A stretch of DNA of 64,000 bases from an uncultured Nitrososphaeraceae archaeon. GTDB lineage: Archaea > Thermoproteota > Nitrososphaeria > Nitrososphaerales > Nitrososphaeraceae. The notes below the pieces were generated by a model that made no database searches, was not told where the DNA came from, and worked only from the letters and a program-made list of their open reading frames with translations. Shown here one piece after another: positions 1 to 64,000 of the stretch (position 1 is its first letter; each line of letters opens with the position of its first letter). The position numbers and the translations under genes were made by a program. Location of the stretch: the NCBI GenBank assembly GCA_963779615.1, contig CAVZZA010000003.1, positions 96,001 through 160,000 of the forward strand, read 5' to 3'.

Positions 1-1
1 T

Positions 2-829
2 GGTTGCAAGGATGTCACAATTTTACATAGAGGCAAACAACCCTTGGAACGCTTTGATCCAGATCTTGTTAAACAATTAGTACAAAGGAGCCAAGAAATC
101 GGAATCGACATCAGGTTGCAAACGGCAGTAAAAAGAATAGATTTTTCTGATGATGGAAAGTTGGTTGTGCATTTTTCCAGTATTTCTAATTCTCAAGAGG
201 GTAGCGATAGTCTAAAATCAATGAAAGCAGACATGGTTGTCCATGGAGCTGGCCGGGTTCCAAATACCGAAGGACTTGATTTGATTATGGGAAAAATAGA
301 GTCCAACAACAGAGGAATAAAGGTCAATGAATACCTGCAAAGTATTTCAAACCCTGCCGTATATGCGGCGGGTGACGTCGCGGCAACAGCAGCAAGTGGT
401 GGCCTACCATTAACTCCTGTCGCAAGTTATGACGGAAACATTGTAGCGAATAACCTATTGAATGGAAATTCCGTCAAGTTCAACTATGATGGCCTGCCCA
501 GTGTAGTTTTCACCATCCCACCTATTGCATCAGTGGGTTTGCAGGAGAAAGAGGCAAAGGAGCAAGGCTTTCGGTTTAAAGTCAATCATAAGAACACATC
601 AAGCTGGTATTCCTCTAGGCGCGTGGGTGAAACCTGTTCTGGGTTCAAGGTATTAGTTGAGGAGGGCAGTGATAGGATCTTGGGCGCTCACCTAGTGGGT
701 CCACATTCTGAGGAAGTTATTAACATATTTTCTGTGGCTATCAGATTAGGGCTTGCTACAAAAGATCTCAACGACCCCATACTATATGCTTATCCCACCA
801 ACTCATCAGATGTAGTCTATATGCTATAG
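2..829 (+). CDS. Pyridine nucleotide-disulfide oxidoreductase (glutathione reductase/dihydrolipoamide dehydrogenase-like), 5' end outside window
   Basis: Frame is open from base 2. GAGRVPN, VYAAGD, PSVVFTIPPIASVGL and RILGAHL motifs; C-terminal YAYPT dimerisation segment. Confidence 0.9.
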   Translation, partial: GCKDVTILHRGKQPLERFDPDLVKQLVQRSQEIGIDIRLQTAVKRIDFSDDGKLVVHFSSISNSQEGSDSLKSMKADMVVHGAGRVPNTEGLDLIMGKIESNNRGIKVNEYLQSISNPAVYAAGDVAATAASGGLPLTPVASYDGNIVANNLLNGNSVKFNYDGLPSVVFTIPPIASVGLQEKEAKEQGFRFKVNHKNTSSWYSSRRVGETCSGFKVLVEEGSDRILGAHLVGPHSEEVINIFSVAIRLGLATKDLNDPILYAYPTNSSDVVYML

Positions 830-1579
830 ATTTTCCCTCGTTGTATTCTCGGTTTTATTTATTGACTCACTAAAGGATTTAGGGATCCTTATCCATATCC
901 TTGAAACTGCATTGTTCTTTCAATGATGATGATTATGCCGCCGCCGCCGCTTTTCTCACAATGGAAATAATGCATATGAGGGCCTAGTTTCAAGAACAGC
1001 CCCACAAGCATAAGGTGGATGCAAATATTACCACCGTTTGCTGTGGACAGTGGATGTTACCATTTTCCCTTGCTGGATACTACACCTACCATTATGCCGC
1101 AGCGGATAGGACCATACCTCAACTGTTCCTTGGGTTCCATATACCTCCTTCCCTTCCCCTTGCTCAACAAAGGTGACATAAATAACAATCCTATAGGAAC
1201 ATCCAGTATCCAATTTGCTCCACTCCGAATGAAAAATTGATGGAGTCAATTGTTATGACTCAACCTTTAACCTCTGCCATCTACCAGCCGTGTTTGATAA
1301 CATATGGAGCCAATAAATATAGCAATATTAGTGATATTGCCATCCATAGGCAATACCAAGGCATCAGGTACTTACAAGTCGTTTTCCCCTTTCGCAACAA
1401 ATAATGCTAAATCTTCACCAAAAGGCGATAAACCTACTGTTTATGCATAGAAATGGCTGAATCTATTATTGGATCATTATAGCATTGTATAGTGCCTTAG
1501 GTTTATTGACTATCGACTGAATTTGTTTATTAATTTGTTTATATTTTATGACGTGGATAATGAACATGAGCACCGTACC

Positions 1580-2653
1580 ATGACCTTGGAAAAAAAAGAT
1601 CAAGGTGTATTAGGAATACACCATGTTACAGCTATCGCACGTGACCCTCAAAAGAATTTTGATTTTTATGCAGGCATCCTGGGATTAAGATTGGTTAAAT
1701 TAACGGTAAATTTTGACGACATAACCACATATCATTTGTACTATGGTGATGAATTAGGGCGACCAGGAACCATACTTACATTTTTCCCATGGAAAAACAT
1801 ACATCAGGGATGGAGGGGAACAGGGGAAGTGGTCACTACATCATTTTTAATTCCTCAAAATGCTATCGACTACTGGAGTGATAGATTCGAGGATAAGGGA
1901 GTGGAACATACAGAACCCACTAGGCGATTTGACAATAATGAGCAAATTATAACATTTTATGATACGGATGGTTTAAAATTGGAACTTGTAGCCAATAAAG
2001 AAGCAGAAAATAGAAAAACAAATGCCTGGAAAAATTGCCCCATTCCTGCAGATTATGCTATCAGGGGACTTTATTCTGTTACTCTGTCTTTAGACGGATA
2101 CGATAAAACTGCATCTCTATTAACGAATGAAATTGGGTTTTCTAGAATAGCGCATGAAGGAAACAGATTTCGTTTCCAAATAAAAGACAAGTTCAATGAA
2201 TCCTCATTAAAGAATCCTGACAGCAATGAGTATGAAAGATCTATGCATTCTACATCATCTATTGTTGACATAGTCTGTCTTCCATACACACAGCCTGGAA
2301 CCATTGGTGCAGGCAGCGTTCATCATGTTGCATGGCGAACTCCAACTGATGAAAGTCAATTAGAAATGCGAAAAAAAATTACAAGAACAGGGTTAAACGC
2401 AACCCCCGTAATTGATCGCTTATACTTTCATTCAGTATATTTTAGGGAACCAGGAGGCGTTCTTTTTGAGATAGCAACAGACCCCCCTGGCTTTTTGATA
2501 AATCAAAAACCGGAGGAGTTAGGACAAAAGCTTGTCTTACCCAAGTGGTTGGAGCCTAAACGAGGTTACATTGAAAAGACTTTGCCATCAATTGACGTTA
2601 CAAATATTGGAAATATTAACTCGATAAAAGAGAGCAGGAGCGATTTAAATTGA
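1580..2653 (+). CDS. Ring-cleaving dioxygenase, VOC/glyoxalase family (MhqA/MhqO/MhqE-like)
   Basis: GIHHVTAIA, LRLVKLTVNFDD, HLYYGD, TFFPW, VHHVAWR and YFHSVYFREPGGVLFEIATDPPGF motifs. ATG at 1580 preferred over TTG at 1523. Confidence 0.92.
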   Translation: MTLEKKDQGVLGIHHVTAIARDPQKNFDFYAGILGLRLVKLTVNFDDITTYHLYYGDELGRPGTILTFFPWKNIHQGWRGTGEVVTTSFLIPQNAIDYWSDRFEDKGVEHTEPTRRFDNNEQIITFYDTDGLKLELVANKEAENRKTNAWKNCPIPADYAIRGLYSVTLSLDGYDKTASLLTNEIGFSRIAHEGNRFRFQIKDKFNESSLKNPDSNEYERSMHSTSSIVDIVCLPYTQPGTIGAGSVHHVAWRTPTDESQLEMRKKITRTGLNATPVIDRLYFHSVYFREPGGVLFEIATDPPGFLINQKPEELGQKLVLPKWLEPKRGYIEKTLPSIDVTNIGNINSIKESRSDLN

Positions 2654-3321
2654 GTGATGAAAGCCTTAATTTTATACATCGTTTTATGCCATCAACTACA
2701 AGTTCTGAAAAAGAGTACGGTAGTGATGAAAATAAAATAAAATCATTGTCCCCAACTTTATTACTGCTCCATGGGACAGGGGGAAATGAAAGGGATTTGA
2801 TACCGCTTGGTCGCAGGATATATCCAAATTCATCCATACTTAGTCCAAGGGGTAAAGTGTTGGAACATGGAATGCCCCGATTCTTTAGGAGATTAGCGGA
2901 AGGAGTTTTTGACATAGAGGATCTTAGGTTTAGAACACGGGAATTGGCAAAATTTGTTTATGAAGCATCGTTAAAGTATTCATTTGATTTAGGCAAAACA
3001 GTTGCTGTAGGCTTTTCAAATGGCGCAAACATTGGTGCAAGTCTCCTTTTACTTGATCCTCAAGTTATAGCAGGTGCTGTATTGTTTCGCCCCATGGTAC
3101 CATTTATTCCCAATGACCCTTTACCTGACTTGTCCGAAAAGAAAGTATTTATTTTGTCAGGACAATACGACCCCATTGTCTCAAAAAAGCAAGCAGAAGA
3201 TTTATTTTCATTATTGGAAGGTTCTGGTGCAAAAGTGGAAATGCAATGGCAGGCAAGTGGACACGAGATAACCCAAAACGATGTACAGGTTGCAAAAAAA
3301 TGGCTATCAGAGAATTTCTAA
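2650..3321 (+). CDS. Alpha/beta hydrolase, phospholipase/carboxylesterase (MhqD-like)
   Basis: LLLHGTGGNE, GFSNGA nucleophile elbow, D and GH catalytic motifs; 4-nt overlap with the dioxygenase. Confidence 0.9.
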   Translation: MSDESLNFIHRFMPSTTSSEKEYGSDENKIKSLSPTLLLLHGTGGNERDLIPLGRRIYPNSSILSPRGKVLEHGMPRFFRRLAEGVFDIEDLRFRTRELAKFVYEASLKYSFDLGKTVAVGFSNGANIGASLLLLDPQVIAGAVLFRPMVPFIPNDPLPDLSEKKVFILSGQYDPIVSKKQAEDLFSLLEGSGAKVEMQWQASGHEITQNDVQVAKKWLSENF

Positions 3322-3374
3322 ACATCCCATAACAACAGTTATCGATAAATAATTAATTAGTAATATACACATCA

Positions 3375-4298
3375 TTGGATAACGAACACTGGCCAGCACT
3401 GCCATTGGAAGAGTGGAAAGACACATACGACACACTTCACAGATGGACTCAAATAGTCGGAAAGATTCGACTTGCAACCGCACCGCTGGAGAATCACTGG
3501 TGGAATACCACCCTGTATGTCAACCCCAGGGGACTCACGACATCAGCCATGCACTATAATGGCACAACCTTCCAGATGGACTTTGATTTCATTGATCACA
3601 ACCTTCTAATCCAAACTAATGAGGGCTCTACGAAGACAATTGCGTTGCGTCCCCGCTCTGTGGCTGATTTTTATCAAGAAACGGTATCTGCCTTGGGGGA
3701 CCTTGAGATTTACGTTCCCATCTGGACGACACCTGTGGAAGTGCAGGATCGAACCCCTTTTGAGGAAGATGACAAGCACGCCTCATACAATCCTGAATAT
3801 GTGCAGCGATTATGGAGTATTTTATCACAGACAAGCAGAGTATTTACCGAGTTTCGATCTCATTTTATAGGCAAGGTGAGCCCGGTCCATTTTTTCTGGG
3901 GTGCGTTTGATCTTGCCGTTACGCGCTTTTCGGGACGTAGTGCCCCACCGCATCCAGGAGCATCAAACCTTGCCCGATTTGTCGCTGTTGAAGCATATAC
4001 CCATGAAGTCAGTAGTTGCGGCTTCTGGCCAGGCGGTGGTCCTATAGACGAACCTGTGTTCTATGCATATGCCTATCCTGAACCAACGGGATTTAAGGAC
4101 TTTAATATCCAGGCACCAAATGCATTCTATAGTTCAGATATGAAAGAATTCCTATTGCCCTATGAGACAGTTAGAACCTCCGAATCCCCCGATAGCGTCT
4201 TGATGACTTTCCTGCAAAGCACCTATGAGGCAGCAGCGACCCTTGCAAAGTGGGATAGGCAAGCATTGGAGCGTCAGCATAATGTGATTTATCCATAA
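3375..4298 (+). CDS. DUF5996 family protein
   Basis: WPAL..EWKDT..TLH.WTQIVGKIRL, NHWW, SPVHFFWGAFDLAVTRFSGR and GFWPGG motifs. Confidence 0.85.
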   Translation: MDNEHWPALPLEEWKDTYDTLHRWTQIVGKIRLATAPLENHWWNTTLYVNPRGLTTSAMHYNGTTFQMDFDFIDHNLLIQTNEGSTKTIALRPRSVADFYQETVSALGDLEIYVPIWTTPVEVQDRTPFEEDDKHASYNPEYVQRLWSILSQTSRVFTEFRSHFIGKVSPVHFFWGAFDLAVTRFSGRSAPPHPGASNLARFVAVEAYTHEVSSCGFWPGGGPIDEPVFYAYAYPEPTGFKDFNIQAPNAFYSSDMKEFLLPYETVRTSESPDSVLMTFLQSTYEAAATLAKWDRQALERQHNVIYP

Positions 4299-5248
4299 CA
4301 ATTGCAAATTCTGACAAGAATGCCCCTTGTTTCTTTTGTTATTTGGTATCTTGTTTATGCATTAAATTTAATGCATTAAAGTTACAAATTCCAATACAGC
4401 AAATCCATTCGCTCAGGCAAACGCATAGAAAAAGGGTGCAGACCTTTTGACCAATTCTGAAAAGTCTTTGTTATCTTTATGATATTTTACTAATATCTTG
4501 TTTGTCATGCCAAAACGTTTGAAGTACGACTACTGATTGCATGTTATCATTACACATATTACCGGTATCCTCCATCATAGAGCAAAATCCTTGAAAACCT
4601 TTTATCTTGTCTTTAATGGAGTAAAGAAATTACAGAACATATATACAACTTTATATTTATTTTTAGATATGCCACTTACCCCATTATTGCATTTTATATG
4701 TTCTATATCAGAAAGTTTATCCATTAATTTCATATCACGCATGAAAGAGATTTGGATTATTAACCTTATTGACAGAACCCATTATTAAAAATATTAAACA
4801 GTATAAAATACGGTATATTGTTGCATCTTACGGTAACAGACATCCAATTGATATCCAATTCTCCGCAAGGAATAGCAGTAATTGAACAGGGTTCAGAAGA
4901 TCTTTATACCTATGTTAACATTATTACTTTTGGAATTGACGTTGCAGCAGGAATTATTGGTGGTATTTCATCACTTATTGCTATAAGTTGATTAGATATA
5001 TTATATATAATATCGTCTTTTAATTTGTACTTTGTTTATTAAAAAATTTAACCCAAGATAACAATTTAATAATCCTAACAATTTATCATCGATTAAAGAA
5101 GGTTAAATAGCCATATAATCCAGTTACGGTTTAGCAATATTTTTGCTATATCTTAACAAGGAAAAGTATTCTTAATGATTAACGCATTCTATATCTCTAT
5201 GCTCATAGCAAATTTTGAAAAAAAATCAAAGATAAAAAAAGAAAGCCG

Positions 5249-6214
5249 CTATTTGTTTGGAACGTAGACATGGACATCAGAGTCTTTTCCATCACCTACA
5301 TATACATCCCCAATGGAGCTTATAGCTATTCCTACAGGGTCCTCAAACCGTTCCTCAAGAGGACCAGTGTTACCAAATTGGGCAAAATAATTCCCGTTGT
5401 TATCAAACACCTGTACACGGTTGTTGTCATTATCAACCACATACACATTATCCGCGGAATCTATTGCCATTTCAATTGGATTATCAAACTGACCATTCCC
5501 CTTTCCATAAGAGCCAAAACTCATCAAAAAGTTCCCGTTTTTATCAAATTTTTGTATTCTGTCATTGCCCGAGTCCGCTACAAAAATGTAATCAAGAGAA
5601 TCTATCGATACATCAGTAGGATCGATAAATTGACCATTCCCCTTTCCATAAGAGCCAAAACTCATCAAAAAGTTCCCGTTTTTATCAAATTTTTGTACAT
5701 TGTTTTTTTCACCAAAGTCAGTAGCATATACGTTGTCTTCTTGGTCTACACCCAAACCACCTGGATTGATAAACTGCCCAGGTCCCAAACCAAATGATCC
5801 AAAGGAACGGTTGAATGTTCCGTTTTTATCAAATTCTTTGATAGCATAATTTGGGTTTCCAAAATCCGCCACGAAGATATTATCTTTTGAATCTATAGCG
5901 ATACCTGAAGGGTGAGTAAAATATTGGGGACCGTTACCTAATATTCCGAACCCTAAAATATAGGTCCCATTAGGTGTAAGTTTTTGTATCATTTTGGTAG
6001 AGTATCCGTTGAAGTCTGCCACATACACATTATTTGCCGAGTCTATACCTATACCAGTGACTTGTTTGAACTGTCCTAGGGACACGCCTTTTTCACCCCA
6101 CATTGTCTTGTGTGAAAATTCAAGGGCAAAAGTAAAAAGAGGGATTAAACTTACTATTACTAAAAAATACAACACCATTGTCAGACCAAAGATAAAAAAT
6201 GGTTCAACTTTCAT
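5249..6214 (-). CDS. Secreted/membrane-anchored NHL-repeat six-bladed beta-propeller
   Basis: N-terminal hydrophobic segment, then six GxxxGQF..P.GIAID...YVAD repeats. Confidence 0.9.
   Translation of the reverse strand: MKVEPFFIFGLTMVLYFLVIVSLIPLFTFALEFSHKTMWGEKGVSLGQFKQVTGIGIDSANNVYVADFNGYSTKMIQKLTPNGTYILGFGILGNGPQYFTHPSGIAIDSKDNIFVADFGNPNYAIKEFDKNGTFNRSFGSFGLGPGQFINPGGLGVDQEDNVYATDFGEKNNVQKFDKNGNFLMSFGSYGKGNGQFIDPTDVSIDSLDYIFVADSGNDRIQKFDKNGNFLMSFGSYGKGNGQFDNPIEMAIDSADNVYVVDNDNNRVQVFDNNGNYFAQFGNTGPLEERFEDPVGIAISSIGDVYVGDGKDSDVHVYVPNK
5490..5697. repeat. Identical 67-bp intragenic direct repeat (5490-5556 and 5631-5697)
   Basis: tgaccattcccctttcc...aaatttttgta occurs twice, 141 bp apart; it encodes QKFDKNGNFLMSFGSYGKGNGQ in adjacent blades. 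Confidence 0.95.
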
Positions 6215-6739
6215 AACATCCTATCAAGAGGTATAATTTAAATACTTTTAATTTTCCCGGCAAAACCGCCAAAGGGAAGTGCAACCCTATAATATGTTGG
6301 AAAGCCTAAGGGATAAACAGGTTCTGGAAAATAATCAAAAATTGTCATCAGAAACAAAATCTTTTTTAGAAAAAAAGCAATGTCGAGACATTTGGATTAA
6401 CTACAGGATTCGGAGGATTGACCAAGTTGCTTGTTTTTTCACTCTTGATAATGGGAAGCCACTGCTTTTGTTTAATGAAGAACTAAGGTTGGATGAATTT
6501 CATCAATTGCGTACAGGTTTTTTACTACGCTCATGATAATAGACACCATAAGAATGTTCATATTGACTTTCATCACTCCACCCCTTACAATGAAAACCAG
6601 TATCAAAACAACAAAGCAATGAAGACATTTTCAATATTAAATTAATTGAGTTGATTGTTGATTTTGTTTAAATCCCAGAAAGAGCGGAATTTAAATGAAA
6701 AAAGGATGCACTGAATATAAAAAAAGGATAACTACTTCC

Positions 6740-6949
6740 TTATTCATACATGGTTTTCTCAGACTTGTTTGATCCTTCTTTTGCTTCCTCATAAATTATC
6801 ATTGCAGAGTGATACATCTCATTGTCTTTAAACGTCATAGAATATTTTATATTAATCAAGTTATTCTTGCCAACTTGTTCAAGGTAACTGTTTACGCCTT
6901 TTTCCAAGTTCCCCTCATCGCTTGATTTAAAAATTTTGATTTTTACCAT
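6740..6949 (-). CDS. Small Cse60/DUF2758-like protein
   Basis: VKIKIF.....LEK.VN.YL......INIKYS........SAMIIYE pattern matches what I recall of the Cse60 family. Confidence 0.65.
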   Translation of the reverse strand: MVKIKIFKSSDEGNLEKGVNSYLEQVGKNNLINIKYSMTFKDNEMYHSAMIIYEEAKEGSNKSEKTMYE

Positions 6950-7075
6950 AATTATTAAAGTATTTTGTCTTATTTGAATTTTAAATTTTTGGGTTCTGTT
7001 AACTTGGTTAGGATAATACTTGAGGCTTTATAGCCCTAGTGAGTATATATAAACTATTTTAAACATTATTGACTA

Positions 7076-7228
7076 ATGAATGACTTTGATAAATCCGTAA
7101 AGAAGATGAAAGATGCACAACAAGATGTTGATGCAAAGGTGGAAACTTCACAAGACCATGCAGAAGGAAAACCAAGTTCAGAAACACTGAACAAGGCAAA
7201 AAACAAGATTAAGGATGCACTCTCCTAA
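7076..7228 (+). CDS. 50-aa hydrophilic small protein (hydrophilin/LEA/CsbD-like), missing from the ORF track
   Basis: MNDFDKSVKKMKDAQQDVDAKVETSQDHAEGKPSSETLNKAKNKIKDALS*. TATATATAAA lies about 25-30 nt upstream and a T-tract follows the stop. Confidence 0.7.
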   Translation: MNDFDKSVKKMKDAQQDVDAKVETSQDHAEGKPSSETLNKAKNKIKDALS

Positions 7229-7612
7229 ATTTTTTTAGTTCTGCTCATTCTATAGGTATTATTTTGTGTTTAAAATATAGATAAAATAAAACTTTGAAAT
7301 TTTTAATGATATGTATTTTTGCAGTTACTATCGTACCATTATATGTAAAACCTTTTTTTTATCCTATGGGGTAATTGCCAAAATGGGTTCAAGATCTAAA
7401 ATGCTATTACTCTCATATGCCTACCAAATAGAGTAAAAAACCGCAAGCCAGTCTCTAATCATTTGTTAAGTTTTTCAACAGGTCTAACTGCAAACAATGG
7501 TGTGAATAAGCATGGAGCAAAAGGATGGTAACAAATTAAATTTAAGAATAGCAAAATACACAGCAGGACAGCAGAATTGACAATATGTTATTTCAAAAAA
7601 CAATCAGGCTGT

Positions 7613-9601
7613 TTATTCCCCATTTTTCGCTTTGTCGTCTTTATGCTGGTTATCTGAATTAACGTATATCAAATTTATGAGCAATGGGGATAGTGTGGGG
7701 GGAGATGCCCTAATCTTTTTGGTTGCAATGTTATAGTAATGATCGACTAACTCGTTAAAGTGGTGGATCTGTCTGGCCATTAAACTTATGAAAGAAACTG
7801 CGGTTTGGCATTGTGAAGAAAGATCCTGCTTTTGCCTGTTTAATTCACTCGTTTCTCTCTTTGTTTTTTCCAGTGTCTGCTGTTGTTCTTTTATCGATGA
7901 GTTTATGTTCCCCAATTTTCTCAGATTCTCTATAAATGATTTCCAGTGTTCTGCTCTGTTACTGTTGTTGTTACTGTTACTGACATTTACGGCTTTGCTG
8001 CCCTTGTCTGTGCTGCCTTTGCTGCACTCGCCTTGAGGATCCAACTGTAACTTGCCACTTGCGGTTTCTGTCACCAATTGGCTGATGCTTATGATGTCAC
8101 TTTCGCTTATTCCGTTTTGGAAGAGATAATGCAAGGTTGTGCCTACAAATGGTGCTGATTGCATTGCCAGCCTATTGTTGTTCAGCTCTTGCTCTGCCTT
8201 AAAAAGCTCTTTTCTTTTTTCCTTGACTTTGTCTTCCAACAAAAACTTGTCATGGTAGTTTTCCTCAATGTCCCTTATGAACAAGGACACTGCATCTTGT
8301 GATGATAGGAAATCCTTTCTTGTTCCGGCAATTTCCAAAATGGTGTTCCATATCTGTTTTAGCTCTGTTAGTCCAAAATTCATTGCCTGCAGTTGCCCAT
8401 ACACACCCATCGTTTGCCTGTGCATGCTTACCTGAGATTCTAAATGTGAAACCAGGTTTTGCAAAGAACTTTTTTGTTCAAAGAGTTCATTGACCTCTTT
8501 CTGGTTTTCCGTTATTTGCAATTTGAGGGACAGTGAATTTTTATACGCCCTTATTATTTCGGCTGCGTCATAACCCTTCTCCTTAAAGTCATGGATTAGC
8601 TTGGCTAGTTCCTTTATGCCCTCATCCATGTTAATGTCATAGGTATCCCTTAACACTTTTTTTAGGTCTGCAAATATCTGAAGGTAGGTCATGGTGTTTT
8701 TTTCCCTCTTGTTTGTTATGGCAAGATTCTCCTCTGCCTGAGTCCTTTGCAACTCTAGTTCCTTTATTTCCTCCATTGCCTTTTTTCTGTATTCCTCAGC
8801 CTTGGAGTATTCTTTTTTCATTTGGGCAATACACAAAGAAATTCGGGAAACAAACGGCATTTCAGTTTCATCATTTGGATAGGGGGAGGAAGAGGGGGAG
8901 GCTGTTTGTTTTGATTTGGCATCAGGATGGTTTTCCTTTACCTGCGTGAGAGAGTTAAGACCGTCATCATTATCCTCCCGTGAACTGAAACCTGGTGTTT
9001 TGCCTGTTTTCTGGGGTTGCTGATATTGTGGTTGCCGGGTGGTGGTTGTGATGGTGTTATCCAGTCCACTTGCACTTAGCTTCGGTTGGGCATACCTGTT
9101 TCCATCCTTGTCAAAACCATCATCATCGACATCATAGTTGCCGTTTGGGGAAAAGGGTGACTTGTTTTTGTTGTTGGGGGAAGTGCCGTAAAAGTCAAAC
9201 AAGTCTTTAATCCATGCTGGTACGGTTGAGGGTGCAAGACCTTGCCTTTTGCAGTTCTTATAGACGTCCTCTATAAAGGAGGCGAACTCGTCGTAGTTGC
9301 CCTCGTATTTGTTATCGATGCCATCATCATCACCTTCATGTATGTCAAGTCTTTTCAGTATACCTATCATCCTAAAGCCCTGGGCGCATTGCCCAATCGA
9401 TATCTCCGACTTCCTGACCTTGATCGAAAACTCCCTCAGCGTGTCAATGTCGGGTGTCCCGATTTCTCCTTTCCAGTCGTTTATCAAATAATGCACCTTG
9501 CCTTTTGAGACATTGGTTTCTGAGGCTATTTGGTCCATCGATTTGCCGTTTAGGTAGCCTTGTATCACTAGCGATATGCCGGTTTGTTTTGAACTTGACA
9601 T
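7613..9601 (-). CDS. Uncharacterised protein with N-terminal HTH, disordered linker and long coiled coil
   Basis: YLNGKSMDQIASETNVSKGKVHYLINDWK is HTH-like; heptad-rich C-terminal two-thirds; paralog at 26410-28239. Confidence 0.85.
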   Translation of the reverse strand: MSSSKQTGISLVIQGYLNGKSMDQIASETNVSKGKVHYLINDWKGEIGTPDIDTLREFSIKVRKSEISIGQCAQGFRMIGILKRLDIHEGDDDGIDNKYEGNYDEFASFIEDVYKNCKRQGLAPSTVPAWIKDLFDFYGTSPNNKNKSPFSPNGNYDVDDDGFDKDGNRYAQPKLSASGLDNTITTTTRQPQYQQPQKTGKTPGFSSREDNDDGLNSLTQVKENHPDAKSKQTASPSSSPYPNDETEMPFVSRISLCIAQMKKEYSKAEEYRKKAMEEIKELELQRTQAEENLAITNKREKNTMTYLQIFADLKKVLRDTYDINMDEGIKELAKLIHDFKEKGYDAAEIIRAYKNSLSLKLQITENQKEVNELFEQKSSLQNLVSHLESQVSMHRQTMGVYGQLQAMNFGLTELKQIWNTILEIAGTRKDFLSSQDAVSLFIRDIEENYHDKFLLEDKVKEKRKELFKAEQELNNNRLAMQSAPFVGTTLHYLFQNGISESDIISISQLVTETASGKLQLDPQGECSKGSTDKGSKAVNVSNSNNNSNRAEHWKSFIENLRKLGNINSSIKEQQQTLEKTKRETSELNRQKQDLSSQCQTAVSFISLMARQIHHFNELVDHYYNIATKKIRASPPTLSPLLINLIYVNSDNQHKDDKAKNGE

Positions 9602-9620
9602 TTATGGTATAGATAATATA

Positions 9621-9690
9621 TGGTCAAGTAGTATTTAAATTCGGTCATTTTGATCAATAAAGCGGTCAAAATAGTCAATTATTCGGTCAA
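9621..9690 (-). promoter_or_regulatory. Phased TGACC repeat array overlapping the promoter of the HTH-coiled-coil gene
   Basis: GGTCA (+ strand) at 9622, 9643, 9664 and 9685 (exact 21-bp period), one-mismatch copies at 9652 and 9673, TATA-like ATTTAAAT at 9633-9640. Confidence 0.7.
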
Positions 9691-9695
9691 ATATA

Positions 9696-10096
9696 ATGGT
9701 GCTTGGGGATGAGGTGATTATGCTCTGTTGGGCAGGGGCCAAAAGACGTATTCCATATGCTAAAACAAAAGAAGGTAAAAAAAGAAAACTGCAACATCCA
9801 TGTCTTGATAAAGCATATAATTCCGAGCCCGAAGAGCAAGCAATTGCAAAAAGAGGATATGTACCACATTTACCGTACAGGAGAAAAAAAGGAGAGGTCA
9901 AGAAAGATACGGAAAAGATCATAAATCGCAAAAAACATCCTGCAAGAAGATGGGTTGTGGAGAGAACCAACTCATGGCACAGCAGGTCCAGAAAGCTGTT
10001 CACATGGTATGAAAAGAAAGCAGAGAGATACCTTGGCTTGGTGCAGCTATCATATGGTATCATAATCTACAGAAAGATAGTTTTGGGATAGGCTCT
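9696..10096 (+). mobile_element. IS5-family (IS427/IS1031-like) transposase C-terminal fragment with right end
   Basis: CLDKAYNS and RRWVVERTNSW DDE motifs; GGATAGGCTC-TTA terminus just after the stop; left part missing. Confidence 0.8.
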
Positions 10097-10118
10097 TAAT
10101 TTGCTTAACTGTTTTATG

Positions 10119-11120
10119 TGCTTTGTTGCATAACTAGTAATCAAAAGACTATTTCCATTTGTTTATGCCTTTCCCCTAAGCACGTTATACAAATATACTT
10201 TCATTATCATCTCTTTCACCATGTTTTGAAGCTTGGTAGCAGACACATATTCTCCATAGGTTTTCTTCATAGAAGAGAATGCAGTCTCAGCCATCCATCG
10301 CTTCCCATACCTTCTTTTCTTTTTCCATTTGGGTAGATCATCTGTTGTTTGCAATTTGGCCTCTCTGTTCCTTATCTTGTTGTTTTTGGGTGAGATGATG
10401 GAACTCTTACTTACCCTTATTCCTGGCAGAATGTTTTTCTCTTGAAGACACTTGAAATTCTCATTGCCATTATAGGCCCCATCTGCCAGGACTGTTTTGA
10501 TATTGGCAGCGGCGTTATTTTGCTTTAACATGCGGTCAACCAATCCACACAACACTTTTCCATCATGCACCTTTTCATCAGCCACTTCTAAAGCAAGGAT
10601 TTCCTTGGTCTTTATGTTCACTGCAAAATGTATTTTGAGACAGCCTTTCTTTTTTTAACAAACCACTTGTCCCTTAGCCATTGGCCCCTGTTTGTTACCT
10701 TGATGCCAGTGCTATCTACTGCTATGATAACATCATCATCATCCAATTCACTACTGCTTCTACCACTATCAATGTCAAGGTTGTTTTTCCTTCTGTTGAT
10801 TTGTGAATAGCTGGGATGGCTTGGCAGGTTCTTTCCCGTTGTTGCCTTTATGATCCCTTCTGTTTGCCTATAAGGCAGGTGAAAGTAAACCCTGATGCAA
10901 CCAATAAAAAGAATAAGGGAATTTGGATACCTGTACTTTCTGCCTCCCTTCTTTTCATCCATCTCTTCAACCTCGGTATCACGCCATAAATCCAGAAAGT
11001 CACAGGCAAATAGAATCTCTCCCCTCTTCTTACCATGGACCGGTTATAGGAAGGCCAGTCAGTCAATAATGTTAGTCTAATTTAATCCCAGCTAAATAGA
11101 TTGAGTCATGCAACAAAGCA
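10119..11120 (-). mobile_element. IS5-family IS903-group element, transposase split into three frames
   Basis: TIRs TGCTTTGTTGCATAACT (10119-10135) and AGTCATGCAACAAAGCA (11104-11120), 16/17 match. TDWPSYN..RRGE, LPYRQTEG, AVDSTGIK, ADGAY and RWMAETAFS motifs. No TSD seen. Confidence 0.9.
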
Positions 11121-11206
11121 TAAAAATAACAACATATTAAAACTATGAATTATATGGTTCTGTTAACTTATTTATGGTGATATAATGGTTACGAATAATT
11201 ATTATA

Positions 11207-11861
11207 TTAAATACTTACTCTATCAAAACGGTTATAATTTGATGAATTTGTTTCTATAACCTCAAACGTGCATTCTTTGTAATCTATGGGATTTTCTTCA
11301 TCATGTTCATTGAGAACCATCATCTTGACACTATAATCACCTAATGGCGCATCATTAGGAATACCCCAAGTCCAATCAATCCAATCAATTGTTTTTATCC
11401 ATTTATTCAAAATACCGCTTTTATCATCCGAATTTGATATTGTACCTAGGACAATAAGACTTGGCACTCAATCCATTGTTACAAATATTGGGTGTGGTAT
11501 ATGTAAAATTATACAAGTGTTGGTATTTGGGGTCTTTTAAAGGCACAAAGATTTCATTCATAAAATATCCATTTTTTATCGTTCCTACATATTTAGAGCG
11601 AAAAGATATAGAGTCTTGACCTCTCACGTATATTTTCTTATTGACTATTTGTGCCTCAAATATGGGTTTTCTGAAAAATCTTGGAAAAATTTTTTTGATT
11701 ATTGTTTTGTCATTTTTATCATTTTTGAATACAATGCCAGTTAGGATTGTACTAATTGCACCAACCACTCCCAAAATATTGGATATGAGTGCTTCTACTT
11801 TGAATACATTGATAAGCACGCCTGTAAAAAAATACAAATAAGAATAAAATACAAATTCCAA
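11207..11861 (-). pseudogene. Membrane-anchored protein with probable Ig-like C-terminus, one frameshift near 11445
   Basis: Two overlapping ORFs; N-terminal TM segments; WTWGIPNDAPLGDYSV beta-sandwich-like motif. Confidence 0.5.
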
Positions 11862-12187
11862 TAATCGCGCCTATCCTCTTTAAATTCAAATTTGTTATTA
11901 TTGGGTAATAATTTATTCAATAATTATAGTATACCTTTTGCCTAAGCTATATACTTTGTTTTAGCATTTACCCATACTCAAAGTCGTTTTACCTAACACC
12001 CTTTTTTACGCATAAAAGAAGAAATTACTTGGGTCAATATTGGTAAATGTTTATCTATAACGCCTTAGTTAAGATCTGTAAATGCATTGGTAATGGTTAA
12101 TGTAAAGTAGTTGTAGTTATTTTACTTCATTTGTTTTTTAAAAACAGTATCAAATAAACGATTACTACAATCATCTCGTTTATGGAA

Positions 12188-12256
12188 ACAACCACAATTT
12201 GTTTACAACCACAATTTGTTTATAAACACAACTGGGCTACACATTACACAACTGTT
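12188..12256. repeat. 17-bp intergenic tandem repeat
   Basis: ACAACCACAATTTGTTT twice exactly (12188-12221), followed by two degenerate CACAAC-containing units. Confidence 0.8.
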
Positions 12257-12386
12257 AAGCAAGCCAAATTTAAAAATACAACAAAGAAATAAACGTCAAT
12301 GAATTTATTGCAATTCTGATTTTAACATGTTTCATCCACTCCATCAACAATAGTTGACAAAAATAAAGGAAAAGACATTTGTTTTC

Positions 12387-13307
12387 TTAAATCAAGTCTA
12401 ACAGACTTATCACCATAAAGTCGTTATCTTTTAGATATTTCATCTCTGACTTGAATAATTCAAAACTTGTAGTATAAAACCCGCTTGTTGTGTCAACATC
12501 ATGGTATATTATTATGGGGATTGCACCTATATCTTCACCATCATTATACTTGCTTTGGCTTTCAACCACATCGATGAATCTCTGCAACATTTGCTCATCA
12601 TCATATCCATGGTCTTCTCTTTCAGAGTCATGGCTCCATCCCATTATGGAATATTTACCATATTTTGCGTTGTCATTCAATGAATGGCAATTTATCTTCT
12701 CTTTTGGCAATGAGGAACTAGTTAAACCGCACTTTAGAAATGCCAGTGGATCGTTACCGGTCCTTGCCATCTCATAATGTTTGGCAACTTCTTTCAGTAT
12801 ATCAGGGTTATCTGAACCCCCATTTTTTGGATACGTGAATACTTTAACATCCCTAACGTCATTATCTAATAGGCATTTTTTTGAATCACTTATTTCATAA
12901 ATTGCCATATCCATTGGCATATCTTCAAGATCTGTATGACTCATTGAATGAGATGCTATGTCATATCCGTCTTTTTCCAACTGCTGTATATCATGCCAAT
13001 TCAAATGGTCGCTCATTGAGACATTATTGCATATAATAGAAAAGGTAGCAGGATAACCATAGGTGTCAAGTATCTGTTTGGCGTATTTCATTTGGCCTTT
13101 CTTCCCATCATCAAACGTAATAATTGCCAATTTTTTATCACCGTTGTTTAATGCATCATTTGATTCGTTACCAATGTTTTTGTCTTTGTCTGTTTGACCA
13201 AATACAACCATGTAATTAGATTCACTAAATACATTGGTGGTCACAATCATGCCAGATAAAATTGTAAGTAATATAGATCCCGATAACATGAAGTTAATAA
13301 AAACCAT
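12387..13307 (-). CDS. Secreted polysaccharide deacetylase (NodB/CE4)
   Basis: ITFDDG, ASHSMSH and FTYP motifs; circularly placed IIIYH; signal anchor. Confidence 0.9.
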   Translation of the reverse strand: MVFINFMLSGSILLTILSGMIVTTNVFSESNYMVVFGQTDKDKNIGNESNDALNNGDKKLAIITFDDGKKGQMKYAKQILDTYGYPATFSIICNNVSMSDHLNWHDIQQLEKDGYDIASHSMSHTDLEDMPMDMAIYEISDSKKCLLDNDVRDVKVFTYPKNGGSDNPDILKEVAKHYEMARTGNDPLAFLKCGLTSSSLPKEKINCHSLNDNAKYGKYSIMGWSHDSEREDHGYDDEQMLQRFIDVVESQSKYNDGEDIGAIPIIIYHDVDTTSGFYTTSFELFKSEMKYLKDNDFMVISLLDLI

Positions 13308-13494
13308 CCTTAATCTCTGCTCTCCTCCAAATAGTATTTTAGGGTTAGGTTGTCCTTCACAGGGATAGGAAGCTATAAAGAACCACATTTTTTGAATTGC
13401 ATCCCATAGGCGATTCTTTTATTTTTTTGGGGAATTATTAAATTTAAAGATATTGCAAATTGTAACAGTTTAAATAAATTTCAAACGTTGTTTT

Positions 13495-15924
13495 TTAATT
13501 ATTTTTGGTGTCTAGCGGTAGACTAAAAGAAAATGTTGCACCCTTTCCATCCTCATTGTTTTTTGCCCATATTCTTCCACCGTGGGCTTCTATTATATTT
13601 TTTGAGATAAATAGGCCAAGGCCAGTTCCCCTGTCTGATTTGGTGGCAAATTTGGTAAACAACTTGGGCAGTATTTCCTCATGGATACCACTTCCGGCAT
13701 CTTTCATTGTTATGACAGCGTACTTTTGGCCATTGATGAATTCTTTTTTTAATTCCATATCGATTTTCTCATCTTCATTTGTGAATTTAAATGCATTATC
13801 CAATAGATTGGAAACAACTTGGGACACCCTTGATCTGTCTACCTCAGCTAAAAAGGAATCGAAACTGCCATTTTTACTTAATTGTGCAAAGCCTAGCCTG
13901 GTTTTGCATCTTTCTCTGTCGGTTAAATGATGTCTACGACTATCTCCAACATTATCCATTATCTGCTTTTCGTATTCTGCCATGTGCTCAAGTAAAAACA
14001 TTCGGAGATCGACGGTCTCCTTATAAAGACTTAGAGAGTTTGTTTCAATCCTCGTAATGTCTAAAACATTTGCTGTCAATGATATCAGTTTTTTTGTGTT
14101 TCTTATAATAATGTCAACATAACTATTGATTTGGTTTTTGTTTATCAGTACTTCTTGTGAATTCTCTGATTCATTTTGGTTTATAATCCATTTGAGTGTT
14201 TGGGAAATTGCGAGTATTGGCTGGATTGGATTCCTAAACTCATGTGCCGCGATATGAATAAAGTCTTTCTGGAGTATTTCGTTTTTCTTTAGTTGTTGGT
14301 ATAGTTCGGTTTGTTCCCACAGGTTTTCAAATATTGAGACATAAGACAATACGCCTGCTTTGCTGTTTGAGTATGTCGATAACCCTATAGCTTCGTGAAA
14401 CGTTTCTTTTGTATCGTCCTTTAGCTCCATTACCAAGGATACTTTTTTGTCAACTACCAGGATGGTAGATCTTGTCTCTAATAACGTTTGGATATACCTT
14501 ACTTGAACATTGTTGTTGTTGTTGTTTGCGTTGTTCATTAAGTAGTTGTGTTTTTCCAGTCTTTCAATCAACTCTACAGTGTTTTTACTTTTAGGAATCA
14601 GCACCCTTACTTTTACGCTTCTAGCTGATGAGGCGTCTATTATCCAGTCAATTAATCCTATTTTGTGCTGTCTTAGAAATGCATTAGAGGTGGGAAGCAT
14701 TAGCATAATCTCCTTATTTGCCGATCTCAATAAATCCAAATAGGCATTTTCAGCGTTAGTCGACCTCGATATCACTTCCACCCTTTCAGTATCAAGTCCC
14801 CTCTCAATGTCCTCTATAATGTCTATCGCATCAATGCCATTTTTCCACAGCTCCTCAAATACGGTTTGGTATTGAGTGATGTAAAGACCATCATTGCTTG
14901 TAATAATACTGTTAATGGTTTTTCTGCCTTCTTTACGATCGATTTTCTCTGCATTTGAAATGAAAACTTTGTCAGTTACTAGAAAGTTTATTGGAGGCAG
15001 GTCTCTTACGCTTCTGATTTTGATCCCAATGTCCATGAATAGCTTGACCAAAGCCGCATCCTCTTTACAGCTTATATTTGTAATCCACCGTACGCCGTCG
15101 TGACATTCCCTGTCATACTTATCCATTATTTCTTGATACATTCCGAAAAAGGAATCGTGTAATATTTTCAGCAAACCAGTATCCGAGCAAACTAATATTT
15201 CCTCACTGCCTTTACTCAACGACTTTATTTTATTGCATATGTCATCTGTATCGTCCAGGACTTTGGTTTCTATTCTTTGGACTCCCTCCTCAATCTCCCT
15301 TATCCTTTGTGCTGCAGGTATGGCATTGGCCCAAAAACTTTTGAAAACGAGCTGCTGCTGCTCTACTATTTCCTTTACATTGCTATGAATAAGGTGGGAT
15401 ACGGGTTTAGCTTCTTGCAAATTGGCCGTGGCAATAAATTCAATTTCGGTTACTGCCATTCCCCCTTTTGCACTGTCCATGTGGCGCACCTCTGCTATCT
15501 TCATTAGCTCTTTGCAGTAATTGATATTGTGCTTTGTAATTTCAGATATGTACCGTATTTTGACACCCCTCTTATGCGCGTTTCTAAAACCTTTTCTCAA
15601 TTGCTCTATGCCCATTGCTATTGTGGGACCATTGGAGTCTGCATAATTGTCCCATATACTTCTTGCATTGTCTAGTGTTTGCAGAATCAATTCTGTGGTT
15701 TTATCTTCACCATAGACAACCATCGTTTTTTCTTTTAGCGTGGCATTGCCATTGTTATCCATATCACCATTGGAGGTTTCGTGAGTGGCATTGTGGGAAT
15801 CTTTGTCTTTGTTGTTTAAAGGTAAATTTTCACCATTTTCAATGGAATTAAAAGATGATTTATCATATCCATTACCAATATCATCACAGTTTTTTTCTTC
15901 ATCGATATTGATTTTAAAGTTCAA
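13495..15924 (-). CDS. Cytoplasmic sensor histidine kinase with repeated TrmB/PLD-like input domains (Nitrososphaera type)
   Basis: H-box AAHEFRNP, N-box NLLDNAFKF, G-boxes DAGSG and GTGLGL; input domains end in F..LW. Confidence 0.93.
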   Translation of the reverse strand: MNFKINIDEEKNCDDIGNGYDKSSFNSIENGENLPLNNKDKDSHNATHETSNGDMDNNGNATLKEKTMVVYGEDKTTELILQTLDNARSIWDNYADSNGPTIAMGIEQLRKGFRNAHKRGVKIRYISEITKHNINYCKELMKIAEVRHMDSAKGGMAVTEIEFIATANLQEAKPVSHLIHSNVKEIVEQQQLVFKSFWANAIPAAQRIREIEEGVQRIETKVLDDTDDICNKIKSLSKGSEEILVCSDTGLLKILHDSFFGMYQEIMDKYDRECHDGVRWITNISCKEDAALVKLFMDIGIKIRSVRDLPPINFLVTDKVFISNAEKIDRKEGRKTINSIITSNDGLYITQYQTVFEELWKNGIDAIDIIEDIERGLDTERVEVISRSTNAENAYLDLLRSANKEIMLMLPTSNAFLRQHKIGLIDWIIDASSARSVKVRVLIPKSKNTVELIERLEKHNYLMNNANNNNNNVQVRYIQTLLETRSTILVVDKKVSLVMELKDDTKETFHEAIGLSTYSNSKAGVLSYVSIFENLWEQTELYQQLKKNEILQKDFIHIAAHEFRNPIQPILAISQTLKWIINQNESENSQEVLINKNQINSYVDIIIRNTKKLISLTANVLDITRIETNSLSLYKETVDLRMFLLEHMAEYEKQIMDNVGDSRRHHLTDRERCKTRLGFAQLSKNGSFDSFLAEVDRSRVSQVVSNLLDNAFKFTNEDEKIDMELKKEFINGQKYAVITMKDAGSGIHEEILPKLFTKFATKSDRGTGLGLFISKNIIEAHGGRIWAKNNEDGKGATFSFSLPLDTKNN

Positions 15925-16245
15925 TACCTAACAATACCATATAATAACAATATGATATAAACATATCCATATTTGTTTCCATTTCTGCAAAAAAATGAGT
16001 TAAAATTTATCTAATTTAGATTCGCAATATACCTATTATTAAACTCCCAGGTCGATTACAATAATGGAGTTAATCAGTTTAATAATATCTATCTGGAGGA
16101 GGAGGAAAAGTATGAAAAATCTTAATCTGATATTATTTTCAAAATCCCAAATGGGGCATATCATTTATTTATTAAAACACTAGTGATAAAAAAACTACTT
16201 TATTTTGATGCAAGTTTAATATGTTACAGGCATTAAAGATGATAA

Positions 16246-16599
16246 ATGCAAAGAAGTAGACCTTTGGGTGTTACAATAATTGCCATACTTGCTGTTATAG
16301 GAGGTATTGGTTCATTATTAAGTGGATTTGCAGTAATAGCGATAATACCATTACTCGGTATAATCATTGGGGGGCTTCTCATTATAATTGGATTAGCATA
16401 TTTTGTTGTGGCTTATGGACTGTGGAAAGGGCTAAACTGGGCTTGGAATATAACCTTGATAGTATCTGCAATAGGGATTATCGCGGGTTTAGGATCGATT
16501 GCAGTTGGAAATCCAGGAGCAATATTCCATTTAATAGTCAATTTTATTGTCATTTATTATCTGTACCGACCAAATGTCAAGGCGTATTTTGGAAAATAA
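16246..16599 (+). CDS. Small 4-TM membrane protein
   Basis: RPLGVTIIAIL N-terminus, AYGLW, and YYLYRPNVKAYF C-terminus typical of a conserved archaeal membrane family. Confidence 0.8.
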   Translation: MQRSRPLGVTIIAILAVIGGIGSLLSGFAVIAIIPLLGIIIGGLLIIIGLAYFVVAYGLWKGLNWAWNITLIVSAIGIIAGLGSIAVGNPGAIFHLIVNFIVIYYLYRPNVKAYFGK

Positions 16600-17032
16600 A
16601 TACACCACCATTTTTTATGCAGAACCTTTCCTTTTTCGTTTACTCCGTGTATCTGTAATTCCGTTAAAGTACGAAATGCAAAGTTTTTGATTTTACTCTT
16701 TTTTTAGTAAAGATAATAAATTACTCCATAATTGCTGTAGCGAGATAATACATTAATCTATTTTGATGGTCAAACTGTAAATAAACAGATCCCTTGCATA
16801 ATACCATAATGTCCTTATTGGAAAATATCTTTACATCATATATTTTGAGATTCCATTTTAAAAAAGACACATCCATGTTTTGTCAAATCAATTGACACCA
16901 TCATCGCTGCAAAAGCCAATAGCAACAAGAGAAGTGAGATGTGGTATGGATTTAGTGGAAAAGACATGCAATGCAAATAAAAGATGATTTGGATGGCATT
17001 GTGGTTTTCTTATATCTTAATTATAAAATTAA

Positions 17033-17521
17033 TTAATCTGCTTTATTTTCACACATTTTTGACATTGCTTCTTCTGCTGCTTTGTTCATCTCTTCTGGAC
17101 TGAGGTCTTTTACATGAGTAGAAATTGACCATCTGTGTCCAAAGGGGTCTTCGATGCTACCATGTCTGTCTCCCCAAAATTGATCTGCAACCGGATCCAA
17201 TACCTTTGCACCTTCGTTAACCGCCTGGTTAAAGGTTTTGTCCACATCTTCCACATACAAGAATATTCCGCCTGAACTTCCACCTAAAGTTGCAGGTGAA
17301 GGGTTTTCCATCTCCGGAATTTCATCTGACAACATTAATTTGGAATCACCTATCTCAAGTTCTGCATGGGCTAACGCTTTTCCGTCTGGAGTCATCATAC
17401 GCATTAGTTCTTTGGCTCCAAATGCTTTTTTATAAAAGTCTATGGCCCTTGCACCACCTTTTACATTCAGGTAGGGTGTAATAGAACGATACCCATCTGG
17501 AATTTTTTTCACTTGGCTCAT
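17033..17521 (-). CDS. VOC/PhnB-like glyoxalase-bleomycin resistance protein
   Basis: IPDGY.SITPYL, AIDFYKKAFGA, HAEL.IGDS and DQFWGDR.G...DPFGHRW motifs. The start is ATG 17521, because the ORF-track start lies inside the IS6 TIR. Confidence 0.92.
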   Translation of the reverse strand: MSQVKKIPDGYRSITPYLNVKGGARAIDFYKKAFGAKELMRMMTPDGKALAHAELEIGDSKLMLSDEIPEMENPSPATLGGSSGGIFLYVEDVDKTFNQAVNEGAKVLDPVADQFWGDRHGSIEDPFGHRWSISTHVKDLSPEEMNKAAEEAMSKMCENKAD

Positions 17522-17569
17522 AGATAACTCCATACAATTATAGGTTATAAGCATACAAGGGAGTAAAAG

Positions 17570-18234
17570 GGCTCTGTTCACTTAACGAAATCTTATAGCT
17601 TGAAGATGCACAATTTCCTTTGTGCACAGTAGAAACAGAACACCTTCACAATACATTGGTTATGGCCTGTACTTTTATTTTTCAGGACTCTCCTTAAGAA
17701 TAGCCTCTGAAAGGCTGTCATCATGCTTTATCAAGCGAAACCATGTTTCCATCTGGAACTGGATACAATAGCACAACCCAAGGAAGTCGTCCTCAAGTAA
17801 AAGGAGGGTTGAGGAGTTTATTGTTGATGGAACATTGCTTAAGATTGGTTCAGAGTTGGTATGGCTTTGGGTGGCAATTGAGCCTGCCAACAAAGAGATT
17901 CTCTCAATAAGCATATCCAAGGAGAGAAACATGTTTGTGGCCGAGCGTTTCCTGTACCGCCTATTGGAAAAGCATGGGGAGCATCCTGTTTCGACCGATG
18001 GCGGAACATGGTATCCGCAGGCCTGTCAGTTTTTGAAACCAAGGCATCACATGCATTCACCTTATGAGAAAAGCATCATTGAGAGAACAATGCAGTACAT
18101 CAAGGACAGGACGGAAAGCTTTGATGACTATTTTCCATGTAAAAAGAAAAACTGTAAACTCAAGCATGTAAATAATTGGTTGAACCTATTTGCGGATTTG
18201 CATACAAGGGATTATCCATTAAATGAACAGAGCC
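17570..18234 (+). mobile_element. IS6-family element (665 bp), transposase with a nonsense mutation
   Basis: TIRs GGCTCTGTTCACTTAA / TTAAATGAACAGAGCC; perfect 8-bp TSD AGTAAAAG (17562-17569, 18235-18242); ORF from GTG 17622 with in-frame TAG at 17769; WLWVAIEP, STDGG and IER..Q..KDR motifs. Confidence 0.95.
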
Positions 18235-18652
18235 AGTAAAAGCATAGTTGGATGTTCATGCAATCAATCCACTCAATAGGTCATCAAAAACTTTATTAAA
18301 AAAAAAGATATGTTTGATTTAACAAAAGTGTTCATAAAAACACTTGTTCAAACATTTTCTAAAAACAAAAAATTTTAGCAAATAAATTAACTAGGTTATG
18401 CCATAATTTTTATTTTTTTATCAATTTCTGATAGAATCCAATCCCTTTTGATAATTGCTTTATGAGGTATAAAGAATTCTACAGATTAACATCTTCAAGC
18501 GTGTGAATTTCTTCGATTACCTGATCAAGTTCAAATATACTCCAAGTAACAGTTTGATAATCAATCGAATCCTTATAATGTATCATTGGCAAGGCAACAA
18601 CAAAGTAAACTCCATGATTTTAAAACAACAAAACTATTGATTCCACTTTATT

Positions 18653-18690
18653 CGCCGGGAGTGGGACTCGAATCCATACCGCCCGCTAAC
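18653..18690 (-). other. Degenerate 3' half of a tRNA (probably Asn-GTT), att-like scar
   Basis: Minus strand reads GTTAGCGGGCGGTATGGA-TTCGAGT-CCCAC-TCCCGGC-G: T-loop, T-stem, acceptor strand and discriminator. No 5' half is present. Confidence 0.7.
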
Positions 18691-18946
18691 AAAAAAATCC
18701 ATTATAGTTTTTAATTATGAGAGGAGAAAATGAGATCTGACTCCGCTATTTGCATTCCGGGGTTTATGCATAATCAAATGAATTCAAATATCATAATCAA
18801 GATTTTCTATCTAATCAAGAAAGGGGATTTTATTCATCCAAGATTTAATTCATCCAATAGTATTGATATTTTAGTTTTAGTGGCACTGCTTGCCCAATAC
18901 TATCTATTAAGATATAAAATGTCACAATGAATCAATACTGGTTCCC

Positions 18947-19195
18947 TCAACCATATACAAACTCTATCAAAATTGAATCAGCATAATCTTTTATCTTTAA
19001 TCTTTTCACCAATATCTCAAGGTCAGTGTCTTTATCCAAAAGCCTTTTGTCCTTAATTGCTACATATTGATTTTTGTGATATTTTTTGAAATATTCACAA
19101 TTTGAATAAAACCAATCCAAGTTATCATTTAACCTTTCCAATTTTTCTGATTCATTTGTTTTATCGGAATTTTTAAAAATTCCTTCTATTTGCAT
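18947..19195 (-). CDS. DUF5678-like small protein
   Basis: NLDWF......FKKYHKNQYVAIKD...LD.DTDLE.L pattern. Confidence 0.7.
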   Translation of the reverse strand: MQIEGIFKNSDKTNESEKLERLNDNLDWFYSNCEYFKKYHKNQYVAIKDKRLLDKDTDLEILVKRLKIKDYADSILIEFVYG

Positions 19196-19799
19196 TGCTA
19201 TTTTACATTGTTAACAAAGATAAACTTTCCTTTCATTTTCCTTTATAATCAATAAAAGAATATTGATTTATCTTAACAATTGTTAAATAAAACGTTCAAA
19301 AGTGTTTCGAAATATTCCAGATACTAAATCGAGTACTCAATAGCAGGAGGGATTCGTTGGCCCTGTTCACCTAAGCGTCTTTAATTCTTCTTATGAACTT
19401 CTGCAAACATATTCAACCATGGATTGCACGTCTTAGTTTGCATTTCTTTTTTTTACTGCTGGGAAAGTTTTGTTGATGTCGGTTAACCCTAGATTAACCT
19501 TAAAAACGCCGTTTCCAGAAACATCGTTTGCAAATTTGGTTATAAATGGCCCATTTATTTTGATGGCAGCCGATACAAAAGAAACAACATTTTCATCATT
19601 GCCAGATTATTGCAGTGGCAAAATTGTTGATGCAGTAAAAGCCAAAAACACAATTGCTGAAAATTTAATTGGTGATAAAACAGTCATTCTAGTGATTCTG
19701 TGTGCTATGTTAAAAATTGTTGCTATGAACTTTATTTTTATTGCATGTTAATTTGTTTCATCGTTTATAATAAATAATTTAAGTGATGTGTGAAAAAGG

Positions 19800-20697
19800 T
19801 TAAGGGGACATGGGTGGCATTATCTCTCTAATGGATACAATGGCATAATCGACTTTTTTAAAACCATCTATTCTGGAGGTGAACATCCCACCCCATAATG
19901 GAGGTTTGTCATAGTCAACAACTTTTCCGTCTACCGTACCGCTATCAGTTGCATATACTTGTTCCTGAAGTGGATCCCAATTGTTTTTTGGGTTACCATT
20001 ATCACAAAAAGGATTCCAATCAACATAATCCCTTGCTGTTACTGATTGATTATCTTGATTTGTCCAAACCATTGTTTTTCTTCCAATCCATTTGCCTTCT
20101 TTTGAATTGTTATTTGCGGCAAATCTTTTAGTTTTTTTCCCACCATGACCTGGCAAATAATCAGGATGATTATATTCCATATTGGATACTAAGGTATTGC
20201 TTCCACCACCGATTTTAAACGCCAACTCAATGCAACTCGCTCTCGGATCATGATCATCCGTATGTATTCCTCCCCTCATTTTGGATGAACATTCAGTATG
20301 ATTTGCTGCTATACCATTTCCATGAACCTTATCATTAAGCTCTAAAATAATATGTAAATTCTGCATTTCTGTTGTCATTTGAAGTCCATATGAATTGAGG
20401 GTTGTCTTTCCATGTATTCTTTTGATCTCCATCCAGTCCACCGCCTCCATTGATATTGACCCTTACAGTTTTTCCAACAGAATGATCAGAATAATGAACA
20501 TCGTTTGCTCTAACTCTGTAAAAAGCTATGTTGTTTTCAGTTTTTCTATCTGCTGAATTATCATCTGTTGAGATAAATATTCCTGATGTTATACCATGTG
20601 CATCTGACAAGTAAAATTCAGATCCACCTGGTTTGGTTTCAAACAACATTTTTACTCCATTTTTATCTAAATTATTGGTCGACACTATAAATTGCAC
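19800..20697 (-). pseudogene. Beta-rich uncharacterised protein (possible jelly-roll/carbohydrate-active fold), one frameshift near 20338
   Basis: DKNGVKMLFETKPGG N-terminus. Removing one T joins EFTYYFRA to NDKVHG...KMRGGIHT...KWIGRKT...RIDG. Confidence 0.6.
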
Positions 20698-21205
20698 CTG
20701 TGGCTAATAAAGAGGACATATTTTTTTAAACATGACAATTAATATATTATATATAAGTATTTAAGGGTATTGAGATTGAAAACCAAAATCAAAAGAATTT
20801 TGTATTGGTATGAAATAGATGCTTTTAATACATTATTAGTTGTATCTGCAATCATGATTGCAGATGCCTTGCTGCAATTCCCACACTGAAGCAGTCAAAA
20901 GCTTTTGAACAATCCAAAATAATGCGTATCTCTATCTTGAAAATCCTTTGGGCGTGTGACAGTGTGACAAATGTTCCGGTCAGGTGGCACTATCATGTAC
21001 TTTAACATCAGAAACCTGATAGTATTTGGAATTATTAAATGGTATTATTTGATAGGAATATACTCCAGATAACAATTTTCACCGACATCTAAATTTATTA
21101 TTTGAGTCCCAAAATTTTTATTCATTTTATAAATTCTCGTTGTACCACACTAAAACAAAATTAGCCAGAGATAGACTGTCCTTTTCTTTGTTAGTCAAAT
21201 TTGTC

Positions 21206-21220
21206 ATGGGCCCAAGGGGG
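21206..21220 (-). repeat. tRNA 3'-end fragment, direct repeat copy 1 (att-like)
   Basis: ATGGGCCCAAGGGGG, identical to 26128-26142. Confidence 0.7.
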
Positions 21221-21584
21221 CTAATGCAGATATCGGTTCTTTAAATCAGGTTCTGTTGTTGCTGACGGATACAGAGATATAAAACTTGCTGGTTTTCAAT
21301 TCTTTAAAACAATAACAAGAGATTTAACTGTCTTACCCGGTTTGACAAATATTCTTGGATATATAAAAAGAACAGAGATTTTACAAATATAAACTTGCAG
21401 AAACGGCTAACGCAGGTATGTGTTATCTATCCTGGTTTCGGTAGAAAGGAAATTCTAAATATGTGGATTTTGTTATTCCTAAAAAGCAAGTCGTTCACAT
21501 AGTGCTAGATTAACGTGGACATTCTTCGAGTTATCTTAACAAATATTATAGCCTATAAAAGACATTATATACAATGTAAAATGG

Positions 21585-21866
21585 ATGGTAGATATTCTAA
21601 TAACAGTCATCGGGCTTTTGGCCACTGCTTTCACTGTTGCAAGCACAGTACCACAAATCAGAAAGGCATTAAAAACAAAGGATACCGATGATGTTTCTAT
21701 TCGTTTTCTCATTGTTTTGATTGTTGGTCTTTCCCTATGGGTTGTATATGGAATTGGAAGAGCAGATATTGTTATAGTAATTGGTAACTCTATAGGAGCC
21801 TCACTAAACATTTGGATGTTGATTCTCAAGATAAAATATTCAAGAGAACCATTGGTGGAAGAATGA
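21585..21866 (+). CDS. SemiSWEET (PQ-loop/MtN3) transporter
   Basis: 3 TM helices; PQ..KA.KTK.T.DVS, LW.VYG and I.GN motifs. Confidence 0.9.
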   Translation: MVDILITVIGLLATAFTVASTVPQIRKALKTKDTDDVSIRFLIVLIVGLSLWVVYGIGRADIVIVIGNSIGASLNIWMLILKIKYSREPLVEE

Positions 21867-22217
21867 AAATGGGGTTTGCGTTCTGATTTTCAGTTATTTC
21901 TTTGACGCATTATTTGATATTTCTTGGAAATATTGTAAAATAAAATAAGGGTTTAATGGGTTTTGGTAATATATATCGTGTCCAAAATCTTCCTAGGTCT
22001 CTAATAATCTACACTATCATTTCAATTTGATAGGCAACTAAAGGGCAAATAACCAACACTTTAAAAATTCAAAATTGCCACGTCAAAGATATCATAACTA
22101 TGCCATGGATTCCTTTCTTTTCTTTTGAGGTTTTCTGTTTACTTGTACTTCACTTGACGGGAGAGCCAGAACAAGCGATAAACCTTAAATAATTCTTCTA
22201 AAATAACTGACCCATTA

Positions 22218-22712
22218 ATGGAAATTATCTTCGACGAGTATGACATGAGAAAACTACCACCGAGAGAGCGACTAGACAAAATTATACACATTTTAAGAAA
22301 CGAAATAGACGAATCTATTAGATGGGATTCTGTTTGGCTTGCAGGAGAAATAACTGAAGTGATTGACATAGGTGATCCTATTTTTGCTGAAATAGCCGAC
22401 CTAATGGTCTGGGTTTTGCTTAATGACGATAATGGAATTGTAAAACATGAGGCTGCTTTTCAAATAGGCGTACGAAACATGAGAGATAAGATTCCTTCCC
22501 TAATTAACTCTACCCTAAATGATAAAAATGAACTTGTAAGACACGAAGCTATAGAAGCTTTGGGTTTGATGCGCGCCCATGAATGTAAAGAAACGCTGAG
22601 AAAGATGCTGGAAGATCCAAGCGATGCAGTTAGAGAAACTGCAGTTTTTGTACTGAAAAGACTTGATAGGCTGACAAATAGAGGAGGCTATAAAGTAGAT
22701 GCGATACTGTAG
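22218..22712 (+). CDS. HEAT-repeat protein resembling one half of deoxyhypusine hydroxylase
   Basis: IVKHEAAFQIG (H77-E78), LVRHEAIEALG (H109-E110) and DP..AVRETA. Confidence 0.8.
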   Translation: MEIIFDEYDMRKLPPRERLDKIIHILRNEIDESIRWDSVWLAGEITEVIDIGDPIFAEIADLMVWVLLNDDNGIVKHEAAFQIGVRNMRDKIPSLINSTLNDKNELVRHEAIEALGLMRAHECKETLRKMLEDPSDAVRETAVFVLKRLDRLTNRGGYKVDAIL

Positions 22713-22779
22713 TAAATTTAGTCATTAATACTGTTCAAGTCTAACGATTGGTATCCCTATAGCATATAGTAATTAAGAA

Positions 22780-23319
22780 TTGGCGAAAAAGACTTTGACA
22801 TGGGAGAAGATACATGTTGGGCAAACTAGTAGCACCGGTAAAGGACTTTTTGCCAAGGTAAACTTCAAGAAAGGAAATCTCATTTTCACTTGGGAAGGAG
22901 TGCTGAAAAAGGGTAGATTTCCTTGGTATGCAGGCGCTAGGTGGTTACAAATAGAAAAATGTCAATGGATCGCTCCGCTCAGAAATAATCCTGGCTGGTA
23001 CATAAACCATTCTTGCAGCCCTAACTCTGGGATCAGAAATTCCGTTAATATTGTTGCAATGAAAAATATTAGAAGGGGTGAAGAAGTGACATTTGATTAT
23101 TCAACTTCAGAAAGTGAAAACGGATGGTATTTGATATGTCGTTGTGAAAGCAACAATTGTAGACGCATCATAAGATCCTATATGTTTCTATCTGCAGAAT
23201 CAAAACAGAAGTACAGAGATTTTGTTTCCGAATACCTCAAACGCCATAATTTACGTGCTAATTTAGACGATAATAATGGGAAGCTGACTGATATGCCTAA
23301 TATGGAAGACGAAATATAA
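22780..23319 (+). CDS. SET-domain protein-lysine methyltransferase with post-SET cysteines
   Basis: GKGLFA, YINHSCSPN, GEEVTFDY and CRCESNNCR motifs. Confidence 0.92.
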   Translation: MAKKTLTWEKIHVGQTSSTGKGLFAKVNFKKGNLIFTWEGVLKKGRFPWYAGARWLQIEKCQWIAPLRNNPGWYINHSCSPNSGIRNSVNIVAMKNIRRGEEVTFDYSTSESENGWYLICRCESNNCRRIIRSYMFLSAESKQKYRDFVSEYLKRHNLRANLDDNNGKLTDMPNMEDEI

Positions 23320-23805
23320 CGCAAAGGACCTAATGATATTGAAGATTATAACCGGTTAGAAAAGATAAAAGGGAATTTATAAGATGTAAGTGTGAAGATA
23401 TTTTGTACAGGAACTCGCACTCATGATATTGCCGGCCACGTGTTTATGTGTAATAATAAGTGTTGTTTTTTCTAGAACGGGATTTATAAAATTTTCCTAT
23501 TGTCGCTGTAAAGTCATTCTGAATTTATATTAATATAGATAATATAATAATTTGAACTTTTTGGATACTGTTGAGGTAGGAGTATAATTATGAGCCTTCC
23601 GATGAGCAATGTGCTAAGGAAATCTTGCAGAAAACTGGAGTCAAACCAATGTTAGCAATAAGAATGGCACGGGACTAAATATGAATGATACAATAGCACA
23701 ATGGATTGAAGATATATCAAGTTAAAATGCCTCATACAATATATTGTCGATGAATTTGAATTATTGCTCATGAATTTAAATAGTTTGCAGAGAATTCAGA
23801 TTTAA

Positions 23806-25194
23806 TTGCGCAGAACAAAAAATATTGAATCTGCATTTGAAATTAAGCATAGAACTAAGTATTTGTTCTACGGATTTATTATTGCTATAGCTGTAGCTAT
23901 CTTGTTTATACATATAATGCTATTTATTAGTGGCGATGAAAGATACATAGGCACAACCTCAGCAGTTTTGTTGGGATCATCTACCGGCATAGCCTTGTTT
24001 ATAATACTTTCAAATCCCAAAAATATAGAAGTTCAGAAATTTAAGCTCGTTTTCTTAGGAGTAGGTCTCTGGTTCTTTGGTGAATTTTCCTACACTTATT
24101 ATCAAATTCTATTAGGTACGGAAGCTCCATACCCAGGCGTCGGGGAAATTTTCTATGTTGCAGGCTATGTACCCCTAATTCTATTTACCTACAGATCATT
24201 TAAGTCTATAAACAGAAACGGAATAATAAAACGTAGGATGATTGCGTTTGTAGTAACATTGGCATCTGTATTGCCTGTAATATCAACTGTTCAAATTTTT
24301 AGCCAGGAAGTAGATTTGCAATCTCAATGGCTTGATATTCTGATTAGTACCATAACTAACTATGGCGATATTGTTTTATTATCTTTTTCGATACTCATTC
24401 TAACGAAGTTACCTAGAAGTAACCCATATATCTATCACTGGATATTATTTACCACTTTCCTGATACTAGCAACCATTACGGATCTCATCTACCTGACCGC
24501 AGCAATCGTTGATGAAGAATTTCTTTCACAAACTGAATTGATATGGGAAGCGTTGTGGGCGTTCGCCTATTTATGCATTCTTGCATCATTAATTTGGTAT
24601 TTCAAACTTATTCATATATTAAGCGAAAACTCTGCACAGTACTACAGTCGATTACTGAAAACGTCAGAATATGCAACCAAATATGAGAACAATGTTTCGG
24701 TCAAAGATAAAGATAAGATTCTCGAAGAGGATCAACTACATACAGAAAAAATACAAGATTTCAAATTGGTCGAGAATCGCATTGATGAAATAATAAAAGG
24801 TGCAAAAGACGAGATCGCTATTTTATTTTGTAATTCAAGTACTTTGAAAATAAACGAAACCCAAAGTATCCTAAGATTTTTGAAGGAAAAAACAAGGTCA
24901 GATATTCTAAAAAGAATTCTTTTTCCGTTGGGTGTAGAGGGTAGAATTATTAACAGTTATAGCGAGATCGCTAACGTACGGATCTTTGAAAAAAAAATGG
25001 AGAATAATAGTATTATCATAGTGTCTGACTTTACTAAGGTGCTAGTAGCTTCGACTACAGATCCTATCGATCCTGATAAGGAAACAGCGTATTTTGTATC
25101 ATATACTGACAACGAAAATATAGCCTATGCATACATAACAACATTCGAAAAATTATGGGTACTTCAGACCGTAACGAAATTGGATGTAGGATAA
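23806..25194 (+). CDS. Multi-pass membrane sensor-like protein with C-terminal TrmB/PLD-like domain and no kinase core
   Basis: About 8 TM segments with WFFGE and PYPG..E.FY..GY motifs; C-terminus IIIVSD...FEKLW resembles the kinase input domains. Confidence 0.7.
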   Translation: MRRTKNIESAFEIKHRTKYLFYGFIIAIAVAILFIHIMLFISGDERYIGTTSAVLLGSSTGIALFIILSNPKNIEVQKFKLVFLGVGLWFFGEFSYTYYQILLGTEAPYPGVGEIFYVAGYVPLILFTYRSFKSINRNGIIKRRMIAFVVTLASVLPVISTVQIFSQEVDLQSQWLDILISTITNYGDIVLLSFSILILTKLPRSNPYIYHWILFTTFLILATITDLIYLTAAIVDEEFLSQTELIWEALWAFAYLCILASLIWYFKLIHILSENSAQYYSRLLKTSEYATKYENNVSVKDKDKILEEDQLHTEKIQDFKLVENRIDEIIKGAKDEIAILFCNSSTLKINETQSILRFLKEKTRSDILKRILFPLGVEGRIINSYSEIANVRIFEKKMENNSIIIVSDFTKVLVASTTDPIDPDKETAYFVSYTDNENIAYAYITTFEKLWVLQTVTKLDVG

Positions 25195-25492
25195 AATCTT
25201 TCACTACCTAAATATTAACTATCATCCCATTCCCTCTTTGGAGAAAATTATTGGTCTCGTCCATGATAGAATCATTCCATCTAAATATTTCCTGTCTTAT
25301 GACAGATGTTGAGAATCTTGTATATAAAACTAAATCGCAAACCCGTATAGGGATGAATATGTCAATCTCACAAATTGAAGACTTTTGCAAATATCAGAAT
25401 TTAATTATCTTGTTCTGCTTTACAAGTTCCTAAATATCTAAATAGAAACTGAAATTTTTTAAATATGCATCATTCGTAATATACTGCAACGT

Positions 25493-26006
25493 ATGAATGC
25501 TTAGATTGTATTGCCACAAAACTGGATATAAGAGAATTTAGTACAAAGAATGTCCCCTCAGATGTAATATCTACAATTCTCAATTATGCCAGATATAGTG
25601 GTAGTGGTCTAAATACTCAACATTGGAGATTCGTAGCAATAAAGACAAAAATAACCTAAAAAAATTGTCTGAAGATAGTACAAGTGGACAATGGATAGTT
25701 GGAGCAAGTTTTGCTATTATATTATTAACAGATCCAAATTATGGCTTTCATCTACTGGATGCAGGAAGAGTTATACAAAATATGCAACTATCTGCATGGG
25801 ATAATGGTGTCGGTTCCGGATTATATGCTGGTATGAGAGATGAGAAAATGAGAAGCGATTTTAAAATCCCATCGAATCTAAACATCTCGTCTGTGGTGGG
25901 TTTTGGATTTCCTAAAAATTCCATTACAGGAAGGGGGAAAAATCGTAAAGCATTGAACGAATTGGCTTACGATGAAGTCAAGGGGAATTCTGATAATGCA
26001 ACTTAG
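25493..26006 (+). pseudogene. Nitroreductase family protein, two -1 frameshifts (about 25500 and 25642)
   Basis: Reconstructed MNALDCIATKLDIREF...SGSGLNTQHWRFV...DAGRVIQNMQLSAW..GVGS...GFGFP...RK. Confidence 0.8.
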
Positions 26007-26127
26007 TCAATTATTATTAATTTTTAGAGGACAGATGAATACCCCTATAGAGTTTTGACTATTCCTCATTCTGCTTTTCTTTAACCATTATAAAAAACAC
26101 TTTCAAGGATATGAGTCCATGTAATCA

Positions 26128-26149
26128 ATGGGCCCAAGGGGGTTCGAAC
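26128..26149 (-). repeat. tRNA 3'-end fragment, direct repeat copy 2 (att-like; Ile/Val/Ala-type acceptor)
   Basis: Minus strand G-TTCGAAC-CCCCT-TGGGCCC-A has exact T-loop/T-stem/acceptor/discriminator geometry; the rest of the tRNA is absent. Confidence 0.75.
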
Positions 26150-26300
26150 TAAAAATAATGTCTTTTGGTCTGGGGGATGTTTAAACAACTAAAATGTTGG
26201 AGCTTCCAGTCGGGTGACGTCAATGCTTCTTATATACAAACAAACATCTTTTCCCCAAAATATACTCCTAAACTAGCATCCAAAATACACATACAATGTG

Positions 26301-26362
26301 ATTTGACCATTTTTTGACCATTTTTTGACCAATTTGACCAAAAAATAATAACTATGACCAAA
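26301..26362 (+). promoter_or_regulatory. Phased TGACCA repeat array upstream of the second HTH-coiled-coil gene
   Basis: TGACCA at 26304, 26315, 26326, 26335 and 26355; TATTATAAA at 26372-26380. Confidence 0.75.
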
Positions 26363-26409
26363 TTTTAATGATATTATAAACCATCCATACAACAATAAAC
26401 TATGCAAAA

Positions 26410-28239
26410 TTGAGACATTCAAAACAATTATTGGAATCACAGGTTGTTTCGGATTATTTAAAAGCAAAACCGAGGAACAAAATAGCTGTAGATAATAAAA
26501 CATCTGCAGGAAACGTATCAAACATATTAAAGGATTGGAAAAAAGAATAGGAATACCCAATGTTGAAGAACTGAGAGAATTTGTTGCAGCAGTCAAAAAA
26601 TCCGGTATAACAATTGAACAATGTGTCTAAGGTTTTTAGGGTTGCCCAAATGATGAAAAGATTGGGCATCCCCGTTGATGGCGATGATGATGACAACTGT
26701 AATGACGATAGCCAAAATAACAACAAAGATTTCTATTTCTTTGTAGATGAGATATACTTAAATTGCAAAAATCTAGGCATTCCACCAGATACCATACCTT
26801 CATGGATTAAAGATCTGCTGGATTGTTATAATCTTGACAATACAAACCAACAATCCCTTTCACGGAGTTTAGGTGAGCATGATGATAATTATAATGATGA
26901 TAAAAAAGATCCTTCACTGTTAACCCTAAAAGAGCAGGAATTTTTTACGGGTGGGAACAACAGATCAGGTTCAATCGGAATCAGGAAAACAGATTCCTTC
27001 AATAAAGATTCATCCAATCATTTTGAAACCCATCAATCGGCATCATCGCCTAATAATGTTGAAATACCATTCATCTCCCGGGCATCCAATTTCATTGCAA
27101 CAAAGAAAAAACTATGCGTAAAACTTTATAGATATAAACTGGCCTTAGCAGACGAAGTAAAAGGATTAAAATTACAAAAAGGCAAAGGCAACAGACAATC
27201 TTAATAGCATAATTAAAGAGAAAGTCATGTAATATACTTTATCGAATGGTTTTACAAATTAAAAGAAAAGCTCTGGAACGGGTATTCCATAAGAATAGAA
27301 GATATTGACAGTTTTGCCAAAGTTATTAATGATTTTAAAAACCATAGATATGATGCCTATGAAATCATAAAAGAATACAGCGGTGTGCAATCGGTTAGGG
27401 AAGAAGTGATAATAAAAGGAGGAAGGTTAAACTATCTTCAATGGGAAGAGCAAAAGCTAAATGACAAGATAGCAGCTTTGAGACCTCAACTTGACTATCA
27501 AGCACAGATTGTGAATACATATTCAGAATTGGCGGAAATGAACCTTGGGCTCAAAGAGTTAAAACTACTAATGTCAACCATTACCGAAATAGCACAGGCC
27601 AATAACATCGCCTATGACAAAGCGGTTAGTAAATTCTTTATGGATACTGAAGAACAGTATGATAAAAAACTGGGGTTAGAAAACAAAATAAGTGAAAAAG
27701 TACTGGAGCTTGGGAACATAAATAACAATATCTCAAATTCTCAATTTAGATTGCTATTTTATTCCTCGATAGTGCCAATGTTGACTAATCTTTTCCAAAA
27801 TGGGTTAACTGAAGAAGACATTGTAAATATTAATTCAATATGTTTATCGAATGTTAATAAAATTAAAGTCAATTCAAAAGCGGAAAATAAACAAGACACG
27901 AACAAAACAGAATGCTGGAGGCTATTGAAAGAAGATTTAAAAAAATATGGAGAAATCAGCTTGGCAGCAAGAGAAAAATCAAAGGAAGTTGAAGAAATGG
28001 ATAAAGAAATCCATAATTTAAACAAACAAAAACAGGAGCTCACAAATTATTGCAAAAATGCAAATTCCATTATAAATAATTTAAACAGCAAAATTTCATA
28101 TCTTAATGGATCTATCGATTATCTTGGAAATGAGTTGAGCAATAAAATTAAGGCATTTCCAAGACCCCCACCATTGTTTATTTATTTTATGCATAACAAT
28201 ACAGAAAAATGGGGGGATGGAAAGAATGAAGAAATTTAA
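26410..28239 (+). pseudogene. Paralog of the 7613-9601 HTH-coiled-coil protein, with about four frameshifts and one nonsense codon
   Basis: Reconstructed SAGNVSNILKDWK..IGIPNVEELREF...KKSGITIEQCV*GFR, then F..EIY..CK..G..P..IP.WIKDL, EIPFISR, MN.GL.ELK and LFQNG..E.DI, all collinear with the first copy. Confidence 0.85.
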
Positions 28240-28511
28240 AAAGCAAAATAGAAGTATGTTACCACAGGTATTTGTAAATTATAAAATAAACCAATCGTTT
28301 ATAGATAAAGGCCCGTGCAATAGAGATTTAATATCCGATACCATATTTGGATAAAACAAGATTTAACAATCAAGACATATGGAAGCCACCAATAAATTGC
28401 ATGATCATTGCAATAACCGATCTCAAACATACAAATTAGCAAGGTAAATCACAATGGAATTGCAGATAAGGGATATGTGCATCAAATGATGCATTGACGA
28501 TAACACTATAA

Positions 28512-28943
28512 CTATTTACTTAGGTACCCACGCAACATTCCAATGGTCTTGTCCATCAATGAATTTGACGACCCAGTGCTGTTTGAAGCATTGTTATTCT
28601 TAACACTGTTATCTTGTGGTGCTGTTTGGTTCTGGGTTGGCGCTTGTTGCTGTTTGCATATGCTTTCCACGTTTATAATTTTCAAGCCACCAACCACAGA
28701 GCATAGTTGGGATAACACCTGGCTTGAATTCATTGTGCTTAGGTTGTTGCAGATGCTGACTGCTTGATCCAATCCCGCAACTCCTGCCAAAAATCTGTTA
28801 TCTTGGACCATTTTACAAATAGAAGACACTGCCGGTGTTCCGTTTTGCTGTTGGGCATATGCCAACAATACAGTGTTTGACATTATTATTAGGAAGATAA
28901 TTCCCAGCAATCCAAACGCTGAAGGATCAAATCTTGATTCCAT
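28512..28943 (-). CDS. Secreted protein with four Cys and a Q/N/S-rich tail
   Basis: Signal peptide ending AYAQ. Confidence 0.75.
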   Translation of the reverse strand: MESRFDPSAFGLLGIIFLIIMSNTVLLAYAQQQNGTPAVSSICKMVQDNRFLAGVAGLDQAVSICNNLSTMNSSQVLSQLCSVVGGLKIINVESICKQQQAPTQNQTAPQDNSVKNNNASNSTGSSNSLMDKTIGMLRGYLSK

Positions 28944-29573
28944 GCATTACGATATTTAACAATATATTTATTCTAGTAACCATCCAACCTTCACCAAAGA
29001 AAGGTATAGACGAATGTGTAGGATGAAAACATAAAAATGTTCATATCATTAATGAAATGTCAGGATTTGCTCTGTTATTACAATGTTTGGACTTCATGTA
29101 ACTAAAGGATTAAAACAGTTTTCAACGCGGCATTTGGGCCTCATTTTAATTTACTAGTAAACCAATAATGATAATGGAATGACGGTTTATTGCAAATCAC
29201 GATACAACCCCCAGTATCTTTCAATTCTATGCTTTTTGGTTAAATTTTTAATGGAAATTTAGACTCTATAATCACTCATGATTCAAATGGCCTTGGTGAA
29301 GCAGATGTGGTATTACTATTTTTTTTAATTCATCCCTCATAATTTTTTTGTTTTGATAAACCCCATCCCATACAAAATCAAATGTATTTTCCCGTATCCC
29401 CGATGGTTAGGAGCTGTCGATTGCTATAATGGCATTAGAAACAGAATCATTAATTTGGACAGTGAAGCCAAAACCACATTTACAGAGAAAAGGTTATCAA
29501 GTGATTGGTCAATGCAGAATCAATCATCATAAAAATATCACGGATATCAATTCTAAAAATAAATATTGTAAAA

Positions 29574-30452
29574 CTAATTGTCGTTAACGGATGTTTTAAA
29601 AGAGGGATAATCCGAAATGCTTGTTTGGGAGGCATTCAAACCGGAGGCTGACGGGTTTTGTTGTTCCTCCAGTTCTTTTTTCCAGTCTACTACAGGCCCG
29701 TTCACCAATTTTAAAAAGGCATTGGCAGATTCAGGCCCAAAGCCAGCAAAATGATTGTTAAAAGCAACTATGGTTTGAGGATCTTTAGTTACCGCTTTCC
29801 CCTTTATTTTATTTATGTTATCAACATATTCGGTAACATCTTTATCCCTATCCCTTACAATCCTCCCAAAGTCATTTTCATCGATACTCCTATCACCGAT
29901 GAACCGTATGTAAATCTGATCAGATGTCACTATTGGAGGCGTTTTTAATTCATCCCTCACACTCCATGCCAAAGATATTTTGTTTAACTTGAGAAAATCA
30001 TATACTTTTTTATTGAACCATGTTGATTCTCTCACCTCCAATGCATACCTATACCTGCTATCCAACCTTTTTACCATAATTTCCAAGGATCCAAAGCCTT
30101 TCTTTTCTGACAAATATGGTGGGAGCTGAATTAACAAGACCAGGATTTTATCCAACAGTGGTTCCAGTGCATAGAAAAACGGATAAAGATATTTTGATGT
30201 GTCCTGAAGTTTATTATCATGAGTTATTACCTTTGGGAATTTTAGCGCGAACTTAAAATCACCCGGTGTCTTGTCCTTCCACCCTTTAACTACAAACCTA
30301 GAGGGAATGTTATAAAAGGTAGAATCCACTTCAACGAATTTAAAGTATTTCGAGTAATAGGATAACCACTCTTTATTCTCAAGGTTTGGAGGATAGAATG
30401 TTCCTTTCCATCCATTATAACTCCATCCAGAACAACCAACATAGAGGCTCAA
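29574..30452 (-). CDS. DUF72 (YecE) family protein
   Basis: YVGCSGWSY..W...FYP, VEVDSTFY, LIQLPP, ALEVR and FNNH motifs. Confidence 0.93.
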   Translation of the reverse strand: MSLYVGCSGWSYNGWKGTFYPPNLENKEWLSYYSKYFKFVEVDSTFYNIPSRFVVKGWKDKTPGDFKFALKFPKVITHDNKLQDTSKYLYPFFYALEPLLDKILVLLIQLPPYLSEKKGFGSLEIMVKRLDSRYRYALEVRESTWFNKKVYDFLKLNKISLAWSVRDELKTPPIVTSDQIYIRFIGDRSIDENDFGRIVRDRDKDVTEYVDNINKIKGKAVTKDPQTIVAFNNHFAGFGPESANAFLKLVNGPVVDWKKELEEQQNPSASGLNASQTSISDYPSFKTSVNDN

Positions 30453-30798
30453 CTGCTTATATTATCATTTTGATGAATAACATTAAAAGAATTACCATTG
30501 TAAAAAATAACATTTGTAATGTTCACGCCTTTTGACTGAATCCCAGTGTTTTTTCCATCTTGTTGATTTTAATTTGTGATGGAATAATCAAGAAAACAGA
30601 CATGTAAATGTAAACTTGATTGAACCTTTTGTTATTCATTCAACCAAAGGTTACAGATCAAGCATAATATGGGGAGGTTTATCCATAAATACAATCACAG
30701 TTCTATCCATGAATATCCATCTCGTTTATTAATATAGCCGTTGCCATAATTCAGTCACCCCAAAATGCTTTAATATACAAAATCTACTTGAATTTATC

Positions 30799-31735
30799 TT
30801 GAAAGTAGGCATTATACTACCACAAGCAGGCCGAATAGCAAACAAAGAAAATGTAACCAGAATGGCACACATGGCAGAGGAGGAGAGATTTGATTCACTC
30901 TGGGTATTTGAGAGGCTTCTTTGGCCAATCAATCCTCAAACCCCGTATCCGGGAACACCCGATGGACAATTACCTGAGGAATACCAGATAATGCTGGATC
31001 CATTGCAAACACTCGCTTTTGTATCTGCAAATACCAACAAGATATTGTTGGGAACCTGCATCATAGACATGCTTTTTCATAACCCCGTCATATTGTCAAG
31101 GAGCTTTGCAACATTGGATATTTTCTCCCAGGGAAGAACCATAGCAGGGTTTGGCATCGGATGGTCAAAGGATGAGTATCAAGCTTCCAACACACCATTT
31201 AACAACAAAGGCAAAAGAGCTGATGAATACATACAGATACTAAAAAAAGTATGGAATGATGATACCGTTGAGTTTAAGGGACAGCACTATAGCATCCCCG
31301 CATCAAAGATAGGGCCCAAACCCTTACAAAAGCCACATATTCCCATATACCTGGGTGGGTTTAGCCCAAACACATTTTCAAGAATTGTGAATCATGATAC
31401 AAACGGTTGGCTGGGGGTTCTGGGAGGACCAATAGGACAGATTAAAGACATCATGAATACGATAAAAGAGAACGCTAAAAAGGCAAACAGGGATCCAAAC
31501 AATTTTCGCGTGGTTCTTTTGACATATCCAAACGTTGTAGAGTCCAATGATGAAAAAAACAGTCAATAGCCGTTTTCCAATGAGTGGCACAATCGACCAA
31601 ATCGGCAAAGACATACAGGAACTTAAAGGTATTGGAATTGACCACATTATCTTTGGGTACAACTTTTCGTCTATTGGTAAGGACATTGATAAAATGATTG
31701 AGGTTACAAAACAATTCTCAAAATTTGCAAAGTAA
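30799..31735 (+). CDS. LLM-class F420-dependent oxidoreductase; frameshift in the A7 run near 31555
   Basis: FDSLWVFE, DPL.TLA, GFGIGWS.DEY and PKP.QKPHIPIYLGG motifs; C-terminus continues in ORF 31547-31735. Confidence 0.85.
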
Positions 31736-32006
31736 AACGAATCAGCAATGCCATTACTGCTGCTACTGATATCGTACATCCTTCCAAGAAACAATTTTTT
31801 GCCGCAACACAATTATGATATATTGGCATACGCCAATCTATCTCCATTGAGAATTTTTTGACAGGTTATTTTATCAACTTTGGATAGATACTTATCCTAT
31901 TACCATAACAGATGTTGTTGTTTTAGAAGAACTGGTTCTGATAATTGAAAATAGGTTACTAAAGGAAATACCCATTAAAAGTGGGTGATTAAACACAAAA
32001 GTTTTG

Positions 32007-32683
32007 CTATTTTACCTTTAGGGTAAGCTCTTCTCCGTAGCCTATAGGAACAGTGACAGACGTAACGAGTTCATTGTCTCCAATGTATTTAACATACTGA
32101 GACATTGTTGACCTGTATTCCTCCGGGTATAAAATATTGTCCGTCACAATAAATCCCCCCTTTTTTAATAATGGTAGTGTCAAATCAAAATATTTGGTTA
32201 GGTTTTCTTTGTCCGCGTCTAAAAAAACAAAATCAAACAAATTATCACTTCCATTCAGGGTTGTGCGATGATTGTCGGATAATTGAACAGGACATCTAAA
32301 GCATTGCCCTCTATGATTTTTATTAGATCATGTACTTCTGCATCTGCAAAGTTTTTTTTGGCTCTTTTAATCTTTGATGGATCCTTTTCTATGGTAATAA
32401 TGCTCTTTTTTACTTTTTGTGGCAAAATATTTTCCGTTTGAGACAACGCAAGTGCGAACCACAGGGTAGAATATCCGGCAGAGGTGCCAACCTCAAGGAT
32501 TTTGTTTGCATTCATGGATGTTAACAGCATGTTCAGAAACCTGCCTGTGTCTTTGGTGATTGCGAGCATTAACTCGTTATCCGAAATGTTTGCTTGCCCT
32601 GACCGCTCCAATCTTGATTGTCCCTCTAACCTATCCATCACAGTAATTATTTTTGAATGATTGTGAAAATTATCGGGGCACAT
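32007..32683 (-). CDS. SAM-dependent O-methyltransferase (YrrM/caffeoyl-CoA type); frameshift near 32286
   Basis: ILEVGTSAGYSTLW, FDFVFLDADK and GGFIVTDN motifs. Confidence 0.85.
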
Positions 32684-32824
32684 ATTTTTTCTTGTAATAC
32701 CATCCGCACCACGCTTTATTATTATTAATGGTGTTTATGATACCCACGGAACCGTAATTTCATGCAGATTTAAGCAATTTCAACTTCCATATAGGCACCG
32801 AGTTTATTTTTTTTCATTGCCTTG

Positions 32825-33106
32825 CTATCCTGCTCTCTTTATTATATGGTATCCAAACTCTGTCTTGATGGGCTCAGAGGTTAGTTCCCCCTTCTTGAGC
32901 TTAAACGCGGCTTCTTCAAATGGTTTTACCATCATGCCCCTTCCAAATAAGCCTAAATCTCCACCTTTTTTTGCACTGCCTTTATCAATGGATAGCTCTT
33001 TGGCAAGGATTGTAAAACTTTCACCTTTCTTTAATCTTTCAAGTATTGAAATAGCCTCGCTTTGTTTCTTGACAAGTATATGAGAACATTTGATTTTGTC
33101 GGCCAA
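32825..33106 (-). CDS. Single-domain parvulin peptidyl-prolyl isomerase
   Basis: [25 protein letters not shown] and TEFGYHII motifs. Confidence 0.95.
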
Positions 33107-33713
33107 TGTTTAGATCCTGTTTACTATCTAGGTAATCCGAATATAAATAAATATTACCTATATGATGGGGTTTCTATTCCCTAGCCAAATACAAAGCAAC
33201 GTTTACCCTATTTTTTTCTAGCCTAAAAGAGGACAATTACAGAACCAAATTGCAAGTACACCGAATTCAAAATAATCAGCAAAGAGTTTGCCATATCACA
33301 TGGTTTTATTGGATAACTCTATCTGCACCATTTTGAACAAAAAAAGTAGTAGCGTCTGAGGATGAAAACCAGTCGAAAGAGTGCACTCTGCAGACATCAT
33401 TCCGAGACAGGATAAACGATTGGTTGGGGAAGGAGAAAAAAACAAACAGCAATATTTTCAACTAGTGTTAATTAGACGATCTCTGGATGAGTTTGAAGAA
33501 AATAAACAGAACCATGAAAGGTAAACATCATTTTTACCTATGCAGATAAACCTCCTCCGGCCGTGAATGCGGATTTGCTATGTTTTTGGACATCGCCTGA
33601 CTTTATATAAATCAAATAAGCCAAGAGACATTGTTATTTAATTAAGGACCATTACATATTCCGTTCATTCCTGAAACCGTTGCAAATTGTTGTTTTTCTA
33701 TTATCTTTTTACC

Positions 33714-34634
33714 CTAGTCCAAAATTCTGAATTTAATTGTATTGTAGAAATATGACGCATTTCTTTCGATAAGATTCATTTTCCTTGGAGCCTTTTCCAA
33801 CCCCCTTTTTTTGGAGTTCAATGATGCAATGACGGAACCAGCCCCAAAGCAAAAAGCCCATAATGGATCTTTCTCTTTTAGGTAGGAACAGGAGAACCCC
33901 GATGTCAGTATGTCACCCAATCCCGTGCTATCTTGGCCTGAAATTTTGTTGAAAGACAGAGAATACAAAATGTTTTTATTTAAAAACAATACCTGGTTAT
34001 CCCCGGTGGAAATAACAAATTCCAGGCAGTATTTTTTTTTTAATAGTTTCATTCCCTCCACAGATGTAATCCCTTTTGTAAGAGCGGAGAGTTCCTCTTC
34101 ATCTGTTTTGATGGCGGTTACACCCCTAAAATCAAGGTCTAGATGTTTTTTATGCGAAATTGACCGTGTTTCATCATTGCAAAAACGTAAAAATCCTTGA
34201 GGATCTAGCATGATAAATTTTTCCTTTTTGGTTGTGTCAAAATTCTGAAAAACATCGTTTGGGATTTCATCCATCACTGGGCTCAATATAAGACCATCAA
34301 GGTTATCCACATCCTGATAGGAAATATCAATAGGAGAACACTTGGATAATAGGAAAAGTTTTCTGCCCCCATCCTTGTCCAAATATAGTTGAAATCGCGT
34401 TGTTGGGTTCTTCTCGTCTATTTGATCTTTTTTAATTGAAATACCATTTTCTTTCAAGAATGCTTCCTTATCAGAAATGTCATTACCCACTTTAGTAAAC
34501 AAAACAACATCCAGCTTGAAGGTTTTTGCAATAACTGAAGCATAACATGCAGGTCCTCCGAGGCTTTCGATTGTTGTTCCCTCACTATCTATTATTGAAT
34601 CTATAACAATATGGGAGGCAATACCTACTTTCAT
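33714..34634 (-). CDS. PfkB/ribokinase-family carbohydrate kinase
   Basis: SLGGPACY, LDPQG and DSTGLGD motifs. Confidence 0.88.
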   Translation of the reverse strand: MKVGIASHIVIDSIIDSEGTTIESLGGPACYASVIAKTFKLDVVLFTKVGNDISDKEAFLKENGISIKKDQIDEKNPTTRFQLYLDKDGGRKLFLLSKCSPIDISYQDVDNLDGLILSPVMDEIPNDVFQNFDTTKKEKFIMLDPQGFLRFCNDETRSISHKKHLDLDFRGVTAIKTDEEELSALTKGITSVEGMKLLKKKYCLEFVISTGDNQVLFLNKNILYSLSFNKISGQDSTGLGDILTSGFSCSYLKEKDPLWAFCFGAGSVIASLNSKKRGLEKAPRKMNLIERNASYFYNTIKFRILD

Positions 34635-35245
34635 GAAATCATCAGTTCATATGTAAAAATTTTAATTAATATAATAAGGTTATTGTATGCATCAGAGCAA
34701 GAAACAAATTTTAAAACTAATTGATGTCAAAAAAATAAAGTGGCGGATTAGGCATGAAGATTAGGCATGTAAACGAGGGTGATGAGAGAGAGGGAGAGGG
34801 TTTCCTAGTGGGGTTAGCATTAATAACATCCAGTTTCACCACCTTCCTCATGTGCAAGGTGTTTCCCACAATATGATTCACGTTAAATGGATGAATGTTT
34901 CAACATTAGATCAGTTCTTTGTCCTGCAGATGCACTGTTTTCAAGAATTGCTTTTTGTAATGGTTTGATGTCAACAATCAGGCACAAGTGTAATGGATCT
35001 AAATCGATAGGGGACTCATCCTCAAGAAAATAATAATAACAATAACAATAATAATCTGCAACTCTCTTTTTCCTGGACACCATCACTGATTCGCACCCAT
35101 ATCAAACCATGTAGAGTCACAAGACACAATCAACGAAATTCATGTGTTTGCGAGCACATGTACTTTCTTTCTTTGCCTCCTGACTGTGCACTATAGCCCT
35201 TGATAATCGATTACTTAAATACTACAGATTACTTATAGCATTTTA

Positions 35246-35686
35246 ATGAAAAAGCTGTTTACCCTGAGAGGTATTGTTACCATTGGAATAATAGTCCTTT
35301 TGGGATCAACAACGATTGCCGAAACGACCTTTAGAGAAGCATTTGCGCCTAACAACGGTCGAGCTGCCATATCCGCCATCACAGGTGACAACGTCTACGT
35401 AGCATGGTGGACAAACACGACAGCCAACAAAAATGAAGATGTTTTATTTAGAGCATCTACGGACGGAGGAAATACCTTCAATGACAAGATTAACTTGAGT
35501 AACTCACCCACCTCCAATTCATCAAGGGTAGAGATAAGCTCAGACGCAGATAACGTAGTAGTCACATGGTGGGAGGCAAATCAGACAGCTGATACACCAG
35601 TTATGCGGATAAGCAATGATAATGGATACACATTTGGGCCCGTGTTGACACTTGCTGTCAATGGAACTATTGGTGCTACCGATTAA
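35246..35686 (+). CDS. Secreted Asp-box (BNR/sialidase-like) protein
   Basis: Signal peptide; STDGGNTF and SNDNGYTF Asp-boxes; NVYVAW. Confidence 0.8.
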   Translation: MKKLFTLRGIVTIGIIVLLGSTTIAETTFREAFAPNNGRAAISAITGDNVYVAWWTNTTANKNEDVLFRASTDGGNTFNDKINLSNSPTSNSSRVEISSDADNVVVTWWEANQTADTPVMRISNDNGYTFGPVLTLAVNGTIGATD

Positions 35687-36442
35687 AAGGAAAATAATGA
35701 GAATCAAAATTGTCGCTGTTGGTTTGTCCTCCCTATATGGCACCTGGGAATCTATATCATATTCCCCTCCCGCCTTTTTCCAATAAACACATCATTTTTT
35801 TTCTTTTTCTACTTCCTGTTCAACTAATATTCAACTACCACCGCATTTTCTCTTTGGATTTGTCGAGAGCATCGTTAAGCTACAACCGTAAGTATAAGAA
35901 ATCCGTGTTTGCTGCAAGGGACAATCAGGATCAATGTTTGGCAGCTTGTTCTTATCTGTTATCTTGTCGTCATTTTCTATATGTTATTGGCAATTTGCCA
36001 GCCTAACTTTATCCCGTCCCTTCAGTGAGTATCATTTTGGGAATCCTCAAGGATTCTGTCATTTATGAAAACTAGGACATCATTTCAAGCCCTATTTCTT
36101 ATACATGACATGTCTTGGAAGGACATGCCTAAAACATACTGCAAAGTGTAACAATATTCATGTTAACACGGCTCAAGTCCGTAACTTTGGAATTATTTTT
36201 ACATAATACGACACAATTCCATCATGTCTGTTGCTTCAAATTCAACTAGTGTCGTAAAGTGTTCTTTTGGCGCACCAACATTTTGGTACACTCACTCTTA
36301 TGGGTGTTCGTTTCCCAGTGTGACAAATGCCATGACAGCCAATACTGCCTTTGGATGGATACAATTAATTGTTTTTATTTTTTTGGGCATTTTAAGTCAC
36401 TAAATATAATTCTCGTTTATTAGAAACCATGAGTATTACTTT

Positions 36443-37807
36443 TTGATCGACGTGAGAAACGGCCCTTTAAAGATTTTCTCGATTAGTTCTTTTCTTAGGT
36501 CAAGGTTTGACTGCAAGAGGCTTTTGGTTCTCATGCTAGTTGTGATTATCACGGTTATGCTGGATTCAGAGATTGGTTATGTTGCGGACTTCATTCCCCA
36601 GCAACTATCGTCAAACTGGGGAATTGCCTTGTTCACAAGCATAGCAATAATATTTGCAATAGCGCAATACTTTATGATAGCCAAAGCCAATCAAAGTAAC
36701 AAGGATACAAGATCTAGAGCACTTCATCTCAATGTTACGCATATCATAGTATCCGTTTCACAGTGCATCCTGGCCGGAATACTTGCTTTTGTTATTTTGC
36801 AGATATTGATGACACAGCAGTACAGCATTGTAACGCTGTATGTATCCCATGTTATTAGCTATGGACTTTGGATCATTACTTTGGGATTTCTAGCCAAAGC
36901 CTTTTTCTCCTGGTACAAAAGGTCTGAAAAAAACGTTATGGTGCTAATACTCACCTTATCAATGATTGCATATGCAGTTAACGGCGTAATAATCTTGTTT
37001 ACCTACCTCGATATCCTGACACAACAAAAGCCAATAATATCATCAATGGACGTGGCGCATTTTCCAGAATTTTCCATTGCTTCAATCGGAGGCCAGATTG
37101 CGACTGCCAATATTGCAGCTTCTAGTGCTGCTTATGTCCTTACGTGGATAGGGACCGTCAAGCTGTTATCCCCATTTATCCAAAGACTTGGAAAAATCAA
37201 ATTCTGGATGATAATGAGTGCAACCATGGTGTATTATCTCATATCATTTCCTCTTTTTGTATTGGGATATTACACCCCATCAGACGGTATAGACGCAATG
37301 ACAAACATCCTCATCTTTTCACTCGGTGGAATTTCCACAGGGATCATATTTGGAGCCGCTTTTTTATCTGTTGCAAGAACTTTGCCAAAGCAGACCGCGC
37401 TCAGAGACCATATTACAATGTCTGCTTATGGCTTTCTTCTTTTTTATATTGCTGGATCCGCTATTGCTGCTCAGGCAGCGTATCCACCATATGGACTTGC
37501 ATCACTGTCTTTCACGGGTTTATCATGCTATTTGATATACTCAGGCCTATACTCTTCAGCTGTTACCGTATCACAGGATACAGCATTGCGCCAATCAATC
37601 AGAAGGTCAGTAACCGAGCAATCAAAGTTGCTTGACAGTATAGGTACGGCTCACCTAGAGCAAGAACTACAATCGATTGTTTTGGCGATTACCAAAAAGT
37701 ATTCTGACTCGATGATGGAAGATACAGGAGTTGAGGCATCAATGACAGAAAACGACATAAAAAAGTACATACAGAGGGTTAGGGATGAAATGCAGAAGAG
37801 GTCCTGA
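36443..37807 (+). CDS. Multi-pass membrane protein homologous to the membrane region of the 49425-52536 kinase
   Basis: About 11 TM segments; FFSWY, FG.AF and GLYS.A....QDT.LR.SI....KLLD.IGT.H..QE...TGVE.S..E.D.K.Y are shared with the kinase. Confidence 0.8.
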   Translation: MIDVRNGPLKIFSISSFLRSRFDCKRLLVLMLVVIITVMLDSEIGYVADFIPQQLSSNWGIALFTSIAIIFAIAQYFMIAKANQSNKDTRSRALHLNVTHIIVSVSQCILAGILAFVILQILMTQQYSIVTLYVSHVISYGLWIITLGFLAKAFFSWYKRSEKNVMVLILTLSMIAYAVNGVIILFTYLDILTQQKPIISSMDVAHFPEFSIASIGGQIATANIAASSAAYVLTWIGTVKLLSPFIQRLGKIKFWMIMSATMVYYLISFPLFVLGYYTPSDGIDAMTNILIFSLGGISTGIIFGAAFLSVARTLPKQTALRDHITMSAYGFLLFYIAGSAIAAQAAYPPYGLASLSFTGLSCYLIYSGLYSSAVTVSQDTALRQSIRRSVTEQSKLLDSIGTAHLEQELQSIVLAITKKYSDSMMEDTGVEASMTENDIKKYIQRVRDEMQKRS

Positions 37808-38457
37808 CTGACTGGCATTTACAAAAGAACGCCCAATGCTTTTACAAATTGCCAGTCATTTATATCGTAATGGTCATTTATTATATACATAGACGACATC
37901 AAGAAATAAATATACATAGCGTTACCAATTTTTTATAAATTTTATTTTTGATGTGCCTTAGCAACCCATCCCTAGTCAACAAGGCCGCTGGTATGCGATA
38001 CAGCAACCAAAACCATAAACCCGTACTTATACTTAGGAACATGAGTATATCAAACATATTCAAATAAAAAGTGTTTCAGTCATTTTTTTTACATCACTTA
38101 ATTGCATATTCACTTCATTAAATAGAAATGACGCAAATATTAGATTCAACTGGAATTCCATGAATAATTTAAGAAGTGAAGACATTTAATGGAATGAAGT
38201 CATCCAATAGAATTTTCATGGATTTGCCTTGGGAAATGTTTTTGGAGGTTCATTTAAGCCTTTAACGGGCCATTCAGTCGATACAGATATGTCACAAAAG
38301 AATAAAAAGTCATATACAACTTAATCATGTTGAACTTTTGATCAGGAATTCCACAGGTCTTTTATAGAGTCTAAATTGCAACTGCCGGGAGAAGAAAAGT
38401 GTTCAAGTAAAAAGAGTCGACATATCTATTAAATAATCCAGATTCCACATAACATAA

Positions 38458-38805
38458 ATGAGTCAACACAATTCTACGGCAAAAGAAGAAATGGACTATC
38501 CCTGCATTAGTGGTAAGAGTGTTTACGACCTTCTTGCCAAAATTCCCCTAGGGAAAGTTTCCACTTATGGCGACATAGCAAAGGCATTGGGGCATCCTGG
38601 AGCATCTAGGGCAATAGGCAGGATTATCGCAAATAACCCAAATCCGATAGTGATTCCATGTCACAGAGTTGTCAAATCTAGTGGCGAAATCGGTGGTTTC
38701 AAGTATGGTGAAAACAGGAAGAAAGAGATACTTGAAAGAGAAGGCGTTAAAATAGAAAATAGAATTGTGAAAGACTTCAAAAAGTTCAGATTTGTTTTTG
38801 AATAG
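38458..38805 (+). CDS. Single-domain methylated-DNA-protein-cysteine methyltransferase (MGMT family)
   Basis: IP.GKVSTYGDIA, RAIG and active-site IPCHRVV. Confidence 0.9.
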   Translation: MSQHNSTAKEEMDYPCISGKSVYDLLAKIPLGKVSTYGDIAKALGHPGASRAIGRIIANNPNPIVIPCHRVVKSSGEIGGFKYGENRKKEILEREGVKIENRIVKDFKKFRFVFE

Positions 38806-39211
38806 GCAGAGTCCTTGTTTCATCCCAGTATTGAGTGATACAAGGTTGGATAATTCCAAAAGATCATGCAATTATCAACGCAAAGGATAAAGTGTGGCAG
38901 AAATCTAGGTTTTATTTTTTTCATTGGCAAAATGTAATTATTAAAAAAATTTATTTTAAAAAAAACATAGAAATTGAGTTGTTATTGCATTATGTCCATG
39001 AGTGCTTTTTTTTGGAGGCAGGCATCATTCTACTCATAGTCTAGTAACAAAATCAAGGAATGTGGACAGGCCGAATGTAATTGTCTTTTTGTTAATGGAT
39101 ATAGCAGTATGAAGGCATCCATTAGGTCATCAACTGAGAAATGAACCGACTATCCCTTGTTTTACAGGCACTCCCGCCGATATTATCAGGATGCCATAAT
39201 TTATGAGATCC

Positions 39212-39261
39212 TAATTTAATTTAATTTAATTTAATTTGTTTAATTTTTAATTGTTTAATTT
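39212..39261. repeat. TAATT pentanucleotide microsatellite
   Basis: About five perfect TAATT units plus degenerate ones, upstream of the GT2 gene. Confidence 0.8.
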
Positions 39262-39345
39262 TCTCCCAAGACACATATCATAACAATAGTTGTTTAAGAT
39301 GATAGAAAAATCTAATACTAAAAGGAAATCAAATAACAATGCTGA

Positions 39346-40565
39346 ATGGCTGACTACCCCAATTCAATTTTGATAACCCTGTTTGTCTTTCAAGTGATTA
39401 TTTTTTTTAGTTGGACATTCTTTCTAGCCTACTCCATTAAATCAATTAGGCAAGTCCCAAAACTACAATCTCCTAGAACTATTTGTACAAATACCAATTG
39501 CCCAATGGTAAGCATCATACTTCCATCAAGAAATGAAGTAAGATACATAGAAAAATGTCTTGACAGCCTACTAGGCAGGACTATGCGAATTACGAAATAA
39601 TAGCTGTTAATGACTCCTCAACAGATAGGACAGGAGAGATAATTGAAAGATATAGCAGGGCCCATAGTAAAATAATCTATGTTGATGCGGAAGAAAAGCC
39701 AAAGGGATGGACTGGAAAGAATTGGGCTTGCTATCAGGGATATCTTTACTCAAAGGGGTCCCTTTTTCTTTTCACCGATGCTGACACGACCCATTCTGCA
39801 TCGACTATTTCGTTAGCAGTTACCCATTTGATGACAGGTGGTCTTGATGCACTTACTGCAATACCCAAAATATTGGCATATGATTTTTGGACAAAGGTTA
39901 CTTTACCCGTACTTTGGACATTCTCCTTGGCCAGATATTCCGCATTAAAGGCAAATAATCCTAAAACAAAGGTAGGGTATTTTTTTGGATGTTTTTTCAT
40001 AATAACAAGAAATGCTTATGAAAAAGTTGGCACCCACAAATCGGTCAGAGAAGAAATCATAGAGGATGGGGAATTGGGGAGAAAAGTCAAAGAACAGGGT
40101 TTCAGCCTCAGGGTTGTTCATGGCGAAAAACACATAAATGCAGTGTGGGCAAGAGATCCCTCCACTTTATGGCACGGACTACGCAGACTTATGATTCCTT
40201 TGTTTAGAAAGGAGAAAATAAAGGCATCTATGATGGTTGTTGCAACATTTATTTTACTTTTGCTCCCTTTAATCATTCTACCATTCTCAGCTATAACCGC
40301 TCTAAACGGAAAGGACGCCAACATCACTACGATAAACAATTATTCAACATCATTGGTTCTGCTATTTCTTACAATAACATCCATCTTATTATCAACAGTA
40401 ACAAACATTTTACAGCTAAAGTATATGGTATTTCAAAATCTATTGTATTCACTATCTTTTCCTTTAGCAGGATCCTTTGTTTTTATTGCGTTTCTTTCAT
40501 CTATTTTTGACAGCAGAAAGGAAAATGCTGTGAATTGGCGGGACAGAAAATACTCAATCAGATAA
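39346..40565 (+). CDS. Membrane glycosyltransferase family 2; frameshift near 39575
   Basis: VSIILPSRNE, QDY.NYEIIAVNDSSTD, GWTGK, FTDAD, EDGELG and C-terminal W.DR.Y motifs. Confidence 0.87.
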
Positions 40566-41181
40566 CATTAAACATAAAAAATTGCCAACCCATGGCAAAA
40601 TGCAATGATGCAGAATTTTTGTTTTTGAAATGAATGCGCAGCACAATTTAGAGATAACGGCATCCAGCAACAGCAAGACACACAGTTTCCATGCCTTTTG
40701 TCGTCAAGTATTCCCTCTACCGAGCACAAAAAAAATCATGAACGTATTAATCAAATGGAAAGCAAGGTGACAGAAGGTTTGAGAAGGTCATTGTGATCTG
40801 CAGGAGGATTTTCAGATCAGCAATAAAGAGAACATGAGGAAATTCTCCAACACACCTAAAACAGTTTCGTCTAATTTGGACTAGGAGGTTTGCGGAGACG
40901 CGAAAATAAGGTGACTGATGTCATTTTGCTGAAATAGGGATTTTGGAAAAAGATGGCAGTGCCGGTTTAACATGCCAACAATTTGTGAAGGGTATTTACA
41001 CCGGTTCCCTTCTTATTAGGTGAATACACGCCTCAAGGTTTAGACTTGGCAAAGATAATGCAACTACCACCACAATAGGGATAAAACAACAACAACTTTT
41101 ACCAGAAGAAAAGCTGCTCTAAAAAAATTTAACCTTTTTTTTATGAAAGAAATTTAAATATTTGCCTACAGCAATATAATT

Positions 41182-41637
41182 ATGAAAAGTATTCATTTGT
41201 TATTGCTTTCGGTGTTTTTAATACCCCTAATGCAATCTGCCTATGCACAATCTACAATGAATCAAAGCGGTAGCCCTATTGTTAATCAACCAGCAGGTAC
41301 GGATAATCCTGTGAATAAACCTGGAGACAGGTTCGGACTCATAGAGGACACCCCTAATTACAACAAGTATATACCCAATACAGGGCCCGACTCAAACAAC
41401 GCCTTAATAGGGCCAGCACAACCATCCACTAATTCAGGCAGCGGCGGCAACGGTACCTCCAATACAGCTACTTCTAGTAACGCATCATCCAATAATTCAG
41501 GCAGCGGCGGCAACGGTACCTCCAATACGGCTAATCCAATTGGCGGAGCGTTAGCAAACACGACAAAGTCAGTTGGTGAGGCTTTGGAAAAAGGTATCTC
41601 AGGTATTATGAATCTTGGAAATAATTCTGCAAAGTAG
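41182..41637 (+). CDS. Secreted N/S/G-rich protein with an internal repeat
   Basis: Signal peptide ending AYAQ; 35-bp exact repeat at 41431 and 41494 (NSGSGGNGTSNTA). Confidence 0.8.
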   Translation: MKSIHLLLLSVFLIPLMQSAYAQSTMNQSGSPIVNQPAGTDNPVNKPGDRFGLIEDTPNYNKYIPNTGPDSNNALIGPAQPSTNSGSGGNGTSNTATSSNASSNNSGSGGNGTSNTANPIGGALANTTKSVGEALEKGISGIMNLGNNSAK

Positions 41638-42005
41638 GATGGACACGACTATCCTTATCATCAGTCACATACACAGTATTCAAGTTTAAAATCCAAACCA
41701 ATGATTCGTATTTCATAACCAAAACCTTTTTCTGATTACAAAAGGCATAATGTTAAATTACAAGAATGTCTACAAATTCAATATTTTTTGGTTCTGTTGA
41801 TTCCCTTAATATTGGCAATGAATATTTCATTGCATTTGCTTCTGATTACAAAAGAGATCTATCAATGTTAACAATGGATAACTAACATAAAGGAGAAACC
41901 AAATGATAACTAAGGTAGATATGTCTTTTTTTCCAGAACACCTGATACCCATTGTTACAAATTCTTATCGTATTGTAAAATATTCAGGGCCAAAACAGAG
42001 TAACT

Positions 42006-42527
42006 ATGAAGAAAACAACTCAAAGTAATATTAAAGGCAATACATCATTAACAGTTATGTTTGAAACATTTTTCAAAGGATACGAACTGGATTTTTTAAT
42101 TGATATTGGTATCTCCTTATTAGCGGGTTTCATCATAGGCACTGAAAGGGAGTTAAAAGGCAAGCCAGCGGGTATTAGTACCCATTCATTGGTTATAGGC
42201 GGTTCAATGATTTTTACATTCTTGTCTTCTCAAGTAGACCCAACATCCACTTCAAGAATTGCCGCACAAATTGTTTCAGGAATAGGTTTTCTTGGAGCAG
42301 GAGTAATACTTAAAGGCGAGGTTCAAGGTAAAACAGAGACTGAAATTCATCAGAGTGGCCGCAGGGTTGTGAATTTAACCACAGCAGCAAGCATATGGTT
42401 TTCTGGAGCCATTGGAATGGCTATTGGCTTTAACTATTATTTTATAGCACTTGTATCAGTTGGGTTCGTTGTTATTGTTTCACGTTTGCCAAGGTTCAGG
42501 AAAACCGATAATACAGATAATGAATAA
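42006..42527 (+). CDS. MgtC/SapB family membrane protein
   Basis: IGTERE...AGI.TH, RIAAQIVSGIGFLGAG and LTTAASIW motifs. Confidence 0.92.
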   Translation: MKKTTQSNIKGNTSLTVMFETFFKGYELDFLIDIGISLLAGFIIGTERELKGKPAGISTHSLVIGGSMIFTFLSSQVDPTSTSRIAAQIVSGIGFLGAGVILKGEVQGKTETEIHQSGRRVVNLTTAASIWFSGAIGMAIGFNYYFIALVSVGFVVIVSRLPRFRKTDNTDNE

Positions 42528-42642
42528 GACATATCCAAAAGTCATCCAATCCATATGGAAATCAAACTATCTTTTGAGTTTAATGATTAGCAGATAAAGA
42601 TAAAAAAAGATTACCACATTACCTAAATTGTAATTGGTTTCC

Positions 42643-43284
42643 ATGAAATGGCTTTCTTGGCTGAAAGGCAATGATAAGGCGATTATTGAAATGTTAGATA
42701 AACAGGCTGCCAATTTGGTAAAAGCAACAGCAGTTTTAGTTGAAATAATATCAGAAAGCAAGGAAGAAAACATCAACAATGAGAAAATATCCCAAATCAG
42801 GGATTTAGAACACGAAGGAGACAACATGACTCACAATTTATTTATTGTTTTGACCCAGACATTTGTAACACCGTTAGATAGGGAGGACATTTCAGGCCTT
42901 GCTAGCGCAATAGATGAAGTACTAGACTACACTGATGGAACCGCAGATAGGTTTTTGATATTCAACATAAAAAGGTCTACACCCTATATGATTGAGCTTT
43001 CCAAGATTCTCCATTCCGCAACCAATGAAATACATCTTGCGGTCAGTATGCTGAAAAAAATGAGAAACGCTTCAGAACTGACAACACACTGCATCAATAT
43101 AAAAAAGTTTGAACACCAGGCAGATGCAATATACAGAAAAGCAATTGCCGAGTTATTTGAAGAAAACAATAACGCAATTGAGATAATAAAGTTAAAAGAA
43201 TTATACGAAAATTTTGAATCTTCCTTAGATAGATGCCAAGACGTATCTGACATAATAGAAGATATTGCCCTTAAATATGGTTAG
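42643..43284 (+). CDS. DUF47 phosphate transport regulator (PhoU-like)
   Basis: LEHEGD, TFVTPLDREDI..LA..IDEV.D and EHQAD motifs. Confidence 0.92.
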   Translation: MKWLSWLKGNDKAIIEMLDKQAANLVKATAVLVEIISESKEENINNEKISQIRDLEHEGDNMTHNLFIVLTQTFVTPLDREDISGLASAIDEVLDYTDGTADRFLIFNIKRSTPYMIELSKILHSATNEIHLAVSMLKKMRNASELTTHCINIKKFEHQADAIYRKAIAELFEENNNAIEIIKLKELYENFESSLDRCQDVSDIIEDIALKYG

Positions 43285-43296
43285 ATATGCTAAGTA

Positions 43297-43964
43297 GGCT
43301 CTGTTAACTTAAGAGCTTATTCCGCTATTGGGGTAATAGGCAAACAGATTCAACCATTGTTTTACATGCTTTAGTTTGCATTTCTTTTTTCGGCATGGAA
43401 AGTAGTCGTCAAAGCATTCTGTCCTGTCCTTGATGTACTGCACCGTCCTTTCTATCAGGCTTTTCTCAAAAGGGGAATGCAAATGGTGTTTCAGTTTCAG
43501 GAACCTGCATGCTTGCGGATACCAGATGCCCCCCATCGGTGGAAACCGGATGCCTTCCATACCTATTTGTCAGAGATGCAATAAACCGCTCGGCAACAAG
43601 TATTGCTCTTTCAACTGACACATCAATCCGAAGGATTTACCTGTGTTTTGGCTCAATTGCAGCCCAGAGCCATATGCATTGAGAGCCAACCTTAATCTGG
43701 GTTTCATCAACAACATACCCATGAACCTTTTTTCTCCTGGTTTATAGTCTCTTTGGCTTGTGTTTTTGAATCCATTTCCAGACTGATACATGGCTCCTTT
43801 TCACAAACCTTTTCAACGCCTTTGCGGTGCTTCTATAGTAGAGACCCGGGAAGTGAAGATATAGGGAACAGGCAATATCTTTCGGTTTGGTTCTCTGCCT
43901 TCTGTATATCAATATTGCTTATGGCATAATCGCGACTATAGCTTTTTCTTGAGTTAACAGAGTC
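43297..43964 (-). mobile_element. Degenerate IS6-family element (668 bp)
   Basis: TIRs GGCTCTGTTAACT / AGTTAACAGAGTC; near-perfect 8-bp TSD GCTAAGTA / GCTAAATA; fragmented transposase similar to the 17570 element. Confidence 0.92.
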
Positions 43965-44062
43965 GCTAAATATTACACCTGCAATAAATCTCATGAAAGA
44001 CGGTATGTATCAATAGAATAGAAAGATATAGTCCTCCCTTACAAGTCCAAATATATCTGGCT

Positions 44063-45079
44063 ATGGAAGAGGAAATACTATACATAACAATTGCGGCGAT
44101 ATCTACAGCCCTTTTCTTTGATTTTATAAACGGATTTCATGATTCTGCAAATGCAATAGCAACAGTTGTTGGGACCAGAACCCTCAAACCATTACATGCA
44201 GTAAGCATGGCCGCTATTGCGAATTTTATTGGCCCTTTTATTTTTGGAACAGCTGTGGCGGCAACAGTTGGAAAGGGAATCATTAGGCCTGAATTTGCCA
44301 CTACTGAAGTAATATTGGCCGGTCTAATTGGGGCAATAGTATGGAACCTAATTACGTGGTATTTTGGCCTGCCTTCTTCTAGCAGCCATGCGCTTATTGG
44401 AGGATTAATTGGTTCTGCTTTGATTTCAGGAGGCGTAAAAACTATTGTTTTTGAAGGGATTCAAAAATCACTTATTTTCATGATAGTGTCACCCACATTA
44501 GGGTTTTTAATAGCATTTATTTTTGCAATACTCCTGGTCATATTCCTTAAAAAGAAGAAGCCCCAGTTAATCAATAGGATATTTGGCAGATTACAAATAG
44601 GCTCATCTATGTTTTTTTCGTTGACTCATGGTGCCAATGACGGTCAAAAGACCATGGGTGTAATAACTGCATTGCTTATTGCGGGAGGTTTCATAAATTC
44701 TGAAGAATTTGTTGTTCCTCTGTGGGTGATGCTAAGTGCAGCAGTAGCAATTGGGTTGGGCACATTCTTTGGAGGATGGAGAATTGTAAAGACAATGGCG
44801 TTTAGGCTTACAGACTTGAAACCATATCAGGGATTTTGTGCAGAAACAGGAGGGGGGGCAATTCTTACGAGCATGGCATGGCTTGGAATACCCGTTAGCA
44901 CAACACACGCCATTTCTGGAGCAATAATGGGAGTTGGCGCAACAAGGAGACTTTCTGCGGTCAGATGGGGTGTTGGGAAAATTATTATTTATGCCTGGAT
45001 AATAACAATCCCAGCCAGTGCTGCTATTGCGGCTTTGACCTTGTTATTTATCAACAATGTTTTTGGCAGCATTTTGTAG
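44063..45079 (+). CDS. pitA: PiT-family inorganic phosphate transporter
   Basis: GFHDSANAIAT, GLPSSSSHAL, HGANDGQK and PVSTTH signatures. Confidence 0.95.
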   Translation: MEEEILYITIAAISTALFFDFINGFHDSANAIATVVGTRTLKPLHAVSMAAIANFIGPFIFGTAVAATVGKGIIRPEFATTEVILAGLIGAIVWNLITWYFGLPSSSSHALIGGLIGSALISGGVKTIVFEGIQKSLIFMIVSPTLGFLIAFIFAILLVIFLKKKKPQLINRIFGRLQIGSSMFFSLTHGANDGQKTMGVITALLIAGGFINSEEFVVPLWVMLSAAVAIGLGTFFGGWRIVKTMAFRLTDLKPYQGFCAETGGGAILTSMAWLGIPVSTTHAISGAIMGVGATRRLSAVRWGVGKIIIYAWIITIPASAAIAALTLLFINNVFGSIL

Positions 45080-45812
45080 ACACCAGACAGGATTATAGAA
45101 TTATAGACATTCTCACTGTCAGGAGCATTACTTTATTTTTGATCACCAATGAAACATCTTGACATCTTTTTAAAAAAAAGATATTGCTTTTGGATTGGGG
45201 GTTTACAAGACATATCACCATATAATCTAAAAGTTTTTTATGTTAAGCCGTACCACATTAAGCAACATCATTTTAATCCCAAAAGTGACTGTTTAAACTT
45301 GACCTGCTAATTTTCATAACGGTTTTAAATCCACTTTACTTTTTGAAACAAATGCATTCTCGCATAATTACTGAAAACATTCAGATTGGTCATTGCTAAT
45401 AACAGCCTGTCATTGACCATTCTGACCTTCCAAAAATAGCAGAGGGGTAATGAAATGTGGTTACAGGTCCATTTTCAATGTACGCAAAGCATTCAAAAGT
45501 AGAAAAGCGGGGTTCAAAAAAAGGCTTATGATGATAATTGATAGGCATCATCTTAAACTAGTTTTTTCCATGACACATTTGAGGAAAAGAACGCGTGTCG
45601 CTATTCAGAGAACTCTACGATAGACAAAAGAACAATTGGAAATAAAATCTCAGAAACAAAAAATAATGAGGAAAAAGTGCTGCAACGCCAACAGCAGATA
45701 TCTCTTACACATCTTTTGGTGACACGAGAATAGGAATTAAAGTTCGATATCCTTTTTTGTCTGCTATGTGGATTTGGAGTATTTTCATCAGCATGATCAT
45801 CATCATCATCGT

Positions 45813-45983
45813 CTATATCTTCAACTTTTTTTCTTCCACTGGTTCTCCATTTATCCCTTTTTTGGCATCCATACCCCTTTTGATGGCTTCTGCATCCCCT
45901 CCCTCTTTTGCTATTTTGTCCTCTACCTCTTCCTCATCAGCTTTCAATAAGCTCTTTTTAATTTCTTCAACTTCTGTGGACAC
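45813..45983 (-). CDS. Small acidic protein, missing from the ORF track (may extend further via an A-run frameshift)
   Basis: GTG start; MSTEVEEIKKSLLKADEEEVEDKIAKEGGDAEAIKRGMDAKKGINGEPVEEKKLKI*. The shifted frame continues VEDIDDDDDHADE. Confidence 0.55.
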   Translation of the reverse strand: MSTEVEEIKKSLLKADEEEVEDKIAKEGGDAEAIKRGMDAKKGINGEPVEEKKLKI

Positions 45984-46328
45984 CAGTATAATTATTTATT
46001 ATTGCCAAATGCAATATCTGAATTGGCTAACCTAAGGGTCAAGAAGGTGTTGCATTCTCACCAGTGCTCATAATTTACAATATCCAAAATAGATGAAATA
46101 ATAACTACAAACAACTAGAGACAAGGTCAAAAGGCCTCCTGCGTAACTATATGCATCAAAATTTGACTATTTTAAACCATAACTTGATTAAAAATCAAAT
46201 CCATTTGAGTAATGACATAGAGATATCCTTGGGGATTCAATGATGATGCCTAACCAAGGGTGATAATATTATTGCGCCAGGAAAAGGCAATTCTAATGGG
46301 TGAAAGAGTAAAACCTCTTGGATACCAA

Positions 46329-47150
46329 TTACAGTCTAAAAATACTTTTTGTATTTTTAAACATCAATAGATCACAAGATTCCCCATCAAGGCCAAGGTT
46401 TTGAGTAAGTTTAAGATAAGATGGCATGTTGCAAATCGGCCAATCGCTTCCATATAGCAGGCGATGGGGTTCCCCAACATAATGCAACAGTTCTTTTATT
46501 TTACCAATATAATGCTCCAGGGAAGACGATGTAAAGTCACCAACAATAAGGCCAGATATATCTGCGTATACATTTCTATTTTTATAAATCACTTCTTGGC
46601 AATCAACTATCCAGGGGTTTCCCAAATGGCACATAACTATTTTTAAATCAGGGTTATCAACGGCTATATCGTCTATGTTTAAGGGATGAGCGTATTTTAC
46701 TTTAGATTTGGGTGAAAATGAATCGCCTGTGTGAATCATGAGTGGATAATCAAACTCTATGCACATGTCATAGACACTTTGGTATCTCTCGTCATACGGA
46801 TAGTGATGTTCATATCCACAATAAAGTTTTATGCCCTTGATAAGACCGTCTCTTAACCATTCCCTACAGTTTTTCAAATCCTCATCAGTATGGTTATCAA
46901 TTGTAAACCCAGCGACAACCCCGATTCTATCATTTTTGCCAACATGCTTTACCAAATCAATGATTTGAGATGTTGACGGCCTGTTTACATCAACTTTGTA
47001 TGAGGAGAGCACAAGTGAATAATCAACATTGTTGTTGTCCATTGATTCAAGTAATGCGTTTAGCCTTTCATCCAATGAAAGAACTTTGTCTTCTGTCTTG
47101 TTTATTCCCTCATAATTATTTAGATGTATATGACAATCAATAATGGGCAT
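46329..47150 (-). CDS. Amidohydrolase_2 family metal-dependent hydrolase
   Basis: IDCHIH, GIKL, IHTG, CHLGNPW, YADISG and YGSDWP motifs. Confidence 0.92.
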   Translation of the reverse strand: MPIIDCHIHLNNYEGINKTEDKVLSLDERLNALLESMDNNNVDYSLVLSSYKVDVNRPSTSQIIDLVKHVGKNDRIGVVAGFTIDNHTDEDLKNCREWLRDGLIKGIKLYCGYEHHYPYDERYQSVYDMCIEFDYPLMIHTGDSFSPKSKVKYAHPLNIDDIAVDNPDLKIVMCHLGNPWIVDCQEVIYKNRNVYADISGLIVGDFTSSSLEHYIGKIKELLHYVGEPHRLLYGSDWPICNMPSYLKLTQNLGLDGESCDLLMFKNTKSIFRL

Positions 47151-47159
47151 GCGATAGAC

Positions 47160-47841
47160 CTATTTATTGCGCTCTTTGTATTCTGGGTTTAGCCATTCAA
47201 TAAAACTGGCATAATTTAGAGAACGTTCATCATAAAGGTAATTGGCGAGTAATTTAACCAATTTAAACCCATTTTTTAATTGCAAAGATAAAACTGGGTC
47301 TTTTAGTTCCCCTTTCACTACCTTTTTTGTGTATTCTTCAGCGGACATCATTTTTGCATATTTATAATAATCGTACAGCCGACCACCAGCTATCACTCGC
47401 CGTAAGTTCATCTTTATGGCTAACTCTTTTCTTGCATTATACAGCATTGTCGCTAGCCCTTTGTATCGGAAATCAGGATGCACAGAAATGTCTGCACCGT
47501 ATAAACTATCTCCAAGTGGGTCATGATTTTTAAACAGTCCCTGTCCAGTAACCTCCTGCCAGGTATGCTCTGCATACTCCGGTTTTAGGGAAACTATTAG
47601 GCTGCTGGATGAACCAACTATTTTTCCGTCAATTTCAACGCAAAACTGACCTTCTGGAAATATGCGAATGTGGTTATAAAGGAAGGATGAGGGCCATGTC
47701 ATTCCATAGGCGGCCATGTCTGCAAAGGACACGTTCTGAAGATCCACTATTTTAGGAATGTCTTCGGGGGTTACGTTTCTTAATATGATGGGTGCATTGT
47801 CATCACTAATTTTATAGGTAATGGATTTTTTTCACTCTCAT
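47160..47841 (-). CDS. GNAT N-acetyltransferase (YkwB-like); +1 frameshift in the A7 run near 47830
   Basis: FPEGQF, H...GDSLYGADISVHP.FR, AGGRL and DPVLS.QL.NGF motifs; reconstructed N-terminus MRVKKSIT...ILRNVTPEDIPKIV. Confidence 0.85.
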
Positions 47842-48580
47842 ATCTTGACCCCGGTTTATTTATAATTGTTATTTTCTACTCTTAACACCATTAATTTTAC
47901 CATCAAACTAAATGAACATCAATAGAGAACATTACAACCGTTAATCCATAATAACGTAAACCAAACTCGTTTACCTCAGTCACATGTTTTATCACATTGG
48001 CTGAGCAACACCCTGCTCAAGGGTAGTGAATTTGCTTATTTAATTTTTGGTAACTATCATACCAAAAATGCAATAGTGACTACAAAATAACTTGAAATTG
48101 TTTCTTTTTGTTGTTATCAAACTGTTGGTTTCTTATTGAAAGAGATTAACATTTTTTATTGTGTATTAAATATTTAATTTAATATATTTTCATAGGTTTA
48201 TCAAGGAATTGAGGAAAGAAAAAAGAAAAATCATTTACTATAAATAATATGAACAAGGGATGATGCATTTATTAGATCAAATTCAAGAAGCTGAGTGGAA
48301 CAAAAGATGGAAAATTCTATCATTGCAGTGAAAAAAATTTTCATTAATGTTAAGCACAATAAGAAAATTAGAGGTTTTCATAAGAGCAATACTATAATGT
48401 GCTAAACCGACATTTAGGTCTCTCTGTAAAATATTCTGAAAATCAAATCATTATTTGGCATTACTAAATTAAAAAAAAATTTTCTCTCTTTTATCCATTA
48501 AAAAAAAATTAAAAAGAGGAAGATTGGATTTTTATCTATTCTTATTTTATTGTATTAAAGGTGTTTTACTAGCTATTGCC

Positions 48581-49082
48581 TTATTCGTCTGAGTTGTCGC
48601 CGCTGCTACCAGAGCCGCTTTCAGAGTCATCGTCAGAGCCGCCTTCAGAGTCGTCGTCAGAGTAGAGGAGGAGGAGGAGCCGCCGCTGCTACCAGAGCCG
48701 CCGTCAGAAGAGGCGGAAGAGCCACCGCTGCTACCAGAGCCACCGTCAGAGCCACCGTCAGAAGAGGAGGAGGAGGTGAGGGGGAGGAGGAGCCGCTAGC
48801 AGAACCTGTTGTTCCAGTCATTGTGGGTGCTAAGGAGGAGGGGGAGGAGGAGTCACTAGCAGAACCTGTTGTTCCAGTCATTGTGGGTGCTAAGCCTGAT
48901 GTTGCGTTTCCGGCTGCTGATGTTGCGTTTCCGGCTGCTGATGTTGCGTTTCCGGCTGCTGATGTTGCGTTTCCGGATGATGGAAGAATCTGTGCATTAA
49001 TCTGTGAAACCATTCCAGAAGTCATTGCTGCAATAAGAAATACTGCTGCCAAAACTCCTGCAAAAATAAAGCTATTGTTCAT
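48581..49082 (-). CDS. Secreted Ser/Thr/Gly/Asp-rich repeat protein, frameshifted in the low-complexity tail
   Basis: Signal peptide; GNATSAA repeats with N-x-T sequons; tail DDDSEGGSDDDSESGSGSSGDNSDE* ends at 48581. Confidence 0.7.
48778..48976. repeat. Intragenic tandem repeats: 60-bp x2 and 21-bp x about 4
   Basis: ggggaggaggag...gtgggtgctaag at 48781 and 48841; ctgatgttgcgtttccggctg across 48896-48976. Confidence 0.92.
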
Positions 49083-49424
49083 GTAATTCTACTGTGATAA
49101 CATTCTATATAAAATGTACGCATTAAATTACACTCACTGTTTACCATGATATTTAATGATTCAAATGCTTTTCTAAATCATTTGATATAGAAAAAGTTTG
49201 TAAGTAGAGTTATTAGGGATTAGCAATCAACAAATGACCTCATTAAAAAATTAGGTTCATATGTTTTTGGGTTCAATACAGGCTATTCTTTAGGATTTAT
49301 AACTGCCTGAATCGGAAGTTATCCGGCATATTTTGGCAGTTGATTTCTTGTTTTAAATAATCTTTTTGATTATTTGTATTATTTGTATTCTTGATGTATC
49401 CAACTGAAATCTGCATTGTTTTTT

Positions 49425-52400
49425 CTATATTATTTTATTGTTGGTTAATGGTAGGCTAAACGAGAAGGTTGCCCCTTTACCATCTTTATTGTTTTCTGCC
49501 CAAATCTTTCCACCATGAGCCTCAATTATTTTTCTTGAAATATACAATCCCAACCCTATCCCGCTTTCGGATTTTGTTTCAAACTTCTCAAATAGTTTGT
49601 GTATGACAGCTGATCCTATTCCTGCGCCCGTATCCCTGATGCAAACTACAGCGAATTTGCTGTGATTGTTATTATTGTCGTTGTTAATGCCTTGGGAGGC
49701 GTGTCCATCTTTTTCTATCACTACTGAAATGGAGCCCTCTTCTGTAAATTTGAGTGAGTTGCTCAATAAATTAAAGATAACTTGGGTTATTCTCCCCTCA
49801 TCGCCACATATAGGAAAAGGATGATCTTTGTCTTTTGACATAAACTCCAATTTTATTCGGTTGTCTTTTCCTTCGATTTTGGTTTGATCTTTGAAATCGT
49901 TGACGATATCCCTAACTATATTTTCAAGGTCAAATTGAGTCATATTCATGACCAATTTCTTACTTTCTATTTTTGCCACATCTAAAATATTTTCTGAAAG
50001 TATTTGGAGCCTCTTTGCATTTCTATTTATGATGCTCACAATTTCTCTGAACTGTTTGATATTACCTCCGCTTCCCTCCTTTTTATCTTCTTGGTCTTCT
50101 TTTGACTGTATGATGGTAGACGCTGCCAAAATTATTTGAATGGGGTTACGAAGTTCATGGGCTGCGGTGTTTATAAACTCTCTCTGCATGTTGTCCATCT
50201 TTCTTAATTCCTCATTTATTTCGCGTTCATTCCACAATAGTTCAAAAGTTGACCTAAACGATTGAACACTTAGTTTGCTATTAGAGTAAATGGGAAAGCT
50301 AATTGATTCTACAAATTCATCAGCATATGGTATTTTAAGTTCGGCTCTGAAAAATTTTTCGTTATCAACTATAAACATACCTGCATACGAACTGTTGCCA
50401 TTCAATATCTGGATTTTAGGAGCATTTTTGGATATCTTTTCCAAAACATCAGAATTCTTGTTGCTCAGAGGACAGATAATTTTTATAGTGGCATCTTTTT
50501 CCTTTGATGCTTGTATCAGGTAATCAATGATTCCAAATTTGTCCACCCTCACCATTGCTTTGTCATTTGGAAGCAAAAACAAGGCTTCTTTTTTTACAGA
50601 CTTTGCTAAACCAATAAGAACATTGCGCGCTTTTTCATTGTCGGTTATTACCTCTAAAAATTGTGGCTCTATTCCTTGCTCTATCGATGATATCCTTTCT
50701 TTGGCATCAATAGCATCTTTCCACAATTCGCTGAAAATAAAACTAAAGTGACTAACGTAGGCAGGCTCATTGCTCACTAGCAAGCTTTTTATCGTCTCCA
50801 CCCCTTGTGATTCTTCTGTCTTCTCTATAGTAGCAATGAGCTCTTTATTTGATAGAGCAAAATCAATAGGCGGCATGTTGTTGACATGCCTTATTTGTAC
50901 CCCTATATCGAGAAATTTTTTGACTACGTCCGCAGAGTCTTTGTCCACAATAGTTGTGACCAATTTGATTCCCAGGTGCTCTGATTTTTCATGTTTGGTC
51001 ATGATTTTTTTGTAAAAATTGAAATAATTGTTGTATACCAACCGCAAACCGTTAGTTCTAGAACAAACTAGAAATTCATACGATGCCTCGAGAATATCTT
51101 TTCCCTTCTCCAGTATTTCGTCGATATCTTTCAGAATTTTAATCTCTTTTAACACCTTACCCAAGTACTGTTTCATATCATGTTCTGAGAGGGAAGGCTC
51201 AACTCCAGTCTGTTTCAGAAAAACAGATTGCTGGTCTTTTGCCACGTTCATCACCCTTTTCTCTATCTCCTGCTTCATATGCGGCGTTCCAACGATATCC
51301 AATAATTTGACCACCTCCAGAGTAGAACTCTTGATGGATTTCCTCAACGAGGTATCTTGAGTTGTGGATATCGCTAAAGAGTACAAACCTATGCTAAACA
51401 AATAGGTAGATAGAAACACAAGAGAGTGAGCCGCCACTCCGAATGTTTGCTGTAAAGCTGAAATCTCATTAGCGATTCCAATTGGTATAATACCCATTGC
51501 AGCTATTGCAAGGTAGTCCTTTACCCTAACAACAGACAGATTTCTTGTCGCAATAAAAAATGCAAGACCAAACAAGACACTACTCCCTATTGTGCCAGCC
51601 CTGAACATCAGCCTCAAATAAAATCTATATGGGATATCCGAGGGTAGCGAAATTATCAATCCGCTTCCTACAAGGTATAATACTAAGGGTACAGCTAAAA
51701 GAACCCAAAATTTAAAGGGGAATTTTCCCGGCCTGACTGATTTGTAATACTTTTGTAATAGAGTTGCTACTGCTAGCCATGTAAAAATATAAGGCAATGC
51801 TGCCAGATAATCCAAGTTGTTTTTTAGCGATATGAGAGAAGATGGCAAAATCCAGAGTGTGGTGGTATCCGGATTTACCACTTTGTACTGTATCTCGCCA
51901 TGGTATTTTTCAAAGGTTTCATAAATGAATGATGCCTGGGGAGTCACATTGGGCCCTGATTTTTCTTCTATGACATGTATGAATATCAGTCTTTGTATAG
52001 GCATCCTCTGTTATTGCTATGGCGAAGGTTGCAGCTGCTAGTCCCAAAAATAGTATCATGAAGTTTGCTTTATTTGATCTATACCAGGAGAAAAATTTGA
52101 AACTGACTATTCCCATTATAACGCTAGCCGCAATGGAGCTAACCACATAAACCAAGGTAGACTCGAATCGGACATTTGTGCATTTACTAAAATATTGATA
52201 GCAGTTTATGGAATTATTAAACAGTATGAATAACAATACTAAAAATAAGGAAAACTGGATTATTGCAACCGACCAATGCATTGTGTTTAGTAACTTGGAT
52301 TTTTTCCGGAGGTTTGCTGTTGCTTCCCTAACATATTCCAAAAGAATCCAAGAGCCTACCCCGTATCCTACAACTACAGTTAGCAAAAAAATTACAATTT

Positions 52401-52536
52401 CATAGGTATTGTCAAAGTACAGTATTTGACGGGTTGCTAACAAATCCAAAACAACAAGGACAATTATAACCCCTGAGGTAACAATGGGTATTTTTTTGTT
52501 ATCAATCAAAAAATTTTTGACAAAGGGATTTCTCAT
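49425..52536 (-). CDS. Membrane-bound sensor histidine kinase; frameshift near 51992
   Basis: Multi-TM N-terminus, two TrmB/PLD-like domains, AAHELRNP, NLLSNSLKF, DTGAG and GIGLGL. Confidence 0.9.
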
Positions 52537-52738
52537 TTATGTTATATCATATAAGCAATCCAACATAATTAATAAATTTTATAAAAAAAACAAACAAAAC
52601 AAACAAAATGATATTCAAAAATTCCAATTTTATGATCTTTGTTATGCTCAGAACATAAAGCACAATGCCTAAAACCATTTTCAAGGCACTTCCATATCAA
52701 AAAATATTCTATAGTATAAAAAAATCAATCAAAAATGA

Positions 52739-53122
52739 TTATTTGCTAGACGCATTTCCATCCTGGCCCAATCCAGTCAGGTTTTTGAATGCTTCCCCAA
52801 CCTGGCTACCTACACTGCTTAATGTTTCACCAGCCCTTTTAGCAGCCTGACCTGTAACTTGGCTTACATTCTTGACTACCTTATCCTGTTCGGTTTGAAC
52901 TTCTTTTGTTCCAGAACTGTTTGATGCCAGATCTGTATCTTGGCTTGCTGTTTGATTGGCTGGTTGAGCTGTGACCTGGTTTGTGTTTTTATTGTTTTGA
53001 TCCAATACGGCTAGATTCTGAAACACTCTACCTGCTTGGTCAAATGTGTTTTGAGCATGAGCTGCATGTGTTGTCGTTATTAAAAATACCGAGAGTAACA
53101 ATAATGATAGGAGACACTTCAT
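52739..53122 (-). CDS. Secreted Q/N/T-rich protein, related to 41182-41637
   Basis: LLLLSVFLI...A.AQ signal and C-terminal VGEA...GLG..N.S.K shared with that protein. Confidence 0.75.
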   Translation of the reverse strand: MKCLLSLLLLSVFLITTTHAAHAQNTFDQAGRVFQNLAVLDQNNKNTNQVTAQPANQTASQDTDLASNSSGTKEVQTEQDKVVKNVSQVTGQAAKRAGETLSSVGSQVGEAFKNLTGLGQDGNASSK

Positions 53123-53593
53123 AGATTTACATCAACAATTCTTTGATTAAACCTTTTGCTATGCACTAATCGTGAAATTAAACAAAAAGTATTTTTATCT
53201 CATCTGTGTCCATTTCCATTAACCAGCACACTACGCAACTATAAAAATCAAGGAATCAAAGAAGGAGCGCCATTATCTTTAATTAAAACCATACGCAATA
53301 ATTTTTCGTTGTTTATCATGATAAATTCAATATCCTTTAAATTATAATTTTCAATGCAATAATTCACTTGTTGAGTTAGTTGTGCCTGGGTTGTTTTTCG
53401 GTAAAGCTGATTTAAAAGGGAACAACAACAATCACAGGATTGTTGTTTAGGGTCACGGGTTGTTCATCGCCATTTTAGCATGGCTTCTAAACAATAACAA
53501 AATTTTATAAGTTTAATATTAAACTTTGTCGTGTTCAAATCCGATTGGCAATGTTATCATAATTCATATATTTCCGAGATATTTTATGGTTAC

Positions 53594-53854
53594 ATGAAAA
53601 TAATCATTGCCATAACACCATCGCTATTGGTAATATTGGCTTTTCTTGCCATTGCAACAGGCTTGAACAACAATGCAAATGCAATACAGAATTATTGTCC
53701 TCCAATATGTCTGGGTGAGGTTAACGAGCATGTTAGAGACGCAATAAAAGCATTGGATAAGGCAGACATACCCACAGCAAAGTCAGAATTGGATATTGTC
53801 AAGAGTTTATTAGATCAAATAAAAGACATGACCAGTCCAGCAGATAGTGAATAG
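53594..53854 (+). CDS. Small secreted helical protein
   Basis: Signal peptide, CPPIC, then HVRDAIKALD..D...A..EL helical hairpin. Confidence 0.7.
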   Translation: MKIIIAITPSLLVILAFLAIATGLNNNANAIQNYCPPICLGEVNEHVRDAIKALDKADIPTAKSELDIVKSLLDQIKDMTSPADSE

Positions 53855-53887
53855 ATCCTTATTTTGGAATGCATGATTACTCAATTT

Positions 53888-54208
53888 TTATGCGGCCGCT
53901 AAAAAGTGACTGGCAAAAGAGACCACAATGGTGGTCTTATGGCTGTTATGAGCACAAGCTTTAATTTTGGAATGATTGTTGTTAATGACCTTTAAACCAC
54001 AAGATAAACATCTTGTTAATACTAATGCATACCGCAAATTATCCAATTTCCTCAACCAGATGATGATAAGAAACATCCCCGGCACAACTAATGGATAGTG
54101 TATATGCATGTGTACACCAACCTGGGGCAGAAGTGTTACTGCAATGAGCATGATGAAACCTAAGAACACACAATAAGGGGGACAGAAGTTTCTGTAACAG
54201 AGCGTCAT
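53888..54208 (-). CDS. Hypothetical 2-TM protein with a CxxC motif
   Basis: Two hydrophobic segments and RCLSCG; no family recognised. Confidence 0.35.
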   Translation of the reverse strand: MTLCYRNFCPPYCVFLGFIMLIAVTLLPQVGVHMHIHYPLVVPGMFLIIIWLRKLDNLRYALVLTRCLSCGLKVINNNHSKIKACAHNSHKTTIVVSFASHFLAAA

Positions 54209-54359
54209 AACTTTTGAATGGTAACCTCTGATCATTTAATCAAGGGTTGATGGCATCTTCAAAACTAAACCGGAAAAGTGATTGTGGGTAGGGGACGAAT
54301 GCAGGACGGCAAAGAATATTTTTATGGGACGAAAGCTATTAGTCAGTTGTTACTGCCTA

Positions 54360-54719
54360 TTGCAAGATATAGAAATTAATGAATTTGAGTGGTATTTGCG
54401 AGATCATTTGTTCAGGCAATCAAGTAAAGGCAGACAACAATTCAAAAAAGAATCACTTGCAGATGAGATGACTAGTTTGTATCTCAGGTATAGAAACTAC
54501 ACTTCACAATGCATGAATGAAATGATAGATGTTGTGGTTGAAAGCCTAGTTTTGCGCCAAGTGCTAAACAAGTTTGAGAATTCCCTGGAACTGACAAGCA
54601 GACTTTCCCGATTACAATGCGCTAAATGTTTTTACATCTCATATCTGAGTAACAATGAAACTAGGAGTTGCCTGAGGTGTTCATTTAGAGAATTACATGA
54701 CTTTCCAAAGAAAAAGTAA
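54360..54719 (+). CDS. Winged-helix-like protein with C-terminal Zn ribbon
   Basis: EFEWYLRDHLFRQ, YLRYR and CAKC...CLRC motifs; TTG start assumed. Confidence 0.7.
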   Translation: MQDIEINEFEWYLRDHLFRQSSKGRQQFKKESLADEMTSLYLRYRNYTSQCMNEMIDVVVESLVLRQVLNKFENSLELTSRLSRLQCAKCFYISYLSNNETRSCLRCSFRELHDFPKKK

Positions 54720-55326
54720 GATGAATAACCCAAGAGTACTTTCACTAGTATAACTTTGTAAGCAGAACGCTCTTTGGTTGATAGGGGTAGTGCCTGCTTA
54801 AATGCAGGATTCATTTGGAAAAAACGCTACTATTAAAAAAGATAGCAACACAGATAGCATATAAAAAAATAAAGATTCTAAGAACGGAAAGGTAGCAAAA
54901 GGACTTTATATGGAAACCCATGCCTACGGCGATGGCGGACAAGTCCTGCAGCTTTTGTGACTTCAAAATCATTTCATGCAGCATTTCTGCTATTTTTTTA
55001 CTAGCAATGGCAATTACTTTTGCAGCAGTATACCCTTCATCCGTGATCAGATCTTCTTGTTTTTGCAGTAAATGATTATTACTTTATCCCATCTGTCTTG
55101 ATGATCATAGTCATCAGATAAAGATATCAAATTAGTGGGCCATTGTTACAAGACAATATTTCTCTACCTGTTAACTTACAAAAGATCTAATGAAAATTAC
55201 AGGCTTGGCAGCACATGTTTTAAATTCCCAAATCTATCCCAATACCATTATTGAGTAATTATTCTAGACATTAACGCAGTCAGGCATACAATCCTACAAT
55301 CTTTATATAAAGTTTAACCAAAACAA

Positions 55327-55968
55327 GTGTGGGTACCTTGTTTGGAAACCGGATTAAACGCCACACAGAACCTTAAAAATGACCACATCACAATAAGAAG
55401 GGTTAAAGATATTGCTCAAAAATGCTCCAGACTGTTATATTCTAATAAGAACATACCGATAGAAGACATAGAAATTATATCTGTAGTAATAGAAGAATTT
55501 GTAGATCATTTTCATCACGGAAAGGAGGAGAAAGCATATTTTCCTGAAACAAAGGAAAAGGACGGTTTTGTGGAAGATATTCGTAAATTTTTGATTGAGC
55601 ATGAACTAGGGAGAAGAATAGCAGTAATGCTAAGAAGAGAAATAATGGAATTGAGAAGGAAGGTAAAAGAGGAAAACCATGGGACAAATAACGAAAATGA
55701 AAAGGAAAAGGAGAATACGTTAATTTATGAACCAGTAGCCAGGTTTTTGAAGGCCTATGCCGTTTTTATAGACGATCACACAGGAAAAGAAGACAAATTC
55801 TTTGATTTAATAGATAAAAACAATAAACTGTCAGACAAGGAGGATGAATTATTGCTGAAGCATTACGAATTATGCAAAATCCAAGTTGGGGGTGAAGCAA
55901 GAATGCAAGAGATGATTAGGCTGATCGAATATTTGGAGGAAAGAGAATGGATGAGCCAAAACCAATAA
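55327..55968 (+). CDS. Hemerythrin-like (HHE) di-iron protein
   Basis: LKNDH, DHFHHGKEE..YFP, EHELGR and DHTGKED motifs. Confidence 0.88.
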   Translation: MWVPCLETGLNATQNLKNDHITIRRVKDIAQKCSRLLYSNKNIPIEDIEIISVVIEEFVDHFHHGKEEKAYFPETKEKDGFVEDIRKFLIEHELGRRIAVMLRREIMELRRKVKEENHGTNNENEKEKENTLIYEPVARFLKAYAVFIDDHTGKEDKFFDLIDKNNKLSDKEDELLLKHYELCKIQVGGEARMQEMIRLIEYLEEREWMSQNQ

Positions 55969-57671
55969 ATTTTAATGCCGAAAAGACCCTAACAGATTTG
56001 AGCTCACCGGAAGAAATTGGAAAAAGCATAGCATCAAAAAGATTCCTTAATAACATGGATGGCTTTTGGTTTGCCGTCAAGCCCAATACAATCGTAAATT
56101 CTTTTGATTTTGTTACAGTCGATAATTTACAAAACAGTAAAACCATCGGAATTGTAAAGGAGATGCAAGCAGTTGAAGAAGATTTTTATACAGAATATGT
56201 TTCGGACCGCCAAAAGAACCTGAAAAAACAGGAACAACCATGTAATGAGCCCTCAAAAGGATTAATATTGGCAAAAGTGGGCATAATCGCAAATACCGGG
56301 GCAACAGTGGAAGGTCGTAAGGAGGCCATTTCTATAAACTTTCCAGTAGGCATAGGCAAACCCGTTAGATTTGCCACAGAAGATGAGATTATTTTTGCGC
56401 TAGGAATTCCAGAAATGGTAGATCCAATTCCTGCAGGGATTATAGAAACAACAAATGGCTTACAGGTTCCCATTTCATTAGCATTAACTTATTTGGCTGG
56501 TCCCGATACAGCACACGTAAATGCTTCAGGGATCTCGGGAAATAGGAAAAGCAATTACATTTTGTTTCTATTGCAATCGGCTTATCAAACACTTTTTGAA
56601 AAGAAGAAGGAGAACATAGCACTGATCATTTTCAACACCAAGGAACAGAATCTGCTACACATAGATAAAAAACCAACGGATGTCAAAGAGAGAACTGAAA
56701 ATTTATTCAATATTCTTGATTTGGAATTAGAGCCTTTTGAGAATGTGTCTTATTTTTTACCAAGGGGCAAAGATGGCAAGCCCAATTCAATGCACATACC
56801 AAAAAATTTCAAAACATACTCCTATGAGTTGCAGGATATTTACGATAGGCTTGAATTGCTATTTTATGAAGCATATGACACCCGTTTTAACCTCTCATCA
56901 ATCATAGATTACATCTATGAATCCTGGCCACTAAGGGAAAACACTGGAAAGGAGATAAGAACATGGACTGACTTGTATGAATTTAGTGGATATCCCGAAT
57001 CGATAGTTTCACACAAATCCTCCCTGTTGCACTTTTTAGGTCAACTACAAAGAATGAGGAGGTCCCCAATGTTCATTGACAAAAAAGTAACCAGCACTTA
57101 CCTTGGCGAGGAAATAAGGAAAATTAAATCAGGCCAGGTCTTTGTGATAGACGTGGCAACAATATCTTCTGTGGAGGAACAAGCATTTGTTGTTGGGGAT
57201 GTGATGAAAAGTATAGATGAGATGTATTCTTCAAGTCCGTTTGACTATCCCAATGACAATGCAAATGGCGATTCAGATGACAAGCTCAAAAACAAAGAAA
57301 CACCATCATACATTTTTGTGTTTATTGACGAGGTTAACAGATACATACCCAAATCCCCTTTTGGAAAAAGTGCAGTTTCAGAACAGATCATGAGAACCAT
57401 AATTGCGGGAAGATCCAGAGGAACAATTTTATTTTCTGCACAGCAGTTCAAAAGCGCTACCGACTACAAGCTACAAGAAAATACTGGATTACACATAACA
57501 GGGAAATTAGGAATATCTGAGTTATCCACAGAACCATATTCAAATCTGGATGAAAGCACAAAAAATAATATCGTCAGGCTGAATAAGGGGGAATTAGTCA
57601 TGATTCATTCAGCGTTTAGGCATCCAATAAAGATTGGCTTTCCCAAAGCTGCATTTAAGAGTCCAGTGTAA
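55947..57671 (+). CDS. HerA/FtsK-like ATPase with N-terminal HAS barrel
   Basis: Walker A HVNASGISGNRKS, IFNTK, Walker B VFIDEVN, GRSRG arginine finger, SAQQ motif and GE...H..F..P. Confidence 0.85.
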   Translation: MDEPKPINFNAEKTLTDLSSPEEIGKSIASKRFLNNMDGFWFAVKPNTIVNSFDFVTVDNLQNSKTIGIVKEMQAVEEDFYTEYVSDRQKNLKKQEQPCNEPSKGLILAKVGIIANTGATVEGRKEAISINFPVGIGKPVRFATEDEIIFALGIPEMVDPIPAGIIETTNGLQVPISLALTYLAGPDTAHVNASGISGNRKSNYILFLLQSAYQTLFEKKKENIALIIFNTKEQNLLHIDKKPTDVKERTENLFNILDLELEPFENVSYFLPRGKDGKPNSMHIPKNFKTYSYELQDIYDRLELLFYEAYDTRFNLSSIIDYIYESWPLRENTGKEIRTWTDLYEFSGYPESIVSHKSSLLHFLGQLQRMRRSPMFIDKKVTSTYLGEEIRKIKSGQVFVIDVATISSVEEQAFVVGDVMKSIDEMYSSSPFDYPNDNANGDSDDKLKNKETPSYIFVFIDEVNRYIPKSPFGKSAVSEQIMRTIIAGRSRGTILFSAQQFKSATDYKLQENTGLHITGKLGISELSTEPYSNLDESTKNNIVRLNKGELVMIHSAFRHPIKIGFPKAAFKSPV

Positions 57672-57929
57672 AGTGGTTGTTGAAAAACTGGAGACAATAT
57701 TGAAGTCTACAGCATGCAATTTTAATAACATGTCAATTTTTAAAAACAAAAACCTTGTGTTGAATCACCTTTTATGAAAATTGAAATGCTGGTATGCGGG
57801 GAACCCAACCCTATAAAAAACCGTTTTTTTGTGCAAATTTACGGCATTGCTTTTGACAGGAGTTGAAGGCGCCATTTCTCCCTGCCAATGCATTTTGCGA
57901 GAATATCCATACAAAAGCATCTGTGGATT

Positions 57930-58195
57930 GTTGAAATGCAGGTTTTGCATTTGCTTTTTTTAATATAACCGCATGTTTAGCAGAAAAAATAGATTGGAAG
58001 ACAGTATAGAAAGAGGCCAAACAATACATCAAAGCAATCCATATCATCGCACTTGAAAGAGATGCAATTGATGATGAAACAAATAGATCTGATGTTGAAA
58101 TAGCAGAAATATTTCAGAAACCAATACTTTTAAAGAAACCTAGATTGTGTGTAGATAAACACATCAAAACAGACGGCATTAAAAAAGAAAAATAG
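57930..58195 (+). pseudogene. Possible degraded receiver (REC) domain remnant
   Basis: Interrupted frame ...IKAIHIIAL...EIAEIFQKPILLKK..CVDKHI resembles the REC C-terminus (KP motif). Confidence 0.3.
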
Positions 58196-58299
58196 GTCAA
58201 AAGAATGTAAGCGATATTTGCAGATAAATCCCTTTTAGGGCAATAATGACGGATGGATGGATGGTATTAAGGTTTGTTTACCATATGATTCTGTAGTAG

Positions 58300-58905
58300 G
58301 TGTTTGCTATTAGTTCCAGTCGATTAATCAAAAACGTTCATGCCGAGGATGCCGCAAGTAAATTATCAAAAGAAGAGTATGGCATCCATTGTATGATTAT
58401 ATATCCGGATTTGACAACTTTAAGAGAATTCTACTCAAATTACATAAAGAAGCAAATCGAAGAGAATAATGAAATAGTTCTTTTCACGCCTTTCTATGAA
58501 ACAACGGATTCTGTTAGGCAAATTCTTTCTGAAGGCCATTCCGCAATAGAGAACGTACCAAAATATGAAAAAGAAAATTTCCTGATAATTATTGATGCAT
58601 TGATAAAATACTTTACTCAAAAAGACGAAGGAGATGAAACAGACTGGTCTTTTAAAGAAAGAATGGTTAAGCATGCCAAGATAAAAGGGAAGAGAGGATT
58701 TTCCATTTTGGGGGATATGGGTGCCTTTAACTATAAGGGAAAAATCAAGGAGCTTGTTGATTATGAATTATCTTTGCCTACAAAATACGATATTGACCTG
58801 AGAGGATTTTGTTTGTATCACCAAAAGGACCTTGACAGATTTGTAGAAGGGCAACAACAAAAGTTGGTTGAGCATCATGGCATGGTTATGAAAATAGAAA
58901 CATAA
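58300..58905 (+). CDS. MEDS-domain sensor protein
   Basis: HCMIIY, ILGDM, L.DYE..L and GFCLYH......F.......L.EHH motifs. Confidence 0.85.
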   Translation: MFAISSSRLIKNVHAEDAASKLSKEEYGIHCMIIYPDLTTLREFYSNYIKKQIEENNEIVLFTPFYETTDSVRQILSEGHSAIENVPKYEKENFLIIIDALIKYFTQKDEGDETDWSFKERMVKHAKIKGKRGFSILGDMGAFNYKGKIKELVDYELSLPTKYDIDLRGFCLYHQKDLDRFVEGQQQKLVEHHGMVMKIET

Positions 58906-59882
58906 CAAACCAATAATTCAGCATGCCACAGACCATCAATTATTCTAATAAATTAAAAAAGTTCTTGTGGGCTTGCATGCTGATTGGATATAATATAGCA
59001 GTTAAAAAAAATCAAAAGTCGCAAATGAGAGGTCAAGATCACGCATCTCTTCTTTGTGGTGGAGACAAACATTAAAAAATATTTCTATTGTAACGCCCCA
59101 AAGTCTCCATATTTATATCAGTAATTTGGTGAGACGCATCATATCATTTTTAAATTAAAAATAGGCGTTATTTTCAACATTTGCAGCGGCCGTTATGAAT
59201 CATGATTAAATGTAAGTTCATTAACAAATAAGCATTCGGCAACCAATGTAATCTGAAAAAAATGTTGGAGTTGGTTGAATCTTTTCAATCGCTCTCATAA
59301 CGAAGATTGGAAAAATGCTTAGGGAACTAAACGCTATTTTTGATATTTAAATTTGACCAAAATAGTATCTGGTATTTTACCTATGTAAGAAGATGATGAC
59401 CCTCTTAAGGCAAAAATATTTTTATCTTCTTGTTCTATTGTTAGAGAAGGATCTATGAGAAGCAGTACAGTATCCACAAAAATCTATTATACCGGCTTTT
59501 CCATGACACATACATTCGCATTTATTTCCTAATGAAAATCTTTGTCTCATAGGTCATGTGCTTCCTCATGCCTTATAATGTTATGTAACGATTGGACTTT
59601 AGTTTGATAACAACACAACAAGTCGGTCACCATCACAACCTCATATACAAAAAGAGACGCAAAAACAAAATCGAAATAAGACAACATATGGAGATCATTG
59701 AGCTGCTTACAAGAAATTAACAACCATCTATACCCGATACTTATCATTATCAAGAAATGAGCAGTTTCTTGACCATTTTTTACTATGCAAGACATTAAGA
59801 ATGTACCAAACAACTACAAGTTAAATGGGATGTGGTGATTGTTCAACAGGCTATAGCAGCAATCTTAAATCTGTGAAAATGG

Positions 59883-60665
59883 TCACAAATATCCAATCAC
59901 AAAGAGGCCCATTGCAACACCCATTGTAATTCCCCATACCAACTTATTCCAATCAAGTATCTTTTGTCCATCTAAAACCCCAAACGGTATTAAGTTAAAC
60001 AATGCAATCCACCCATTAAATGATGCACCTATTGCAAAGTAGGGACTAGAACTATAAAATAAAGACAGTAGAAGGAATGAAAACCCCATCACCAAATTTG
60101 TGAGTGGGCCTATCAATGCGACCCTGCCAAACTTATTCCTATCACTCAGACCAACCATTACGGCGCCTGGTGCTATAAACTTGAAAGGCATTATTGGAAG
60201 GGCAGATATTGCCGTTATAAGAAGGCCAGACATTTGCGCTCTAAATTCCGCCCAACTCCCATAATATTGAGCCAAAAATTTGTGTGCTAGTTCATGAACA
60301 AGAAACGCACTGATGAATATGGCAAGAAACTGCCAGGAAAAATGCCTATAACCGTTTAATGAAAGTCCAACAGCGGTTACTAAAATTGTGGCTATAGTTA
60401 AATGCAACAATTCTGTCTTTGAAGTTTTAATACGCATAGTGCTTGACAATATTTGTGACAGTGATATGCGGGGTCTATAATTTTGGTTATTGTGGAGCAT
60501 ATCCTGTCTTTTCTTCTTATATGAATTTACAAATGGACAGGAATGATTAATCGGATTTCTATGGTTACTACAGAAATATTCTTTACAATAATTGCATCTG
60601 AAAGGAATGTTTTCTGCCGTTCCGCACACAAAACACCCAATTACGTTTTTTTTCTCTTCAGTCAT
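59883..60665 (-). CDS. AN1-type zinc finger fused to site-2 (M50) metalloprotease
   Basis: CFVC....PFRCNYCKEYFCSNHR...HSC; HELAH, GPLTN and NLIPFGVLDG. Confidence 0.9.
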   Translation of the reverse strand: MTEEKKNVIGCFVCGTAENIPFRCNYCKEYFCSNHRNPINHSCPFVNSYKKKRQDMLHNNQNYRPRISLSQILSSTMRIKTSKTELLHLTIATILVTAVGLSLNGYRHFSWQFLAIFISAFLVHELAHKFLAQYYGSWAEFRAQMSGLLITAISALPIMPFKFIAPGAVMVGLSDRNKFGRVALIGPLTNLVMGFSFLLLSLFYSSSPYFAIGASFNGWIALFNLIPFGVLDGQKILDWNKLVWGITMGVAMGLFVIGYL

Positions 60666-61378
60666 ACTAGAATAGAAAAACCTTTTTTTTGCTTAGATGT
60701 GTTTCAGCATAGGAATTTTCAAAAAGGCTATCGTTAGGTCTTCTTCCATGTTTATGTAAAACATAAAAATTCAAAGCGCTGTAGATTTCTTTTTGCATAC
60801 AGATAACATTATTATTTGAAGGATCCACATATATATCAAATTCTTTTAATAGATATACATTATTTATTATTTAATTTGTATCACTGATTTTGTATAGTGA
60901 CCAATGTTACAGTAATGACCGTAAATAACAATCCCCAAAGAGCAACAAATGTTATGACTTTTGTTGGGTTTACCGAAGTTTGCCTTGAGTTTTTGATCCA
61001 TTCTTCCTGGCATACATTGGAGAATGAAATGCGGGCGTGTTATCGCGGATCATTAAGCTATGTTTCACATTCTTGCCCGAATGCACATTGGACCTTGCAA
61101 GCATGATAACAAGTAAAAGTTTCGTTCTTTAAGTCCACCACAACATCTTTCAGAACTTTCATTCGTGGATGTATTATTAACAGTGTCGGACATCGTTCGA
61201 ATCTTTATCCTGGCTGTTTAGTTCATTTGACAAAAAAACCTTTTCGAATTGGTATTTCCCCGTTTTTAATTTACAGCGTCAACTATCATTTACTACAGAC
61301 TATCTTTTTTTGGCATACAATTTAGTCATAGTAATCATTTTCAAAGAGAGAGAGATTATCCTCGGTATACTTTAAAAA

Positions 61379-61588
61379 TCAAAAAGACTCCCTGATTTTT
61401 TTAGTTATTCCCAACCCATAAACTATTAATTCATCGCTGCCGGTAACTTTTATTAGTTCATCAATAGCGTCAATGCCTTTATTACCATATGCCGTTAATG
61501 AGTCCAGGATTTTTATTCTTGCCTCTCTCTCCGTATTAGTCATATATTGATGCATGAGGTCTTTGATTTGTTTTTCCCCCTTTGACAA
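61379..61588 (-). CDS. Small helical (HEAT-like) hypothetical protein
   Basis: 69-aa ORF with amphipathic helices ARIKILDSL.AYG..GIDAI.EL. Confidence 0.55.
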   Translation of the reverse strand: MSKGEKQIKDLMHQYMTNTEREARIKILDSLTAYGNKGIDAIDELIKVTGSDELIVYGLGITKKIRESF

Positions 61589-61907
61589 TTTTCCGTATCT
61601 CTTGTTTACCTTGCATTATGTGATTATTAACTATCATCTATGATATTTATGATATTTTTTGGCCATATGATTTGTCCTTAAATATTTATGCACGCTATTA
61701 CATGGTATGCTAAAGAATCATGATTAAAATAAAGGGCACATTTTTTGACGAATGTGTTTTTCTTCCATCTACGCGGCATTAAATACTGTGCCACAAACAC
61801 CACAGGTTGAGAAAAACTATTTCTTCATTTCGTCATAGTTTAGTTTAAAAGACTAGTGCTTGTTTTTGTCTCGCACAGCTCATGATGTATTGGTTTCTTT
61901 TTGCATT

Positions 61908-63764
61908 TTATCCATCATGAAATATTGAATGCGCCCCTCCTGGGAATACATTGTGATTTAGGTCCTCCAAAACTACTACAATTGTGTATACACCTGATTT
62001 TTTTTCTTTTATCAAAGGCATGATATCGAATTCCAAGGATATAGCCTGTTTGTTCTCAGAAAAAGAATATGATTCTTTCAGAGGGCTTATCATAACAACA
62101 TTTGACAACGATGCAACAGTGGAGTTTTTTTCAAGGCTACTGTTACCAATACCTGTAGCAAATCCAACATTAGTTGCAGCTTTTACTGTTGCAACAAGGT
62201 TGCCGGGTTGGTATTTGTCTGGATCTTTATATTGCTCATAAAAAGAAGTGGTGGGCAGATTATCATAATATATTTCGACGCCATAAAACCTAGTATTGTT
62301 TAATAACGTACCGGCTAATTTCACATGTTTATCACCATTTTTCATATCTACAGGGTTAGAGAAATTTATGTAATTATTTTCAAAGTTTTGGACTAGTGCA
62401 AAAGAGTAATCATCATATGCGATTCCTAGGCTAACATGGGTAGTGTAGCTATCAAGTATGTTGTACCTATGATGCCATTTTGCATGAGCATCATTGTACA
62501 CCATAATATCTTCAAGCAAATCCATGGTTTTTAATGGATTGATTTTTTTACAATCTATTTCTCCGCCAATGCATTTGCCATAAAGGTAAGGATCACCAAT
62601 AAAAGCTATGTTCTGTCTTAACTTTCCATACCCGCCTAACTCAGAATAGAGCATATACGGTTTTTCGCCTTTTGTTGTCAGGTGTGACATGTACTTTGTT
62701 GACAGAATATTTTCAGCTTGGTATTGCGCTGCGTTGTTAAGGCTTAAATTAACAGGATGTTTGCCAAAATCTTGCCTGTCTTCGTTTATTCTGGATAATG
62801 CATAGTTCTTTAGTGAATCTACAGAGGGACTTGAGGAGTTGTTGTAGATAAAACTATTACCAGTGTTGTTTGTTACCGTCAAATGGGAAAAATCAGAAGG
62901 ATTGTTGATATGGAGTCCTTTTGTTTCCACTTTGGGCCCATCGATGATTTTATCCTCATTTTCCTTTTTTGTTTTTATCTCAAATGAATTTATCATGGCA
63001 TTTATAACTGGCAAATACTTGGAATATTCGTTTAATTCAGATGTATACCTTAAACCATATACTTTGTTATTGTAAAGAGTAAACACATCTAAAACAGACT
63101 GTTGTGTTTGTGTATCCCCTGTTGCATATCGTATTTTGATTGCACTTTTATTATCAATTCCAAGCATGGTTTTTGTAATGGGCTCCGCAATTGTGAAATT
63201 AGAATATTTCAGTATGTGTAGAAAATAAATCGCATATAAATCCAATAAAGACAAATGAGAAGCGTTGGACAACTTTTCAATTTCAGGTGGCAAGTCTTTG
63301 GCATAAATTCTCAAGTTAGCTAAATAGGTATCGTTGTCATTTTTCAATGGCGAATAAAATGAAATAAAACTCCCATCGTCTAATTGTAAATACTTTTGTT
63401 GTTCTCCAAACCTAACAATACTCCCATTTTCTTCTGAAAAGGTCCAGTTACCCGGATATTGAACTTTGATACCATAATTTAAATTTTGGTAGGACTGCAA
63501 AATGGTTTTATTTTTATTTTTATTTTTGAACCCTTCCTCTTCGGTTGAGGTGAACATATGTTGTAGAGCATTATTACCCGTTTCATTGTAATATTCTATA
63601 TAAGATGTAGCGAATAATTGTTGGAGAACATCATAAGGTTGTTGTAGTGAATACGGTAGCGTAAACGATAGCGTAACTATAGAAATGCTTACAATACCGA
63701 TAAAACATATCGGTTTTGTAATTTGCAAAGCTAGTAGATATTCCCCATGGTTAAATAGAATCAA
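61908..63764 (-). CDS. Secreted protein with PsbP-like domain and CAP/SCP domain
   Basis: YQN..YGIKVQYP.NW...Y.KYLP.I..MINSF (PsbP-like); AL.RINEDR, AAQ.QA, SH, NIA and HRYNIL....HV.LGIA (CAP). Confidence 0.85.
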   Translation of the reverse strand: MILFNHGEYLLALQITKPICFIGIVSISIVTLSFTLPYSLQQPYDVLQQLFATSYIEYYNETGNNALQHMFTSTEEEGFKNKNKNKTILQSYQNLNYGIKVQYPGNWTFSEENGSIVRFGEQQKYLQLDDGSFISFYSPLKNDNDTYLANLRIYAKDLPPEIEKLSNASHLSLLDLYAIYFLHILKYSNFTIAEPITKTMLGIDNKSAIKIRYATGDTQTQQSVLDVFTLYNNKVYGLRYTSELNEYSKYLPVINAMINSFEIKTKKENEDKIIDGPKVETKGLHINNPSDFSHLTVTNNTGNSFIYNNSSSPSVDSLKNYALSRINEDRQDFGKHPVNLSLNNAAQYQAENILSTKYMSHLTTKGEKPYMLYSELGGYGKLRQNIAFIGDPYLYGKCIGGEIDCKKINPLKTMDLLEDIMVYNDAHAKWHHRYNILDSYTTHVSLGIAYDDYSFALVQNFENNYINFSNPVDMKNGDKHVKLAGTLLNNTRFYGVEIYYDNLPTTSFYEQYKDPDKYQPGNLVATVKAATNVGFATGIGNSSLEKNSTVASLSNVVMISPLKESYSFSENKQAISLEFDIMPLIKEKKSGVYTIVVVLEDLNHNVFPGGAHSIFHDG

Positions 63765-64000
63765 ATAGTTTTTGATTGATAGAACCCTATTTATCCATTA
63801 ACGAGCCATTTGATTTTTTCCCAGGCTAAAGTCAATAGATTGGCTATTGAGGCATATGGCATTTTTTGATAGGTGTTTCCATCCTTTTTTTTGATTGATT
63901 TCCTTTGTAACCCACAGGTAGATTTGATTGAACTCAACAAATTTTATATCGGTTTTAAGGTAAATTAAAACCATTCAATGCTTGTTAGGGTCATTCCAAT

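Follow-up and report, generated by a model that had tools for sequence, protein, structure and literature searches.

A multi-copy archaeal gene family with phased direct repeats in its own promoters: a predicted autoregulated DNA-binding module in Nitrososphaeraceae

The minus-strand gene at 7613..9601 of the window (the whole 64-kb stretch of Nitrososphaeraceae DNA that was analysed) begins with an ATG start codon and encodes a 662-aa helix-turn-helix (HTH)/coiled-coil protein. This protein is probably a sequence-specific DNA binder that recognises the direct TGACC boxes upstream of its own gene, with array and gene together forming a self-contained, autoregulated module. Judged from sequence comparison, the best reading is that of an autoregulated binder predicted to multimerise on its own promoter. 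The family to which it belongs is best explained as a chromosomal gene family of the class that has expanded, evolves fast and often decays, with several specificity classes per genome. The first-pass annotation had proposed a one-gene cis/trans module with autoregulation, serving as a centromere or in segregation or element maintenance; the module design is supported by arrays in most of the family, by the exclusivity of their spacing syntax and by co-variation between box and HTH, and the proposed function finds no support at this locus. Ammonia-oxidising Nitrososphaeria are key soil nitrifiers; to our knowledge, almost nothing is known about their gene regulation and chromosome organisation, and we know of no genetic tools for them.

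The promoter of the 662-aa gene contains six TGACC-type boxes around a TATA-like box, with start-to-start spacings of 12, 9, 12, 9 and 21 bp; re-reading the minus strand confirmed the initial description exactly. Box 1 (TGACC, 9689-9685), box 2 (TGACT, 9677-9673), box 3 (TGACC, 9668-9664), box 4 (TGATC, 9656-9652) and box 5 (TGACC, 9647-9643) build an upstream five-box direct array (9643..9689; spacing 12, 9, 12, 9), of which box 5 abuts the TATA box and occupies the BRE position. The TATA box, TTTAAATA (9639-9632, minus strand), separates box 5 from box 6 and precedes the ATG by 38 nt, which implies a very short or absent 5′ leader. Box 6 (9626-9622), in a TTGACCA context, follows 5 nt past the TATA box, before the presumed transcription start. 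The repeats extend over BRE, TATA box and start region, and the four perfect TGACC boxes are 21 bp apart, the recurrence noticed at first sight. TATA-like boxes are found at a similar position in most family promoters, and a perfect box between TATA and start is present at eight loci of the ‘SKGKVHY’/TGACC subfamily (ownA, ownC, L013, L018, L020, L058, L059 and L061).

The pentamer itself is not enriched in the 64-kb window overall (93 observed versus 91.7 expected), and it clusters at two sites only, 9622-9689 and 26304-26359. In the 3.17-Mb genome, the strict TGAC syntax (9+12 or 12+9) occurs at eight places, of which five are family promoters (A, B, C, D and F) and the other three orphan arrays that lack a gene; it is absent upstream of unrelated genes, where the first-pass annotation had asked whether the motif might be equally common. 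Clusters of at least four same-strand TGAC[CG] within 80 bp number 24 genome-wide, compared with 0, 0, 0, 1 and 0 in five first-order Markov genomes; unrelated repeats, simple or coding, account for 11 of them. The strict syntax gave 33 matches in five further genomes of the genus, with 19 at family promoters, six at five orphan arrays, three in simple repeats and five chance-like ones. Remnant genes beside the orphan arrays were considered and rejected, a six-frame profile search of the genome having returned only six long and four short loci. Each of the six long loci has, upstream and in sense orientation, three or more TGAC-type direct boxes in a row.

A promoter survey started from 75 sequences of this genome and about 35 others, 72 of which had an N-terminal match; 68 were kept after removal of two loci cut by a contig end (L039 and L081) and two duplicates (L079 of L040, L080 of L026). 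Chained boxes number at least three in 60 of the 68 promoters, at least four in 56 and fewer than three in eight, with 374 boxes in sense and 20 in antisense orientation. Adjacent boxes are spaced predominantly by 12 bp (n = 102) or 9 bp (n = 91), yielding a 21-bp period, followed by 21 bp (n = 18), with any other value at 17 or fewer. Of 14 distant relatives, drawn from three other families of the class, 10 have their own direct-repeat arrays upstream, built from TGAAC, TGAC[GT] or TTGCAC; L096 and L097 have no array, and L094/L095 carry a different repeat. Homologs without phased boxes, the refuting outcome named in the first-pass annotation, are for the most part not what the survey found. 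The N-terminal domain profile matched 2856 cluster representatives (E<=1e-3), and the distribution is patchy: 61 of 121 genomes in the window’s family (Nitrososphaeraceae) and 6 of 145 in another family of the order.

Each array consists mostly of one box variant (TGACC, TGACG, TGACT or TGAAC), which tracks the HTH residues of the adjacent gene. TGACC pairs with ‘SKGKV[HF]Y’, TGACT with ‘SKG[ST]V[YF]N’ and TGAAC with ‘AKGSVFN’. An R[DE] at the start of helix 2 is absent from the proteins of 11/11 TGACC promoters and present in 26/26 TGACG ones, a 37/37 table inflated by shared ancestry and read on a tree built on 70 columns. The C/G switch of the box is found in both major clades of that tree. 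A formal phylogenetic co-variation test, which left out 13 of the 68 rows because the N-terminus had a stop or no start codon, was underpowered, with two independent pairs on well-supported branches (five on all) and a sign test p = 0.5. Two pseudogene promoters, ownE and L076, break the code by having TGACC boxes with an ‘S..SN/SK’-type helix. The comparative data provide a predicted recognition code, relating box position 5 to helix-2/helix-3 residues, and a site grammar of 9/12-bp alternation with a 21-bp period. They also bear on the idea that the boxes are bound by another factor, or are a structural promoter element, and that the encoded protein is not the binder. One trans factor serving all of them is conceivable, since TGAC-core repeats are also found as orphans and upstream of the short family; yet in two separate clades a change of box variant goes along with a change in the neighbouring gene’s HTH residues, the syntax is confined genome-wide to family promoters and look-alike orphans, and the different repeats of distant relatives (TGAAC, TTGCAC) each precede their own gene, all of which makes this idea extremely improbable.

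The domain expected to read the boxes is the DNA-binding domain at the N-terminus (residues 1-90; 9332..9601, minus strand), delineated by an AF2 model and the Pfam matches of relatives. Its predicted helices span residues 3-17, 22-29, 33-47, 52-64 and 69-84, of which 33-47 (nt 9461-9505) is the putative recognition helix. A Pfam scan of the 662-aa protein (E<=1) returned only Nuf2_DHR10-like, Sigma70_r4_2 (E=0.038), HTH_28 (E=0.19; 12.3 bits versus a cut-off of 25) and DUF3533, with the HTH entries below cut-off. Matches above the Pfam cut-off for HTH_23, HTH_28, CENP-B_N or GerE are obtained with several relatives (HTH_23 in P0068, P0171 and P0159; HTH_28 in P0107 and P0171), whereas the 662-aa protein itself is below all. 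The N-terminal HTH noted at the outset is hinted at by these sub-threshold matches and better supported by the model, whose pLDDT is 78.8 overall and 94-95 across residues 11-40. The closest structural neighbours of residues 6-63 are LuxR/NarL/GerE-type HTH domains (58 aligned residues, rmsd 2.4), with a Z of 7.5, a medium value for helical domains of small size; HTH folds are generic, and the match is uninformative on the rest of the protein.

The HTH domain is followed by a conserved helical pair (residues 106-139; 9185..9286, minus strand), identified by homolog alignment and AF2 models and common to the long and short families, in which F109, Y114 and C117 are invariant and W130 and D133 nearly so. 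A low-complexity linker (residues 140-249; 8855..9184, minus strand) is predicted to be disordered (pLDDT 22-39), varies in length among homologs and is unalignable. The C-terminal region (residues 250-627; 7721..8854, minus strand) is all-helical in the whole-protein AF2 model, which is poor as a whole (pLDDT 57.5, pTM 0.21) and reaches a pLDDT of 84-91 across residues 260-310. It consists of long helices at 250-321 (72 residues), 346-406 (61) and 549-627 (79) and a small helical cluster at 411-514. A rough custom script placed heptad-like segments at 241-300, 341-380, 421-460 and 541-600 (score 0.259 versus 0.159 for shuffled sequence, sd 0.037), and the phrase ‘long coiled coil’ used in the first-pass annotation is a fair one. 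The last ~35 residues are predicted to be disordered, with a short conserved hydrophobic patch at 636-647. A profile of 28 homologs gave no match to PDB sequences at E<=1, Foldseek searches of the PDB with the whole-protein and N-terminal models none at E<=0.001, the ESM Atlas no usable match to residues 245-662, and PHROGs none below E = 0.01; the helical C-terminal region has no Pfam, PDB or Atlas match. One RNA run only, a soil metatranscriptome, touched the stretch (share 0.06), with a single 221-nt contig of depth 2.5 at 8619-8838 that does not establish transcription, start site or habitat.

A mechanism can be proposed from these elements. The N-terminal HTH would read one box, as the co-variation between box variant and HTH residues suggests. 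A dimer, joined by the helical C-terminal part, would place two HTHs on a pair of boxes 9 bp apart, an arrangement modelled on the minimal two-box promoters. Pairs recur every 21 bp, or two helical turns, and successive dimers would sit on one face of the DNA, where they may bind cooperatively. Because the array of this copy extends over the BRE position and a box lies between TATA and start, occupancy should block TFB, TBP and RNA polymerase and shut the gene off, and autorepression is slightly favoured as the sign of regulation. In several TGACG-type promoters the array stops 25-40 nt before the TATA box, a layout that activation fits as well as repression. A one-gene module is indicated by the lack of a conserved neighbour and by the joint duplication of array, gene and a 3′ flank of ~260 nt.

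The genome has six long-family loci, of which 7613..9601 is the only intact copy (100% match, no stops); the five others are split or have stops, and with five of six broken the family may be largely dispensable in this genome. The paralog 17 kb away (copy 2, about 26403..28239, plus strand), first described as diverged, has kept the TGACC motif, with five TGACC(A) boxes at 26304, 26315, 26326, 26335 and 26355 (array 26304..26359, plus strand); it is nevertheless a decayed pseudogene of the long family, and its boxes are spaced 11, 11, 9 and 20 bp instead of 12/9. At least six in-frame stops (one TGA, one TAG and one TAA in one matched piece; one TAG and two TAA in the other) leave ORFs of only 196 and 284 aa. 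The upstream regions of the two genes are otherwise dissimilar, as had been stated, with no similarity by blastn.

Copy B shares with the 662-aa gene (copy A) a homologous unit of ~95-180 nt upstream, the gene and ~260 nt downstream. The co-duplicated 3′ flank (7352..7612, minus strand; blastn, MAFFT) is kept in copy B and in the gene-less o2, a deletion derivative joining the array directly to the 3′ flank, and its 3′ boundary is common to the three copies. The flank contains no ORF of note and no Rfam match, and a structured RNA was rejected on a fold z of +0.54; across 6900-10200, Rfam gave only a sub-threshold CyaR match, outside the module. Upstream, homology between A and B ends at 9695, and B and o2 run on for ~150 nt (blastn, MAFFT); in copy A this distal upstream region is replaced by an IS fragment (DDE_Tnp_1_2 by Pfam; 9696..10091, plus strand), which lies outside the module. 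The array as part of this neighbouring IS was rejected, as copy B has the array and no IS.

This discrete unit, with its shared 3′ boundary, recalls a selfish, duplicating or mobile element in which the repeats would be recognition sites and the HTH protein a site-specific factor of mobility or maintenance. The derivative o2 resembles a non-autonomous element, HTHs of the HTH_23/HTH_28/CENP-B_N type are common in transposases, and the family is multi-copy and often decaying, with related orphan arrays, two of which lie within near-identical flanking sequence in genome G064. However, such an element is improbable here: neither end of the copy B unit has convincing terminal inverted or direct repeats, and no catalytic domain was detected in the all-helical protein. 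The traits of DNA transposons and IS (terminal inverted repeats, target duplication, catalytic domain) were not found. Copies are only 70-82% identical, with no sign of recent bursts. The TGACT-class gene, moreover, occupies an orthologous locus in two genomes, where synteny extends to either side (eight pairs of flanking genes, 75-92% identical); this points to a resident chromosomal gene.

The genomic neighbourhood bears on another reading, that of a partition (maintenance) or centromere module made of one protein, comparable to pSK1 Par, StbA and KfrA. On this view the array would be a centromere-like site, the coiled-coil protein would segregate or tether its own carrier DNA, autoregulation would be a side effect and the chromosomal copies relics of integrated elements. 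The architecture matches, with an N-terminal HTH, a long helical tail and direct repeats in the gene’s own promoter. A patchy distribution, many copies and frequent pseudogenes are in line with this reading, as are the tandem-expanded arrays of 15-25 units, and the diversified specificity recalls incompatibility groups. A distant relative in G200, a complete genome from another family of the order, resides in a ~5.8-kb island with ordinary chromosomal genes on both sides, which contains a ParA/MinD-like ATPase, a 133-aa ORF, the family gene with a TGAAC array, a 359-aa ORF and a tyrosine integrase. A second fragment of the family, in G032, has a weak integrase match 2.6 kb away, and among the orphan arrays, o5 follows a tRNA-like gene at a distance of 130 bp and has an integrase ~9 kb away.

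Against these points, the 64-kb window has no tRNA, integrase, ParA, replication (Rep) or conjugation gene, and the gene is surrounded by metabolic genes, histidine kinases and IS debris; the proximity to tRNA att sites and integrases that the first-pass annotation proposed to check is not seen at this locus. Any long-family copy in the genome is at least 29 kb from the nearest of 24 tRNAs counted by ARAGORN in bacterial mode, a count that probably misses some, and no PF00589 match lies near long-family loci in G000, G001 or G043. IMG/VR viral contigs gave 207 pattern matches in an alignment scan and no confirmed relatives. The distant contexts in G176 and G125 have neither ParA nor integrase, and a tRNA scan of three distant loci found none. 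A chromosome has no obvious need of 6-10 private centromeres, and the syntenic TGACT-class locus again speaks for residence. Together, these observations make the partition reading unlikely, and centromere function, segregation or element maintenance is not supported at this locus; the preferred reading is still that of an autoregulated DNA binder. No neighbour gene is conserved across 29 family loci or among own-genome paralogs. A two-gene operon was rejected, because the small ORFs directly downstream of three distant relatives are mutually non-homologous; histidine-kinase paralogs near four loci belong to a common family and were taken as coincidence. Integrated mobile elements of Thaumarchaeota are flanked by an integrase and an att/tRNA target (PMC6563490), a situation encountered here only for the G200 relative.

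No paper describing the family was found in full-text searches of openly available articles, and the family appears to be lineage-specific, with no solved structure, Pfam family or literature description found; in kind it resembles KfrA, StbA and pSK1 Par. The alpha-helical KfrA of plasmid RA3 is an autoregulator, with an operator made up of five 9-bp direct repeats that overlap its own promoter (PMC7783346). The KfrA proteins of RA3/IncU and RK2/IncP combine an N-terminal HTH with a long, almost wholly alpha-helical, self-associating tail, a feature matched here by the AF2 model. However, KfrA_N (PF11740) is absent from the Pfam matches of the 662-aa protein at E<=1, and the homolog profile drew no match from PDB sequences. 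KfrA resides on plasmids and acts together with KfrC, IncC and KorB, whereas the present family is archaeal, chromosomal and multi-copy, with no conserved partner; ParA/ParB-type partners are neither in the window nor conserved beside homologs, one distant relative being near a ParA-like gene. The boxes here are 5-7 bp at alternating 9/12-bp spacing, and the protein is about twice as long, with a disordered linker of ~110 residues.

The centromere-like site of pSK1 par consists of repeats upstream of par. pSK1 Par, RocS and RacA are three-part proteins in which a DNA-binding HTH at the N-terminus is followed by an oligomerising coiled coil and then by a C-terminal tail, and Par is a one-gene partition system (PMC11500499). 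In Par and RocS the C-terminus serves for anchoring, through a membrane-binding amphipathic helix or a disordered tail. Their HTH is of the MerR-type winged kind, with DUF536 in Par and RocS, whereas the present protein has no MerR or DUF536 match at E<=1 and its closest folds are of LuxR/NarL type. It is also three to four times longer, and at its C-terminus, where the tail is predicted to be disordered, the hydrophobic patch at 636-647 stands out and no amphipathic helix is evident. ParR/parC and TubR/tubC are summarised in the StbA preprint as tandem 10-12-bp direct repeats around the operon’s own promoter that are cooperatively coated by a small DNA-binding protein (10.1101/2022.04.29.490116). 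Their operons include a cognate actin- or tubulin-like NTPase, unlike the present family, beside which none is conserved (29 loci) or encoded by an adjoining gene in the window; ParR is, in addition, a ribbon-helix-helix protein. A cognate NTPase (ParA, ParM or TubZ) encoded in the same operon is characteristic of partition proteins of the ParB, ParR, TubR and AspA types.

The ~400-residue helical tail, together with gene-less orphan arrays of the same syntax, suggests an additional, structural role, for instance in bridging DNA or tethering it at a small number of chromosomal sites. Carried further, and doubtful as it stands, this idea would make the family archaeal ‘addressable’ DNA tethers whose ancestors were single-protein partition modules carried by integrated elements. 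A private iteron code (TGACC, TGACG, TGACT, TGAAC or TTGCAC) would belong to each paralog, placed in its own promoter and in a few orphan arrays, and the long coiled coil would link such sites to one another or fix them to some cellular structure, organising or segregating chromosomal DNA of ammonia-oxidising archaea without a dedicated NTPase. If the tail does bridge or tether DNA, archaea would have in this family an equivalent of the enigmatic class formed by KfrA, Par and StbA, and a rare case of such modules residing on the chromosome in many copies. If the protein is only an autoregulated transcription factor, the family would still offer a usable orthogonal set of promoter-operator pairs.

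A last comparison concerns StbA of plasmid R388. One StbA dimer binds per two direct repeats with an 11-bp cycle, in its own promoter and on one helix face; StbA represses its own operon and acts as a centromere-binding protein, the putative ATPase StbB of that operon is dispensable for plasmid stability, and extra small repeat arrays exist at other promoters (10.1101/2022.04.29.490116). An HTH protein with direct repeats in its own promoter is common to both systems, binding by the present protein being predicted. StbA is set apart as a small, bacterial and plasmid-borne protein with no coiled-coil tail. Its repeats of 9 bp plus 2 bp, giving the 11-bp cycle, are closer to the short family of the same genome than to the 9/12 syntax: short-family genes have perfect 11-bp tandem arrays with a TGACC core upstream, of 4, 11 and 25 units.

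Copy A, the window gene (7613..9601, reverse strand), is an open reading frame with an ATG start that encodes a 662-aa HTH/coiled-coil protein and is preceded by a row of short boxes. Read in gene direction on the same strand, these are TGACC (box 1, 9689–9685), TGACT (box 2, 9677–9673), TGACC (box 3, 9668–9664), TGATC (box 4, 9656–9652), TGACC (box 5, 9647–9643) and TGACC (box 6, 9626–9622). The first-pass annotation had described six boxes spaced by 12, 9, 12, 9 and 21 bp, which is exactly what re-reading returned; the four TGACC boxes recur with the 21-bp period it had reported, and the TATA-like box it saw straddled by boxes is TTTAAATA (9639–9632, reverse strand), with box 5 before it, box 6 after it and the ATG 38 nt downstream. 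Window-wide, the pentamer count is at expectation (93 seen versus 91.7 expected), and only two clusters exist, one upstream of copy A and the other at 26304–26359 (forward strand). The latter lies ahead of copy 2, taken at first pass for a paralog 17 kb away, which is a pseudogene with at least six in-frame stops, its longest remnants being ORFs of 196 and 284 aa. At copy A, an IS fragment starting at 9696 (DDE_Tnp_1_2, 9696–10091, forward strand) has taken the place of the more distant upstream sequence.

The layout of the protein was drawn from AlphaFold models and from alignment A1, which covers 28 full-length homologs. An N-terminal domain of five helices (residues 1–84) contains the HTH, in which a helix at residues 22–29 precedes the putative recognition helix at 33–47 (pLDDT 94–95 over residues 11–40). 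It is followed by an acidic spacer, a conserved helical pair (residues 106–139), a disordered low-complexity linker of ~110 residues, an all-helical region modelled by AlphaFold at residues 250–627 (helices of 72, 61 and 79 residues) and a C-terminal tail of ~35 residues in which a short hydrophobic patch is conserved. For the protein as a whole, the AlphaFold model is poor (pLDDT 57.5, pTM 0.21). Of the HTH and long coiled coil initially proposed, the HTH is modelled, with Pfam matches that are all sub-threshold (Sigma70_r4_2, E=0.038; HTH_28, E=0.19), and the helical region is coiled-coil-like by a rough in-house heptad script, in segments 241–300, 341–380, 421–460 and 541–600. Some relatives pass the Pfam cut-offs for HTH_23, HTH_28, CENP-B_N or GerE. 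By VIA-align, residues 6–63 are closest to LuxR/NarL/GerE-type HTH domains, with a middling score (Z 7.5, rmsd 2.4, 58 aligned). No solved structure matched the family by sequence profile or the models by Foldseek, and the C-terminal 400 residues had no match by Pfam, sequence profile or structure-atlas search.

Six long-family loci (A–F) exist in the window's own genome (3.17 Mb), of which copy A alone is intact. Within the taxonomic family, 61 of 121 genomes and 11 of 18 genera have a match to the long protein, a tally that takes in two unpublished genomes, G035 and G077, on which no other result here depends. Multiple copies per genome are common, with as many as 13 matches, and stops interrupt many of them. 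A profile of the N-terminal domain retrieved 2856 cluster representatives at E<=1e-3 among 1.84 billion, and matched 26 of 251 sampled genomes of the class (families f1, 15/30; f2, 6/145; f6, 2/9; f9, 2/10; others, 0). All 46 relatives found by word-indexed search are unnamed or ‘hypothetical’ proteins, the named sources being Nitrosocosmicus or Thermoproteota MAGs. No description of the family turned up in full-text literature searching, and it is not mentioned in the searched passages of a survey of thaumarchaeal integrated elements (PMC6563490). A short family of 277–344 aa, homologous to the long one over its first ~140 residues (26% identity over 85 aa; alignment A2), occupies four loci in the same genome: C3:194252-195223, C3:827413-828111, C5:126999-127786 and C5:260759-261800 (L082–L085). 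Its upstream arrays are perfect 11-bp tandem repeats with a TGACC core (ATCTGACCGCC x4, ATTTGACCACC x11 and ATCTGACCATC x25), replaced at one of the four loci by CCGTCCATTTG x5; they lie 90–230 nt before the ATG, with the box oriented away from the gene.

The arrays are a trait of the long family. All six own-genome loci have at least three TGAC-type sense-strand boxes in their upstream row; the boxes are of TGACC type at A, B, C and E, and of TGACG type at D and F. For a wider comparison, 75 sequences were collected, 72 of them with an N-terminal hit, and 4 were dropped (2 contig-end cuts, 2 duplicates), leaving 68 promoters. That homologs carry phased boxes was borne out: at least three chained boxes are present in 60/68 promoters and at least four in 56/68, with 374 boxes in sense and 20 in antisense orientation. 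Because adjacent-box spacings of 12 bp (102 times) and 9 bp (91 times) prevail across promoters, followed by 21 bp (18 times), the 12-9-12-9 arrangement with its 21-bp, two-turn period represents a family-wide grammar. The smallest promoters (L022, L049 and L050) consist of two boxes 9 bp apart, placed against the TATA box. The last box of many promoters begins 7–11 nt ahead of the TATA box, at the BRE position, and eight loci of copy A's subfamily have an extra box after the TATA box. Upstream direct-repeat arrays of their own (TGAAC, TGAC[GT] or TTGCAC) are also present in 10 of 14 distant relatives, which were drawn from other families of the class; among the remaining four, two show another kind of repeat and two show no array. 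At three loci of one genome (G064; L046, L057 and L108), promoter arrays have grown into long tandem runs, with TTGACGG pairs at period 20 and a 7-bp TGACGGT run of at least 12 units, which suggests replication-slippage dynamics of the boxes.

This grammar is largely confined to family promoters and orphan arrays. The window's genome contains 24 clusters of at least four TGAC[CG] in 80 bp, as opposed to 0–1 in simulated genomes; these comprise five long-family promoters, three short-family arrays, five orphan arrays (o1–o5) and 11 unrelated simple or coding repeats. Under a strict grammar (TGAC at 9+12 or 12+9), only eight places in 3.17 Mb remain, namely promoters A, B, C, D and F and orphans o1, o2 and o3, so that in this genome the box syntax first noticed at copy A is absent upstream of unrelated genes. 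Five other genomes of the genus gave 33 strict-grammar hits: 19 in family promoters, 6 on 5 orphan arrays, 3 in simple repeats and 5 chance-like. A backwards-pattern control gave 14 and 2 hits; hence the location of hits is telling and their raw count is not. The orphans (C1:321769-321845, C3:966239-966273, C5:805726-805760, C1:84426-84474 and C1:527125-527162) have no family gene nearby. Orphan o2 (C3:966239) is a deletion derivative, its array joined straight to the gene's 3' flank, and a six-frame profile search of the genome found no family remnants beside the other four. The array at C1:527125 lies 130 bp past a tRNA-like gene and ~9 kb from an integrase adjoining tRNA-Val. Two tandem repeats unrelated to the family, a 12-bp unit x37 in an ORF coding SDGG repeats (C3:22438-22872) and a 19-bp unit x22 (C3:380760-381163), were picked up because they contain TGAC and for nothing else.

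One box variant prevails in each array and tracks the HTH of the neighbouring gene. TGACC goes with helix 3 ‘SKGKV[HF]Y’, TGACG with ‘R[DE]’ where helix 2 begins plus ‘..G.VSN’ in helix 3, TGACT with ‘SKG[ST]V[YF]N’ and TGAAC with ‘AKGSVFN’; the copy A protein has M-D at the first of these positions and ‘KVHY’ in helix 3. Tabulated against R[DE], C versus G at box position 5 gives 11/0 and 0/26 once 13/68 rows with stops or lacking a start codon are set aside, and the C/G switch is present in both major, well-supported clades. Phylogenetically independent pairs number five on all branches and two on supported branches, too few for a sign test of the co-variation to reach significance; two pseudogene promoters violate the rule.

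Box grammar, its conservation, its exclusivity and its co-variation with the HTH are thus observed directly, and the best-supported reading of these sequence data is that the family protein would be a self-binding, autoregulated DNA-binding protein. One HTH would read one box, a dimer would sit on a 9-bp box pair, and successive dimers may load cooperatively every 21 bp on one DNA face. The copy A gene may be repressed, since boxes cover the BRE position and the TATA-to-start interval; in some TGACG-type promoters, the array stops 25–40 nt short of the TATA box, where activation would also fit. Judging by the long helical tail and the orphan arrays, the protein may in addition act structurally, for instance by bridging or tethering. 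Predictions on the protein and its boxes are sharp and cheap to test. For the predicted function, the closest systems are KfrA of RA3, which combines an α-helical tail with an operator of five 9-bp direct repeats that overlaps the kfrA promoter (PMC7783346); StbA/stbS of R388, with one dimer per two repeats, arrays at the promoter of StbA itself and at others, and a part in stability for which StbB, the operon's putative ATPase, is dispensable (10.1101/2022.04.29.490116); and the Par/RocS/RacA class, with HTH, coiled coil and anchor (PMC11500499). By sequence and domain content and by genomic setting, the long family belongs to none of them.

The first-pass annotation had combined a one-gene cis/trans autoregulated module with a centromere or maintenance role. 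The putative module is well supported by comparative evidence (family-wide arrays, exclusivity and co-variation). The centromere or maintenance function remains a minority hypothesis. In its favour is a relative (L100) in a complete genome from another family of the order, where the 500-aa family member and its TGAAC array share a ~5.8-kb island (G200:C1:1108000-1127999, positions 7221–12963) with genes for a ParA/MinD-like ATPase and a tyrosine integrase and with two further ORFs, of 133 and 359 aa. On both sides the island is bordered by ordinary chromosomal genes (Mre11/Rad50-like on one side; FAD-oxidoreductase, EF-1-beta and CDC48 on the other), and the island favours a mobile-element origin; the contexts of two other distant relatives hold nothing like it. 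Against such a role, the 64-kb window contains no tRNA, integrase, ParA or replication gene, and no relative was found in IMG/VR viral contigs. The envisaged proximity to tRNA att sites or integrases fails at copy A; according to ARAGORN, which found 24 tRNAs in the genome and so probably missed some, every long copy is separated from its closest tRNA by 29 kb or more.

The unit that has been duplicated, of 2.4 kb, is discrete: ~95–180 nt upstream, the gene and ~260 nt downstream, with no terminal repeats at its ends. The 3' flank of copy A (7352–7612, ~260 nt past the stop codon) is conserved in copy A, copy B and o2 with a common end point; it has no ORF, Rfam hit or fold signal. No conserved neighbour gene exists among the own-genome paralogs or across 29 loci of other genomes. 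At one locus of a TGACT-class gene (L115/L117; G043:C1:20500-36500 and G073:C9:1-14000), the neighbourhood is syntenic on both sides in two genomes, which speaks against recent mobility; eight flanking gene pairs are 75–92% identical versus 61% for the family gene, which therefore evolves much faster than its neighbours, and the G043 copy is disrupted. Apart from ordinary metabolic genes and two histidine kinase genes, the window itself carries IS debris, including a transposase in pieces (DDE_Tnp_1 and DDE_Tnp_1_5 ORFs, 10163–10962, reverse strand) and an IS240-type fragment (17835–18239, forward strand). A 69-aa ORF (6740–6949, reverse strand) matches Pfam Spore_Cse60 above cut-off (E=3.9e-11; 43.3 bits versus 20.7), an unexpected family in an archaeon.
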